Shown one piece after another: positions 1-53,618 of a stretch of DNA of 53,618 bases. Source of the DNA: an uncultured archaeon (GTDB lineage: Archaea > Asgardarchaeota > Thorarchaeia > Thorarchaeales > Thorarchaeaceae); the NCBI GenBank assembly GCA_964458565.1, contig CAYWJO010000012.1, positions 23,289-76,906 on the forward strand, in the 5' to 3' direction. A program made the position numbers and the translations under genes. The first letter of the stretch is position 1. Every line of letters begins with the position of its first letter. Under the pieces are notes generated by a model. The model saw nothing but the letters and a program-made list of their open reading frames with translations, was not told where the DNA came from and did not search any database.

Positions 1-1674
1 ATTATTGATACGCACTCTTTGAGGGGCTGGTTGCTAAGTTACATCGGGAGATTAGCAGATGCTGAGGATGCTCTATTGGAGGCTTTCGAGCTAGCCAAAA
101 GTCCTATTGGTAAGGAACTTGATCATCAATTATTCTACATGGCAAAAATTCAATTCGTTCTTGGTTACTTGTATCTTCGGTTGGGTGATCCCATTAGAGC
201 AGAATCATTATATAAGGACTCTATCAGTGATTTTGGAAATGCATATGAAATGGCAATAAAAAGGGGACTTACATTAGGTCGTACTTTTCTTAATTGGTCT
301 CTTGACTCATTCAGATATTATGGCGAATATCTACGTATCAGACACAGATTAGATGAAGCTCAGAAAATTTACTCTACTGCTCTCAAATTGATTAGTGATT
401 TTCCTAAGTCAGGATTTCCTTATACTCAAGAACAATTAGTTAATGATTTTCCTATTTATCTCGCAATGGTGAAGTTCCGTGCTGGCAAAATACAAGATGC
501 AATAGAAACATATTTGTCAGCAATTGAGAAGTTCTCAGATCCTCTTGTGAAGGTGATGGCTAAGATTAGTTTCGGTTGGGCTCTTTTCTTGAATGGCGAT
601 ATAATGAAGGCTGAGAGCACAATCCAAGATGGATTGAGAGAGCAAGAAGCCCTCTATAATAATGATCCTCCAATGTTTTGGTATTGGCTTGTAATAGGTC
701 TAATTAGACTCTGCACAATACTTAGATTGACAGGCCAATTTGAAGAAGCCGAAGAGATAATTCAAAAAGCAGTTGATCTCTCGAGGAAACATACTGAGAG
801 CGAGTCAACTCCCACGTTATTAGCATGGACTCTTGCTGACCTAGCTCTTATTTTGGGAAGCACAGGGAAACTCACTGAAGCAAATGAACTATATTGTGAA
901 TCTCTTGAGCTTTCCAGAAAAATTGTCAGCTTTGTATTTGATGGCAGATGGAGTGAAGAGCTAGCTCGAACTCTCAATAATCATGCAGTACTTCTCAGCA
1001 AGGAGAATAAGCAGCAAGAAGCAGAAAATGAATATCTGGAAGCTATTGCAATTGCCAAAGAACGTGCAGAAACTTTCCCAGAATCTGTTTTTCTGTCTGA
1101 TTTATATGGTACTATTCTTAATAATCTAGGAATTTTATTTAGGCAAACTCACAGAGAATCAAGGTCAAAAGAAATCCATGAAGAAGCAGTGCTCCTAAGA
1201 CGCAAGCTTGCGGAAAAATCTCCCACAATGTTCAGGTATCGTGTAGCTACCTCACTCAATAATTTTGGCGTACTGCTAGCTTACAATGGCAGTAGTTTAG
1301 AAGCGGAGGACTGTTTTAGAGAATCTATCGCAATAGGAACGGAGCTCGTTAAGGCATCTCCGGAAATCCACAGCTCGAGCTTAGCTTTAGTATTGAACAA
1401 TCTTGGTGTTTTACTTAGACAGACCAAGAGGATTGAAGAAGCTGAAATCGTCTATGAGGAAGCTATCGCCATCTGTGAGAATCTCTTCCTCAAAGCACCT
1501 GTCGTATATGGCGATGATCTGATACAGATTCTTGGTAATTATGCTATCCTTTGTTCAGAACGAGGTGACAATATGTCAAAGCTGCTTGACCGACTAGATG
1601 AACTAGGAGTTACGCAAATACCTAAAACTGAGGTGTGGCTAGAGGACGAAGAGGAAGATTTCGATCCCCTGTAG
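1..1674 (+). CDS. Tetratricopeptide-repeat (TPR) protein, 5'-truncated by the window edge
   Basis: Repeated 'LNNLG.L....EEAE..Y.EA' helical units in the C-terminal half. The frame is open back to base 1. Confidence 0.85.
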   Translation: MIDTHSLRGWLLSYIGRLADAEDALLEAFELAKSPIGKELDHQLFYMAKIQFVLGYLYLRLGDPIRAESLYKDSISDFGNAYEMAIKRGLTLGRTFLNWSLDSFRYYGEYLRIRHRLDEAQKIYSTALKLISDFPKSGFPYTQEQLVNDFPIYLAMVKFRAGKIQDAIETYLSAIEKFSDPLVKVMAKISFGWALFLNGDIMKAESTIQDGLREQEALYNNDPPMFWYWLVIGLIRLCTILRLTGQFEEAEEIIQKAVDLSRKHTESESTPTLLAWTLADLALILGSTGKLTEANELYCESLELSRKIVSFVFDGRWSEELARTLNNHAVLLSKENKQQEAENEYLEAIAIAKERAETFPESVFLSDLYGTILNNLGILFRQTHRESRSKEIHEEAVLLRRKLAEKSPTMFRYRVATSLNNFGVLLAYNGSSLEAEDCFRESIAIGTELVKASPEIHSSSLALVLNNLGVLLRQTKRIEEAEIVYEEAIAICENLFLKAPVVYGDDLIQILGNYAILCSERGDNMSKLLDRLDELGVTQIPKTEVWLEDEEEDFDPL

Positions 1675-1760
1675 GTAGCAATGCTAGTTAGTTACCATCC
1701 AGTTCTGGATGATAATAGGGTGCTATATCGATAACTAAACCAAAGATGGGTCTTCTTGTC

Positions 1761-2156
1761 TTAAGGTTTGTTTCGTATTATCAATACGCCCAAGACAATA
1801 ATTACAGTCACAGAACCTACAGTTATCAGAATACTGACCACTGTCCATATTTCTATAGTTTCTCTTTCTGTATGTGATTGTGATGGTGTAGATTCTGTAA
1901 TTATTGTAGACACTATGGTATTTTGAGTAGTCGTTAATATTGTTGATGAGGTTGAAGGAATGGATGTCTTCGCTGAACCAGTAGTTAGTTGTACATCATC
2001 TATATAGAACGTGCCAGGTTCTCCGTTTGAGATATGGTTGAAGATGTAAATCCTCGTGAACGTGACAGCACTTGAATTTGAAGGAGTACCGTAGCATGCG
2101 GTATAGTCAACGAGAAGGTTTCGATTCAATATAACTAAGCCAACCTTTTTGAGCAA
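1761..2156 (-). pseudogene. Probable C-terminal remnant of a membrane-anchored surface protein
   Basis: 'GTFYIDDVQLT' domain-end strand, a Ser/Thr-rich linker, a TM helix and a basic tail. There is no signal peptide or convincing start, and it abuts the upstream region of the next gene. Confidence 0.5.
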
Positions 2157-2186
2157 GATGCATCCTTATCGAAAGCCGTGATTACA

Positions 2187-3233
2187 ATGGTGAAGACTGA
2201 GACATTCAGGGGTAAAGATTTCATAACTCTACTCGATTATACAAAAGAGGAGGTCGAGACCCTCCTTGAAGTTGCTCTTGACCTGAAGCGTAAGTTTGCG
2301 ATGGGTGAGCCACACAAGCTCCTTGATGCTAAGACTCTCTTTATGATATTCTATAATCAGAGCTTAAGAACAAGGAACTCTTTCGAAGCTGGAATGACTC
2401 AACTTGGAGGACATGCACACTTTCTTGACCCAAGTAAAATATACGCTCCAGCGCTTGAAGGTGATGAGAAGGCTTACTCTACTGAACGCGTTTCAGATGT
2501 AGCTAGAGTTCTTGCTAGGATGGGACATGGTATAGCTATTCGATGTTATGGCGACCCCGTTGGTTGGATATATGGTCGTGCAAACGAGGTCATCAATAAC
2601 TTCGCTCATTGGTCCCATATTCCTGTCATCAACATGGAGGACGATAAATATCATCCATGTCAGGGTCTAGCTGATATAATGACCGTTAAGGAGAAGTTTG
2701 GTGGATTCAAAGGAGTCAAGTTCGTCATGTCTTGGGCATACTCCCCTTCAGTTCACAAACCACTTGCAGTTCCACAGAGTGCAGTGATTGCAGCTACCAA
2801 GATGGGTTGTGAAACTGTTCTCGCACATCCAAAGGGAATGGAACTTGACGATGAGGTCATCAAACAATGTAAGATCTATGCTGAGGAGAACGAATCAAGC
2901 TTCGACATTGTCTATGATATGGATGAAGCCTTTGAGGGTGCTCACGTAGTGTATCCAAAAGCATGGACCTGTCGCGATTTCATTCCACCCTGGAATGACA
3001 AACCGGAACTTGAAAAGAGTCAGGAGCTCTTTGATAAGAACAAGCATTGGATATGCGATGACGACAAGATGAAGATTGCAGGTCCAAAATCTATGTACAT
3101 GCATTGCTTACCTTGCGATCGTGGCTTTGAAGTAACAAACTCCGTTATAGATGGTCCACAGTCGATTGCTTTCGATCAGGCTGAAAATCGCCTGCATGCC
3201 CAGAAAGCTGTAATGGCTCTAACAATGAGATAA
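2187..3233 (+). CDS. Ornithine carbamoyltransferase-superfamily enzyme, YgeW/AOTCase-like branch
   Basis: SLRTR carbamoyl-phosphate motif, HPCQ, HCLP and FDQAENRLH. The 'SWAYSPSVHKPLAVPQ' loop resembles knotted transcarbamylases. Confidence 0.85.
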   Translation: MVKTETFRGKDFITLLDYTKEEVETLLEVALDLKRKFAMGEPHKLLDAKTLFMIFYNQSLRTRNSFEAGMTQLGGHAHFLDPSKIYAPALEGDEKAYSTERVSDVARVLARMGHGIAIRCYGDPVGWIYGRANEVINNFAHWSHIPVINMEDDKYHPCQGLADIMTVKEKFGGFKGVKFVMSWAYSPSVHKPLAVPQSAVIAATKMGCETVLAHPKGMELDDEVIKQCKIYAEENESSFDIVYDMDEAFEGAHVVYPKAWTCRDFIPPWNDKPELEKSQELFDKNKHWICDDDKMKIAGPKSMYMHCLPCDRGFEVTNSVIDGPQSIAFDQAENRLHAQKAVMALTMR

Positions 3234-3241
3234 TGGGTTTC

Positions 3242-3277
3242 GGGTAGGACTCTGGTTCTACCCAATCATACTTTTTT
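3242..3277 (+). terminator. Hairpin plus T-tract between convergent genes
   Basis: GGGTAGGA..TTCTACCC stem followed by CTTTTTT. Confidence 0.5.
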
Positions 3278-3288
3278 GCCTCATGAAA

Positions 3289-3594
3289 TTATCCCCTCAC
3301 TCCAGAGTGTCCAGAACTTCCTACTTCATCTGATTTTAAGAGTTTCTTGAACTTGTCAACAAGTTCATCAAGAAATGATGGTTCTGGAGCCTCTGAGGCA
3401 AGGATCAATTCTGCTATCTCTTTATCTAAAGCTTTGATTGCCTTATCTGCAGCGTCGAATATTTTCTTCGCTTCATTGTATTCATCACTTCCATCTGGAT
3501 TGATTACTCTAGGTGCATATTTGTTGAAAATCGCTTTCTGCTCATTGAGCATTTCGTTTAACATATCCAATGCCCATTTTGTGTGTTCATCCAT
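3289..3594 (-). CDS. Hypothetical helical/coiled-coil protein
   Basis: 101-aa ORF with ATG start and charged helical composition. Confidence 0.65.
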   Translation of the reverse strand: MDEHTKWALDMLNEMLNEQKAIFNKYAPRVINPDGSDEYNEAKKIFDAADKAIKALDKEIAELILASEAPEPSFLDELVDKFKKLLKSDEVGSSGHSGVRG

Positions 3595-3735
3595 GGATTA
3601 TTCCCAATTTGTGCTGAGAAAGAAGGTGTATATTTGTTTTGACATTTACTTGGGTCTCGCTGGGATATTTGTGTCACAAGTTTTTTTTAACTGCCCCTTG
3701 GCACATATACACAAGTGTTCGCTTGAGGAGAGATT

Positions 3736-3906
3736 ATGAAACGGGCAGCTTGCGTACTTCTATCTATTATGTTGTGCTGTCCATCGTCGCTACTCCTAGC
3801 TTCAGCTCAAACATCTCAGGGCTTTTCCTGGGGAATTTCTCTAGGTGAGAGATTTGACATTAGGATGGCTCATATTTTAGCTGGAGACTGCCTCAGAAGG
3901 CAGTGA
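3736..3906 (+). pseudogene. Truncated paralog of the downstream surface protein
   Basis: GAGGAG SD then MKRAACVLLSIMLCCPSSLLLASAQTSQGFSWGISLGERFDI, which aligns with the next gene's MQRKLLAILLLTFTCC...ATSQNLEWGIEIGDRFDF and then stops at 56 aa. Confidence 0.7.
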
Positions 3907-4168
3907 TGGCTCTTACATTGCGATAAGATTCATTGAGGTAGACCAGTAGTTCTACCCTTTTCTTTTTTCAATCTAATTCGTCATGCGAACCTGCAAGTAT
4001 GATTATAATCCAGAAAAGCTGATTATTCAATTTTCTGAATTATATGTATCAGTCTTCTGTGGAGAGTCTTTCCTGTCGGATAGGATAGTTTTAGAAGGAT
4101 CACAAAGAAGGGAACCTTTTTCTAGACGCTCTACTGATTTTTTCCTAACCAACTTTTGGAGAGATCTC

Positions 4169-5422
4169 ATGCAACGAAAACTATTGGCTATACTACTATT
4201 AACATTCACATGCTGTATGAACATTCCAACTAGCTTGGCTGCTACATCACAGAATCTTGAATGGGGGATTGAAATCGGAGATAGATTCGATTTCCTTTTA
4301 GTTCTTGAAGTATCAGGCCTATCTCAACTTGAAGAACCCTTTTACTTGAATGTGACAGATATCGATATACTTGAGGATCCGATTACAAGCTTCTGGGACA
4401 TCGGAAATGTATCATTTGGTGGATATTGGACAAATGATACTTCAATGAGTACTATCATATCTGTCTTTGATTATGCTCCGAGGGTCGCTGTTCCAGTTGG
4501 CAATTGGAACCTGTTGTCACAACTAGCTGAGAATATTACAACTATCCTATATACCCCAAATTCAGTAGAAGTGAATATTGATGATATGTATCAATGGGGA
4601 TTTAGCTATACCTTGAATATGTTTGGGTTTGATTTGGAGATTGATGTCATCTTCTCAAAGAAGGATGGTTTTCTTGCAAGTTTGAATCTCTCAGCATATG
4701 ATACATCTCTAGAAAGTTATACTGGTGGTTTCTCGATCTATCGTGATGGTGTACTTCCGGTTATTAATCACCCCACTGACATCACTCTTGAAGAAGGTAC
4801 AAACGGCCAATCCATTGTGTGGAACGGAAGTGATCTCAATCCTGGTGCTTATGACATATTTGTGACAAATGTTACTGGAACTTACTTGATTACTCAAAAT
4901 CTCTGGAACTCATCGGATGAGCAATTCTCTTTGTCGCTTGATGGCTTAAGATACGGGGTTCATGCCTTTAGTATTGTTCTACATGAGGTGAGTGGTCTGA
5001 CAAGTTACGATACGGTCATTGTAAATGTCACTGATAATGCAGTCCCGCAAATCTCACAGCCCGATGATATAGAATACATTATGGGCGAAACTGGAAACAA
5101 TCTCACTTGGATCATAGAAGATGCGAATCCTCGACGCTATTCTGTGTACGCTGATGATACACTGATTGGATCTGGTAACTGGGGTGCAACAGTCGCTTCG
5201 ATTGAACTTAATCTCGATGAACTTCCTATCGGAGTGTATACATACAACATCACGGTGGAAGATTTAGCTGGAAATATTGCTAGTGATATCGTTATTGTGA
5301 CAGTACACCCTGATTTTATCACTGCATATTTACCTATCATATTGTCTGTACTTGGCTCTATAGGACTAATTGGTATGGGATTCTATTTCTATAAGCAGCG
5401 GAAGAGCAAATCGGAAAATTGA
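4169..5422 (+). CDS. Membrane-anchored surface protein with two Ig-like beta-sandwich repeats
   Basis: Signal peptide from ATG 4169, two repeats 'P.I..P.DI...G..G..I.W...D.NP..Y', and a C-terminal TM plus basic tail. Confidence 0.8.
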   Translation: MQRKLLAILLLTFTCCMNIPTSLAATSQNLEWGIEIGDRFDFLLVLEVSGLSQLEEPFYLNVTDIDILEDPITSFWDIGNVSFGGYWTNDTSMSTIISVFDYAPRVAVPVGNWNLLSQLAENITTILYTPNSVEVNIDDMYQWGFSYTLNMFGFDLEIDVIFSKKDGFLASLNLSAYDTSLESYTGGFSIYRDGVLPVINHPTDITLEEGTNGQSIVWNGSDLNPGAYDIFVTNVTGTYLITQNLWNSSDEQFSLSLDGLRYGVHAFSIVLHEVSGLTSYDTVIVNVTDNAVPQISQPDDIEYIMGETGNNLTWIIEDANPRRYSVYADDTLIGSGNWGATVASIELNLDELPIGVYTYNITVEDLAGNIASDIVIVTVHPDFITAYLPIILSVLGSIGLIGMGFYFYKQRKSKSEN

Positions 5423-5569
5423 GTGCTTTTTCCTAATCTTAGAGAATTGCCCTACCTCTCTCGATAAGAGTGAATGAATGATAAACCATCTCACTCATAG
5501 TTTTATACCATCAATTAATGAAATATGGCTATACACAAATATGCAATAGAAATAATCGGAGGTTAAAGA

Positions 5570-6169
5570 TTGGATGATGCAATAGAGCTGATGGTTGAAT
5601 ATCTTGTGTGCCTTCAGTTCTATGACGATGAGGACGAGTCACTTTACAGTAGAGATAAGAAAATCAAGATCAAAATACCTGGTATCCGTCCTATTATCAA
5701 ATCCTTCATTGATGACTTTCTTAGCTGCATTGACTTAGTATCGCACAAGGCCTATAGGGACTACCTTGAGAGATTGGTTCCAAAACTAGGATTCGATATT
5801 ACTAACGTGTGGACTGAATTCAATAATAACATCAACGAGCTTCCTCAAAATGAACTTACTCCTGAACTTGTCGTAAATTTTCTAATCGGTCCTATACGAT
5901 CGAATCTTCAGAATTCTGCGTTCTCGCAATTAATGACTCATGTGAAAGCAATGGCATTAGCTCGGTTACCGGATTCTTCGCACGCAGCATCCATTGATTC
6001 GAAGATTGGCGACGCCTTCTCCAGAAATGATGATTCTGTTTCTATTCTTTATAATCTTGGATTCCTACGGTTTCTTGTCATTAAATACGGCGATGACATA
6101 CTTCTTGATTCAGTTAACGAACTTGTATCTAATTACTCTATGAAATTAGTTACGAGACTGATACCATGA
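5570..6169 (+). CDS. Hypothetical protein
   Basis: 199-aa ORF with GGAGGT SD before a TTG start. Confidence 0.7.
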   Translation: MDDAIELMVEYLVCLQFYDDEDESLYSRDKKIKIKIPGIRPIIKSFIDDFLSCIDLVSHKAYRDYLERLVPKLGFDITNVWTEFNNNINELPQNELTPELVVNFLIGPIRSNLQNSAFSQLMTHVKAMALARLPDSSHAASIDSKIGDAFSRNDDSVSILYNLGFLRFLVIKYGDDILLDSVNELVSNYSMKLVTRLIP

Positions 6170-6185
6170 TTGAAGAATGAGAAGG

Positions 6186-6211
6186 ATCGGGGATTCCTGA
6201 AAATCCCCGAT
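6186..6211. terminator. Perfect 10-bp hairpin after the 5570-6169 gene
   Basis: ATCGGGGATT-6nt-AATCCCCGAT. Confidence 0.5.
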
Positions 6212-6452
6212 GAACACAAGGGATTGATTACGAAAGGCTTTTGAAAATAAGATATTTCGAGGAGTTTTCGGAACATCTTGTATTTCTAATCCGTAGAATA
6301 TACGATTACGAACATTATTAACCAATATTTTCGACGCATTGTGTTTCTTTTATTCGAATCTGATTGCGTTGATTTTGGAGTTCTTGGATATTATCCTAGT
6401 TTATATTGGAATAAAAATACACATTTAACAGAAATCATTAATCCGAACTAGG

Positions 6453-6486
6453 TTTAAATAATATATATTATAGATTAATATATATT
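6453..6486 (+). promoter_or_regulatory. TATA-like box with adjacent 11-bp inverted repeat (candidate operator)
   Basis: TTTAAATA followed by AATATATATTA-TAGAT-TAATATATATT. The low complexity weakens the call. Confidence 0.3.
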
Positions 6487-6532
6487 GGTTAGTTATGTGC
6501 GTGAATATACAGAAACGCCGGGGTCGTGTCAT

Positions 6533-6772
6533 ATGGTTAATGAGCTCAACTCGAGTGGAATCGGTGGGAAAGTCTTTCTCAAAATTCGCCATGCCGCCTT
6601 AGAGAAAGCTGCAACTGCTATTAAACAGGAACGATTTGCTTTAGATAAAAGATTAGACAAAGGGCAAATTTCGAAGTCAGAGTATCAAAAAGACTTGATG
6701 AACCTCATCGTTAAGGGCAATAAGCTTCGGAATGAACGTCAGGAAATCGAAGAATCAATGAATGGTCATTGA
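6533..6772 (+). CDS. Small hypothetical helical protein
   Basis: 79-aa ORF from ATG 6533 with coiled-coil-like composition. Confidence 0.6.
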   Translation: MVNELNSSGIGGKVFLKIRHAALEKAATAIKQERFALDKRLDKGQISKSEYQKDLMNLIVKGNKLRNERQEIEESMNGH

Positions 6773-6836
6773 ATCGATTATTTTTTTCAGATTATCTTCA
6801 TGGTGACCTTATTAGGAGTAACCATCACCTGAATAT

Positions 6837-7418
6837 ATGACTCAGCCTCAATTATTTCTGACTAGGAAAAATACCCACCTACGAGTCATGGATTCGTACT
6901 ATAATAATTTTGATTCTGACGATCTCTGGGTAAGAATCAATGATAAATCCACATACCTTTTCATCCGAACACCTATGATGTTCGAATTAGCGCGACGTAA
7001 TGATATTCGAATCATGGATTTCTGTGAGGAGTTATTAAAATCAGGAGATGTTGAGGAATGGTTTGTTGCACTGCGTGTTTTTTCGTCTATGGGCAACGAC
7101 TCAGCTTGTCAGAGACTCATCGACCTTTATATAGCATCTCCCCCTCATAGACGAGGCTATATTGCGATACATACGGCAATGACAACTGGTCCATGCTTCG
7201 AGAAGGATTTCAATAGAATCGCAGTAAGTATGGCGGCCGCAGGAACTCTTGATGTGAGTGGTTGGACTGATACTGCACTATCTTGCTTGAAATCATCATG
7301 TAAACGAATCGGGATTGAGATGATAGAACTTAAGGGAGATGAATCGATGAGCACCTTTTCTAATGAGATTTATGATGAATCTCCTGTTTTATTTGCATCA
7401 CAAAAGCAAACGACATGA
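6837..7418 (+). CDS. Hypothetical protein, possibly HEAT-like helical repeats
   Basis: 193-aa ORF; 'WFVALRVFSSMGNDSACQRLIDL' is HEAT-like. Confidence 0.6.
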   Translation: MTQPQLFLTRKNTHLRVMDSYYNNFDSDDLWVRINDKSTYLFIRTPMMFELARRNDIRIMDFCEELLKSGDVEEWFVALRVFSSMGNDSACQRLIDLYIASPPHRRGYIAIHTAMTTGPCFEKDFNRIAVSMAAAGTLDVSGWTDTALSCLKSSCKRIGIEMIELKGDESMSTFSNEIYDESPVLFASQKQTT

Positions 7419-7490
7419 TTCTAGTTTTGCTTGTCACTCCCGATAGACCTAAATCTGAATCTATCAGTCTGTTTTGACCGAGTGGAAAAA

Positions 7491-8522
7491 ATGAAGAGCC
7501 TATATGGAAAAGACCTTCTCTGTACTCAAGATTGGAGTGTTCCAGAGCTAGAGCGAACACTTGAGCTTGCATTTGAAATGAAAGCAAAACGCTATGATCA
7601 CAGGCTGAATAATTGTCTTGATCGCCGAACGTTTTTCATGTTCTTTTACAATCCAAGTGTCCGTACAAGACAATCCTTTGAATGTGCTGCAACTGAGCTT
7701 GGAGGCCATGCACAATTCTTAGAACCAAAGTCAATGCGGCTTAAGTCTGCTAAGACTGCAGGAGAAACTATACAAGATGCCTCAGAAGTGATGAGTCGCT
7801 ATGCATCCGGCATAGGTATACGAGTCTTGGAAACTGCATTGGAATATTATGGACAAGGGCAAGAGATGCTTGAAGAGTATGCGAAGTATGCGAGTGTTCC
7901 CATAATTTCTATGGCTCATGATATGTATCATCCTTGTCAAGGACTGGCTGATGTTATGGGATATCAGATGCATGCCGGTAAAAACTTGAAAGGTAAGAAA
8001 TTCGTACAGGTTTGGGGTAAAGGCGAACTTGTTAGGTCTTGGTGTTCGGTTCAAGAGAGCATTCTAATCAATACCCGAATGGGTGCTGATGTGACTTTGG
8101 CTTATCCTGAAGGTTATGATTTGGATCCTAACGTCTACAAGATGTGTGAGGACAATATCGAACAATCTGGTGGGAATTTCGAGATCGTTCATGACCTTGA
8201 AGAAGCTTATGCTGGCGCTGATATTGTTTACTCACGAAACTGGATGACATCTGGTTTCTATGGTATGGCACAGAAGGACGGAGCCGATGCTGCTAAGAAA
8301 AAAGAAATTGAAATTGCTGCCAAGTATGATAACTGGATAACAACAAAGGATTGGATGGCTAAGACAAATGATGCTTTCTTCACACATTGTGGTCCTGTAG
8401 ATAGAAATGCAGAGGTCACTGATGAGGTATGTGATGGCCCAAGATCGATTGTCTATGACGTAGCTGAGAATCGATTGCATGTTCAAAAAGCTATAATGGC
8501 TCTCACGATGTCGCGGATTTAA
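7491..8522 (+). CDS. Second ornithine carbamoyltransferase-superfamily enzyme (divergent)
   Basis: SVRTR, HPCQ, HCGP (for canonical HCLP) and YDVAENRLH. Confidence 0.85.
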   Translation: MKSLYGKDLLCTQDWSVPELERTLELAFEMKAKRYDHRLNNCLDRRTFFMFFYNPSVRTRQSFECAATELGGHAQFLEPKSMRLKSAKTAGETIQDASEVMSRYASGIGIRVLETALEYYGQGQEMLEEYAKYASVPIISMAHDMYHPCQGLADVMGYQMHAGKNLKGKKFVQVWGKGELVRSWCSVQESILINTRMGADVTLAYPEGYDLDPNVYKMCEDNIEQSGGNFEIVHDLEEAYAGADIVYSRNWMTSGFYGMAQKDGADAAKKKEIEIAAKYDNWITTKDWMAKTNDAFFTHCGPVDRNAEVTDEVCDGPRSIVYDVAENRLHVQKAIMALTMSRI

Positions 8523-8531
8523 TTCTTTTAT

Positions 8532-8559
8532 GTAGGGGTTATATAGCTCTAGCCCCTAC
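8532..8559. terminator. Hairpin between convergent genes
   Basis: GTAGGGG...CCCCTAC inverted repeat. Confidence 0.45.
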
Positions 8560-9429
8560 TCATAGTTTTGTTTTCAAATAGGGAATTATTTCTCTCAGAA
8601 CCTCCAACTGATATTTGGAGTGAGGTATTTTATTTTCTTCAAATCGTGGAACCATCCAATTTTCGTACCAATCCATGAGAATTATGAGTGCATTGAAAAT
8701 CTCCATAGCCTCACCGACCCGTGAATCTCTATAAAATGTGAGCACCTCTGATGGAAATCTTTGCTCAGCTCTTCTTGGTCCTTCATCTCTTTGACCTAGT
8801 AACCATCCACTGACTTTTAACATCTGACTTCTAATCCAATCGAATCCATCCATAGCAGTGATGTACTCTCCTCTTACAACAGACGCGGTGGCTAAATAGA
8901 ACATTGTCGGCAGGAAGGTTGCACTATTTCCGACCCATGAGAGAATGTCCTCAATCTTGAAAGACATCTTATTCGTTTCTTCTTTGATTGATTCACCGAG
9001 TCCGCTACGATCAAAGAGAATCTTTGCATCAGCATATCTCCAATTTACTTTTGCTTCTTCACCTGTTCTCACGATGAGCTCGAGTTTTACAAGAGGTTTT
9101 ATGAAAATAATCCGGTTAGTAAATCCTGAAGTGTAATAGTACAAGACGTCGGTAGATTTCTCGATTTTATTGAGAATTGCATCTCTCAATACTTCGGAGT
9201 GTTCAGGCTTTTCCTCATGCACTACAACTAAATCGATATCTGAAAAGATATCTCCCTCTCCTTTACCAAGTGAGCCAGTTACCAAAATACTCTCAATTTC
9301 TGATATATCTTTAATAATCTCAACAACATTGCTGATAATTACTTCATGATGAGCTGTCGATTTTATGTCCGTTAGAAAAACCTTCAATTCTTCAATAGTT
9401 GGATATCTTTCAGGATACATCTTAAACAT
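8560..9429 (-). CDS. Pol-beta-family nucleotidyltransferase (LinB/ANT(6)-like architecture)
   Basis: GSLGKGEGDIFSDIDL catalytic motif plus a helical C-terminal domain. Confidence 0.8.
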   Translation of the reverse strand: MFKMYPERYPTIEELKVFLTDIKSTAHHEVIISNVVEIIKDISEIESILVTGSLGKGEGDIFSDIDLVVVHEEKPEHSEVLRDAILNKIEKSTDVLYYYTSGFTNRIIFIKPLVKLELIVRTGEEAKVNWRYADAKILFDRSGLGESIKEETNKMSFKIEDILSWVGNSATFLPTMFYLATASVVRGEYITAMDGFDWIRSQMLKVSGWLLGQRDEGPRRAEQRFPSEVLTFYRDSRVGEAMEIFNALIILMDWYENWMVPRFEENKIPHSKYQLEVLREIIPYLKTKL

Positions 9430-9505
9430 CGTTTTCCCTCCTTCTATCTCTACAAGGTGCGAAATCTTAAGTATGTATTAAATTCGTCGTATCCATATAT
9501 TGACC

Positions 9506-10390
9506 TTATTGAGTTCTTTTCAGAAATTCTTTTTGTAGCATTCCTAATAGAAGTCTGATTAATGGGATTTGTTCAACTGCTGTTTTTATTGAGTGCTCAT
9601 TGAACCAAGGAACAAGCCAATCCATATACCAACCTATTGCTGTACTAATGGAATTCCAAATATCCGCTACATCAGTTGATTGCATACTCCAATAGAAATC
9701 AATTATTGGTCTGGGAAATCTCTGTTCTGCCCTCCTTGGTCCTTCATCCCATTGACTAAGAAACCAACTACTTGTCTGGAGTAATTTTGATCTCACCCAT
9801 TGAATATCCTCAAGTGCTGTAATCCATTCTCCCCTGACAAGATGTCCTGCTGTAATGTAACAGAATGCGGGAAATGCAACTGCAGTATTTCTTATATCCT
9901 CTAACACCGAATCTAACTTAAACTCGCCATCTGATATAAGAAGAATGTGATTCATGACGCCTTTGGGATCGTATAGAATCTTTATTTTCTCAGGCTGCCA
10001 ACTCCTAGCTTCTTTCAGAGTTTTAACATTCAATTCGAATTTTATGAACGGTTTGAAGAAAATGATTCTTGAATTCAAATCGTATGTTGAAGTAAAAAAA
10101 TGCACAACATCCCCAATATTAGAAATTTTCTTCATGAATCCATTTCGAATTAATACTGATTCATTTTCGGACTTATCATGTAGGATGTAGAAATCAATAT
10201 CAGAAAATGCATCTCCAGTCTTATTTGCCAGAGAGCCTCTGAGAACTATTGCTTTAACACCTGGAATTTTCTTGGTTATGTTCACTGCTCTTTCGACAAT
10301 CCCGTCGTGCCACTTAGTTGAATCGAGATTACTCATCAGGTCGTCAATCTCATTGTCGGATGGCAAATTGCCTAGATATGCATCTTGCAT
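9506..10390 (-). CDS. Pol-beta-family nucleotidyltransferase, tandem paralog
   Basis: GSLANKTGDAFSDIDF; shares DEGPRRAEQRFP with its neighbour. Confidence 0.8.
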   Translation of the reverse strand: MQDAYLGNLPSDNEIDDLMSNLDSTKWHDGIVERAVNITKKIPGVKAIVLRGSLANKTGDAFSDIDFYILHDKSENESVLIRNGFMKKISNIGDVVHFFTSTYDLNSRIIFFKPFIKFELNVKTLKEARSWQPEKIKILYDPKGVMNHILLISDGEFKLDSVLEDIRNTAVAFPAFCYITAGHLVRGEWITALEDIQWVRSKLLQTSSWFLSQWDEGPRRAEQRFPRPIIDFYWSMQSTDVADIWNSISTAIGWYMDWLVPWFNEHSIKTAVEQIPLIRLLLGMLQKEFLKRTQ

Positions 10391-10458
10391 TGAATGGCCT
10401 CTCGCTTTGGTTAGCTGCTACAAATTATTGGAGCTCATTTTTATGTATGCCATGATTT

Positions 10459-10743
10459 CTACCAAGCACCTTCAGTTGGGTTGAATGCTTGGAGTACAAA
10501 GTACATAATAGCTGCCATAAGAACAAGAATCATTGCAAATCCAAGCATGAATGGTAACGCATTTGCTTGATTCCACCACACAAGTGGTCCAAAAGTTTCG
10601 CTCCAATCCTCTAACCCTGTTAACTGTCCCAGCAGTGAAAGAGCATATGGTGTCACAAAGAAAAGCAGGAATGCTAGGAACAACCATCCCGCTCGTTTTA
10701 GCCACATACGTGATTCATTACTTGCATTCTCACTATCTTCCAT
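10459..10743 (-). CDS. Small two-TM membrane protein
   Basis: Two hydrophobic segments separated by a short loop. Confidence 0.65.
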   Translation of the reverse strand: MEDSENASNESRMWLKRAGWLFLAFLLFFVTPYALSLLGQLTGLEDWSETFGPLVWWNQANALPFMLGFAMILVLMAAIMYFVLQAFNPTEGAW

Positions 10744-11012
10744 GATAGACACGCTCTAATACATTGCACACAAATATCAGCACCTTCACAGGATTAGCTG
10801 ACTCAATTCAACCTAACAATTTCTCTGTTTATTAAGTCCTTCCCATTACGCCACAACTTCATTGGCGTAAGAGCAAAGGAATATAATCCCCTGTTGTCGA
10901 AATAGGAATTAGTTCAAAAGTGATGGATAACCAAACTCTTAAGTAAGGCACAGAGATTTCGCCAATCTGTCCAGAAGGACTGGTGCCATCAGAGATTCAG
11001 AGGACTATACCA

Positions 11013-12056
11013 ATGAAGCTTAGAGACTTCATCTTACGTAGGATCTTGCTAGCGATCCCAGTTGTGTTCGGTGTACTGACCATTACATGGTTCCTATCAT
11101 ATGTTGTAGGTGACCCTCTTGCGATGTACATTACTGAGCGGACTCCGGACGTCGCTATACCAGGAATTAGAGCAGCACTTGGTTTGGATGAACCACTAGT
11201 TGTGCAGTATTTCATTTATCTTTCTAATCTATTTCAAGGTGATTGGGGACAGAGTACATCTGCAGGAGCAGATACGCCTGTATTGGAAGTCATAGCACTG
11301 AAGTTTCCTGCAACCATTGAATTAGCATTAGTCTCAATGATTTTTGCCATAGTACTTGGAATTCCATTAGGAATTATCTCCGCGACTAAGAAGGATCAAC
11401 CAATAGACCATTTCACTCGTGTATTCTCTTTGGCTGGGGTATCTATGCCTATATTCTGGTTTGGGTTAATGTTGAAGTATGTTCTTTTCTTCCAATTGAA
11501 CATGGCTGGACTGCCCTATTTCCCCTCTGGTGATCGATATAGTCCGCGTTGGTTCTCATATCCTCAAGAGAGTCGCGTTACTGGTTTCCTTTTAGTTGAT
11601 TCACTAGTATTTCAACAAAACTATCTTCTCTTTGTTGATGGACTTCTTCACCTTATCCTTCCAGGATTTTGTCTCGGGTACCTGACATTGGCTATCATCA
11701 CAAGGATGATGCGTTCTAGCATGCTTGAGGTCCTCAAGGAAGATTACATCACGCTAGCTAAATCAAAAGGACTTACAGAACGAGTAGTCATCTATAGACA
11801 TGCACTACGCAATGCATTGATACCGACCGTTACTGTCATTGGACTTGCGTTCGGTGGCCTGATGTCTGGTGCTGTGCTGACTGAAACGATATACAATTGG
11901 CCGGGTCTAGGTCGCTGGGCAGTAAGAGCTATTCTGAATTCAGATATGGCTGCAATTAATGGATTTACTCTTCTGGTAGCTTTGATATTTGTCACAGCGA
12001 ATTTACTAGTGGACTTGATGTATGGAACACTTGACCCGCGGATACGGTTTGGATAG
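11013..12056 (+). CDS. dppB: Oligopeptide/dipeptide ABC transporter permease
   Basis: LGLDEP..VQY, FPATIELA and the EAA-type loop 'EDYITLAKSKGL..HALRNA'. Confidence 0.9.
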   Translation: MKLRDFILRRILLAIPVVFGVLTITWFLSYVVGDPLAMYITERTPDVAIPGIRAALGLDEPLVVQYFIYLSNLFQGDWGQSTSAGADTPVLEVIALKFPATIELALVSMIFAIVLGIPLGIISATKKDQPIDHFTRVFSLAGVSMPIFWFGLMLKYVLFFQLNMAGLPYFPSGDRYSPRWFSYPQESRVTGFLLVDSLVFQQNYLLFVDGLLHLILPGFCLGYLTLAIITRMMRSSMLEVLKEDYITLAKSKGLTERVVIYRHALRNALIPTVTVIGLAFGGLMSGAVLTETIYNWPGLGRWAVRAILNSDMAAINGFTLLVALIFVTANLLVDLMYGTLDPRIRFG

Positions 12057-12062
12057 GAGGAT

Positions 12063-13751
12063 TTGAAATTGAGCTTAGAAACAGATACACAACAATATCA
12101 GGAAGACACCGGTTATCCATTCCCAACCCTTGCTAGATACATAAAACGTAGTTTCTATCTTCTAGCAATCGTGGCATTTGCAGTTGGGGTCATAATAATC
12201 TTGGGTACATATGCTGTTGATTTTGCTGGGTCTCCTGTGGCGCTTCTAATCGATGTCCTCACATTACCAGATTTTATGCTATCCGCTATATTCCTAATAG
12301 CACTCGGAGTTTTAGCAATCTTCATTGGTAGGTTCATATGGGATGGTAACAGGTATAGTCATATTGTTGCATTAGCAATAGCAATCGAATTAGTTGTTTT
12401 AGGCTGGCCTCTTCCATTCTTCGGATACATCTTTGATATATTTGCATTAGTCCTATTTTGTCTAACGGTAACTCAGATTGATTGGCCTGTTAATCCTGGA
12501 TACATCGTTAAGGGAATAATTGCTTGTTTGTTTGTACTAGGTATCGCAGAATTCATCTTTGGAATGGTGATACTATCTGGTAACGTGATTTACGGGATCT
12601 TTGATTTCTTTGGATCCGTTGAAGTTCCTGAGTATCTAGGACTCTATATCTTCCATGCATTATTTTCAGTCGTTCTGGGATTCTTCACTATTCAATTAAC
12701 CAAACCTATAGGAGAAAAAGAGCCAAGCTCATTTAGTTGGTCTCTTTACCTTTCAGTTCCAACTATCATCTTCTTGCTCTTGTTACCTACGACTATTGGT
12801 TATCCCTTACTCATATTCTCTTTATCACTTATCGTGCTTATATCATTCCCACCAGGTGTTCGATCTTTGTGGAGTCATGAATTCGTTGAGGATATGAAAC
12901 CGAGGCTGAAAGAAACAAGGTATAGTTTGTATCTTATTCGTAAGAGTCCCTTGGTAGTTGTTGGTATCATCATCATTGTATCATTTGTGTTCATTGCAAT
13001 ATTTGCAGATCAATTGGCTCCTTATGGCCCAGAACAACGTATCTGGGAAGATGTAGCTGACCCACCAAGTCCTGATCATATATGGGGTGTCGATGAAGTT
13101 GGTGGTGATGTCTATAGTCGAATACTTTGGGGTGCTCAAGTCGACCTGAAAATATCATTGCAGGTTGTATTTATCGCAGTCCTACTTGGTACTGTAATAG
13201 GGGCTTCATCAGGGTATTATGGTGGGAAGCTTGACGAACTCGTCATGAGGATTACAGATGTCTTCTTTGCATTTCCAGGACTTATTCTGGCTATGGCCAT
13301 TGTCATGGCATTAGGCGCAAGGAATTTGGAAAACATCTCGATAGCTCTGATGATTACATGGTGGCCTACTTACGCACGACTTGTTCGAGGCCAAGTATTA
13401 TCGGAACGAGAGAAGCTCTATGTAGAGGCTGCTCGTTCAGTTGGTGCTAGTGATAGCCGTATCCTATTCTTTCATATAATTCCGAACACTATTCAACCTT
13501 TGATTGTTCAAGCTACGATGGATACGGGTGGTGTCCTCCTAACAGCAGCAGGTCTTTCCTATATTGGTTTTGGAGCGAGTGCGGGTGTTGCTGAGTGGGG
13601 TCTCATGATTTCAAAAGGTCAAGAATTCTTGCTCTCAGCACCTTGGATGGCATTATACCCTGGACTAGCTATATTGCTTACTGCATTAGCTTTCAACCTG
13701 GTTGGAGATGGAATACGAGATATTCTTGATCCGAAACTTAGGAGGCGATAA
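12063..13751 (+). CDS. dppC: Oligopeptide ABC permease with a large extra N-terminal membrane domain
   Basis: The C-terminal ~280 aa are canonical (HIWGVDEVGGDVYSR, YVEAARSVGA, GDGIRDILDP). The N-terminal ~280 aa are multi-TM. Confidence 0.85.
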   Translation: MKLSLETDTQQYQEDTGYPFPTLARYIKRSFYLLAIVAFAVGVIIILGTYAVDFAGSPVALLIDVLTLPDFMLSAIFLIALGVLAIFIGRFIWDGNRYSHIVALAIAIELVVLGWPLPFFGYIFDIFALVLFCLTVTQIDWPVNPGYIVKGIIACLFVLGIAEFIFGMVILSGNVIYGIFDFFGSVEVPEYLGLYIFHALFSVVLGFFTIQLTKPIGEKEPSSFSWSLYLSVPTIIFLLLLPTTIGYPLLIFSLSLIVLISFPPGVRSLWSHEFVEDMKPRLKETRYSLYLIRKSPLVVVGIIIIVSFVFIAIFADQLAPYGPEQRIWEDVADPPSPDHIWGVDEVGGDVYSRILWGAQVDLKISLQVVFIAVLLGTVIGASSGYYGGKLDELVMRITDVFFAFPGLILAMAIVMALGARNLENISIALMITWWPTYARLVRGQVLSEREKLYVEAARSVGASDSRILFFHIIPNTIQPLIVQATMDTGGVLLTAAGLSYIGFGASAGVAEWGLMISKGQEFLLSAPWMALYPGLAILLTALAFNLVGDGIRDILDPKLRRR

Positions 13752-13756
13752 CAAAA

Positions 13757-15070
13757 ATGTCAGATACAGAAAAGATAAGGACGTCTGATGAAGTATCAGC
13801 TATTGATAAAGCTGATATGGATTTAGTTCTCCAAGTAGAGGATCTTGTCACTAACTTCTACACTTACGAAGGTACAGTACTTGCTCTCGATCGAGTGAAC
13901 CTCTTTCTTAGACGTGGTGACACAATGGGTGTAGTTGGTGAAACTGGATGTGGAAAGTCTGTGAGTGCAAAATCTATCCTCCGTCTTGTCGAACCTCCGG
14001 GTCGTATTGAGCATGGTAGGATTCTCTTCAATGCTTTGGATCGAAAGACTGGGGAGATTACAACGACCGATCTACTAGAACTATCTGAAAAAGAGATGCT
14101 TGGTATTCGAGGCGCGAAAATAGCTATCGTGTTTCAAGATCCTGCTACCTATCCTAATCCAGTTTTTAGAGTGGGAACTCAGATTTCAGAAGTAATCAAA
14201 CTGCATCAGGACCTCTCCGCTGAGGGGCTTGAGATGCGTATTGAGGAGCTTGGGGCAGAAATCAAATATCGTGAACTGCAAGAGAGCGATCGCATTAGGC
14301 GAAGTGAGGCTGAGAAGAGACGTAAAGGCTCAGATTATGACGAGAAGGACCAAGAGAAGGAGACGAAACATAAGGAGAAATACAAAGCTCAACAAACACG
14401 AATGGAACGCAAGCTTGGATATCTGAAAGGAATGATTGATAATCCTCCTGAGCCACCCAAATTGTACCGCGATGCAGTAGCCATGCGAAGAGCTATTAAA
14501 ATGCTGGAGATGGTAAAGATGCCAGCAGCTGATCGTGTTGTGATGCAATATCCACACGAGCTCTCTGGTGGGATGCGGCAACGCGCTCTCATTGCTATGG
14601 CACTCTCATGCAATCCAAATATTCTCATCTGTGACGAGGCTACAACCGCTTTGGACGTGACAGTACAAGCACAGGTACTCAATTTGCTGAATGAGTTGAA
14701 GGAGGAGATTGGAACTTCAATCATGATAATCACGCATGATCTTGGTGTTGTTGCAGAAACATGTAACTGGGTGAATGTTATGTACGCTGGAACTACGGTT
14801 GAATCAGCTGCTACTGATGAATTATTCAGTAATCCTATTCATCCATATACAAGTGGTCTCCTGCAAGCAATACCCAAGCTCCATGAGAATAAGGAACGGT
14901 TAGATCAAATTCTTGGTATTGTCCCAAATCTGATAACACCTCCACCTGGTTGTCGCTTCCATCCAAGGTGCGAGTTTGCAACAGAAATATGCAGACAGGA
15001 TCGTCCCGACTTGAGAGAGATTAAACCGATGCATTTTGTGGCTTGTCATAATCCACAAGGGAGTTTCTAG
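13757..15070 (+). CDS. dppD: Oligopeptide ABC ATPase with a charged helical insertion
   Basis: GETGCGKS, YPHELSGGMRQR, ICDE, THD and the C-terminal GCRFHPRC domain. Confidence 0.9.
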   Translation: MSDTEKIRTSDEVSAIDKADMDLVLQVEDLVTNFYTYEGTVLALDRVNLFLRRGDTMGVVGETGCGKSVSAKSILRLVEPPGRIEHGRILFNALDRKTGEITTTDLLELSEKEMLGIRGAKIAIVFQDPATYPNPVFRVGTQISEVIKLHQDLSAEGLEMRIEELGAEIKYRELQESDRIRRSEAEKRRKGSDYDEKDQEKETKHKEKYKAQQTRMERKLGYLKGMIDNPPEPPKLYRDAVAMRRAIKMLEMVKMPAADRVVMQYPHELSGGMRQRALIAMALSCNPNILICDEATTALDVTVQAQVLNLLNELKEEIGTSIMIITHDLGVVAETCNWVNVMYAGTTVESAATDELFSNPIHPYTSGLLQAIPKLHENKERLDQILGIVPNLITPPPGCRFHPRCEFATEICRQDRPDLREIKPMHFVACHNPQGSF

Positions 15071-15082
15071 GAGGTAATAAAA

Positions 15083-16108
15083 ATGGATGATAACATTCTC
15101 TTAAAGACCGTGAAACTCAAAAAGTACTTTCCATTAACTGGAGGTGTATTCCGAAAAGTAGTAGGAAAAGTACATGCGGTTGACGGAGTCAATCTTGACA
15201 TTGTAAAGGGAGAGACCCTTGGTGTGGTAGGTGAGAGTGGATGTGGCAAAACAACTCTCGGCCGTACTATTTTGCGTTTACTTAGTCCAACCTCTGGGAA
15301 AATCATCTTTGATGGGAGGGATATCACTCGGCTTGACCAGAAGGATTTACGTTCCATTCGTAGAGAAATGCAAATAGTATTTCAAGACCCAATGGCTTCG
15401 CTTGATCCAAGAATCACAATCAAGAAGACTGTCGGCGAACCTCTAATTGTAAACGGAGTTGCCAAAGGTCAACAGGTTCGAAACATGGTACTAGACCTTC
15501 TTCAGAAGGTTGGTCTAACAGAAGACCACCTCAACCGATTTCCACATGAATTTTCAGGTGGACAACGACAACGTATCTGTATAGCAAGAGCGCTTGCTTT
15601 GAATCCTAAATTCGTTGTGATGGATGAACCGACATCAAGCACTGATGTATCTGTGCAGGCACAGACACTCAATCTGATGAAAGACCTTCAAGATGAGTTT
15701 GATCTAACCTACATGTTCATTTCACACAACCTGAGCGTTGTTAAACATATGAGTGATAGGGTTGCTGTGATGTACTTAGGTCAAGTGGTTGAGCTTACTC
15801 CTCAAGACCTCTTTAGGAAGTCATACCATCCATATACTTTCGCTCTTGTATCTGCAGTACCTGTACCTGATCCAAGGTTTGCAGGACGCGCTCAGATTCT
15901 GAAAGGAGAGGTGCCAAGTCCAATCAACCCACCAACCGGTTGTCGCTTCCATCCACGATGTGTATTCGCGCAAGGTATCTGTAAGCGTCAAGAACCTAAA
16001 CTCGATGATATGGGCGGTGGACACTTTGTTGCATGTCACTTCGCTGGCGAACTTGACTTTGGCATTAGTTCTCAGATGGATTATGCAAGTGCAGTAGGAC
16101 GAGAATAG
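15083..16108 (+). CDS. dppF: Oligopeptide ABC ATPase
   Basis: GESGCGKT, FPHEFSGGQRQR, VMDE and GCRFHPRC. Confidence 0.9.
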   Translation: MDDNILLKTVKLKKYFPLTGGVFRKVVGKVHAVDGVNLDIVKGETLGVVGESGCGKTTLGRTILRLLSPTSGKIIFDGRDITRLDQKDLRSIRREMQIVFQDPMASLDPRITIKKTVGEPLIVNGVAKGQQVRNMVLDLLQKVGLTEDHLNRFPHEFSGGQRQRICIARALALNPKFVVMDEPTSSTDVSVQAQTLNLMKDLQDEFDLTYMFISHNLSVVKHMSDRVAVMYLGQVVELTPQDLFRKSYHPYTFALVSAVPVPDPRFAGRAQILKGEVPSPINPPTGCRFHPRCVFAQGICKRQEPKLDDMGGGHFVACHFAGELDFGISSQMDYASAVGRE

Positions 16109-16120
16109 GAAGTGTAGACA

Positions 16121-16306
16121 ATGGGTGACGATATCAATTGGGATGATTATATGTATCATGAACCTGGAGCAGGTTCTGCAATTTCGCTGGATCTAACTGA
16201 TTATGCTGCTCTGTTCATTGCATCCCTTGAAACAATCTATCTTCCAATTGTTATTATGGGAGTATTCCTATTCGCTCTTTCAGTGTTCTTCACCCTAATG
16301 TTTTGA
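16121..16306 (+). CDS. Small membrane protein at the end of the dpp operon
   Basis: 61 aa, co-directional with tight spacing and a C-terminal TM. Confidence 0.6.
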   Translation: MGDDINWDDYMYHEPGAGSAISLDLTDYAALFIASLETIYLPIVIMGVFLFALSVFFTLMF

Positions 16307-16320
16307 AATGAGGAGAGTTC

Positions 16321-16650
16321 ATGTCTACGAAGAAGTACAATACAATCTTCGAAATGATGGCACTCTCTTCACTTCTTGTTATTCTTGATATTATCATTGC
16401 AAGTGTGAGTGCAGTAATAGTTATTCAATCAATATTCCCAATTGTTTCGAATCTTCTACTGGTAGAATTTTCATTGTTGCTCATCATTGGTGCATGCATG
16501 ATGTCAAGGCAACCAATGACCGAGGAGAAGGAGAAAACGGAAACAGGTGAACGTTCTCAGGCCTTCATGATGTATCTATTAGGGCGCAAATTACTTGGAG
16601 CATCGGTTTTCGCATTCCTTTTCTCTTTATTATTTGCCTTCATACCCTAG
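16321..16650 (+). CDS. Small three-TM membrane protein
   Basis: GAGGAG SD and hydrophobic segments. Confidence 0.65.
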   Translation: MSTKKYNTIFEMMALSSLLVILDIIIASVSAVIVIQSIFPIVSNLLLVEFSLLLIIGACMMSRQPMTEEKEKTETGERSQAFMMYLLGRKLLGASVFAFLFSLLFAFIP

Positions 16651-17435
16651 AAATCATCGTAATCCTCAAACTCATCGGAAGTCCTCAGAAAACCGCGTTT
16701 TGATATCATTGCAATGATTCTAGTAAAAAGGTAGATCAAGAATGGAATGACTCCTGCTAAGTATAACAATGCGAGAAGGAGTGAGAAATCTGCTAAGAAG
16801 AATGCAGGTCCCCATAACAGGAGATTTGAGAATGCGGCAATAGACCAAGCAATAGCTGATGGGACTAAATCACCAACAGGAAATATTGCTATACATGAAA
16901 TTCCAATCATGAGATTTATTATACCCCATTTCTTGATCGAATCTACTGCTATTTTCACATATACAAAATCGTTCTTGCATAATCTGCTGTATTCTGCGGC
17001 GATCAAGGCATCGAGTAACTCCTCAGACACACGGGGTTCCCCAGGTCCTATCATAACAAGAATGCCTGCCATGAAAACCACGATGGCTACTCCCAATGTC
17101 TGAATTCCCTCAATGAAAAGAAACCCTACTATTACCGAGATCATTCCCATTAATAGACCAATCCAAATCGCTGCTGCCAATGTATTACTCATAAGATAGC
17201 TTTGAAACGCATTTCCCATCCTACCATGTTTTCGGATCGTCATGTTATCATAGACCCATTCATGTGCAAAGCAGTTTGTATATTCTGTTTCTCCACTCAA
17301 ATCAATTTCAGTGACATCATATGTTTCTTCAAGGCGAGTTTGAAATGCTGAGAATTCAGGGATTTTACGAATTCGAAAGATTGCTACTGCTACAATAAGA
17401 ATTCCTGTGACAAGAAAGGCAATCTGGAGTTCCAT
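16647..17435 (-). CDS. Multi-TM hypothetical membrane protein (paralog of 19564-20397)
   Basis: Shares 'IDLSGETEYTNC..EWV.DN', 'SEELL.AL' and 'LLALLYL..IIP'-like motifs with the paralog. Confidence 0.75.
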   Translation of the reverse strand: MELQIAFLVTGILIVAVAIFRIRKIPEFSAFQTRLEETYDVTEIDLSGETEYTNCFAHEWVYDNMTIRKHGRMGNAFQSYLMSNTLAAAIWIGLLMGMISVIVGFLFIEGIQTLGVAIVVFMAGILVMIGPGEPRVSEELLDALIAAEYSRLCKNDFVYVKIAVDSIKKWGIINLMIGISCIAIFPVGDLVPSAIAWSIAAFSNLLLWGPAFFLADFSLLLALLYLAGVIPFLIYLFTRIIAMISKRGFLRTSDEFEDYDDF

Positions 17436-17487
17436 GATTCAACCTACCTATCAGTAGAGAATGAAGCGAGTGATGGTGTTCTCTATT

Positions 17488-18345
17488 TCAATGATGTGTT
17501 ATGTCATTCAGTAGACTTGCTAAAACATACAGCCAAATGTGGGCGAGTAATGCATGTTCCGGTTTTTCTTCTGGATACCATCCAATTAGAAGAGTCACAT
17601 CCCCTCGTAATCCGGAAGATATTGATCCCGTTTTGAGTGTGACATTCTGTCCATCCATTTCTATCCCAATTCCGGAATCGTAGTAGATCTTCGGACTTAT
17701 GGAAAATGTATAATCAAATTTCTTGTTAGGAGTTGCACATAATTCAACGGAGAGATTGTGAAGCTCTACTCGCATTCTGAATCTTGTATATTCATACTTG
17801 GGCACAATTTCTGTTTTTTCTGGGATTGTGGGTAATATCACAGGACGTCTGTTTGCTTCGTAACCCACAATATCACTCTCTATTAGACCACAGAAATTTC
17901 CAGCTTTTCCAGATATTGTTAGCTCTTGGCGGGTTCTATCTATATTCAATTCTAGTTCAGTAATTTCATGTTTTACAACCCCATATGGATTCTCTCTACT
18001 CACTGCCTCAGAATCCCAATAAAACCAGGGGACGCTGATCATTGGATATATACGATCAGAAGAACGAATCTTTTTTCCCATCATCTTCCACAGATCTGGA
18101 TTCATAAGAAAGAGTGTAATCGTAAGAGAGTGCAGAATTTTGGATACCTTGTTAAAGAAGACGAATTTCTCTGCTTTTGTAGGAACTAACCTCTCAGTAA
18201 TCTCTGAAACTTGCTCAAGCGTTAATGAGGTTCTATTTGATTTCTTGAGTTGTGTCTTTTGATTTTCATTCAGGCGTATTATGTCACCATACATTTCTTT
18301 GAAAAGAACCAATGCTTCTTTATCAAATACTAAGTTAGTTTCCAT
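17488..18345 (-). CDS. Hypothetical protein
   Basis: 285-aa ORF with GAGGA SD. Confidence 0.7.
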   Translation of the reverse strand: METNLVFDKEALVLFKEMYGDIIRLNENQKTQLKKSNRTSLTLEQVSEITERLVPTKAEKFVFFNKVSKILHSLTITLFLMNPDLWKMMGKKIRSSDRIYPMISVPWFYWDSEAVSRENPYGVVKHEITELELNIDRTRQELTISGKAGNFCGLIESDIVGYEANRRPVILPTIPEKTEIVPKYEYTRFRMRVELHNLSVELCATPNKKFDYTFSISPKIYYDSGIGIEMDGQNVTLKTGSISSGLRGDVTLLIGWYPEEKPEHALLAHIWLYVLASLLNDITHH

Positions 18346-18435
18346 ATGATATCCTCACAGCGTCCGTTCCATGATGAAAAGAAAACCCTTCCGGAATGCT
18401 TGAAAGCATGTTAACCAGATATGCATTGATTTCAA

Positions 18436-19287
18436 TTGAAAACAATGATTATTCCCACAACGAATGAAGATGAAGTCATCGAGTGGCTTCTCTTTTACAA
18501 CAAATATTGTAGGAAACCGAAAGGTGACCGTAAAATCAGCATTTCTGACTTGCAAACATTAACAAGCTTGGAACTCATTGATATCGATTCACTTAGAATT
18601 GGTTACGAACAAGGTATTCCGAAGGCAATCTGTAGATTGGAGTTCTCGAGAGACAATAAATCAGCTTATCTAAGTGATTTATGTTTCTCACAGAGCACGA
18701 TGGGCACTATATTCATTGACTCAGTATTAGAAAATGTTAGACAAAAAGGAGCACAGTCTGTAATCACTTGGGTTCCTGATGGTGATGGAAAAGTAACCGA
18801 GCTGCTCGGGGATTTCTCCTTTGAAGCAAGGAAAGTTCATCTTTTACTTCGAAATATCCTACTGTATTCCCCAGACGAGTCGAATTATAAAATCGAATCT
18901 TTTGAATCTCCCCTGAATGCTCAATTACCTGTTCATTCTGAACGAATAATTTGCATCTCTCTCAGAGAACTCTATGGGCATTTTGAATTATCATGGGATC
19001 TTATCGCGAAAATTGGTCCTCTTACAAGTAATAATGAATTCCTCCTAGCTTATCAATCGAGGTCAATGAAGCATATTGGGGCGATTCTATTCAATCATCC
19101 ATTTCATGATGATCCTGATTTAATTGTTCAACCCTTGAAGAGGCTGTTTCGTTTGTTATATGATAAGGGTGTTCGAGAAATCCAATCCGAGATTGATACT
19201 GATCAGAATCTCAAGCAAGCTTTCCTTACAGCTGGATTTGGTATTGACTCAACTCTCTTTCAATTAGAGATGGACATAATCCATTAA
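18436..19287 (+). CDS. Hypothetical protein, possible degenerate tandem GNAT fold
   Basis: Two segments ending in GNAT-like motifs ('ELLGDFSF', 'AFLTAGF'). Confidence 0.5.
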   Translation: MKTMIIPTTNEDEVIEWLLFYNKYCRKPKGDRKISISDLQTLTSLELIDIDSLRIGYEQGIPKAICRLEFSRDNKSAYLSDLCFSQSTMGTIFIDSVLENVRQKGAQSVITWVPDGDGKVTELLGDFSFEARKVHLLLRNILLYSPDESNYKIESFESPLNAQLPVHSERIICISLRELYGHFELSWDLIAKIGPLTSNNEFLLAYQSRSMKHIGAILFNHPFHDDPDLIVQPLKRLFRLLYDKGVREIQSEIDTDQNLKQAFLTAGFGIDSTLFQLEMDIIH

Positions 19288-19402
19288 ATTAAACGAGCGT
19301 CTCATCAAAAACGCGCCAAATATCTTATTGAGTAAATAGTCTCAAAAAGATGTATATAGCTCCCCGAGAACTTTGATTCCATGAGTGTTTTGTCGGGAGG
19401 AA

Positions 19403-19525
19403 ATGAAGTCTAACGTTAAGAACCAAGTTACAATCATGTCGATAGGAAATGGAGTGCACCTAGATTCACAATTATCTGGCACCAACCTTTCATATTGGTG
19501 CTCTAACGTTCAGACTTGGCAATAA
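19403..19525 (+). CDS. Candidate 40-aa small peptide
   Basis: GGGAGG immediately before ATG; MKSNVKNQVTIMSIGNGVHLDSQLSGTNLSYWCSNVQTWQ; followed by a hairpin. Confidence 0.3.
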   Translation: MKSNVKNQVTIMSIGNGVHLDSQLSGTNLSYWCSNVQTWQ

Positions 19526-19535
19526 ACACCCATTC

Positions 19536-19556
19536 GTGAGCGCTGAATGCGCTCAC
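19536..19556. terminator. GC-rich hairpin
   Basis: GTGAGCGC-TGAAT-GCGCTCAC followed by CCCTTTTT. Confidence 0.55.
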
Positions 19557-19563
19557 ACCCTTT

Positions 19564-20397
19564 TTACACTGCATAACCGTCGCGAAATCTTTCTACATCT
19601 GGTGGAAATCTCTGTTCAACATGAAATACCGATGATGTCTTTACACGACCAATTAGAATTGAGCTGAATTTTCCAATTATCACAAGTAAGAGAGGAATGA
19701 TGGCTGACAGATATACAAGTGCGAGGAGTATTGAAACGGGTTCTAGATAGGTAACGGGAACCCATAGTATTGTGTTAGCTACTTGCGCTACTCCCCATGC
19801 GAATGCTGTTGGGAGGTCTTCAGCAGTGGGTACTAATATTAGGAATCCAATGCTCACGAAAATCTTGACAATGATTGAAACCAAGATTTGGTCTCGTGCA
19901 ATAACAACGAACGGATAGTCATTTGAATTGATTTTATCAAATCCTACTTTCTCAAGCGCAACAAGAAGTTCTTCAGACATCTTTGGGGGACCAGTTCCAT
20001 AAAGGATAAGCATCCCAATGAATGCGGCGCCCATAGATGTCCATAGCATTGTTGGTGATGAAAGGATTATAGACCACATGAATAATGGGATTGCAACAAC
20101 AGCTAGTGCAAGAAACATGAAACCGTAGAGTGTATCATCGAGAATTTTATCGTTGATGAGAGTATAGAATCTTCCATATTTTCTTGTTGTTAAATTATCA
20201 AGCACCCATTCTTGAGAGTAGCAATCTGTGTAACTTGTTTCTCCACTCATATCAATAGTCTGCTTACCGTATTCAGATTCAATATCCCGCATCATCCTAC
20301 CTGCCAAACCAAGATATCTAGCTCTTAGAACTGCTGATATGAGAATAATCATACCTACAGCGAGAAATGCTATGTTCGAAATCAACCTTCTGACCAC
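19564..20397 (-). CDS. Multi-TM hypothetical membrane protein (paralog of 16647-17435)
   Basis: 'IDMSGETSYTDCYSQEWVLDNL'; lies directly downstream of an ABC ATPase. Confidence 0.75.
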   Translation of the reverse strand: MVRRLISNIAFLAVGMIILISAVLRARYLGLAGRMMRDIESEYGKQTIDMSGETSYTDCYSQEWVLDNLTTRKYGRFYTLINDKILDDTLYGFMFLALAVVAIPLFMWSIILSSPTMLWTSMGAAFIGMLILYGTGPPKMSEELLVALEKVGFDKINSNDYPFVVIARDQILVSIIVKIFVSIGFLILVPTAEDLPTAFAWGVAQVANTILWVPVTYLEPVSILLALVYLSAIIPLLLVIIGKFSSILIGRVKTSSVFHVEQRFPPDVERFRDGYAV

Positions 20398-20432
20398 TTC
20401 TTTTTACATTCTATTTGCCTAATGAGGGTTTT

Positions 20433-21560
20433 CTAACACGCATTGTCATCAATCTCACCATATCTATGACATCTGATCCAATGTCGCGGTTCAATTTCTC
20501 GATATTCAGGGATCTCAATCTTGCATATTTCCTTCGCGAATGCACATCGAGGATGAAACACACATCCTGATGGTAGGTCTGTCAAAACTGGAGGTTCTCC
20601 AGGAATTCCACGAAGCGCAGGGCGTTTTCCTCCTGCTCTCATTTGCATCATTGCTATTGTCGGGAATGATGTCATCAAACCCATGGTATACGGATGACCT
20701 GGTTTGTGGAACATCTGAACCGCATCACCAAATTCCATTATTTTGCCAGCATACATCACAGCGACTCTGTCCGCAAGTTCAGCTATTACTCCTGCATCAT
20801 GGCTGATAATAATGCTTGAGACATCGAAATCAATTTTTATCATGTTTAGAACATTCAGAATTTGTCTTTGGATTGTGACATCGAGTGCGCTAGTCGGTTC
20901 ATCTGCGATGACTAGGAATGGGCCATTCACTAACGACATAGCAATCAATACTCGCTGAGCTTCTCCTCCACTGAAGCTACCCGGGTCTAGAACATACCTT
21001 ATTTTTGAATCTCCTAATTGCACTAAGTCTAAAAAGTCCAAGACCTTCTTCTTCAATTCAATAAGTCGAACATTTTCATCATGAATTTCTACTGTTTCAC
21101 CGGTCTGCCAGCCAATGCTATACTGTGGGTTCAGGGCTCGGGTAAGTCCTTGAGGAATCATTGATATCTGCTCACCACGAATCTTTACCAGTTCCTCTTC
21201 ATCCATCCGAGTTAGATCCATTCCTCTAAATATAACACTCCCACTGACTCCTGGTCGTTCCTCTGTACCAGATTTTTTAGCCTTGTCAAATTCTTGTGCA
21301 AGTCCAGGTATGTTGGATGTGCCAGCCGCATATTTTGCAACCCGATTGAATAGCTGCATGATAGCTAATGCGAGTGAACTCTTCCCACAACCGCTTTCAC
21401 CTAGAAGACCTACACATTCGCCTGGAAATATTGTGAACGAAACATCATCAACAGCTTTTACATATCCCTTGGAAACAAGATAATATGCTCTAAGGTTCTT
21501 GACTTCTAGGATAGGTTCAGTTTCGGTCATCACAGGCACGATAGTTGTCGAGCTCTTCAT
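20433..21560 (-). CDS. OppD/DppD-like ABC ATPase (stand-alone)
   Basis: GESGCGKS, FSGGEAQR, IADEPT, SHD and GCVFHPRC. The true start may be 21530. Confidence 0.85.
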   Translation of the reverse strand: MKSSTTIVPVMTETEPILEVKNLRAYYLVSKGYVKAVDDVSFTIFPGECVGLLGESGCGKSSLALAIMQLFNRVAKYAAGTSNIPGLAQEFDKAKKSGTEERPGVSGSVIFRGMDLTRMDEEELVKIRGEQISMIPQGLTRALNPQYSIGWQTGETVEIHDENVRLIELKKKVLDFLDLVQLGDSKIRYVLDPGSFSGGEAQRVLIAMSLVNGPFLVIADEPTSALDVTIQRQILNVLNMIKIDFDVSSIIISHDAGVIAELADRVAVMYAGKIMEFGDAVQMFHKPGHPYTMGLMTSFPTIAMMQMRAGGKRPALRGIPGEPPVLTDLPSGCVFHPRCAFAKEICKIEIPEYREIEPRHWIRCHRYGEIDDNAC

Positions 21561-21642
21561 GTTATTAAAGCGTATTACCTATGCATTCGCAAGCGTCCAA
21601 TGTATTAATGTAGCCCATTATCTGAAATGGCTGAACGAATTG

Positions 21643-21804
21643 GTGATAATTATAGCAGATGCGAGGGTATTCTTTACTTATAGGAACACGAGTTCAAGGT
21701 ACAATATGTTAGATAAATTAGAGCACATCTTCAAGAAACTTGGACTCGATACTTCGATTGCACATGGCGATAGGGTCATGATTAATACGCCTATGGGACT
21801 ATGA
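21643..21804 (+). pseudogene. Decayed duplicate of the DUF362 gene 5' end
   Basis: VFFTYRNTSSRYNMLDKLEHIFKKLGLDTSIAHGDRVMINT aligns with VYFSDRKSQTYYNMIDKLEHVFQKLGLNEVIKPGFKVMIKT. Confidence 0.8.
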
Positions 21805-21902
21805 TATTGTAGACTTGAGTAAAACATGAAGTTCAAAGGTGACCCTTTCGATTGATTGATTAGTCACCCAGAGACTAATCCCAAATCATTGGAGTGAAGA
21901 AG

Positions 21903-23099
21903 ATGAATAAGTCGGTAGTATATTTCTCTGATAGAAAATCTCAGACATACTATAACATGATAGATAAACTAGAACACGTGTTCCAAAAACTTGGACTTAA
22001 CGAGGTGATTAAGCCTGGTTTCAAGGTGATGATTAAGACACACTTTGGGACATGGGGGAATACAAACTATCTACGTCCAGTATACGTGCGAAAGGTAGTT
22101 GATATGGTTAAAGAGCTAGGTGCTCATCCATTTGTAGCAGAATCATGCGGGCTTGGATATGGTTCAGGAGGGAGCTATGGCGGCAGGACAACCGCAACTG
22201 AATATATCTCAATGGCTGCATTAAACGGTTTTAACGAGGGAACAGTTGGAGCACCAATAATAATGGCGGATGGATACTGGGGTACCGATGTCTATAAGGT
22301 AAAGGTTGATGGCGAGTACATCAAAGAAGTCGATGTAGCTGCAGCTACGTTGGATAGTGATATAGTCATCATGCTGAGTCATGCGAAAGGGCATGGGCTT
22401 GGTGGTCTCGGTGGAGCTATCAAAAATCTAGGAATTGGCCTTGTTGGAAAACGAGGAAAGGCTGCCATGCATTTTGGTGAGGTGTCAATTGATGAATCAA
22501 AATGTCTTGGTCCAGAATGCTCCAAATGCTTGAAGGTTTGTCCTGTGCGATGCATATCAATGAATCAGAAAGCTACAATCGATTTCGATAAGTGCATCAC
22601 TTGTGGGCATTGTAGGAGTGTATGCTCTCGTGATGCTAAAGCCAACGCTATCAATATCGCATGGAATCCTCCACATACTCAAGCACCTCGATTTGTTGAA
22701 AACGCAGTAGGTGTGGTAAATTCAATTGGTTCAGAAAAATTCTACTATATCAATCTCGCTTTAGATATCAGTGACAAGTGTGATTGTTGGAATACCGGAG
22801 CTGAATTGTTAGTTCATGACTTGGGTATCTTTGGCTCAAAGGATCCGCTTGCTATCGATCAAGCCTGTTTTGATGCAATCAATGAAGCTCCCCCAAATCC
22901 GATGTCATCAGTTTCAGAATCGCAACTTGGAGAAGACAAGCTGAAGGTTGCTCATGACCAAAAAGATCCTGAAACTGGAGATCTCATATCCCTTGCTGAT
23001 GTTCAGTTTAAGCATGCAGAGAAAATGGGTTTGGGAAAGAGGGAGTATGAACTTATCACCCTCACTAAGGATCCTCCAGTGCGAAGCGGACCCCATTAG
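21903..23099 (+). CDS. DUF362 domain protein with inserted 4Fe-4S ferredoxin
   Basis: K.HFG, SHAKGH..GGAIKNLGIG, Cys clusters (CSKCLKVCP, CITCGHCRSVC), CDC and DPLAIDQAC. Confidence 0.85.
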   Translation: MNKSVVYFSDRKSQTYYNMIDKLEHVFQKLGLNEVIKPGFKVMIKTHFGTWGNTNYLRPVYVRKVVDMVKELGAHPFVAESCGLGYGSGGSYGGRTTATEYISMAALNGFNEGTVGAPIIMADGYWGTDVYKVKVDGEYIKEVDVAAATLDSDIVIMLSHAKGHGLGGLGGAIKNLGIGLVGKRGKAAMHFGEVSIDESKCLGPECSKCLKVCPVRCISMNQKATIDFDKCITCGHCRSVCSRDAKANAINIAWNPPHTQAPRFVENAVGVVNSIGSEKFYYINLALDISDKCDCWNTGAELLVHDLGIFGSKDPLAIDQACFDAINEAPPNPMSSVSESQLGEDKLKVAHDQKDPETGDLISLADVQFKHAEKMGLGKREYELITLTKDPPVRSGPH

Positions 23100-23118
23100 T
23101 CTGGATGAGTGATGAAAA

Positions 23119-23637
23119 ATGGAATGGTTTAGACAAGCGCTTATCGAGGCCCACAAGAAACAAAGAAAGCATCTAGAGTGGATCCTGTCTGGCTTAGAAG
23201 AGGAACAATATTCAAGACAAGTGACCGATGAACAGGTCCTAACAAGCATTGAAAATACGGTCCGTCATATTGGGAATGCTGAAACCTATTGGTTCCATAA
23301 ATCGAATCACAATATTGGACCGCCAATAGGTGAGATTGGATATAATGGTATTATAGAACGACTTGCTGAGAATTCTAAAAAGATAGCGGAAGTCTTGTTA
23401 TCTTGCGATTCGAAGCAACTCCAAATTCGTACAGGCATGAATAAACAGACTCCATCAGTTGCGTGGGCGCTCTTGAGAACATACCAGCATGGTCTCTACC
23501 ACGCTGGACAAATTTCCAAACTTCGAAGAATCCTGGGTGCGGAAGACCTACCCCCTCATAAAGATGAACTCTGGAGTAATGCTGTGGATGCAGTTATCGA
23601 CATTATCACAAGATTACTCGCCGAGAATGTAGCTTGA
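23119..23637 (+). CDS. DinB/YfiT-family protein
   Basis: RHIGNAETYW and QHGLYHAGQI His triad. Confidence 0.8.
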   Translation: MEWFRQALIEAHKKQRKHLEWILSGLEEEQYSRQVTDEQVLTSIENTVRHIGNAETYWFHKSNHNIGPPIGEIGYNGIIERLAENSKKIAEVLLSCDSKQLQIRTGMNKQTPSVAWALLRTYQHGLYHAGQISKLRRILGAEDLPPHKDELWSNAVDAVIDIITRLLAENVA

Positions 23638-23640
23638 GGA

Positions 23641-24783
23641 TTAAAGTTCAAATTCAGGAAGCTCTTCGTATCTATGACAAAACATCCAATGCCCGGGTTC
23701 CACCTCTCGATATTCAGGAATCCTCTCTTTACAGATATCCTTGGAATGTTCACAGCGTTGTTGGAATGGGCAACCTGGTGGTGGATTACTCATATCTGGA
23801 GGGTTTCCGGGAATTCCTCGAATCCTGAGTCCCTTTTCTCTTATCTTTCTAATTATTTCCATTGAGGGATTACTCATAAGAAAGGCTCGTGTAAATGGAT
23901 GTCCTGGTTTCTTCATTATAGTTGTAACATCACCAAACTCCATGATATAACCCGCTGACATAACCCCAACTTTGTCTGTTGTTTCAGCGATTAATCCTTG
24001 ATCATTTGAAATCATCAAGATGCTAAGGTCCATTTTCTTCCTCACAATTCCTATAGCATCCATGATTCTTTTCTGTACACCCACATCAACTGCTGTTGTT
24101 GGTTCGTCAGCAATGATAAGTTCTGGATTCATGATTAATGCCATAGCAATGAGTATGCGCTGGTCCTCTCCCATACTAAATTCTCTTGGTTTGAAAGCCT
24201 TTCGAATATCAACATCACCTAATTCTATCAAATCCAATGCCTGAAGAACCATCCTCTGAACTTGTCTCTCCGTCAGCATATCATCTTCATCATGTGCCCA
24301 GAGTCCTTCTGCGGTTTGAATATCAATAGACGTGTACGGATTCAAACTCTTCATAGTACCCTGAGGGATGTAGGTAATTCTATCTCCTCGTATCTTACGA
24401 TATTCCTTTTCATCGAGAGTGAGGATGTCCTGTCCTTTAAACCAAATATGGCCCTCTACTCCGGGTAATTCCATCCCATAATCTTCAGAGGTCAGTCCCT
24501 TCTTTCGAGCTTCTTTTCGCAAATCCCATAATTTCTTGGTATCCTCATCACCTGCATCTGATGCGAAACTTGCCATACGTTCAAAGATGCCAAGGATAGA
24601 TAATGCGACAGATGACTTTCCAGACCCTGATTCTCCAAAAAGCCCAACTGATTCTCCTTGCAGTATCTCGAAATTAATTCCATTGACTGCTTTGACAAGA
24701 CCCCTCTTAGAGGTAAAATTTGCCTTGAGGTTCTCAATCTTCAATAGTGGCTCATCGTTGCCTGGCATGGTTAACACATCCAA
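23641..24783 (-). CDS. OppD/DppD-like ABC ATPase with degenerate motifs
   Basis: GESGSGKS, FSMGEDQR, IADEPT, ISND (switch His replaced by Asn) and GCPFQQRC. Confidence 0.85.
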   Translation of the reverse strand: MDVLTMPGNDEPLLKIENLKANFTSKRGLVKAVNGINFEILQGESVGLFGESGSGKSSVALSILGIFERMASFASDAGDEDTKKLWDLRKEARKKGLTSEDYGMELPGVEGHIWFKGQDILTLDEKEYRKIRGDRITYIPQGTMKSLNPYTSIDIQTAEGLWAHDEDDMLTERQVQRMVLQALDLIELGDVDIRKAFKPREFSMGEDQRILIAMALIMNPELIIADEPTTAVDVGVQKRIMDAIGIVRKKMDLSILMISNDQGLIAETTDKVGVMSAGYIMEFGDVTTIMKKPGHPFTRAFLMSNPSMEIIRKIREKGLRIRGIPGNPPDMSNPPPGCPFQQRCEHSKDICKERIPEYREVEPGHWMFCHRYEELPEFEL

Positions 24784-25082
24784 TCTGAACCCTCAAATAT
24801 CCTACTACACGCGCATATATAGTTTGAATATTCACGTGACACTATGATAACTAGTTGGTAGTTGATGTATCAGGTGGATCAGGAACCCATGAAGGAAGTT
24901 GAGAACTGGTGGGTTAATTCCGATTTATTCATTCAACGCATTGGCAGGAATCCAACTCCGTAAAACTGTTATCAAAACTACAACACTCCGATTCTATGCA
25001 TCTGATATTGTGAACTGATTACTTTCTCCACAATGATTAAAACACAGTGATAACTCGCGCCTTTCTACTCGGAGACAAAAAA

Positions 25083-26303
25083 ATGAGAAAGACCAATGCT
25101 GCCACGATTGCTTTTTTTCTAACGTTTGCTCTGCAATCGATGGGACAAGCCATTATTTGGCAATTCATAACCCTCTTTCTGAGACATGAATTACATGCAG
25201 ATTCTTTCTTACTACTAACACTAGGGTGGGTCGCACCAGCATTCATGACAATGGCAGCTGTCAATTTCTGGGGTTGGTTCTCTGATGGTATGCGAAGCAG
25301 GAAACCCTTCATGATTATAGGTTTCATTGGATACGCTGCCACCTTTCTTCTCATATCCTTCGTCGGAACCTTCACGGAGTATCTAATGATATCAATGTTC
25401 GGAGCATTTTTCTCAGCAGCAGCACTACCCGTCGGTCAAGCATATCTCACCACAGATACTGAGAAGAAGGGAGAACGATTAGGTATTTTTTTAGCAGTAC
25501 AGTCTGGTGGGTGGTTGCTTGGAGCTTTTAGTAGTGGATTTCTTTATGACTTAATTGGAATGTTCAATCTATATCGTATAGCAGCAATAGTGTGTATTGG
25601 AGCTACAGGAATTTGTGCATTATTTGTTAAAGACCGTCCTCCAGAAAAGCACGAACGAGAGATAGCTGGATTGGGTGAGGTCCTAAGAAGACCTGGGATG
25701 GCGAGACTAACAACTGCCGCCGGTTTGAGTTCGCTGGGTATGAACGCAATCGCATTCATGATGGCAATTATGATTGTTGATGAATTACAAGGTGAAGAAT
25801 TTCTTGTGGGTCTTGCCAATACAGTTGCTACTTTCATAGCAGTAATTGCTACAGGTTACATTGGACGCATTATTGACAGACGCGGTCCAGTGAGGGTACT
25901 AATCCTGGCATATGTTTCGTATGTTGTATTTGCCATTGGTTTCGGACTTGCTAGAGACCCTATAACAGCTGCAATACTTTGGGCTTTACCAATTTATCCA
26001 CTTTCCTCAACTGCTGCTTATACTTTTGCCTCTTTAATCTCGGCAGATGATGAAAGGGGTCGAGCTATGGGTCTCATAAATGGTGCACAGAACGCGGGAT
26101 CTGCAATAGGACCAGTCATTGGTGGACTTTTTGCTGAATACATCTTCTTTGCAGTACAACCAATATCTTGGATCAACATGATTTTCAACCTAATTGCATT
26201 ATTCATAGCTATAACTCTAATTGATATTGGTCGTAAACTACGAGACACCAAGACTACAGATGAAATACCAATTCCCCCTATCGAGCCATTGCAGGTTTTT
26301 TAA
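25083..26303 (+). CDS. MFS transporter
   Basis: About 12 TM helices; motif A-like GWFSDGMRSRK and GRIIDRRGP. Confidence 0.85.
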   Translation: MRKTNAATIAFFLTFALQSMGQAIIWQFITLFLRHELHADSFLLLTLGWVAPAFMTMAAVNFWGWFSDGMRSRKPFMIIGFIGYAATFLLISFVGTFTEYLMISMFGAFFSAAALPVGQAYLTTDTEKKGERLGIFLAVQSGGWLLGAFSSGFLYDLIGMFNLYRIAAIVCIGATGICALFVKDRPPEKHEREIAGLGEVLRRPGMARLTTAAGLSSLGMNAIAFMMAIMIVDELQGEEFLVGLANTVATFIAVIATGYIGRIIDRRGPVRVLILAYVSYVVFAIGFGLARDPITAAILWALPIYPLSSTAAYTFASLISADDERGRAMGLINGAQNAGSAIGPVIGGLFAEYIFFAVQPISWINMIFNLIALFIAITLIDIGRKLRDTKTTDEIPIPPIEPLQVF

Positions 26304-26311
26304 ATTACAGG

Positions 26312-27499
26312 TCATTCTATAGGAATTTCATTTCCATTGATTATCACATGTTCAACCTTGCTATAGAACTCAAATGGATGTCCAGACCAAACTACGACAT
26401 CTGCATCTTTTCCTGGTTCTAGAGAGCCTACTCGATCTTCTATACCTAGGATTTCAGCGGGATTCATAGTAACACATTGCAATGCTTCTTCTCTTGACAT
26501 TCCATACTTGATCACATGCATTGGGAGGAGTGGAAAGTAGTTCATGGGTGTGAGAGAATCAGTCTGTAATGCGACTTTTACTCCAGCCTTAGCAAGAGCT
26601 ACAGCGGTTTCAAATCCGCGTTCTCTTGTTTCTGGTTTGCTGACCCAATATATGGTTGGACCAACAACGGCAGGCACTCCCTTCTTTGCAAGAAATTCAG
26701 CAATTTTGTGCCCTTCAGTGCAGTGAATGATGACTAATCTCAGATTGAACTCTTCCGCGATACGTACTACTGTGACAATGTCATCAGCACGGTGTGCATG
26801 TGCATGCAGTGGAATCTCCCGTTTCAGAACTTTGGCTATCATTTCCATGCTGAGGTCACGTTTAGGTGGTGTCGGAGGACTCTCACCTTTCTCTTTTGTC
26901 TCTCTCGATTTTACTCCAAAATTGGTCCATTCTTCTAGGTAGTTCTGACCATCAGTAAAAGTCTTGCGAAGTAGAGATGCAACTCCCATTCGTGTTGAAG
27001 GTGTACGTTTTTCATCTCCATGGACTCTCTTCGGATTCTCTCCCATTGCCATTTTGAGACCTGATGGTGCCATGACTATCATTTCATCGACAACGTTGCC
27101 GCCTAGTGGTTTGACAACAAATGACTGACCCCCAATAACATTCCCTGAACCCGGACCAGTATTGATGCATGTCACTCCCCCTAAGACGACTTCTTTCAGC
27201 GATGGTTCTTGTGGATTATAACTATCAATTCCCCTCAACTCTGGTGTAATTGGAGTGGTCATCTCATTTCCATCACTCCCAGCCCATCCGATTGAACCAT
27301 CAAAGAGACCTTGATGTGTATGTGCATCTATAAAACCTGGAAGGATGAATTTTCTCGAAGCATCAATAACTTCTGTGTTATCAGGTATCTTTACATCACT
27401 TCCTACAGCCTTAATCTTGCCGTCCTCTATCAAAACCGTACCATTTTCTATCAGACCATTAACAGGACAAAGAATTGTTCCATTTTTGATGGCTTTCAT
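26312..27499 (-). CDS. Metal-dependent amidohydrolase
   Basis: PGFIDAHTH, KMAMGENPK, HAHRADD, HCTEG and GSLEPGKDAD. Confidence 0.9.
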   Translation of the reverse strand: MKAIKNGTILCPVNGLIENGTVLIEDGKIKAVGSDVKIPDNTEVIDASRKFILPGFIDAHTHQGLFDGSIGWAGSDGNEMTTPITPELRGIDSYNPQEPSLKEVVLGGVTCINTGPGSGNVIGGQSFVVKPLGGNVVDEMIVMAPSGLKMAMGENPKRVHGDEKRTPSTRMGVASLLRKTFTDGQNYLEEWTNFGVKSRETKEKGESPPTPPKRDLSMEMIAKVLKREIPLHAHAHRADDIVTVVRIAEEFNLRLVIIHCTEGHKIAEFLAKKGVPAVVGPTIYWVSKPETRERGFETAVALAKAGVKVALQTDSLTPMNYFPLLPMHVIKYGMSREEALQCVTMNPAEILGIEDRVGSLEPGKDADVVVWSGHPFEFYSKVEHVIINGNEIPIE

Positions 27500-27602
27500 T
27501 CAACTACCTCAATCAAACTTGATAATTCAATAAATGAAAAGTGTTCTTGTCTGACTTATTCTAAAAGAATGTTGGAGGGGTATTAGACCCCTCGTAATAA
27601 CA

Positions 27603-28610
27603 TTACAGTTTTGAAGCAACTAGACTTGTCAAATCTGCCATTCGATGTGAATAACCAGCTTCGTTGTCATACCATCCAAGCACTTTGACAACATTACCAA
27701 CGGTCACAGTAGCAAGGGAATCATAGATGCAAGATCTTGGATCGCCGATGAAGTCTGAGGATACTAGTGGTTCGTCACAATACCCGAGGTATCCTTTCAA
27801 CTCCGCTTCAGAGTATCTCTTGAAAGCAACGTTCACCTTGTCCACATCAACATCTTTCTCCACAACCGTACTCAAGTCAACAATGGAACCATCCATAACT
27901 GGAACTCGTATTGCTCCACCAGTCAATTTTCCATCTGCTTTTGGATAGACCAATCCAATTGCTTTTGCGGCTCCTGTTGTCGTAGGTATTATATTCCAGC
28001 ACCCAGCTCTAGCCCTGCGCAAATCACTGTGCTGTAGGTCAAGCATTCGTTGGTCATTCGTCACAGCATGGATTGTGGTCATGACTCCGTTTACAAGCCC
28101 AAAACTTTCGTCTATGACTTTCACCATTGGTGCCAAACAATTAGTCGTACAAGATGCATTTGAAATTACATGATGCTCGTCAGGTTTGTATTCTTTCTCA
28201 TTTATCCCTAAGACAACTGTAAACATAGAGTTCTTTCCAGGTGCACTTACGAGAACTTTCTTTGCACCAGCATGAATGTGTTTTTCAGCATCCTCTTTCT
28301 TTCTGAAGTAGCCAGTACTTTCAATAACTATGTCAATGTCCATCTTTCCCCATGGTAGATTAGCGGGGTCTCTATCAGAAAGGACTTTGATTTCTGACCC
28401 ATTGACTAAAATGGAATCACCCGATACCTTTACTTCGCCTCGGAATTTACCCATGACTGTATCATACTTAAGTAGATGTGCTAGGGTTTCTGCATCCGTA
28501 AGATCATTCATCGCGACTACTTCATAGTCTTTCTTTCCAGCTTCAATTACAGATCGTAAGAAGCCACGGCCTATGCGGCCAAATCCATTGATTGCTACAC
28601 GCGCTGCCAT
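27603..28610 (-). CDS. gap: Class I (bacterial/eukaryotic-type) glyceraldehyde-3-phosphate dehydrogenase
   Basis: INGFGRIGR, catalytic SNASCTTNCLAP, TGAAKA and WYDNE.GYS. Confidence 0.95.
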   Translation of the reverse strand: MAARVAINGFGRIGRGFLRSVIEAGKKDYEVVAMNDLTDAETLAHLLKYDTVMGKFRGEVKVSGDSILVNGSEIKVLSDRDPANLPWGKMDIDIVIESTGYFRKKEDAEKHIHAGAKKVLVSAPGKNSMFTVVLGINEKEYKPDEHHVISNASCTTNCLAPMVKVIDESFGLVNGVMTTIHAVTNDQRMLDLQHSDLRRARAGCWNIIPTTTGAAKAIGLVYPKADGKLTGGAIRVPVMDGSIVDLSTVVEKDVDVDKVNVAFKRYSEAELKGYLGYCDEPLVSSDFIGDPRSCIYDSLATVTVGNVVKVLGWYDNEAGYSHRMADLTSLVASKL

Positions 28611-28676
28611 ATTTCCACACCAGCTTCGAATCTTTTTCAAATGAGTTAAAAAATAACTATGTTATAAAATCATCCG

Positions 28677-29921
28677 TTAAATCAAGGAATCGTCATCCAA
28701 TATTGTCATTGTTTTATCCTCGACTACTTGTTGATATCGTTTCATACCAAAATAGTATGCAGGTATTAGAAGGAACTCAACAAACGCTGTAAAGATGAAG
28801 GGTGCAGATGGACTTATTGTGTCCCATAGGATTCCTCCTATTAGCGGTCCTGAAAATCTTGCTGTTCCCATGGCTGCTTCAAACATTCCAAATCCTTCTC
28901 CCGCTTTCCCCTCATAGACTGTTCCTAATACTGATGACATTACAACAAATGCTCCAGTACCTGCAACGCCTTGAATTGTGAACAGTATCGCGATTATAAG
29001 TAGCGAATACATAGGATCTGTGAAAATGTACGGGAGAATTACCATTAGAAATGTGGTGACAGAAACTGCGAGTGCTGCTGCAGACACAACTACTACCTTA
29101 TTCATTCTGTCTGCTAATTTGCCAATTGGCTCGCCAAGAATTGATGACGCAATACCAGATGGTAGATAGATTATAGCAAGAGTCGCAATATCTTGAGTAA
29201 ACAGCTCGAGAATATATAGTTCAACGAATGGTGATAGGAATGCTAGTGCGAATGCATCTATCGCAGCTGCAAGAATCAGTGCTCCAATGCTTCTTCCTAC
29301 CAGTTTCTGCATGTCTATATGATTCGGCTTTATCGTTTTTTGAACTAGAGGGGGTCTCACGTTAATTACTATTAATCCCCCCAAAATATTCATCAGAGCA
29401 TAAAAAAGAAACATGGTTTGGATATCAAATGTGAATAGGATGAAGAAACCTATGACTGCTCCAATAACACTACCTCGTGCATTGTATGCAGAACGTCTTC
29501 CAAATGCTTCAGATCTATTTTCACGAATAACTCGTTCTGAGATTTCTGCATCGCTTCCAACCCAATAGAATCCTGCTCCGAGTCCCCAAATCAGGCTGTT
29601 AACAATCAGCATCTCAATAGAGATGAACCAGATTGCACTTGCCATTCCGATATACGCGAATCCTCTTATCGAACTTCCAAAGAGAATTGACTCTCGCCTT
29701 CTTCCTCCCTTAGCTATCATGCCTGCTATGGGTGAGAAGATTGCAGACCCTAATGTAAGAAAAGAAAATATCAACGCAACCTGAAGGGCGTTTGCACCCA
29801 TTCCAGCAGCTGCAATTGGTAGCACAAATCTAACAACAAAAAAACCCAAGCTACAAAGAAAAGACGATTGATAAATAGATTTCAATGCTGGCCAATCACT
29901 TATTGGTGATTCATCAATCAT
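28677..29921 (-). CDS. MFS transporter
   Basis: About 12 TM helices; GKLADRMNK motif. Confidence 0.85.
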   Translation of the reverse strand: MIDESPISDWPALKSIYQSSFLCSLGFFVVRFVLPIAAAGMGANALQVALIFSFLTLGSAIFSPIAGMIAKGGRRRESILFGSSIRGFAYIGMASAIWFISIEMLIVNSLIWGLGAGFYWVGSDAEISERVIRENRSEAFGRRSAYNARGSVIGAVIGFFILFTFDIQTMFLFYALMNILGGLIVINVRPPLVQKTIKPNHIDMQKLVGRSIGALILAAAIDAFALAFLSPFVELYILELFTQDIATLAIIYLPSGIASSILGEPIGKLADRMNKVVVVSAAALAVSVTTFLMVILPYIFTDPMYSLLIIAILFTIQGVAGTGAFVVMSSVLGTVYEGKAGEGFGMFEAAMGTARFSGPLIGGILWDTISPSAPFIFTAFVEFLLIPAYYFGMKRYQQVVEDKTMTILDDDSLI

Positions 29922-30036
29922 CTCTTGTCACAATATTCCAAAGTCGTGCAAAGATAAACATTGGCAGTCCAACCGTCTAAACCTGTAAATTCTTATTGAT
30001 GATATGGATTCTCCATGCACATAAGGAGAAATCAGA

Positions 30037-30189
30037 ATGAGTAAACATGACGAACATCTTTGTTCATATTCAAAACATCATGGTGTTGAAGATATGAAAC
30101 CTCGTGTTAAGAACGCGAAATTCATCTGTGAGGTTTGCGGTCGCGTTGCTAACGATAAAGACTATCTCTGTAGGCCAGTAGACCTTTAG
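30037..30189 (+). CDS. 50-aa Cys/His small protein (probable zinc-binding)
   Basis: AAGGAG SD; MSKHDEHLCSYSKHHGVEDMKPRVKNAKFICEVCGRVANDKDYLCRPVDL. Below the ORF-track cutoff. Confidence 0.75.
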   Translation: MSKHDEHLCSYSKHHGVEDMKPRVKNAKFICEVCGRVANDKDYLCRPVDL

Positions 30190-30217
30190 ACATTATTTGA
30201 TGACAGGAGGTTAAGTT

Positions 30218-31561
30218 GTGAACGAGAGGGTGTTGCAGCACATTGATGAGAATCTTCAGAATTCTATTGCGGATTTGAAAAGAATCTGTGCACTTCCTTC
30301 AGTTGCTGCTAAGGGGGAGTATATGGAAGAGACCGCTGAAATGGTTGCATCAATGCTGGAGAGTATCGGTTTTGAGACAAGAGTTCATCCCACCTCTGGC
30401 GTTTCTGTTGTAACTGGTGAGCTTAATGTAGGTGCAACTAGAACGCTCTTATTCTACGATCACTTCGATGTACAACCTGCAGAGCCGTTTGATTTATGGG
30501 ACTCTCCTCCCTTTGAATCTGATATCAGAGATGGACGAATCTTCGCTCGAGGGGTAGCAGATAATAAGGGTGATTTCATTTCCCGTATTTGGGCTGTAAA
30601 GGCATTCTTAGAAAATGGACTTGAGTTACCTGTCAACGTCAAATTTGTGGTTGAGGGTGAGGAGGAGATTAGCAGTCCAAATCTACCAGAATTCGTTAAA
30701 ACGAATAAAGACTTCTTGAAAGCAGATGGTGGAATCTGGGAATTTGGCGGCTCAGACATTAATGGTGTGCAGGAAGCGTGGTTGGGACTAAAAGGAATAG
30801 TCTATGTTCAGCTGGAAATAGAGCGATTGAACACTGATTCTCACTCAGCCAACGCATGTATTCTTCCCTCAGCACCCTATCGCTTAATTTGGGCACTTAA
30901 TTCTCTAAAAGACAACGAAGAGAACATTCTCATTGAAGGATTCTATGATGATGTTAAACCGTTAATTGATATTGAGAAAAAGGCGATTGCTAAGATAGAC
31001 ATGTATGAGGATAAAATCAAGAATCACTATGGAATTGATGAATTCCTGCTTGGTCTTGAAGGTCATGAGTTGAAGGAACGGTACTATAATGGCCCCACGT
31101 GCAATATCTGCGGTGTTTGGAGTGGTTACCAAGGTGTCGGTTCAAAGACTGTCCTCCCTGCAAAGGCGTTTGCAAAACTCGACTTCCGACTTGTCGAGAA
31201 AATGAGACCTGATGACATAATCAACAAACTTCGTCGTCATTTGGATTCTCATGGATTCACTGATATCAAAATTGCATGGCATGAAGGGTATCCAGCTGCC
31301 AAAACACCGGTTGATCATCCTTTTGTTGAACTGGTCAATAAGGCAAATAAAGCCGTGTTCGGACACGATCTCGTTTTACAGCCTACAAGCCCTGGTTCTG
31401 GTCCACTCTATTTATTCAATGAATATGTGCCTATGGTGTCAATTGGTTGCGGTGATTATGATTCTCGAGCTCATGCTCCGAATGAAAGCATCATGATAGA
31501 AAACTATCATAATACAATCAAACGGATTGCTGTTCTTATGCACGAGATGGGTTCTTGGTGA
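30218..31561 (+). CDS. M20/M25/M40 family metallopeptidase/deacylase
   Basis: HFDVQP, RGVADNKG, EGEEE and HAPNE. Confidence 0.9.
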   Translation: MNERVLQHIDENLQNSIADLKRICALPSVAAKGEYMEETAEMVASMLESIGFETRVHPTSGVSVVTGELNVGATRTLLFYDHFDVQPAEPFDLWDSPPFESDIRDGRIFARGVADNKGDFISRIWAVKAFLENGLELPVNVKFVVEGEEEISSPNLPEFVKTNKDFLKADGGIWEFGGSDINGVQEAWLGLKGIVYVQLEIERLNTDSHSANACILPSAPYRLIWALNSLKDNEENILIEGFYDDVKPLIDIEKKAIAKIDMYEDKIKNHYGIDEFLLGLEGHELKERYYNGPTCNICGVWSGYQGVGSKTVLPAKAFAKLDFRLVEKMRPDDIINKLRRHLDSHGFTDIKIAWHEGYPAAKTPVDHPFVELVNKANKAVFGHDLVLQPTSPGSGPLYLFNEYVPMVSIGCGDYDSRAHAPNESIMIENYHNTIKRIAVLMHEMGSW

Positions 31562-31562
31562 T

Positions 31563-33137
31563 TCATGGTAGTGGTGGTCTCAAACGTAGATCTTTGTCCC
31601 ACTGAATAGTGAATCCATATTCAATTTTCAGCTGTTCATTAGTTTCAATGTTGGTTTCCCACTCAAGAATACCGAGCTCGAATTTCTTATATTCGTGAGT
31701 TGGTTGGCTTAGCTCAATTTCGACTTTCTCTGAACTACTATGTGGTATAACATCAACGACTTTCATGTTTATTGATGTCTTCGCAAAACTCTTGATTTCA
31801 AGGCGATATTGATAATCCCTACGTCGTTTTCCTCTTGTGATTCCAGCTTTCTCTGTATCCTTCGCTATAAGCTTCTTCTCCGCCTTTACATCATAAGCCG
31901 CACGAGTTCCCAATCGAAACTCTTCTCGAGGGGCTATCATTCCAAGACTCGTTTCACCGATGAATTCACCTTGCGCATAGACTTTAACATTCCCAGGAAG
32001 GATCACAGAATCTCCATTCGTAATCTCATCTTGTGCGACCACTTCTGGCATTGCTGCAGCATTCCAATAGTACAGCTTCCTTGAATCGAATTCTTCTTCA
32101 GTCAATGTAATCGGATGCGGGTCTTGTTCTGATGCTATTGTTACTTTACCTGGAACATCATAGATTACTGTACCACTTAGAGTTTCAGAAGCTGTGGAAT
32201 GAATTTCAATTAGGTCTTCGAGACCATCTGCAGCTCCAACATATTCCTCTGCCTCTTCTGGCATCTCATCATAATCACGCTCTTTATCAGCCATGAATCC
32301 AAAGCCAGTACTTACTGCGACTGCTGATGCAATATTAACATAGTAGGGTTTTGGAGTCACTGCCTCAACAGGTCGAGCTGATGAAGTTGAAACGATAAGA
32401 GTAACATCTTCCCAACTCTCTAGAGAATTGTTATAGACCATCGCGATTCTCTTCAGTGATGCATTTTTTTCTCCAATGTCTACATCGTAAGTGGGGCTCC
32501 ATCCCGCGTATCTAATTTGATAGGTGATGTCTAATTGAATCTCTGTAGCCTGTTTTGCTTCAACAAGGACTTTTACTTCAGTTATGGTTTCAGTTCGTCT
32601 TTGTCCTTGAATCTTGTTCAGATTACTCTGAGCAACCCGTATCTTAAATTGTAATTCTTCAAGTTGTGTACGTTCATTTTGGATCTTTGTCTTGAGTTCT
32701 CTAAGGAGGCTAATCGAGGTCTCATCCATATCTGCAAAATGCTTCACTGATGACTCTCCAACTGCTATCCATTTACCAATCTCGCTAGCAAATTGGCTCC
32801 GAATTGTACTAAGATGTCCTACGCGAGATTCATAGAATTCCAATTTATCAGTAATTTTTTTCTGTTCTTTCTGTAATTTTTCGAGCTCTTTCACCATCTT
32901 GTCAACATCAGCTTTAGGTTCATAGATAACCTGCTTTTTACTAACATCAATAGCTTTCAATACTGCTGCACCTTTGCCCTTCACACGAAAACTATCACTC
33001 ATCGCATATCCAGTAATACCAGAGGCGATTATATGGTGCTCTCCTGTTTCAATTCTTAGGCTACCACTGCGTGTTAATCTTGCTCCATCGCGAAATACTG
33101 TCACATCACTAATTCTTGTTTCTAAGTCCATTTTCAT
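31563..33137 (-). CDS. DUF4140/DUF4139 (MuiA-like) protein
   Basis: VTVFRDGA.LTR, a coiled coil, AGWSPTYD, N.S.ESWEDV.L.VST and LPG.VKVY..GEFIG. Confidence 0.85.
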   Translation of the reverse strand: MKMDLETRISDVTVFRDGARLTRSGSLRIETGEHHIIASGITGYAMSDSFRVKGKGAAVLKAIDVSKKQVIYEPKADVDKMVKELEKLQKEQKKITDKLEFYESRVGHLSTIRSQFASEIGKWIAVGESSVKHFADMDETSISLLRELKTKIQNERTQLEELQFKIRVAQSNLNKIQGQRRTETITEVKVLVEAKQATEIQLDITYQIRYAGWSPTYDVDIGEKNASLKRIAMVYNNSLESWEDVTLIVSTSSARPVEAVTPKPYYVNIASAVAVSTGFGFMADKERDYDEMPEEAEEYVGAADGLEDLIEIHSTASETLSGTVIYDVPGKVTIASEQDPHPITLTEEEFDSRKLYYWNAAAMPEVVAQDEITNGDSVILPGNVKVYAQGEFIGETSLGMIAPREEFRLGTRAAYDVKAEKKLIAKDTEKAGITRGKRRRDYQYRLEIKSFAKTSINMKVVDVIPHSSSEKVEIELSQPTHEYKKFELGILEWETNIETNEQLKIEYGFTIQWDKDLRLRPPLP

Positions 33138-33150
33138 ATTCTTTCCCTCC

Positions 33151-34737
33151 TCATGGTAACGATGGGCTAACTGCAACTCCTTTTTCCCATTGCACTTCAT
33201 ATTCATAATTCAATGTGAACTCTTGGGATGCAGTGATTTTACTCTCCCAATGCATGACTCCTAACTCGAAACTTTTGATTCCAAGTTTGTCATAATCTAT
33301 TTTGACCTCAATCGCTGGATTCAGACTATGAGGTACGCGGTCGTATATATCCATCTCAATATCTTTTTTGGAGAAGTTAGATATCTTGAGGTTGTAGCGA
33401 TATGAACGACGTACTTTTCCTCTGGTCATTCCTGCTTTCTCTACTTCGCGTTCGACAAGCTTCTTTTCAGCCTTAACATCGTACGCCACTCTGGTGCCTA
33501 GTTTGAACTCTTCGCGTGGTGAAATCAGACTAATCGAAGTTTCACCAATGTAATCACCATCTGCAAATACTTTGACCTTTCCTGGCAATAACACCGAATC
33601 ACCATTTGTTACAACATCCTGCGCAACAACTTCAGCCATACCATCTGCATACCAATGATGCACTGTCTTGGATTCAAACTCTTCCTCTGTCAGTGTAATT
33701 GGATGAGATTCCTCATCGAATGGAATGTCAGCAGGAGTGGGCAATTCATAGATTGATATACCCGATACAGATTCAGATACTTCAGCGTACTCTTCAATTA
33801 TCTCAGGCAGTGGTTCAGGAGCTGGAGGTGGCATCAAACCTCCCGGCGCAACCATCTTTGGTGCTGCCTCAGCCTTCATCGCCATCCTTTTCATTTTTCT
33901 GCCTTCCATGCTCCTTTTCTCTTCAGCTGGATCATATGCATAAATCCAGTAAGGTGTTGGCTCAATGGCGGCGACAGGTTTCGCTGTTGCTGTTGACACC
34001 GTTAGTTTGATCTTCTTCCATTCCTCTTTTGTACGATTACGTATCATAGCTATACGTCTGACCTTTGCCATATTTGAGAGTAGGTCTACATCGTAGGTGG
34101 GGTTCCAACCCGCACCCCTTGACTGATATATGATATCTAGTTCTACATCAGATTTCTCCCTTACATCGAGAGAAATTTCAACATCAAAGTAACTCTCCGT
34201 TCTTCTCACTGCATTCAATCGATTTATTTCGTCTTGAAGAACATGAATTGTATCTTCCAATTCTTCTCGCTTTTCTCCAAGTTCCATAATCTTCTGATTC
34301 AACTCAAATGTACGCTTTTCAGTTTCAGAATTGAATTCTTGAAGAACATTCAGATCCCCCTCAGCTGCGGCATACACTTCACCAAATATCTCCGAAAAGC
34401 GCTGGAATGAAATATCTAATTCCCCTAGTTGCTTGTTTAAAAGATCGAGTTCGTCATTTATTGTTTTGAGTTCAGCCTGATGTTTTTTCATTTTCTTGAT
34501 AATTGGTTTAATATCACTACTAGGTTCAAAGACCTGACTTCTTCGAGACACATCAATACTTGCTAGAGCTGCGGGACCTCTACCCTTAACTCGAAAACTG
34601 TCTTCTTCGGCATATTCTGTTATTCCACTGACTCGGATTTTCTGTGGACCCTTTTCGAGTGACAATTTTCCATTTCTAGTAATTCTCGCTCCATCTCTGA
34701 ATACAGTCACAGATGATATAGCGGTGTTCATATCCAT
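33151..34737 (-). CDS. DUF4140/DUF4139 (MuiA-like) protein, tandem paralog
   Basis: Same motifs as the neighbouring gene. Confidence 0.85.
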   Translation of the reverse strand: MDMNTAISSVTVFRDGARITRNGKLSLEKGPQKIRVSGITEYAEEDSFRVKGRGPAALASIDVSRRSQVFEPSSDIKPIIKKMKKHQAELKTINDELDLLNKQLGELDISFQRFSEIFGEVYAAAEGDLNVLQEFNSETEKRTFELNQKIMELGEKREELEDTIHVLQDEINRLNAVRRTESYFDVEISLDVREKSDVELDIIYQSRGAGWNPTYDVDLLSNMAKVRRIAMIRNRTKEEWKKIKLTVSTATAKPVAAIEPTPYWIYAYDPAEEKRSMEGRKMKRMAMKAEAAPKMVAPGGLMPPPAPEPLPEIIEEYAEVSESVSGISIYELPTPADIPFDEESHPITLTEEEFESKTVHHWYADGMAEVVAQDVVTNGDSVLLPGKVKVFADGDYIGETSISLISPREEFKLGTRVAYDVKAEKKLVEREVEKAGMTRGKVRRSYRYNLKISNFSKKDIEMDIYDRVPHSLNPAIEVKIDYDKLGIKSFELGVMHWESKITASQEFTLNYEYEVQWEKGVAVSPSLP

Positions 34738-34855
34738 CTCGGTAATCTCCCTGCTTTCTCCAAACAATTCTCCATTTATCCTTTGAGTATATAGTTTTTA
34801 TAACGGGATTCAATAATTTCAAAATGACGAAATCTTGACCCTGAGTTGATATGAA

Positions 34856-37456
34856 ATGGAAACTGGATTTGTGAAGATGGGATTTAGAAACGCGTTTCGT
34901 AGAAAACGTGTTGCTGCCTTCACAATATTCTCTATTGCACTAGCTGTTAGCCTATTGTATACATCCTTATCTGCCAATGCTAATCTTCAACATAGTGCAA
35001 ATCAATTTCTCGATGATAGTATATCTCCAATTGATATCTCAGTCTCAACTTTCAAGTATGGTGTACGGATTACTAAGGCGCAAGAATACATTATCAAATC
35101 TCTCCCTGGTGTGGAGAAGACGATACCTCGAATTGAGGGGCATGCTTCAATTACCAATGGCAATCAAACAATCTTCTTTCTATTAATTGGAATTGATTTG
35201 AGTATTGAATCACATATAGGTAGTCTTAACGCTACTCAAGGAGTTGTTGATTTATCTGGACGGGGTTGTTACCTCTCTCATGAGGCTTATGATATACTAG
35301 ACAAAGAAATTGGTGAGGAATTGCTATTCAACACATCTGCTGGACTGCAATATCTCAATGTGACTGGAACCGGATTTATTATCGATAAGGGTTTGATTGG
35401 ACCTGTTGTGATAATCTCATTAGAGAAGGCATGGGATATCTATGCAATTCGATTTCCTGATGGTTCCTATAACAAAATGATGATTCAACTGGAAGATATC
35501 TTTGCAGCATCTACAACTATTAACCAACTTGAATCATTACTCAATAGCGACGATGATGACTTTGTAATCACTAATTTGAAAGCATACCATATGCGACTGA
35601 TAGAATCATTCATGATCTATGCTCGATCCATTCTTCTCGCACTAGTGGTATCAGCTGTTTCGATTGCATGGCTTCGCGTTTTCTCTTCTTTCGCTAAGGT
35701 CTTTGCTGAACGTCGCTATGAAACCGGGGTTCTTCTTGCTTTTGGAAGTTCACCAAGTCAGGTCATTCAGGTCTTTATAGTAGAATTGATTGTAATCGGA
35801 ACAATAGGTGCCATATTCGGAGCGATTCTCGGAACTGGACTTGGTTTTGTAGTACTCCAGATGCTACGAGTTCAGGTTCGAATCACAGCAATAGGAACAA
35901 CTGTACAATACTTCAATGCGCCTTATGTCATTGATTTTACAACTCTCTTGTTATCCGGAATCGCTGGTGTTTTTCTTACTGTCATATCTGGTTATCTCCC
36001 AGCATTTAGAGCATCTAGAGAAGCAGTTGTGAAAAGTCTAGGGATTGGATTAGTTGGCCAACAGACAAGTAGTTTGACTATATCTAAAAAACTCAAAAAC
36101 ACAATTTGGAGTGGTCTCAGTCTAGTTGCCTTGTCTATCTGTGGAATAGTATCAATTCAAGCCATCTCAGATTGGTTCGACCTTGAATGGATGTCAGCTG
36201 ACTGGATTAGGATAATGTCAATCCCTGCAGTGCTATTGACTCTAGCAATTTTATCGCCAAAGATTGCAACCTCTACCAAATTGCTTTCTTCGATCTCGAT
36301 ACGAACTAATGAACTCGTACGGGTCTTATCCGGAAAAAATCTTCGCAGAAATACAATCAATGCACTTGTGATATTCAATCTCTTTGCAGCAATCACAGTC
36401 TTGTTTTTCGTGTCAGCAAATGCTGGTTATGCAGTCACTGAAACATGGCGATATACAGTTGCTGGACAGACCTCATCAGCGAATGTTATTGCTCACATTG
36501 ATCCAGCAAGTGATATTGAGATTGTTTCACAGATTGAATCGTTACCAAATGTTACTCGCGTTGTGCCTGCAAATCAAGAGGTAAATTTCTTTACACATTC
36601 GGGTAATATTGAAACTGGTGTTATTCTCGGAGTCGATCCAATTGGATTTGAGGAAATGACTTCGATAGGTGTTGTATCTTCATTCAATCTTACTCAAGGT
36701 CTCTCAATAGTTGAAACGCCCATGACCTGTGTGGTTTCAGAATACACTGCTCGAAAACTTGCTTTGGAATTGGGTGATTCTATACATCTAGAATCAGGTA
36801 ACAACGTCACGGTCGCTGCAATATGCGTGTCTTCTGTTCCTGTCTTCGTTATGACAGTGATCAGTCCAGTTTTCATGATAATCAGCACCGAAACGTGGAG
36901 TCTGATTCAAGGTGCGCCTTATCTGGTTGGTAGCCTACTAATTCAAACCGAAACACCTCAAAATACAGCGTCTATCCTCTCGGATATGCCTGGTTTTCTA
37001 GCGGTACCAATCTCAGATTTGCAGGAAGATATCTTGGCTAATATACAGTACATTCAACTTATCATGGATTCCTCATTACTTGTCCTCGTTGGTGTAACAA
37101 TGGCAAGTGCCATTCTCAGTGGATGGGCTCTAGCCCAGACAAGAAGACGAGAGATTGGACTCCTAGCATCAATGGGTATGACAGATTCTGAAATTGCCTT
37201 AACAATGACGTTGGAAACCTCGGTAGCTATGATTGGAGGGACAATATTTGGGATAATTGCGGGTCTTTTGGTAGAAGCTGCGCTTGCTGATATACTACTC
37301 AGATTCGGTGGTTCTGACATTGCGTTTCTTGATTGGCGAATCGCACTACTGATTGTATTCTCATTGGTTTCTTCCACAATAGCTGTATATTTCGCCATAA
37401 CAAAGGCTGCTGATACTGAGGTGGTAAAACTTCTACGAGAGATGAGTCGAGAGTAG
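34856..37456 (+). CDS. FtsX/MacB-type ABC permease (duplicated domain)
   Basis: Two units of TM, extracellular domain and three TMs, with ERRYETGVLLAFG and RRREIGLLASMG. Confidence 0.85.
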   Translation: METGFVKMGFRNAFRRKRVAAFTIFSIALAVSLLYTSLSANANLQHSANQFLDDSISPIDISVSTFKYGVRITKAQEYIIKSLPGVEKTIPRIEGHASITNGNQTIFFLLIGIDLSIESHIGSLNATQGVVDLSGRGCYLSHEAYDILDKEIGEELLFNTSAGLQYLNVTGTGFIIDKGLIGPVVIISLEKAWDIYAIRFPDGSYNKMMIQLEDIFAASTTINQLESLLNSDDDDFVITNLKAYHMRLIESFMIYARSILLALVVSAVSIAWLRVFSSFAKVFAERRYETGVLLAFGSSPSQVIQVFIVELIVIGTIGAIFGAILGTGLGFVVLQMLRVQVRITAIGTTVQYFNAPYVIDFTTLLLSGIAGVFLTVISGYLPAFRASREAVVKSLGIGLVGQQTSSLTISKKLKNTIWSGLSLVALSICGIVSIQAISDWFDLEWMSADWIRIMSIPAVLLTLAILSPKIATSTKLLSSISIRTNELVRVLSGKNLRRNTINALVIFNLFAAITVLFFVSANAGYAVTETWRYTVAGQTSSANVIAHIDPASDIEIVSQIESLPNVTRVVPANQEVNFFTHSGNIETGVILGVDPIGFEEMTSIGVVSSFNLTQGLSIVETPMTCVVSEYTARKLALELGDSIHLESGNNVTVAAICVSSVPVFVMTVISPVFMIISTETWSLIQGAPYLVGSLLIQTETPQNTASILSDMPGFLAVPISDLQEDILANIQYIQLIMDSSLLVLVGVTMASAILSGWALAQTRRREIGLLASMGMTDSEIALTMTLETSVAMIGGTIFGIIAGLLVEAALADILLRFGGSDIAFLDWRIALLIVFSLVSSTIAVYFAITKAADTEVVKLLREMSRE

Positions 37457-37548
37457 GTGGTCAAGGCCATCAGGGGAAACGTGGTAGGAGGGGGGAGTAA
37501 CTGTTGAGGGCATGTCATAGAAAAAGTCCTAACAGCCTTTATACCACC
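37456..37548 (-). ncRNA. Candidate structured small RNA, copy A
   Basis: Minus-strand stem GGUGGU/ACCACC plus a 12-bp AAGGCUGUUAGG/CCUGAUGGCCUU stem with three G-U pairs. Loop motifs are identical to copy B, and TTATAT lies ~25 nt upstream (37571-37576). Confidence 0.6.
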
Positions 37549-37643
37549 ATTGATTAATCATTTTCAGAGAATATAAGGTCGCCAATTGATTCCCACACAA
37601 TTTAGTTATAAAATGAGCATTCTCGGAAAGATGGGAACTCACA

Positions 37644-38345
37644 ATGCAAACGAGAACGTTATTGGTTGCAAGTATATCATTTGTGGCCCTAGTTATTCCT
37701 TTAATCGCAAGTAATTTGGTTTTTGGTGGTCCCGTCAATGATTCCCAATTAGAGAATGTGAACAATCCTGAACAAACGGGTTCAACAACGATTCCACCCA
37801 CAACAACAATGCCACCCACAACAACGATTCCACCCACCACGCCTTGGTGGACCTCAACATGGTGGACAACAACGACAACCCCAACAACCACTACAACAAC
37901 TACAACGACCTCGACCACTACCACCACAACAACCACAATAACAAGTACAACTGTGGAAACGACCTCAACAATTCCCACGACAATAGAAACAACAACAACA
38001 GAGGTTACTACGTCACCTACCACGACACAAAATTCGACATCTATTGTAGAAACTGAAACTGAGTCCGAGACAGAGTCTGAAACCGAAACAGAATTCACTA
38101 GTAGCACAACTGTCCTCCAGACTAGCAGTTCTAGTACCACTTCTGATTTCACTCAGTTTACAAGCACTATATCTGTAATTGCCACACCTTCTTCAAGTAC
38201 AACTGCAAATACAACAGAAACTACAAGCAGTGGTACACCTCCATGGTGGGAAGGTTCAGGTACTTTTCTGAGTGTGGTAATCACAGGTGGTTCTGTTGTT
38301 GTAATTCTTGTCGTAATCGGAATGGCTTTACGCGGAAGAAAATAA
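37644..38345 (+). CDS. Thr/Ser-rich mucin-like membrane-anchored surface protein
   Basis: Signal peptide, (PPTTT) repeats, poly-Thr, ETETES repeats, then WWEGS, a TM helix and RGRK. Confidence 0.8.
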   Translation: MQTRTLLVASISFVALVIPLIASNLVFGGPVNDSQLENVNNPEQTGSTTIPPTTTMPPTTTIPPTTPWWTSTWWTTTTTPTTTTTTTTTSTTTTTTTTITSTTVETTSTIPTTIETTTTEVTTSPTTTQNSTSIVETETESETESETETEFTSSTTVLQTSSSSTTSDFTQFTSTISVIATPSSSTTANTTETTSSGTPPWWEGSGTFLSVVITGGSVVVILVVIGMALRGRK

Positions 38346-38357
38346 TCCATACATGGA

Positions 38358-38389
38358 TGAAGATGTAGGAGTTCATCCTACAATCTTCA
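38358..38389. terminator. Hairpin between convergent genes
   Basis: TGAAGATGTAGGA..TCCTACAATCTTCA. Confidence 0.55.
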
Positions 38390-38420
38390 ATTATTTTTCA
38401 TTCTCGGAGCAGGCTTTTGA

Positions 38421-38681
38421 TTACTGCATCATTTCCCACGAAGCTTTACATCCATAGTACCCGATAACGGCACAAACGATACCTAGAGCTAAGAAACTAA
38501 TTGCGGATATTGCATTGAAGTAAAATGCTGTACTACCCACTAGAAGAAATATCAACGCGCATGGCCATACTATTAATGTTACGCAACAAACCCCAATTGT
38601 CTTGAACAGGCCCTCTATACTAGTATCTGATCCTCTTCTATCTGGAGGTGGACGTGATGGAGGTACCTCGAATTCTGCCAA
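38421..38681 (-). CDS. Small Cys-rich two-TM membrane protein
   Basis: 86 aa with a Pro-rich N-terminus, two TMs and a GGAGGG SD-like sequence upstream. Confidence 0.6.
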   Translation of the reverse strand: MAEFEVPPSRPPPDRRGSDTSIEGLFKTIGVCCVTLIVWPCALIFLLVGSTAFYFNAISAISFLALGIVCAVIGYYGCKASWEMMQ

Positions 38682-38935
38682 TTCTTTCTCTCTCCCTCCA
38701 CAATAGTTTAGTTATGGCATATTACATTCTGATATATGAATGCAGTGGAAATCTTGACTCAAGTATTACTATACTATGATTTTTCGAATATCTTCTTCCG
38801 GCTCTCACTGATGAGTTCTTGGAACAACTAATCGATAGTATACTAGACACCGCATACTCAAGGCTAGATATTTGAGATTACGTTTTATCCGGAAAAAAAT
38901 GAAGATGGTAGGTCTTTGAAAAAAGACCTCCGTAT

Positions 38936-39382
38936 CTATTCGTATTCAACTTCAAGATTTGTGACGAGCTTTATACAGGAACCAATCAGACAATTGCCGA
39001 TTGGACAATTACTATGAGCCATCTCAAACAATTTTTCCAAACGCTCTTGTTTGATTCCATTCTTCACTATGACCTTGGTATGAATCTCAATAGTTTCGAA
39101 CCGGCTCATCTTTGTATCATCATCAGTTTCATACTGACCAATAATCTCTGAACTGATACCGCTTACCTCGATATGTGCTTTGTCCAATGCGATCTCGAAA
39201 ACGAGATTGACGCATGCACCAATCGATGCTAAGAAAAGGTGATGAGGACTTGTTGATCCAGGTTGGTCTTTTACCATTGGAGGTGGAGTAACGGTTATGC
39301 TCTGATACCCTCCAAGAGTCACTGCGTGTATCTTGTCTGCACCTGTTGAATGAAGTTTCGATGTAAATGTTGAAGTTGCCAT
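38936..39382 (-). CDS. OsmC/Ohr family protein
   Basis: SPHHLFLASIGAC and AHSNCPI conserved Cys pair. Confidence 0.85.
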   Translation of the reverse strand: MATSTFTSKLHSTGADKIHAVTLGGYQSITVTPPPMVKDQPGSTSPHHLFLASIGACVNLVFEIALDKAHIEVSGISSEIIGQYETDDDTKMSRFETIEIHTKVIVKNGIKQERLEKLFEMAHSNCPIGNCLIGSCIKLVTNLEVEYE

Positions 39383-39654
39383 TTCTAAATCACCAATTTA
39401 GGAGTTTGTGAGAAATAGGATTTCTCATCGAGAAAATCGAATTCAATCATTAAATAAGGAAGTGGAATGCGGCCATAAGCTCAAATTATTTTCAAAAAAA
39501 TTTCAGTAATTTACTACTCAGATATCCCCTGCTAAAAAAAACTCAATAAAATAAATTTGGGGTGTTGAAGGGATGATGATATCATGAATGCGAAAGGCGT
39601 AATAGTTGAGAAATACTCTCATATTTGTGGAATCTTAGAATAGGTAGTGGTTCT

Positions 39655-39846
39655 ATGGTAAAGATAGACAAGTTAACTAAAGCAGGCCAGGGCGGACGTT
39701 CTTCCGAACAAGGATTTGTTGTAGAGTTAGCGATGACTACAGAAGAAGCAGCAAAACTCGTTGAAGCACTTAATAGACGCATTAAGAAACACCCCTCCAG
39801 ACAGTTACATGTGATTGTGATGGAAGACCATGTGTATGTAGGCTAG
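39655..39846 (+). CDS. Small hypothetical protein (63 aa)
   Basis: ATG at 39655 and protein-like composition. Confidence 0.5.
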   Translation: MVKIDKLTKAGQGGRSSEQGFVVELAMTTEEAAKLVEALNRRIKKHPSRQLHVIVMEDHVYVG

Positions 39847-40070
39847 TTCAGAACTTGTTCATTATTGCTACACGATTCTTTCAGTCTTCACTCTTAAGAC
39901 CATGGCATGAACCCGATGTCCAAACTCGAGAAATCTGATGAATAAGCACCTCAAGTGAATAAGAGGAATACCTCAAAAATGCGAAAGATATGATGCACTT
40001 GGAGGACAAGTATGTCAGCATAAAGATAGATGATGGGACAGAGCCTCAAATAGCGATGTGTAGATAAAAT

Positions 40071-40137
40071 AAGAATGGAGGGGTCCGTTCCTCAAACCCG
40101 GAGGTTGGGAGTTTCTGGTGGGTGGACCCCACCTCTT
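40071..40137. ncRNA. Candidate structured element E
   Basis: GGGGTCC/GGACCCC stem, internal AACC-CGGA-GGTT hairpin, and GGAGTTTCTGG shared with element D. Confidence 0.35.
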
Positions 40138-40204
40138 TGTGTCCTCAGGTGATAGCACTAGAGCTGTTCAAAATCCTCTTTACTAGCAAGACTTTGCATT
40201 TTCA

Positions 40205-40351
40205 ATGGCTGAGGTCAGGAAGAAACTTCCCGATGCGTGGTTTCCGGAGAAGCGAAGCCACTCGCAAGAAGATGTAGTAATGGTTCAGGCGCCACTCAGT
40301 GAGTTTATAGAGCCAAGTGTGATATTGGAAGAAGGAGGAGAATACTCATGA
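40205..40351 (+). CDS. Candidate 48-aa ORF
   Basis: Its stop overlaps the next start (ATGA). Confidence 0.3.
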   Translation: MAEVRKKLPDAWFPEKRSHSQEDVVMVQAPLSEFIEPSVILEEGGEYS

Positions 40352-40458
40352 TTGGTGGCAATGGGTGGAAATTTGTTGAGTTAAAGATCAAAAGGGACAA
40401 AATACTCGAAGTCGTTTGTGGTTACATCAACAGGAAACTGGGAGGTCGAGCATCCTGA
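40348..40458 (+). CDS. Candidate 36-aa ORF
   Basis: GGAGGAG SD; MIGGNGWKFVELKIKRDKILEVVCGYINRKLGGRAS; its stop overlaps the next ORF. Confidence 0.35.
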   Translation: MIGGNGWKFVELKIKRDKILEVVCGYINRKLGGRAS

Positions 40459-41018
40459 GTGAATGGCAGGATGGATATGAGGGCATCAAGAATGTAGACC
40501 TGGGTGTTGACCTGGAGTCACTTATCGACACCCCTGATGATGATATGGACCCTCAGACTGCTGAACTGATGGTGCTTGCCAATCTGAGCATGGATGCTAT
40601 AGAGTCCTTCGATGATGGGGATAGCTATGAATCGCTCAAGTGGGATGAGGAACTCGTGGACAGTCAACTCTGTATTGTTCCCACACGCATCTACCCGATA
40701 TCTGACCACGGGAACATCTACCTTCGTCTATGGTGTTACCTCTGTATCCTCGATGCTGACACAGAGTCTGTTGAGGTCAAGAGAGCTACGTTGCCACTCC
40801 CCTCTAGACTGAGGATGGCATTGGGAATCGATCCAGATACCTTCGTTGGAGTAAGGGCGGACCCATTGACGGATTCAAAGGTATTGATGTTCAAGACTGT
40901 CTATCACGGTCTTCAGGAGTATGAGACCGAGGGTGAGAAACGCAGGTTTCATAGATTTGGTGAAATAACACTCTTTAGAGGAGTTAGAAAGTCCGAGCAT
41001 GAAGATGACGATATATAG
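40416..41018 (+). CDS. Hypothetical acidic protein (start possibly CTG 40455)
   Basis: 200-aa ORF; GGAGGT SD at 40441 precedes an in-frame CTG. Confidence 0.65.
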   Translation: MWLHQQETGRSSILSEWQDGYEGIKNVDLGVDLESLIDTPDDDMDPQTAELMVLANLSMDAIESFDDGDSYESLKWDEELVDSQLCIVPTRIYPISDHGNIYLRLWCYLCILDADTESVEVKRATLPLPSRLRMALGIDPDTFVGVRADPLTDSKVLMFKTVYHGLQEYETEGEKRRFHRFGEITLFRGVRKSEHEDDDI

Positions 41019-41316
41019 AATGTTGATAGTTAGGTAATATAGTGTGACTCTTGATACTCCAATTCGTTTGTACAGAGATGAGAATGAGAAATTCTACTTG
41101 TGGATATCTCCAATGTGTGGGAATAGAGTTCTATGTAATGAGATTTTCGTGCTTTGCACCATTGATACTCAATTCAACACTCCCTTATCCAACCGGAGTG
41201 GATTTATTACGATGTTAATCAATACATATGTGCAGTGGGATGCGGAAAGGGAATCCTGTTTCAAACCTGAGGCATTATGCTTCAAGTCTTCTCATCATCT
41301 AATTGGAGGTAATCAT

Positions 41317-41565
41317 GTGGAAAAGTGGAAGAGTTTCGTGATTATTGGAGGGTTGGTCGGAGTCATCATCAACATGATGGCTGAAGTGTTCTATCTGATT
41401 GCTATCAATCGATTCACTGCACTTGAGGACATTGTAAACACAATTACCGACTATGCATTAATCTCGTTTGTACTAGGAATGTGGTTGAGCATTGTCATCA
41501 TTGTTGGTTTGTCTGGGTGGCTGACTGTAGAAACAAGAAAAGATCAAGCTGGAAAATCACCATAA
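41317..41565 (+). CDS. Small two-TM membrane protein
   Basis: GGAGGT SD plus GTG at 41317, inside the 41044-41565 ORF. Confidence 0.55.
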   Translation: MEKWKSFVIIGGLVGVIINMMAEVFYLIAINRFTALEDIVNTITDYALISFVLGMWLSIVIIVGLSGWLTVETRKDQAGKSP

Positions 41566-41599
41566 TCCTCAAGTACGGAAAATTCAGTCTAGATAAGGA

Positions 41600-41696
41600 G
41601 TGCCAGAGGGGATGGAGTCGTTCTGACTAGCCCCTCTGTAGGTAGGTAATTTTCAAGAAGGAGTTCGTCCTCTCCAGATATTGGAGTTTCTGGCAC
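41600..41696. ncRNA. Candidate structured element D
   Basis: GTGCCAGA/TCTGGCAC outer stem, a competing CAGAGGGG/CCCCTCTG stem and a CTCCA-GATAT-TGGAG hairpin. Confidence 0.4.
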
Positions 41697-41897
41697 AAGA
41701 AGAGTGACTCTATTCAGAGAAGGACTTAAATCAAATGCTAAACTATGTATTCAATCGGTAGGTTCCTGTTCCATGAGATTTTAGTAGACTAAAAGCACTA
41801 TGGTCAATCCTGAAAATACATCTCTCACCCAATCTTGTCATAGATCTTATTTTGAATCGTGGTGGAGAAATTCATTCATTCTCCTAGTGTCCTTGAA

Positions 41898-42007
41898 AGT
41901 GAGTGGAGCAGTCACCGAGAGATTTGTGGTAGGAGGGGGGAGTTTTTTGTATGAGGGCATGTTATCTCTTAAAAAAACATAGCTCCCGATGACTGGCTAC
42001 CACCACT
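41898..42007 (-). ncRNA. Candidate structured small RNA, copy B
   Basis: Minus-strand 13-bp stem CAGUCAUCGGGAG/CUCUCGGUGACUG with two G-U pairs, plus an outer stem. Loop motifs are identical to copy A, and a TATA-like TTTAAATTAAA lies ~20-28 nt upstream. Confidence 0.6.
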
Positions 42008-42118
42008 ATTCATTAACCAGTCCTTTAATTTAAATGCATCGGAGTAAAGTGTCTATCTCGTAATAGGGCATAAGCACCGAGACACAATATATATCAAAGC
42101 TCTATCTAATATAATATC

Positions 42119-42230
42119 GTGGTAATGAATCCGACTGAGGTTTCCAGAGACGAAACAAAGTACTTCCAGCCGATATACCCGTCTACTGAGCTATATACTT
42201 GTATTATCTAACTCAGTCTGATCCTACCAC
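42119..42230 (+). ncRNA. Candidate structured small RNA C, divergent from B
   Basis: GTGGTA/TACCAC and GACTGAG/CTCAGTC stems around a ~70-nt loop, with AATATATAT ~25-33 nt upstream. Confidence 0.45.
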
Positions 42231-42253
42231 ACATCTTTGGGAGAATGAGTGTC

Positions 42254-42367
42254 ATGTCTGAGAGAGAAGCTCAACCGCAGAGAGAGAAGCAACCTGAGAT
42301 GGGACTTGAAGAAGCCAAGAAATCTGGTCTGGTGAAGGATAAGAAGAAGAAAAAGGATAAGAAATGA
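42254..42367 (+). CDS. Candidate 37-aa Lys-tailed peptide
   Basis: MSEREAQPQREKQPEMGLEEAKKSGLVKDKKKKKDKK, with GGGAGA upstream. Confidence 0.35.
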   Translation: MSEREAQPQREKQPEMGLEEAKKSGLVKDKKKKKDKK

Positions 42368-42912
42368 AGAGTCATGACACGAATGTCTATTATCTTTGAA
42401 TCATAATAGTTGGCCGCAAGCTGCTCTTACCCGAGTCAAACTGGAGTTAGTTATGAGTTCAGAATATAAAATGTCACAACAGAATGAGTAGTTTAATTGT
42501 ATGGGTGAATGATGATATTCCAGGAGGATTCAAACTCAAGATATTGATGCATTGTTGAAGACGAATTGAATGCGAAATCTAGAAAATGATATAAAGATAA
42601 ATTGAATAAACATCAATCAGTCGATGTCCCTATGCTGGATTCATTGATTTTCACACAGTGATTTGTGTATACAGAGGGTATTAAGAATGAAGAAATATTT
42701 CCGATGTCAAATAACTTCAATGTTGCTCCTTGCAGTCATTGGTCTTCCAGTTATTGTTCAGGCACTTCCACCCCCCACCTTGCCGGGTTTCCTATCTTTA
42801 CACCTATGCATTTATACCTAATGGAAATTCCAGTTCCATTTTTTCAGTCATGAGGAAACTCTCAAAACATAAAATAATATACTGACTCCTAGGTTAAGAG
42901 AGGAGTTTCAAC

Positions 42913-44154
42913 ATGTCAAATCCTGAACGAAGTACATTAACATCGTATATACCTGAACTTGATCAGTCACACAAAATTACAACAGAACAGTCAATTGAAC
43001 TTCCATTCTGGATTCCTATCAGGTCAGGTGAGTACACATTTCCTACTCGCCAGAGAATTAAAATCCGTAATGACCTCTGGTTGGTATCAGTGGCAAATCT
43101 TGTAGACGGTACTTCAGGAACTCCATTTCAATTCGTTGTTGATGAAACTAAGGTTTCAGATGATGAATATTTAAAGGTGGTCACTGAGGGGAATGCACAT
43201 TATTATCATAAGACGAAGATGAAGACCACAGTCATCAGCAATGTCGTTCATCTTCCACCTGTTGGGATGATCACAGAAGAACCGGGTTCAGAAGAGTGGA
43301 AAAAACAGATACTTGAGGTATTACATGGCGCTGGTCAATATATGCATAATACACTTAGACTCATCAATCAGTTCATCGATTACTACTGCTCAATAATCAG
43401 TGTGAACAATCAGGCAAATGAGGTGCGTCGTGTCAGCTCTTATGAAACAATGGTTCGGTTAATAGTTAATGTCGAGAAGGATGGGGTTCATTACAGCTAT
43501 CCATCCACCTTTGCTCCGGACTTACGAATGGCCAATCTTACTCATCCACTATATCGAGTTCGGGATGATACTATTCTAGCCAAATTTCGAGAAGAGCTAG
43601 AAACCCTTGATGAGCCATCATTTCATCAATTGCAATGGGTTAAGACACTGAACCATCAGCGAGAACAACGATATCAAGAAGCTCTCCTGAGTGCATCACA
43701 GACTCTAGAGGCTCTGGTGTACAGTTACATGGATGCTAAAGGTATCAAAGAATTATCCAAGAAGGGCATGGCTGGATTCGTTATGGAACTCAGTGAACCT
43801 ATGTCACATTTCTTTTCAGAGTTCACAGAAGATGCTAAGCTGGCTAGATATCGGTCAGAAGGTGTCTGTTCTAAAGTTGCCAACCTATGGCGTCTCCGTA
43901 ATGATGTTGTCCATAATCAAAGAATCATCTCAAGACAAGATCACTACTTTATTAGTAGGGGTCTTAAGAATCTGGCAAATCTAAGACGTTTTCTCTTGCA
44001 TACAATAAATCCGAAATTGGTAGAGCTAGAGAACCAATTCAAGAAGTTCTTAGAACCTGTACTTTTCAGTCAGGAACTCAGTATGTATCCTGGTCAAGTG
44101 GTCTCTCTGGAGCATGAATGGCGTCGAGAAATAGATGATTATCAAATAGTCTAA
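42913..44154 (+). CDS. HEPN-domain protein (ApeA-like architecture), putative RNase
   Basis: C-terminal helical domain with 'EALLSASQTLEAL' and the Rx4H motif 'LRNDVVH'; GAGGAG SD. Confidence 0.6.
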   Translation: MSNPERSTLTSYIPELDQSHKITTEQSIELPFWIPIRSGEYTFPTRQRIKIRNDLWLVSVANLVDGTSGTPFQFVVDETKVSDDEYLKVVTEGNAHYYHKTKMKTTVISNVVHLPPVGMITEEPGSEEWKKQILEVLHGAGQYMHNTLRLINQFIDYYCSIISVNNQANEVRRVSSYETMVRLIVNVEKDGVHYSYPSTFAPDLRMANLTHPLYRVRDDTILAKFREELETLDEPSFHQLQWVKTLNHQREQRYQEALLSASQTLEALVYSYMDAKGIKELSKKGMAGFVMELSEPMSHFFSEFTEDAKLARYRSEGVCSKVANLWRLRNDVVHNQRIISRQDHYFISRGLKNLANLRRFLLHTINPKLVELENQFKKFLEPVLFSQELSMYPGQVVSLEHEWRREIDDYQIV

Positions 44155-44528
44155 GGAGATTAGCTTATCAAATAGACATGTGGCGAGAAAGAAAATACCA
44201 CTCGTAAAAGGTGTAAAACAAGATGAATATATTAGAGATTGTCTTGAAGATTGAGCTGGCGAGCATCCGAATAAGGAGAGGTTATATTCGATAACATTTA
44301 ATCTAGCTGAGGCATTGAGATCAGAGGTCTGCATGGTGGCTAAGTTCTCTCCTACAAGTGCCTCGAAGTTGCTTCCTGAGTATTATAAAAAATATAGAAT
44401 GAGTATCTGCACATTGGGAGGCACACACTCGTACTCAAGATGATGTCAAAAAATGGTGGGAACGTGCACCACCAAATGATGACCGGAAACGAGCTAGGAT
44501 TGACACTCATTTTGAAAAAAAGAACGCT

Positions 44529-44552
44529 ATGGAGCCTCGTGAAAGGCTCCAT
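44529..44552. terminator. Hairpin downstream of rubredoxin
   Basis: ATGGAGCCT-6nt-AGGCTCCAT. Confidence 0.5.
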
Positions 44553-44582
44553 TAGATTAATAAAATATTTATTTATTAAAAT

Positions 44583-44741
44583 CTATAGTTCAGAAAAATC
44601 TTCACGAGCCGCCCCACACATAGGACAGACCCAGTCATCTGGTAGGTCCTCGAACTTTGTACCAGCGGCAATTCCGCTATCGGGATCGCCAACGTCCTCA
44701 TCGTAGACCCATCCGCACACTAGACATTCCCATTTGGCCAT
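44583..44741 (-). CDS. Rubredoxin
   Basis: [52 protein letters not shown]: two CxxCG knuckles, 52 aa. Missing from the ORF track. Confidence 0.95.
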
Positions 44742-44861
44742 TGTTTCATACTCCAAATTAGGTTGTAGAATCCGATTTGGAAACCGGATTCATTCATTAC
44801 TACCGCTTTTGACTAATCGGATAAAAGGCTTCGCTTTCCGACCTTAAGCCAAGATTTGGTA

Positions 44862-47591
44862 TTATTTCTCCCAGAGAATATCGGTTTTTAGGTCCCGATG
44901 TAGCCTGGTAATGCTCCGAACATTGCTACTGATTAATTTGTATCCAACCAAGATAACAACAGCGACTCCAGCCCCAGCAACTATTATCATCACAGGTACA
45001 GTTCCTTCCCAGATAGTGTATCCTGCACCAACAGTAATCACATTGCCGGTCTGCGAGACCGTGTAGAATACAGATCCTGTCCAATAATTAACAACGCTTG
45101 GTGGAACATAGGGGTCTGGATTCCACCACGTTGTATCCCATGTAGTATAATATGAGTCCCATGTAGTATAAGTTGTGCCCCATGTAGGGTACCACGCCGT
45201 AGTGCATGTCCAATATGCGATAGTCGTTGTTGACCACCACGTTGAATATGTGGGGTAAGTTGTAGTGAAGGTCGTGTTTGCAAGGAATACTTCCGTTTGT
45301 TCGTAATCTTCAGAGGTCATAGGGATTGTTGATATATAGGTGTCTAGAGATTGGTTGAAGTATGCACAGATTGCAGGAATATCCATGTATACCCCATCTT
45401 TAGAAGCGATTACTGAATAGGTAACGGTCCAGGTCCCTCCCGGATTCAAAGAATCGTGTGTCCAGTAATAATCACCGCTTCGATCAAATGTCGGATTCAC
45501 ACCATCAAGAAGTTTGATATCATAAGCAGTTTTTGGACCAAGATTCTTCACATCAATTGTGAAAGTGACAGTTCCACCAGAACCAATACTCCTTGTGTTG
45601 GGAGTTTTGGTCACTAAGAGATATGGTTCATCCAGAAGCGATTCATCAATGTCTAACTCAAAATCTAATGATAGGGCAGCTGATGACATATCATGATACA
45701 CAATAGAATAGGTTGGGAATGTATAAGCTTCGTAATTATATACTAGAGTCATACCCATACTATCTGTGATGGCGGAACCAATGTCCATCTCCATAAATGG
45801 GGCAAAATGACTTAGAATATCACTTGTATCTATCATCTGATTTACTACACTTTTGATCTGTGTTGTATTGTCTGTGAATGCATCCATTGCATCCCAAAGA
45901 GCTTGTAAAGTAATGTCCCAGTGATCCTCCATAAATTCTGCGATTGCTTCTTTGTCAGCGAGGTCTGAGTTGATCTCAATTCCAGTAAGGTCTTCAATAA
46001 CAGCTGAAATACCTTCAATCGCAGGATTCAATGATTCTTCGAGTACTGTTGGATTAGGGTAGGTAGCATCATCCAATATGTCGAGGATGTTGTAATTGTC
46101 AAAGTACTCCAAAAATGCCTCGATAATAGCAAGTAATGGATCATCCTCAGCTACTGCTTCATCAATGTACTCTGTGAGAACAGTCGGAGTCAAACCCGCT
46201 TTCTCAAACAGGCTACCAACAAGATCAAAATTGATATCATCCATAGGATAGTACTCAGTAATCATTGAGTAATCGTAGTTCAGGATTTGCTCTCTCAAAT
46301 CGGGTGGCATACCTGGATAATCTCCCCAAAGTGATTCGATAGTAGAATCGAAGAGACCTGGATAAAGATTAGCCAGTGTTTGATAATATTGTGAAAGATA
46401 ATATGCTGGCATTTCAGTTCCTATGTATTCAATATACTCACTCAAAGGACCTCCTGAAAACATTGCAGGATACACACTATATGAAGGTGGAATATAGAAA
46501 TCCTCATCGATTACTTCCCATTCTACAGGGATTCCATTTAACGATACATCCGATGGTGCAGCAGCCGCAATCGCGGACAAACTGTTCATTGAATCGTCCT
46601 CAGCCATCTTGTTTTTAATCGCACCTGAGTAACCAACATGTGATGCTAAGGAATAGGATTCCTCTCCTACCGCTGGTGTAATGTACTCTGGAGTGTTGAA
46701 AAAGACCCCTCCCATGATTCCCGACTGTAGTACGAGGTTATAGGGATAGGCGTTGTCATCCAAGATCCTCATGTAATATCCCGAACTCGAGAGGAAATAG
46801 TCGGGATTGCTTGGTATGTAATAATTATCAACATCTGGTACTTGGATAGGGAGGTATGCTTCCACAGCATGACTGACTGCATCTGGCCAATAGGACCCCT
46901 TTAGGATGTCCATATATCCTCCAAGTTGTGATAATTCAGTTCGCAGAATTGTCATTGCATTGATGCCTGTTGGAGCTGCTGGAGAAGCAACATAGACAAT
47001 ATAGTATGTATGCAATTCTGAGTCATAGTAATAGTACGGATAGATCTGGTCATATGTTCCCAATTTCTGAAAATCCAAACCGAGTTTTGCTTCATAAACA
47101 GGTACCACTTCATCTGCTAATGAGTATGCTTCTACAAGTGTTAGGTCTGTAATTGATGTGCTTTCAGCTACTTCTATGATTCCTGATACTCTTACTCCAA
47201 GTATCGCAGTTGGAGTGCCTACTACACCATTAGGATAAACGGATCTTCCATTCATCTCAAGAAATATTGCTGAGACTGCTCCATCTTCGTATGCTAATTG
47301 ACTACTGACTATCTGTTCCAGAGTATTTGTAAATGGGTATTGATAATGAGAAGCATTTTGGATTGTCCCTATCGCATTAGATACTCCACCCCAAGGGTCT
47401 ACAGCTGTAACAATTGCTTCGATTGTCCCTACGCTTGGTGAGGCAATGTACTGTGTAGGTTGGAATGATTTTTCTAAATCCAACCCATTTGTTACCTGTT
47501 TATTTCCTAGAATCGGAACAACAAGAATTACTGTAAAGATTAGAATTGCTACGAGTTTGATTTTGTGGTTTCTCACAATCGTCCCTCTCAT
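44862..47591 (-). CDS. Large acidic surface/envelope protein with a C-terminal DUF11-like Ig domain and TM anchor
   Basis: Signal peptide, 'LLVTKT....G.TVTFTIDVKNLG...AYDI' and WEGT plus TM; paralog of the next gene. Confidence 0.75.
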   Translation of the reverse strand: MRGTIVRNHKIKLVAILIFTVILVVPILGNKQVTNGLDLEKSFQPTQYIASPSVGTIEAIVTAVDPWGGVSNAIGTIQNASHYQYPFTNTLEQIVSSQLAYEDGAVSAIFLEMNGRSVYPNGVVGTPTAILGVRVSGIIEVAESTSITDLTLVEAYSLADEVVPVYEAKLGLDFQKLGTYDQIYPYYYYDSELHTYYIVYVASPAAPTGINAMTILRTELSQLGGYMDILKGSYWPDAVSHAVEAYLPIQVPDVDNYYIPSNPDYFLSSSGYYMRILDDNAYPYNLVLQSGIMGGVFFNTPEYITPAVGEESYSLASHVGYSGAIKNKMAEDDSMNSLSAIAAAAPSDVSLNGIPVEWEVIDEDFYIPPSYSVYPAMFSGGPLSEYIEYIGTEMPAYYLSQYYQTLANLYPGLFDSTIESLWGDYPGMPPDLREQILNYDYSMITEYYPMDDINFDLVGSLFEKAGLTPTVLTEYIDEAVAEDDPLLAIIEAFLEYFDNYNILDILDDATYPNPTVLEESLNPAIEGISAVIEDLTGIEINSDLADKEAIAEFMEDHWDITLQALWDAMDAFTDNTTQIKSVVNQMIDTSDILSHFAPFMEMDIGSAITDSMGMTLVYNYEAYTFPTYSIVYHDMSSAALSLDFELDIDESLLDEPYLLVTKTPNTRSIGSGGTVTFTIDVKNLGPKTAYDIKLLDGVNPTFDRSGDYYWTHDSLNPGGTWTVTYSVIASKDGVYMDIPAICAYFNQSLDTYISTIPMTSEDYEQTEVFLANTTFTTTYPTYSTWWSTTTIAYWTCTTAWYPTWGTTYTTWDSYYTTWDTTWWNPDPYVPPSVVNYWTGSVFYTVSQTGNVITVGAGYTIWEGTVPVMIIVAGAGVAVVILVGYKLISSNVRSITRLHRDLKTDILWEK

Positions 47592-47693
47592 CCACTGAAG
47601 GCAGGCCAGGTACCTTCAATTGTTAACTTTAGTATGGGGATAATTGGATATAATAATGTCGTTTCCAGAAATCGATTGAAAAAAAGAGAGAAG

Positions 47694-47717
47694 AACCCAC
47701 GCTTGGCGGCGTGGGTT
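47694..47717 (-). terminator. Hairpin plus U-tract after the 47731-50196 gene
   Basis: AACCCACGC..GCGTGGGTT followed on the minus strand by CTTCTCTCTTTTTTT. Confidence 0.55.
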
Positions 47718-47730
47718 TTAGATACTGTAA

Positions 47731-50196
47731 TTATCTTCTACGGATCAATAGGATTGCAACACCGATGATTGCTACTCCGCCAACACCAATTGTTACGTAG
47801 AGGGTCGGAATACCAAAGACAGTTCCTTCCCACCAGTTACCTGAACCAGTTATCTGAATCTGATAACCTGGAGCAGACAAAGCATAGAAGCTTGCACCTG
47901 TCCATGCTTCAGGGCTATCTGGGTTGTATGACGCAACTGTTGTATTGAAGTAGACACAGATAGCTGGCAAATCAGTATAGAGACCTGCATTCTCAGCAGC
48001 AACAGTGTATGTTATTGTCCAAGTTGCACCCGCTGCAAGAGTGGTTCTAGTCCAATAGAACTCACGATCTCCATCTAGACCTGCGTTCATTCCATCAAGT
48101 ACCTTGACATCGTATGCAGTTTCAGTGCCATAGTTATGGACTGTTATGTTATAGTTGATTACAGAACCTGGAGCAACTATTCGTGATGCTGGGCTCTTCG
48201 TAATCACTAGGAAGGGATTATCAAACTCCATAGAATCAGGGTCGGCATCGAACGTCAGTGTAAGGTCATCTGTGTCAAGCTCAAACATAGTGAAGTTCAT
48301 GAAACTTTCATCAAGATTCAGTGCACCAACAAATCCTAAACCTGTAGCAAATGATGTTCCTAAATCCGCCATCAGGTAAGGTATAATGTGGCTCTCTAGG
48401 TTATCCATATCTAGCATAGCATGTACTGCATTCTTGATTGGTGTCGTATCATCATCAAATGCTGCCATTGCTGTCCAAAGAGCTTGTAGTGTAATGTCCC
48501 AATGTTCGTCAACAAACGTTGCTAATGCCTCTTTGTTTTGGAACTCAGAGGGCACATCAACGTCGGCTAAATCATTCATCATGGTCTCTAGGTTGGTGAT
48601 GAAAGTGTTGAGATAACCTTCAAGCCCGTCTGCACTCGCATAGTTGGATGATTGCATGATATCGAGTAGATTGTAGGAATCGAAGTAACTAATGAACCCT
48701 AATGCTACTGCTGCTAGTGGATTCTCTTCTGCTAATGTGTCATTAATGTGTGTCATCAGAGTAGTTGGATTCATTCCAGCATATTCCATCACAGCTGCAA
48801 CCAGATCAAAGTTGATACTGAAACCCTCTGGTGTCATGCCTGGTGGAAAATCATTCTCATCCAAGTCCAGGAGCATTTCATCGAGATCTGGGAATCCTGC
48901 GCTGCTCCCTGTGCCCCATAGAGCATCAATATAGGGATCGAACGCGTTTGCATCAAGAGCAAATACTGAGCTTAATTCAATAGCTAATTCTCTTGGAAGA
49001 TGTGATAGATATGCCATCATTACATCTTGAAGTGTAGAGTTGACAGGAAGTGTTCCACCATAAGGTAGTGGGATTGGTAATGGAATTTCATAACTGTCAT
49101 CGAATGTAGCCCAATCATTGGGAATTCCGCTGATTGATAGACTGGCAGGTGCAACTCCTCCAATTACTGACACTGCGTCTCTAGTTGAGTCCTGTGCCAT
49201 CTTGTTCTGAAGATTTCCGGTGAACCCAAGATGATCTAAGACCGAATATGTTTCATCACCTGCAACTGAATCGATATAGCCTGGTTCAGTGAATCCAGCT
49301 TGAGCAATTAGTGCGGCTTGTACTATTTCCTGATATTCGGGATGAGATACATGTGCTCGATAGTATGGATAGCTCATACTGCTGAGAAGGTATTGAATTC
49401 CATACCCATATGGTGCATCCTCTACAGCCCAGTAGACTGGCATGAATGCTTCTACTGCCTGTGTCATTATATATGGCCAATCTGGACTGCCACAGATGTC
49501 CATGAACCCTCCCATCTCGCTAAAGCGGGTGAGAAGTGTTTCAATGACTGTTTCACCTTGACTGGCTGTCATCAGATCCATGTACACAATCTCATATTGC
49601 ATTGGATACATGAACTCATCACTGATGAGAATTGGTGCAAAATAGTAAAAGCTTGTGTCCTGTGTTGGTATGACAGCGAATCTCTCCAAGCTAATTCCAA
49701 GGTCACTATCATACTCATCGGCGATTTCATCAGCTATGTTAATTGCCTCCGTCACACTCAAGTCTGTGAAGCTAGCAAGTCCTTCATCAAGGGGGACTTC
49801 AAGAATAGATTTCACAGTGACTGTAAGTGTAGCAATTGGTCCACCAACTACTCCATTCGGGAATGGTGTTAGACCATTTATTTCGAATATGGCATTAGAC
49901 ACAAAACCATCGTCGCTTGCCATTTGAGCTTGTACGATATCCAAAAGATCCTCTGCAGCGCTGTTAGCATACTCTGTTGCATTTTGAGCACTCGCAACAA
50001 TATTTGTTACTCCACCCCAATAGTCCACACCTGAGAATAATCCCTCAACGGTGGCAATTTCGGGGGGTTCCATCATCGCTGGCTCGGCACTTATTCGAGC
50101 TGGCGTGCTTTGTGTTGAATTTGCAGCAATCGTAGGCAACAATAAAGTAGCGAGTACGAACACTGCAAACAATGAAGTGTAATTCTTATGATTCAT
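47731..50196 (-). CDS. Large acidic surface/envelope protein, tandem paralog
   Basis: Shares VD.WGGV, HWDITLQALW.AM.AF, PAIC.YFN and WTG.SFY..S; ends WWEGT, TM, RRR. Confidence 0.75.
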   Translation of the reverse strand: MNHKNYTSLFAVFVLATLLLPTIAANSTQSTPARISAEPAMMEPPEIATVEGLFSGVDYWGGVTNIVASAQNATEYANSAAEDLLDIVQAQMASDDGFVSNAIFEINGLTPFPNGVVGGPIATLTVTVKSILEVPLDEGLASFTDLSVTEAINIADEIADEYDSDLGISLERFAVIPTQDTSFYYFAPILISDEFMYPMQYEIVYMDLMTASQGETVIETLLTRFSEMGGFMDICGSPDWPYIMTQAVEAFMPVYWAVEDAPYGYGIQYLLSSMSYPYYRAHVSHPEYQEIVQAALIAQAGFTEPGYIDSVAGDETYSVLDHLGFTGNLQNKMAQDSTRDAVSVIGGVAPASLSISGIPNDWATFDDSYEIPLPIPLPYGGTLPVNSTLQDVMMAYLSHLPRELAIELSSVFALDANAFDPYIDALWGTGSSAGFPDLDEMLLDLDENDFPPGMTPEGFSINFDLVAAVMEYAGMNPTTLMTHINDTLAEENPLAAVALGFISYFDSYNLLDIMQSSNYASADGLEGYLNTFITNLETMMNDLADVDVPSEFQNKEALATFVDEHWDITLQALWTAMAAFDDDTTPIKNAVHAMLDMDNLESHIIPYLMADLGTSFATGLGFVGALNLDESFMNFTMFELDTDDLTLTFDADPDSMEFDNPFLVITKSPASRIVAPGSVINYNITVHNYGTETAYDVKVLDGMNAGLDGDREFYWTRTTLAAGATWTITYTVAAENAGLYTDLPAICVYFNTTVASYNPDSPEAWTGASFYALSAPGYQIQITGSGNWWEGTVFGIPTLYVTIGVGGVAIIGVAILLIRRR

Positions 50197-50357
50197 ATCA
50201 TCCTTTCCCCATAAGGTTAAGTCTCAGCTTGATATTGGCTAGACTAGATAAGGCTAATATATTGTTCAAAATGTAGGTTTATGAAATTTGTGTCGCTGTT
50301 TACCTGTCGAATTATCGATATTGTTTTGTCGAAGAGATGAATTGTGAGAGGTATATC

Positions 50358-51617
50358 CTACTCTTCAAATTTATCATCCATAGAATCTTCTTCACTCTCA
50401 GGTATATCTGATTCCGAATCAAAATCATCCGGTTTTTTAAAATCATCTTCAGTATTCGTTAGAGGTTCTGCTTCTTCTACATCTAAGTCTTCATCCTCGA
50501 CCTTCTCTTCAATCAGGTCTCCTATTGTATCAACTGGTCCAACTGGTTCCTCTGGTTCTTTTCTTATCACCCACAAGTATCGTATTTCCATGATTAATGC
50601 AATGAATGGGAATATCATTAGTTTGATGATATTGTCGATATTCGGTCCAAGTGCGGGAGCTTGAATAATAAAGAATGCATCAGCAAAATAATATCCAGAT
50701 GCTAGGAAATACGTGAATGTAGCAGCGAGTTCTCTAGATATTTTGAAACGAGTTTCCATATCTGCTCGACCAGCCAGAGTTCTCCCTACAGAACTCATGG
50801 TGTACAACAGGAAGAAGATGGAAATTACAATATCAACTAGTGGATTGCCACCTGCTTGCCCTGCACTATAAATGAAATAAGATGAGTATAAAGAGATAAA
50901 CAATCCAATCAATGCTATGTTGATGAGTGTAGGTTTGTTCCTCTGAGCAGTCATGATAATTCCATTCAAGAAATTAAATCCTGCAACCAATAGAGTTCCT
51001 ACCAATACCCATGCCCATTGGAAGATGTTAGTTAGGAATAATCCTTGGATTATTGTGATATACAGAAATACTCCAAAAATAACTGCATAGCAGAAGAAAT
51101 ACGAGAAAAACGCTAGTGCCTGTTTCCATTTAGAAACTTCAGTTGCTTCAGTTATTTGTGCAAAACCCAAACTTGTACGTGTGCTAAAATATGCTTGAAA
51201 TCCAATCCATCCAAGAAAAGCGACTAGGAATATCAATGTAAGAAGAACTGGAAGAGCAAAGAAGACCATCATAAAAAGAATGAAAGTACTCATTATCATC
51301 CATGGTATAAAATACAGAAATGATCTAGTATAGGATTCCTCACTTGCGATGAATCGTTGAAACCCCAATAGAGATAGAAATGCAGTGAGTAGGAAGAATA
51401 TTGGCCAAACTCCTCCACCGACAGCCGCAATTACTGTTACCACGCCTGCAAGAGCAGCATCTCCAGGATTTGATGCAACAATCAAACCACCAAGCCGACC
51501 TAATATTGAGGTTATCAAAGCTCCAAGAATAAAGATGATTGTAAGCCATCTCAATCTCTTAGAAGCCCAAAATAGATTCAATCCTTCAATAAATTTTGTA
51601 AGAATAGGAATCTCCAT
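50358..51617 (-). CDS. Polytopic membrane protein with an acidic C-terminal tail
   Basis: About 10 TM helices and a D/E-rich tail. Confidence 0.75.
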   Translation of the reverse strand: MEIPILTKFIEGLNLFWASKRLRWLTIIFILGALITSILGRLGGLIVASNPGDAALAGVVTVIAAVGGGVWPIFFLLTAFLSLLGFQRFIASEESYTRSFLYFIPWMIMSTFILFMMVFFALPVLLTLIFLVAFLGWIGFQAYFSTRTSLGFAQITEATEVSKWKQALAFFSYFFCYAVIFGVFLYITIIQGLFLTNIFQWAWVLVGTLLVAGFNFLNGIIMTAQRNKPTLINIALIGLFISLYSSYFIYSAGQAGGNPLVDIVISIFFLLYTMSSVGRTLAGRADMETRFKISRELAATFTYFLASGYYFADAFFIIQAPALGPNIDNIIKLMIFPFIALIMEIRYLWVIRKEPEEPVGPVDTIGDLIEEKVEDEDLDVEEAEPLTNTEDDFKKPDDFDSESDIPESEEDSMDDKFEE

Positions 51618-51660
51618 CTTTTCTCCTCCATGGACTGGATTATGATACGATAAAAGCTAT

Positions 51661-52125
51661 TTATCCCTTAAGAACGTGCGCAATTTCAGCTTCTAACGTA
51701 GGTTGTGATTCAGGTTTTTCTATTATTGTTGCTACCTCATTCCCATTCTTATCAAAGATGATAATCCATGGGATAGATCTTACTTTCCATTCGTCAACTT
51801 CCGGTGGTGAAGGTGGGACTGCCCATTGCCTGTCAGGATTTAGAGGGTCCGTCTTTATCTTACCAAATACTCTGACTTCAAGGCCAATTTTTTCTTGTAG
51901 ATGCCGAAGAACTGGAAGTGCGAATTTACAATCTTTACACCAACTTGCACTTAGTACTACAATGGTCATTCCATCTGCAAGCTTCTTGATTTCCTCAACC
52001 ATCTTCATATCAATTTCATATCCATCATAGTACTCCCTGAAGAGGTCTCCATCCTTTCCTTCCATTTTATCAATGTACTCAATAGCACTCACAGTACGTG
52101 TTCTAATATTGTCTAGATCTACCAT
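51661..52125 (-). CDS. Thioredoxin-family protein
   Basis: WCKDC active site and SIP cis-Pro motif. Confidence 0.85.
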   Translation of the reverse strand: MVDLDNIRTRTVSAIEYIDKMEGKDGDLFREYYDGYEIDMKMVEEIKKLADGMTIVVLSASWCKDCKFALPVLRHLQEKIGLEVRVFGKIKTDPLNPDRQWAVPPSPPEVDEWKVRSIPWIIIFDKNGNEVATIIEKPESQPTLEAEIAHVLKG

Positions 52126-52239
52126 AGTATATCCGATGTTTAGTTGGTTGAAAAATCCTTCTCAATGTATATCGGAACAACAAACTGGCAAGGCTCTTAT
52201 GGAATTGTTATATGATGAATATTGAACAGAGTGATATGT

Positions 52240-52788
52240 ATGTCAGTAGAGGTATACAAGGTCCTTATCGTTGGTCCACCTAATGTGGGTAAATCATCGC
52301 TCGTTCGCAGATATAATCAAGGTGAGTTTGTAGAATCCTATCAGGCAACTGTCGGCGTTGATATGCAGCCACAGAGGTTCGAATTTCCTGATGGCAATGT
52401 TGTACTGACAATTGTAGATGTTGGAGGGCAGGAAACATTTTATGGATTAAGACATCGGTTTCTCCAAGGGGCGCATCACGCAATACTGGTGTATGACGTG
52501 ACAGACCGGACATCTTTCAAGGAAATACTAAAGTGGCATTCGATCTTTTTTGAGCAGTCTATGCACCCCGATACAGCTTATTTGGGCGGCGCTCTTGTTG
52601 CGAACAAAGTTGATTTGGAAACAGAGCGAAAGGTTACATCTGTGGAGGGTGAATTATTAGCTGACCTGCTTACCTTTGATTACTTTGAAACCTCTGCTAA
52701 GTTAGGTCTCAATGTTTCCGAGCTCTTTCTTAGCGCTGCGACTTCTTCAAGAGATCGTTTAAAATCATTCACTAGAAAATCAGAATGA
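52240..52788 (+). CDS. Rab-like small GTPase (eukaryotic signature protein)
   Basis: G1 GPPNVGKS, G2 YQATVG, G3 DVGGQE, G4 NKVD and G5 ETSAK. Confidence 0.9.
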   Translation: MSVEVYKVLIVGPPNVGKSSLVRRYNQGEFVESYQATVGVDMQPQRFEFPDGNVVLTIVDVGGQETFYGLRHRFLQGAHHAILVYDVTDRTSFKEILKWHSIFFEQSMHPDTAYLGGALVANKVDLETERKVTSVEGELLADLLTFDYFETSAKLGLNVSELFLSAATSSRDRLKSFTRKSE

Positions 52789-52805
52789 ATCACATATTTT
52801 CTATC

Positions 52806-53618
52806 TCATTGTGTTGCCGCTGTCATCCTGCAATCATCGATTTTGAGAGTGGGGATTATTGTCGGGACATCAACCTCCCACCAGAAAATCTGTTTTCTAT
52901 CATTTCCCAGAGATGATATGTTTGAGAATAATCTCAGAATATTATCGCTTAATCGGAGGTTCTTGATTGGTTTCATATTTCCTTTTTCTATTAGGAACAT
53001 TGCATCTCTAGGAATAGTCGAGAATTCTCCGGTCTGGTAGTTCTGCCACCTTGTATACCAGTTACTAGTCACATAGATGGTTGGTTTGTGCGTATCCATC
53101 ATTTCATCAAGTGTAGACCTACCATTCTCAAATACGATGTTAGTTGGAACCGGGAGAAGCATTTTCAACCCTTGACCTAACGACATTGGTCCTGAGTTAC
53201 CTGTGGATTCTGTTTCATACATCTTTGCTGTTGTTGTATTATGAACGAGTTTCTTCAAAACTCCATCTTTTATCAGTGTCGTGTTTTGTGAAGGTGTTCC
53301 TTCAAAATCAAACCTTTGGCTTGCAAGTCCACCAGGGAAAAGAGGATTGTCATGAACAGTAATCTCTTTTGGTGCAATCTGCTCTCCCATTTTATCTTCC
53401 AATGGTGACAAACCAAGCATCAACATGAAGGGGTTTGCAGCGCTTGGCACATATCCAATAACATTGGCTGCAACCGTTGGGCTCATTATTAGGTCATAGG
53501 TACCCGGTTCTCCCTGCTTTGCCCCAATCGCCATTTTCGATAGTCTTCCGGCTTCTGCACCAGCAGCTACCATTTCCTTCTCGGATACAGAAGGTTTAGT
53601 CCCACAATTCAAGCCCTG
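52806..53618 (-). CDS. TldD/PmbA family protein, 5'-truncated by the window edge
   Basis: FDFEGTP, LIKDGVL, STGNS, TGEFS and IKNLRLSDN. Confidence 0.85.
   Translation of the reverse strand, partial: QGLNCGTKPSVSEKEMVAAGAEAGRLSKMAIGAKQGEPGTYDLIMSPTVAANVIGYVPSAANPFMLMLGLSPLEDKMGEQIAPKEITVHDNPLFPGGLASQRFDFEGTPSQNTTLIKDGVLKKLVHNTTTAKMYETESTGNSGPMSLGQGLKMLLPVPTNIVFENGRSTLDEMMDTHKPTIYVTSNWYTRWQNYQTGEFSTIPRDAMFLIEKGNMKPIKNLRLSDNILRLFSNISSLGNDRKQIFWWEVDVPTIIPTLKIDDCRMTAATQ

Follow-up and report, generated by a model that had tools for sequence, protein, structure and literature searches.

The Y/stem-bulge and vault RNAs are about 100 nt long, are closed from end to end by a long stem with an internal loop, and have a pyrimidine-rich unpaired centre, a short 3′ overhang and paralogues. 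Y RNAs bind Ro through their stem, which is conserved, and vary in the loop. Archaeal intergenic sRNAs of the Methanosarcina mazei sRNA162 type are single-copy, are found at the level of the genus, and are thought to pair with translation-initiation regions. Among the RoxS/RsaE RNAs of Firmicutes, RoxS binds Shine–Dalgarno (SD) sequences through its C-rich regions and inhibits initiation (PMC5419742). The Thorarchaeota RNA described here is uncatalogued and lies outside any known family. Like RoxS/RsaE, it is a small stand-alone RNA with several unpaired C-rich motifs complementary to the G-rich SD sequence, but there is no sequence or covariance-model similarity, and homology was rejected because the Rfam RsaE model gave no match. 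The Thorarchaeota RNA is archaeal and multi-copy (1–7 per genome) and has a far longer invariant region; RoxS/RsaE has two hairpins and a terminator, whereas here the motifs sit inside a long closing stem, and target pairing is putative. The size, stem, unpaired centre, paralogues and overhang of the Y/stem-bulge and vault RNAs are all present. Relative to Y RNAs, however, the arrangement is reversed, in that the stems vary and covary while the loop is invariant; there is also no Rfam match, and a TROVE/Ro gene (PF05731) is absent from the 93%-complete genome, in a search whose positive controls matched. A Y RNA assignment was rejected on these grounds. The RNA shares with the sRNA162 type its archaeal, intergenic nature but differs in being order-wide and multi-copy, with an invariant core. 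Finally, it carries the same single-stranded heptamer, CCUCCUA, as the archaeal 16S rRNA 3′ tail, which can pair with the UAGGAGG enriched upstream of ORFs in this genome, but it shares nothing else with 16S rRNA and comes from a distinct gene, ~100 nt long and with its own promoter.

Two copies, A and B, lie in the window (the whole stretch of 53,618 nt that was analyzed). The genome has at least seven genes, these two included, for a structured RNA of ~85 to 110 nt that is restricted to the order Thorarchaeota, and we have next to no doubt that the RNA gene family is both genuine and new. Copy A (37456–37548, minus strand; 93 nt) folds into P1 (6 bp; 5′ strand GGUGGU at 37543–37548, pairing with 37456–37461), a 3-nt/1-nt internal loop, and P2 (12 bp, three of them G·U; 37528–37539 with 37463–37474) around a C-rich core, at −23.2 kcal/mol. 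Copy B (41898–42005, minus strand; ~108 nt) has a P1 of 5 + 3 bp, a P2 of 12 bp including G·U (41984–41995 with 41910–41921), and a U6/A6 inner helix, P3, around its C-rich core, with a folding energy of −35.2 kcal/mol (z = −4.4). The long minus-strand closing stems of the initial annotation are thus reproduced, as are the G·U pairs that would be A·C on the plus strand; its stem length of 12 bp holds for copy A, whereas the 13 bp given for copy B become 12 in RNAfold, with 41983 and 41909 going to P1. The exact 18-mer common to the two copies (37481–37498 and 41926–41943) was found as described, with two occurrences in the window at up to two mismatches against 0.01 expected from 100 shuffles. 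It was accompanied by the exact 11-mer (37505–37515 in A; 41952–41961, plus one base, in B) and by TACCACCA at 37542–37549 and 41998–42005. The 18-mer corresponds to an invariant 3′ single strand (in A: ACU, the C-tract and UCCUACCAC, including CCUCCUA), which has an unpaired probability of 0.95 in A and 0.99 in B; the invariant loop L3, CAUGCCCUCA, at 37505–37514 and 41952–41961, has values of 0.83 and 0.70. Both copies match full-length to covariance model R1, which was built from 28 orthologs of this and other genomes (A, 37458–37542, minus strand, 45 bits, E = 2.7e-8; B, 41904–41998, minus strand, 48.5 bits, E = 3.9e-9). The predicted minus-strand TATA-like boxes are also present: CCTTATATT at 37570–37578, 22 to 30 nt upstream of the P1 5′ end of copy A, and ATTTAAATTAAA at 42025–42036, 20 to 31 nt upstream of that of copy B.

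Covariation was evaluated in two subtype alignments with explicit structures, A3 and A4; RNAalifold returned 0 pairs from a mixed-subtype MAFFT alignment, in which the subtypes stand one column out of register. In A3, which holds the C-type stem, 11 of 14 pairs are changed on both sides, and 94.8% of positions are paired against at most 53.5% in slid controls. In A4 (D/E-type copies and copy B), 17 of 25 pairs are changed on both sides, with 89.4% paired against at most 49.9%. Covariation of the stems is therefore strong in both, and the helix homologous to P2 of copy A covaries in each alignment. The closing stem, made up of P1, the internal loop and P2, spans 14 to 22 bp; its sequence differs in every paralog and ortholog while complementarity is kept. 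Stem positions hold 103 G·U against 10 A·C, which establishes the minus strand as the RNA strand. The stem encloses an almost invariant core of ~50 nt that consists of a U-tract, a small hairpin presenting the 10-nt loop, and a single strand of ~20 nt that reads ACU, five to nine C, and UCCUACC. Over 104 members, the mean unpaired probability is 0.94 for the C-rich strand, 0.80 for the loop and 0.13 for the arms, so that at least two unpaired C-rich motifs are present, as in the RoxS/RsaE-type functional class. The 3′ tail that follows the stem (ACC or AAC) is conserved though unpaired, and the internal loop varies freely in size and sequence; a bulge–helix–bulge motif for splicing or circularization, or a K-turn, was rejected at this position because of that variability. 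The sequence CUCAUAA resembles the anticodon loop of initiator tRNA, a resemblance that we take to be coincidental since it occurs in the D-type only. TATA-like boxes are present at a fixed distance, ~28 nt upstream, in two of the three subtypes (21 of 24 D-type and 25 of 33 E-type copies). Each copy is most likely its own minus-strand transcription unit, with a TATA box at about −28 and a pyrimidine/U-rich tract past the 3′ arm. Together, the covariation, G·U asymmetry, promoter boxes and unpaired probabilities bear out the proposal of structured minus-strand RNA genes with conserved unpaired C-rich segments set in compensated stems. The stem holds the core open, and we infer that the core serves to present two CCCUC-type motifs.

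The family is far larger than the two copies initially reported: nhmmer and pattern scans count seven to eight copies in the source genome, and hundreds are present in related genomes. Of 87 genomes of the order, 82 carry the core motif (0–7 copies per genome, typically ~3); a reversed control pattern gave 0 matches. The proposed covariance-model search of this and other Asgard genomes yielded further homologs: R1 matched 26 of 27 further genomes of the order (25 of 26 in f1 and 1 of 1 in f2) and 0 of 124 other Asgard genomes from 25 other families. Public records with a lineage name are all Thorarchaeota bar one exception. A scan of metagenome contigs added more than 116 DNA contigs carrying the family, all longer than 1 kb and none recognizable as a transcript; viral contigs gave 0 matches. 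Of the sequencing runs listed as containing the family, all eight are salt-marsh DNA assemblies and none is an RNA run. Each of the three subtypes (C-, D- and E-type) has its own neighborhood conserved across genera, which indicates that the copies are old, vertically inherited paralogs. Copies E and F consist of the core and 3′ arm only. Element C (42119–42230, plus strand) was rejected as a member, since R1 does not match it and BLAST against the 86 further genomes of the order gave nothing. The initial annotation recognized no tRNA, SRP, RNase P, C/D or H/ACA RNA here, in agreement with 0 matches to Rfam 15 at gathering thresholds and 0 tRNA or tmRNA genes by ARAGORN over the whole window; with Rfam at E values up to 10, nothing relevant appeared around the elements, and two chance-level matches (E > 5) lay elsewhere. 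A C/D box sRNA was rejected since A3 and A4 have no conserved C (RUGAUGA) or D (CUGA) columns and the internal loops vary, and an H/ACA sRNA since the 3′ tails are ACC or AAC, the large loop is invariant rather than guide-like, and Rfam gave no match. The family is absent from Rfam and is described in no paper of the literature searched.

The heptamer CCUCCUA in the core is identical to the last seven bases, the anti-SD tail, of Thorarchaeota 16S rRNA. SD-led initiation is evident in this genome, with GGAGGT enriched 12×, AGGAGG 8× and TAGGAG 6× at −18 to −4. Of the proposed complementarity of the seeds to SD and AUG contexts, the SD part thus receives indirect support from CCUCCUA and the enrichment of UAGGAG/AGGAGG at −16 to −6 of long ORFs, whereas the AUG part receives none: gene starts show no enrichment of GAGGGCAUG relative to sibling 9-mers, and no extended target was found. 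The complement of the 18-mer, at up to three mismatches, matches family copies only in the genome, and there are 15 and 20 complements of at least 10 nt, where the reversed controls give 39 and 17. With the 16S and 23S rRNA of two genera, neither conserved segment forms a better duplex than shuffled segments do. On the sense strand, similarity to rRNA beyond CCUCCUA(C) is confined to chance-level 7- to 9-mers, with none to helix 45. No conserved partner gene was found; the neighbors are metabolic or membrane genes (Tes, PhzF-like, TldD, VWA, OsmC, PAS kinase).

Judged from its sequence, the RNA has as its probable partners either ribosome-binding sites or the factors that recognize the 16S tail. 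Our analysis favors an anti-SD-like riboregulator as the most likely mechanism, a choice held tentatively and at less than even confidence, because the core presents CCCUC-type motifs, the second of which ends in the CCUCCUA of the 16S tail. Base pairing between the exposed C-rich strands and the G-rich ribosome-binding sites that SD-led mRNAs carry (UAGGAGG…) would block or tune initiation, comparable to the action of RoxS/RsaE in Firmicutes; several paralogs could supply dosage or differently regulated promoters. The C-tract varies from 5 to 9 among copies, a variation more in keeping with short seeds that act independently than with a single long duplex or a rigid tertiary structure. On the other hand, the ~30 invariant bases are far above the need of an SD seed and point to a protein or a fixed partner. 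Moreover, a typical SD, UAGGAGGUGAU, pairs over 11 nt with 16S rRNA and over 7 nt with the sRNA, so that competition would need high abundance. The identity to the 16S tail could also be due to chance in a C/U-rich segment, a coincidence whose probability we roughly estimate at 0.02–0.05.

The invariant bases could instead be a protein site, with the stem serving only for stability, and the RNA would then be a ribonucleoprotein scaffold or decoy that carries or titrates a protein in the manner of Y, vault or CsrB-type RNAs; contacts might include a Sm-like protein on the P2–P3 U-tract or KH/poly(C)-type binding to the two CCCUC motifs. We consider this possible, though somewhat unlikely. Order-wide invariance next to freely varying stems is typical of protein or RNP contacts, and the conserved unpaired 3′ tail, the three LSm genes of the genome, and the lack of an RNA target in the genome and rRNA searches are in keeping with it, as are two to seven paralogs with identical cores, which recall the Y RNA, vault RNA or Rsm families. 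The absence of a conserved RNA-binding neighbor gene and of TROVE/Ro argues against a scaffold, and a C-tract of variable length would be unusual for a tight sequence-specific site. A broader proposal, which we regard as unlikely, is that an order-wide, multi-gene sRNA family displays a free anti-SD copy as a mimic or decoy, titrating SD-led mRNAs or 16S 3′-end factors and so setting global SD-dependent initiation or 30S maturation; we know of no description in archaea of translation control by a displayed copy of the anti-SD tail. More narrowly, CCUCCUA(C) might imitate the tail or D-site of pre-16S rRNA and titrate a Nob1-, Pno1/Dim2- or KsgA-type factor or an initiation factor, which would tie ribosome maturation or SD-dependent initiation to the amount of sRNA. 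The 16S 3′ ends (…CACCUCCUACG for two genera, …CACCUCCUAAG for one more, and …AUCACCUCCUA for the genome studied here) can be set beside the sRNA strand, …CCCUCCUACC, and the genome keeps spare copies of the 16S tail. The identity is just 7 to 8 nt, however, and does not extend to helix 45 or the remaining tail, nor does the base after CCUCCUA covary (in genome G005, 16S has A and the sRNA C), and we judge imitation of pre-16S rRNA to be improbable.

A role at the DNA level, as a MITE bounded by terminal inverted repeats, as an integrase att site, or as a G-quadruplex-forming motif on the G-rich strand, seems to us very improbable. Multiple copies, the many family matches that sit at contig ends, the att-remnant-like copies E and F, and a two-tetrad G-quadruplex that the G-rich strand could form, as read from the sequence, would suit it, but the arms differ among copies and covary, each subtype keeps its synteny across genera, and neither target-site duplications nor a transposase nor viral-contig matches were seen. 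G·U mismatches confined so largely to one strand (103:10) are not expected of a double-stranded DNA site, and this asymmetry largely refutes the DNA-element reading. We give still less credence to function on the plus, G-rich strand, as a leader in which a strong SD (GGAGGGGGG) precedes a tiny ORF that starts at the conserved AUG. SD-like sequence, spacer and AUG do occur in order, with gene-like sequence after them in copies E and F; yet the tiny ORFs differ by subtype (AUG UAA in the C-type, two to seven codons elsewhere), A·C breaks the stems on that strand, the promoter boxes lie on the opposite strand, and the “gene” of E and F is the antisense of a gene fragment on the RNA strand.

To our knowledge, almost nothing is known of non-coding RNAs in Asgard archaea, the prokaryotes most closely related to eukaryotes. 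The family accounts for one recurrent cause of broken contigs in Thorarchaeota assemblies, and it offers a readily synthesized RNA for laboratory work and a covariance model for annotating Thorarchaeota genomes. It is order-wide and strongly covarying, retains several paralogs, and is new to Rfam and to the literature searched; its invariant core points to translation initiation or an unknown RNP.

Copies A (37456-37548) and B (41898-42005), both on the minus strand, share an exact 18-mer (37481-37498 and 41926-41943, respectively), an exact 11-mer (37505-37515 and 41952-41962), and the same right-hand end, TACCACCA. With up to two mismatches allowed, the 18-mer occurs twice in the window, against 0.01 occurrences expected from the shuffled window. 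The minus-strand fold of A has an outer helix of 6 bp and an inner helix of 12 bp; that of B has helices of 5+3 bp and 12 bp (-35.2 kcal/mol, z = -4.4). The initial annotation had described these shared words, right-hand ends, and long minus-strand closing stems, and its anatomy of the two elements proved right. Rfam holds no known family matching A or B, and no tRNA matches either copy.

Its description of a two-copy family was wrong and underestimated the scope. Using a profile of the region, we located at least seven copies in the source genome (3.73 Mb, 93 contigs): A and B on contig C12, C at C2:172579-172725, D at C24:24732-24872, E at C2:963-1111, F at C16:799-946, and G, whose two parts lie at the end of contig C14 and at that of C52. 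Arm sequences differ from copy to copy in A, B, C, D, and G, but complementarity is kept. Copies E (L004) and F (L005), outside the window, are without the RNA 5′ arm; here a 5′ fragment, 26 codons long, from a paralogous gene for a small membrane protein enters the core and is terminated by a UAG at the loop base. The gene is present in full at C16:114-677 and 1136-1699. The fusions in E and F share 92% identity across 253 nt, which indicates a deletion and fusion that was duplicated afterwards.

We searched for the core as CAUGCCCUCA, followed after 2 to 30 nt by CCCCCUCCUACC. Of 87 genomes from the same GTDB order, 82 contain this pattern (0-7 per genome across the set, typically about three), and the reversed pattern, used as a control, had no match in the same 87 genomes. 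A covariance model of the family (R1) detected the RNA in 25/26 genomes of one of the order's two families, in 1/1 of the other, and in none of 124 genomes from 25 other Asgard families; A and B match it at full length on the minus strand with 45 and 48.5 bits. Records returned from a named genome collection were Thorarchaeota, generic "Promethearchaeota," "archaeon," and uncultured-archaeon metagenome-assembled genomes, and one "Hermodarchaeota" bin. The family is common in sediment metagenomes and was not found in viral contigs, and a full-text literature search returned no paper describing it. Together, the scans of the order's genomes, the named collection, and the metagenomes yielded more than 300 copies. 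Many matches in the order's genomes lie within ~350 nt of contig ends; short-read Thorarchaeota assemblies evidently break at the 45 to 60-nt core, which is identical among the paralogues.

The spacer separating the two conserved words distinguishes three old subtypes. The C-type, almost universal at one per genome, has one 14-bp stem; D-type and E-type RNAs have an outer closing helix (P1), then an internal loop, then an inner closing helix (P2). Covariation, which the initial annotation had put forward as a check along with further homologues, was found in both layouts. Among 28 nonredundant C-type orthologues, 11 of 14 pairs changed on both sides, and 94.8% of cells were paired versus at most 53.5% when the partner was slid by one to three columns; none of 500 shuffles attained the observed values. 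For 18 D/E-type sequences plus B, covariation was seen in 8/12 pairs of P1 and 8/9 pairs of P2 (89.4% of cells paired versus at most 49.9% slid). Together the alignments contain 103 G·U cells versus only 10 A·C cells, which identifies the window's minus strand as the folded strand. A short inner helix closing the CAUGCCCUCA loop, P3, reads GUAA/UUAC in the E-type, UUUCGU/ACGAAA in the C-type, and U6/A6 in B; these between-subtype differences weakly support it. An extra hairpin of 25 to 60 nt occurs in or just before this loop at L108, L120, L147, and L189 (within the loop at L189), so the site tolerates expansion. Across 104 members, mean unpaired probability was 0.94 for the C-rich 3′ strand, 0.80 for the loop, and 0.13 for the arms. 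The most divergent members reduce the conserved parts to UGCCCUCA and AACUC(n)UCCUA, two CCCUC-type motifs.

Gene neighborhoods are subtype specific and kept across genera, indicating vertically inherited paralogues rather than mobile copies. The C-type has the tetraether lipid synthase gene tes upstream and PhzF-like and TldD/PmbA genes downstream; D-type RNAs have a VWA gene nearby, and E-type RNAs a PAS histidine kinase and unknown proteins. At L110, L012, L089, and ~50 other loci, the C-type and tes (NF045702, 626 bits) share a strand, with the RNA 200 to 320 nt downstream of the gene. The spacers of A and B are each unlike those of any subtype, and the two are probably lineage-specific extra copies. 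The G·U bias toward one strand, together with conserved synteny, largely rules out DNA-level readings (a MITE, att site, or G4), among them the MITE that the initial annotation had named as a possible refutation.

In 21/24 D-type and 25/33 E-type copies, P1 starts ~28 nt downstream of a TATA-like hexamer (consensus CTTAWTAGG); the equivalent boxes lie at 37570-37578 for A and 42025-42036 for B. C-type copies have no box at this distance and may carry a leader or be cotranscribed with tes. Beyond the 3′ arm lies an unpaired ACC/AAC that is conserved, with a pyrimidine/U-rich tract after it. Near B, the plus strand contains another hairpin-closed candidate RNA ("element C," 42119-42230; z = -2.8), oriented away from B and equipped with an AT-rich box of its own. 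BLAST found no match to it in the order's 86 other genomes, R1 did not hit it, and a 37-codon lysine-rich ORF (42255-42368) follows it. A strongly folding 101-nt plus-strand stretch (41598-41698; -41.1 kcal/mol, z = -4.3) lies within the gene-poor region 41566-42912.

The second CCCUC-type motif terminates in CCUCCUA. Thorarchaeota 16S rRNA genes end in ...CACCUCCUA(C/A)G, and the spare 16S tails of the source genome, five of which lie on contig C54, end in ...AUCACCUCCUA. Some Thorarchaeota 16S genes have inserts in the helix-45 region immediately before this anti-Shine–Dalgarno (anti-SD) tail (L166 in G003, L168 in G005). GGAGGT, AGGAGG, and TAGGAG are 6- to 12-fold enriched upstream of long ORFs in the source genome, whose translation initiation is SD-led. 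Because CCUCCUA matches the 16S tail and the genome is SD-led, the closest functional analogy is with RoxS/RsaE, small RNAs whose C-rich regions bind SD sequences (PMC5419742).

Several results count against a simple anti-SD model. The invariant region is far longer than a seed requires, the source genome contains no extended target, complements of the loop are not enriched at its start codons, and neither conserved segment surpasses shuffled controls in pairing with rRNA. The RNA is almost as likely to be a protein-bound RNP or a decoy. Three LSm genes are present in the genome; a TROVE gene was not found, nor was any conserved neighbor gene for RNA binding.

We conclude that the family comprises genuine, uncatalogued, order-specific structured small RNAs. 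The proposed anti-SD function, in which the C-rich core would act on SD sequences in the fashion of RoxS/RsaE, is plausible.
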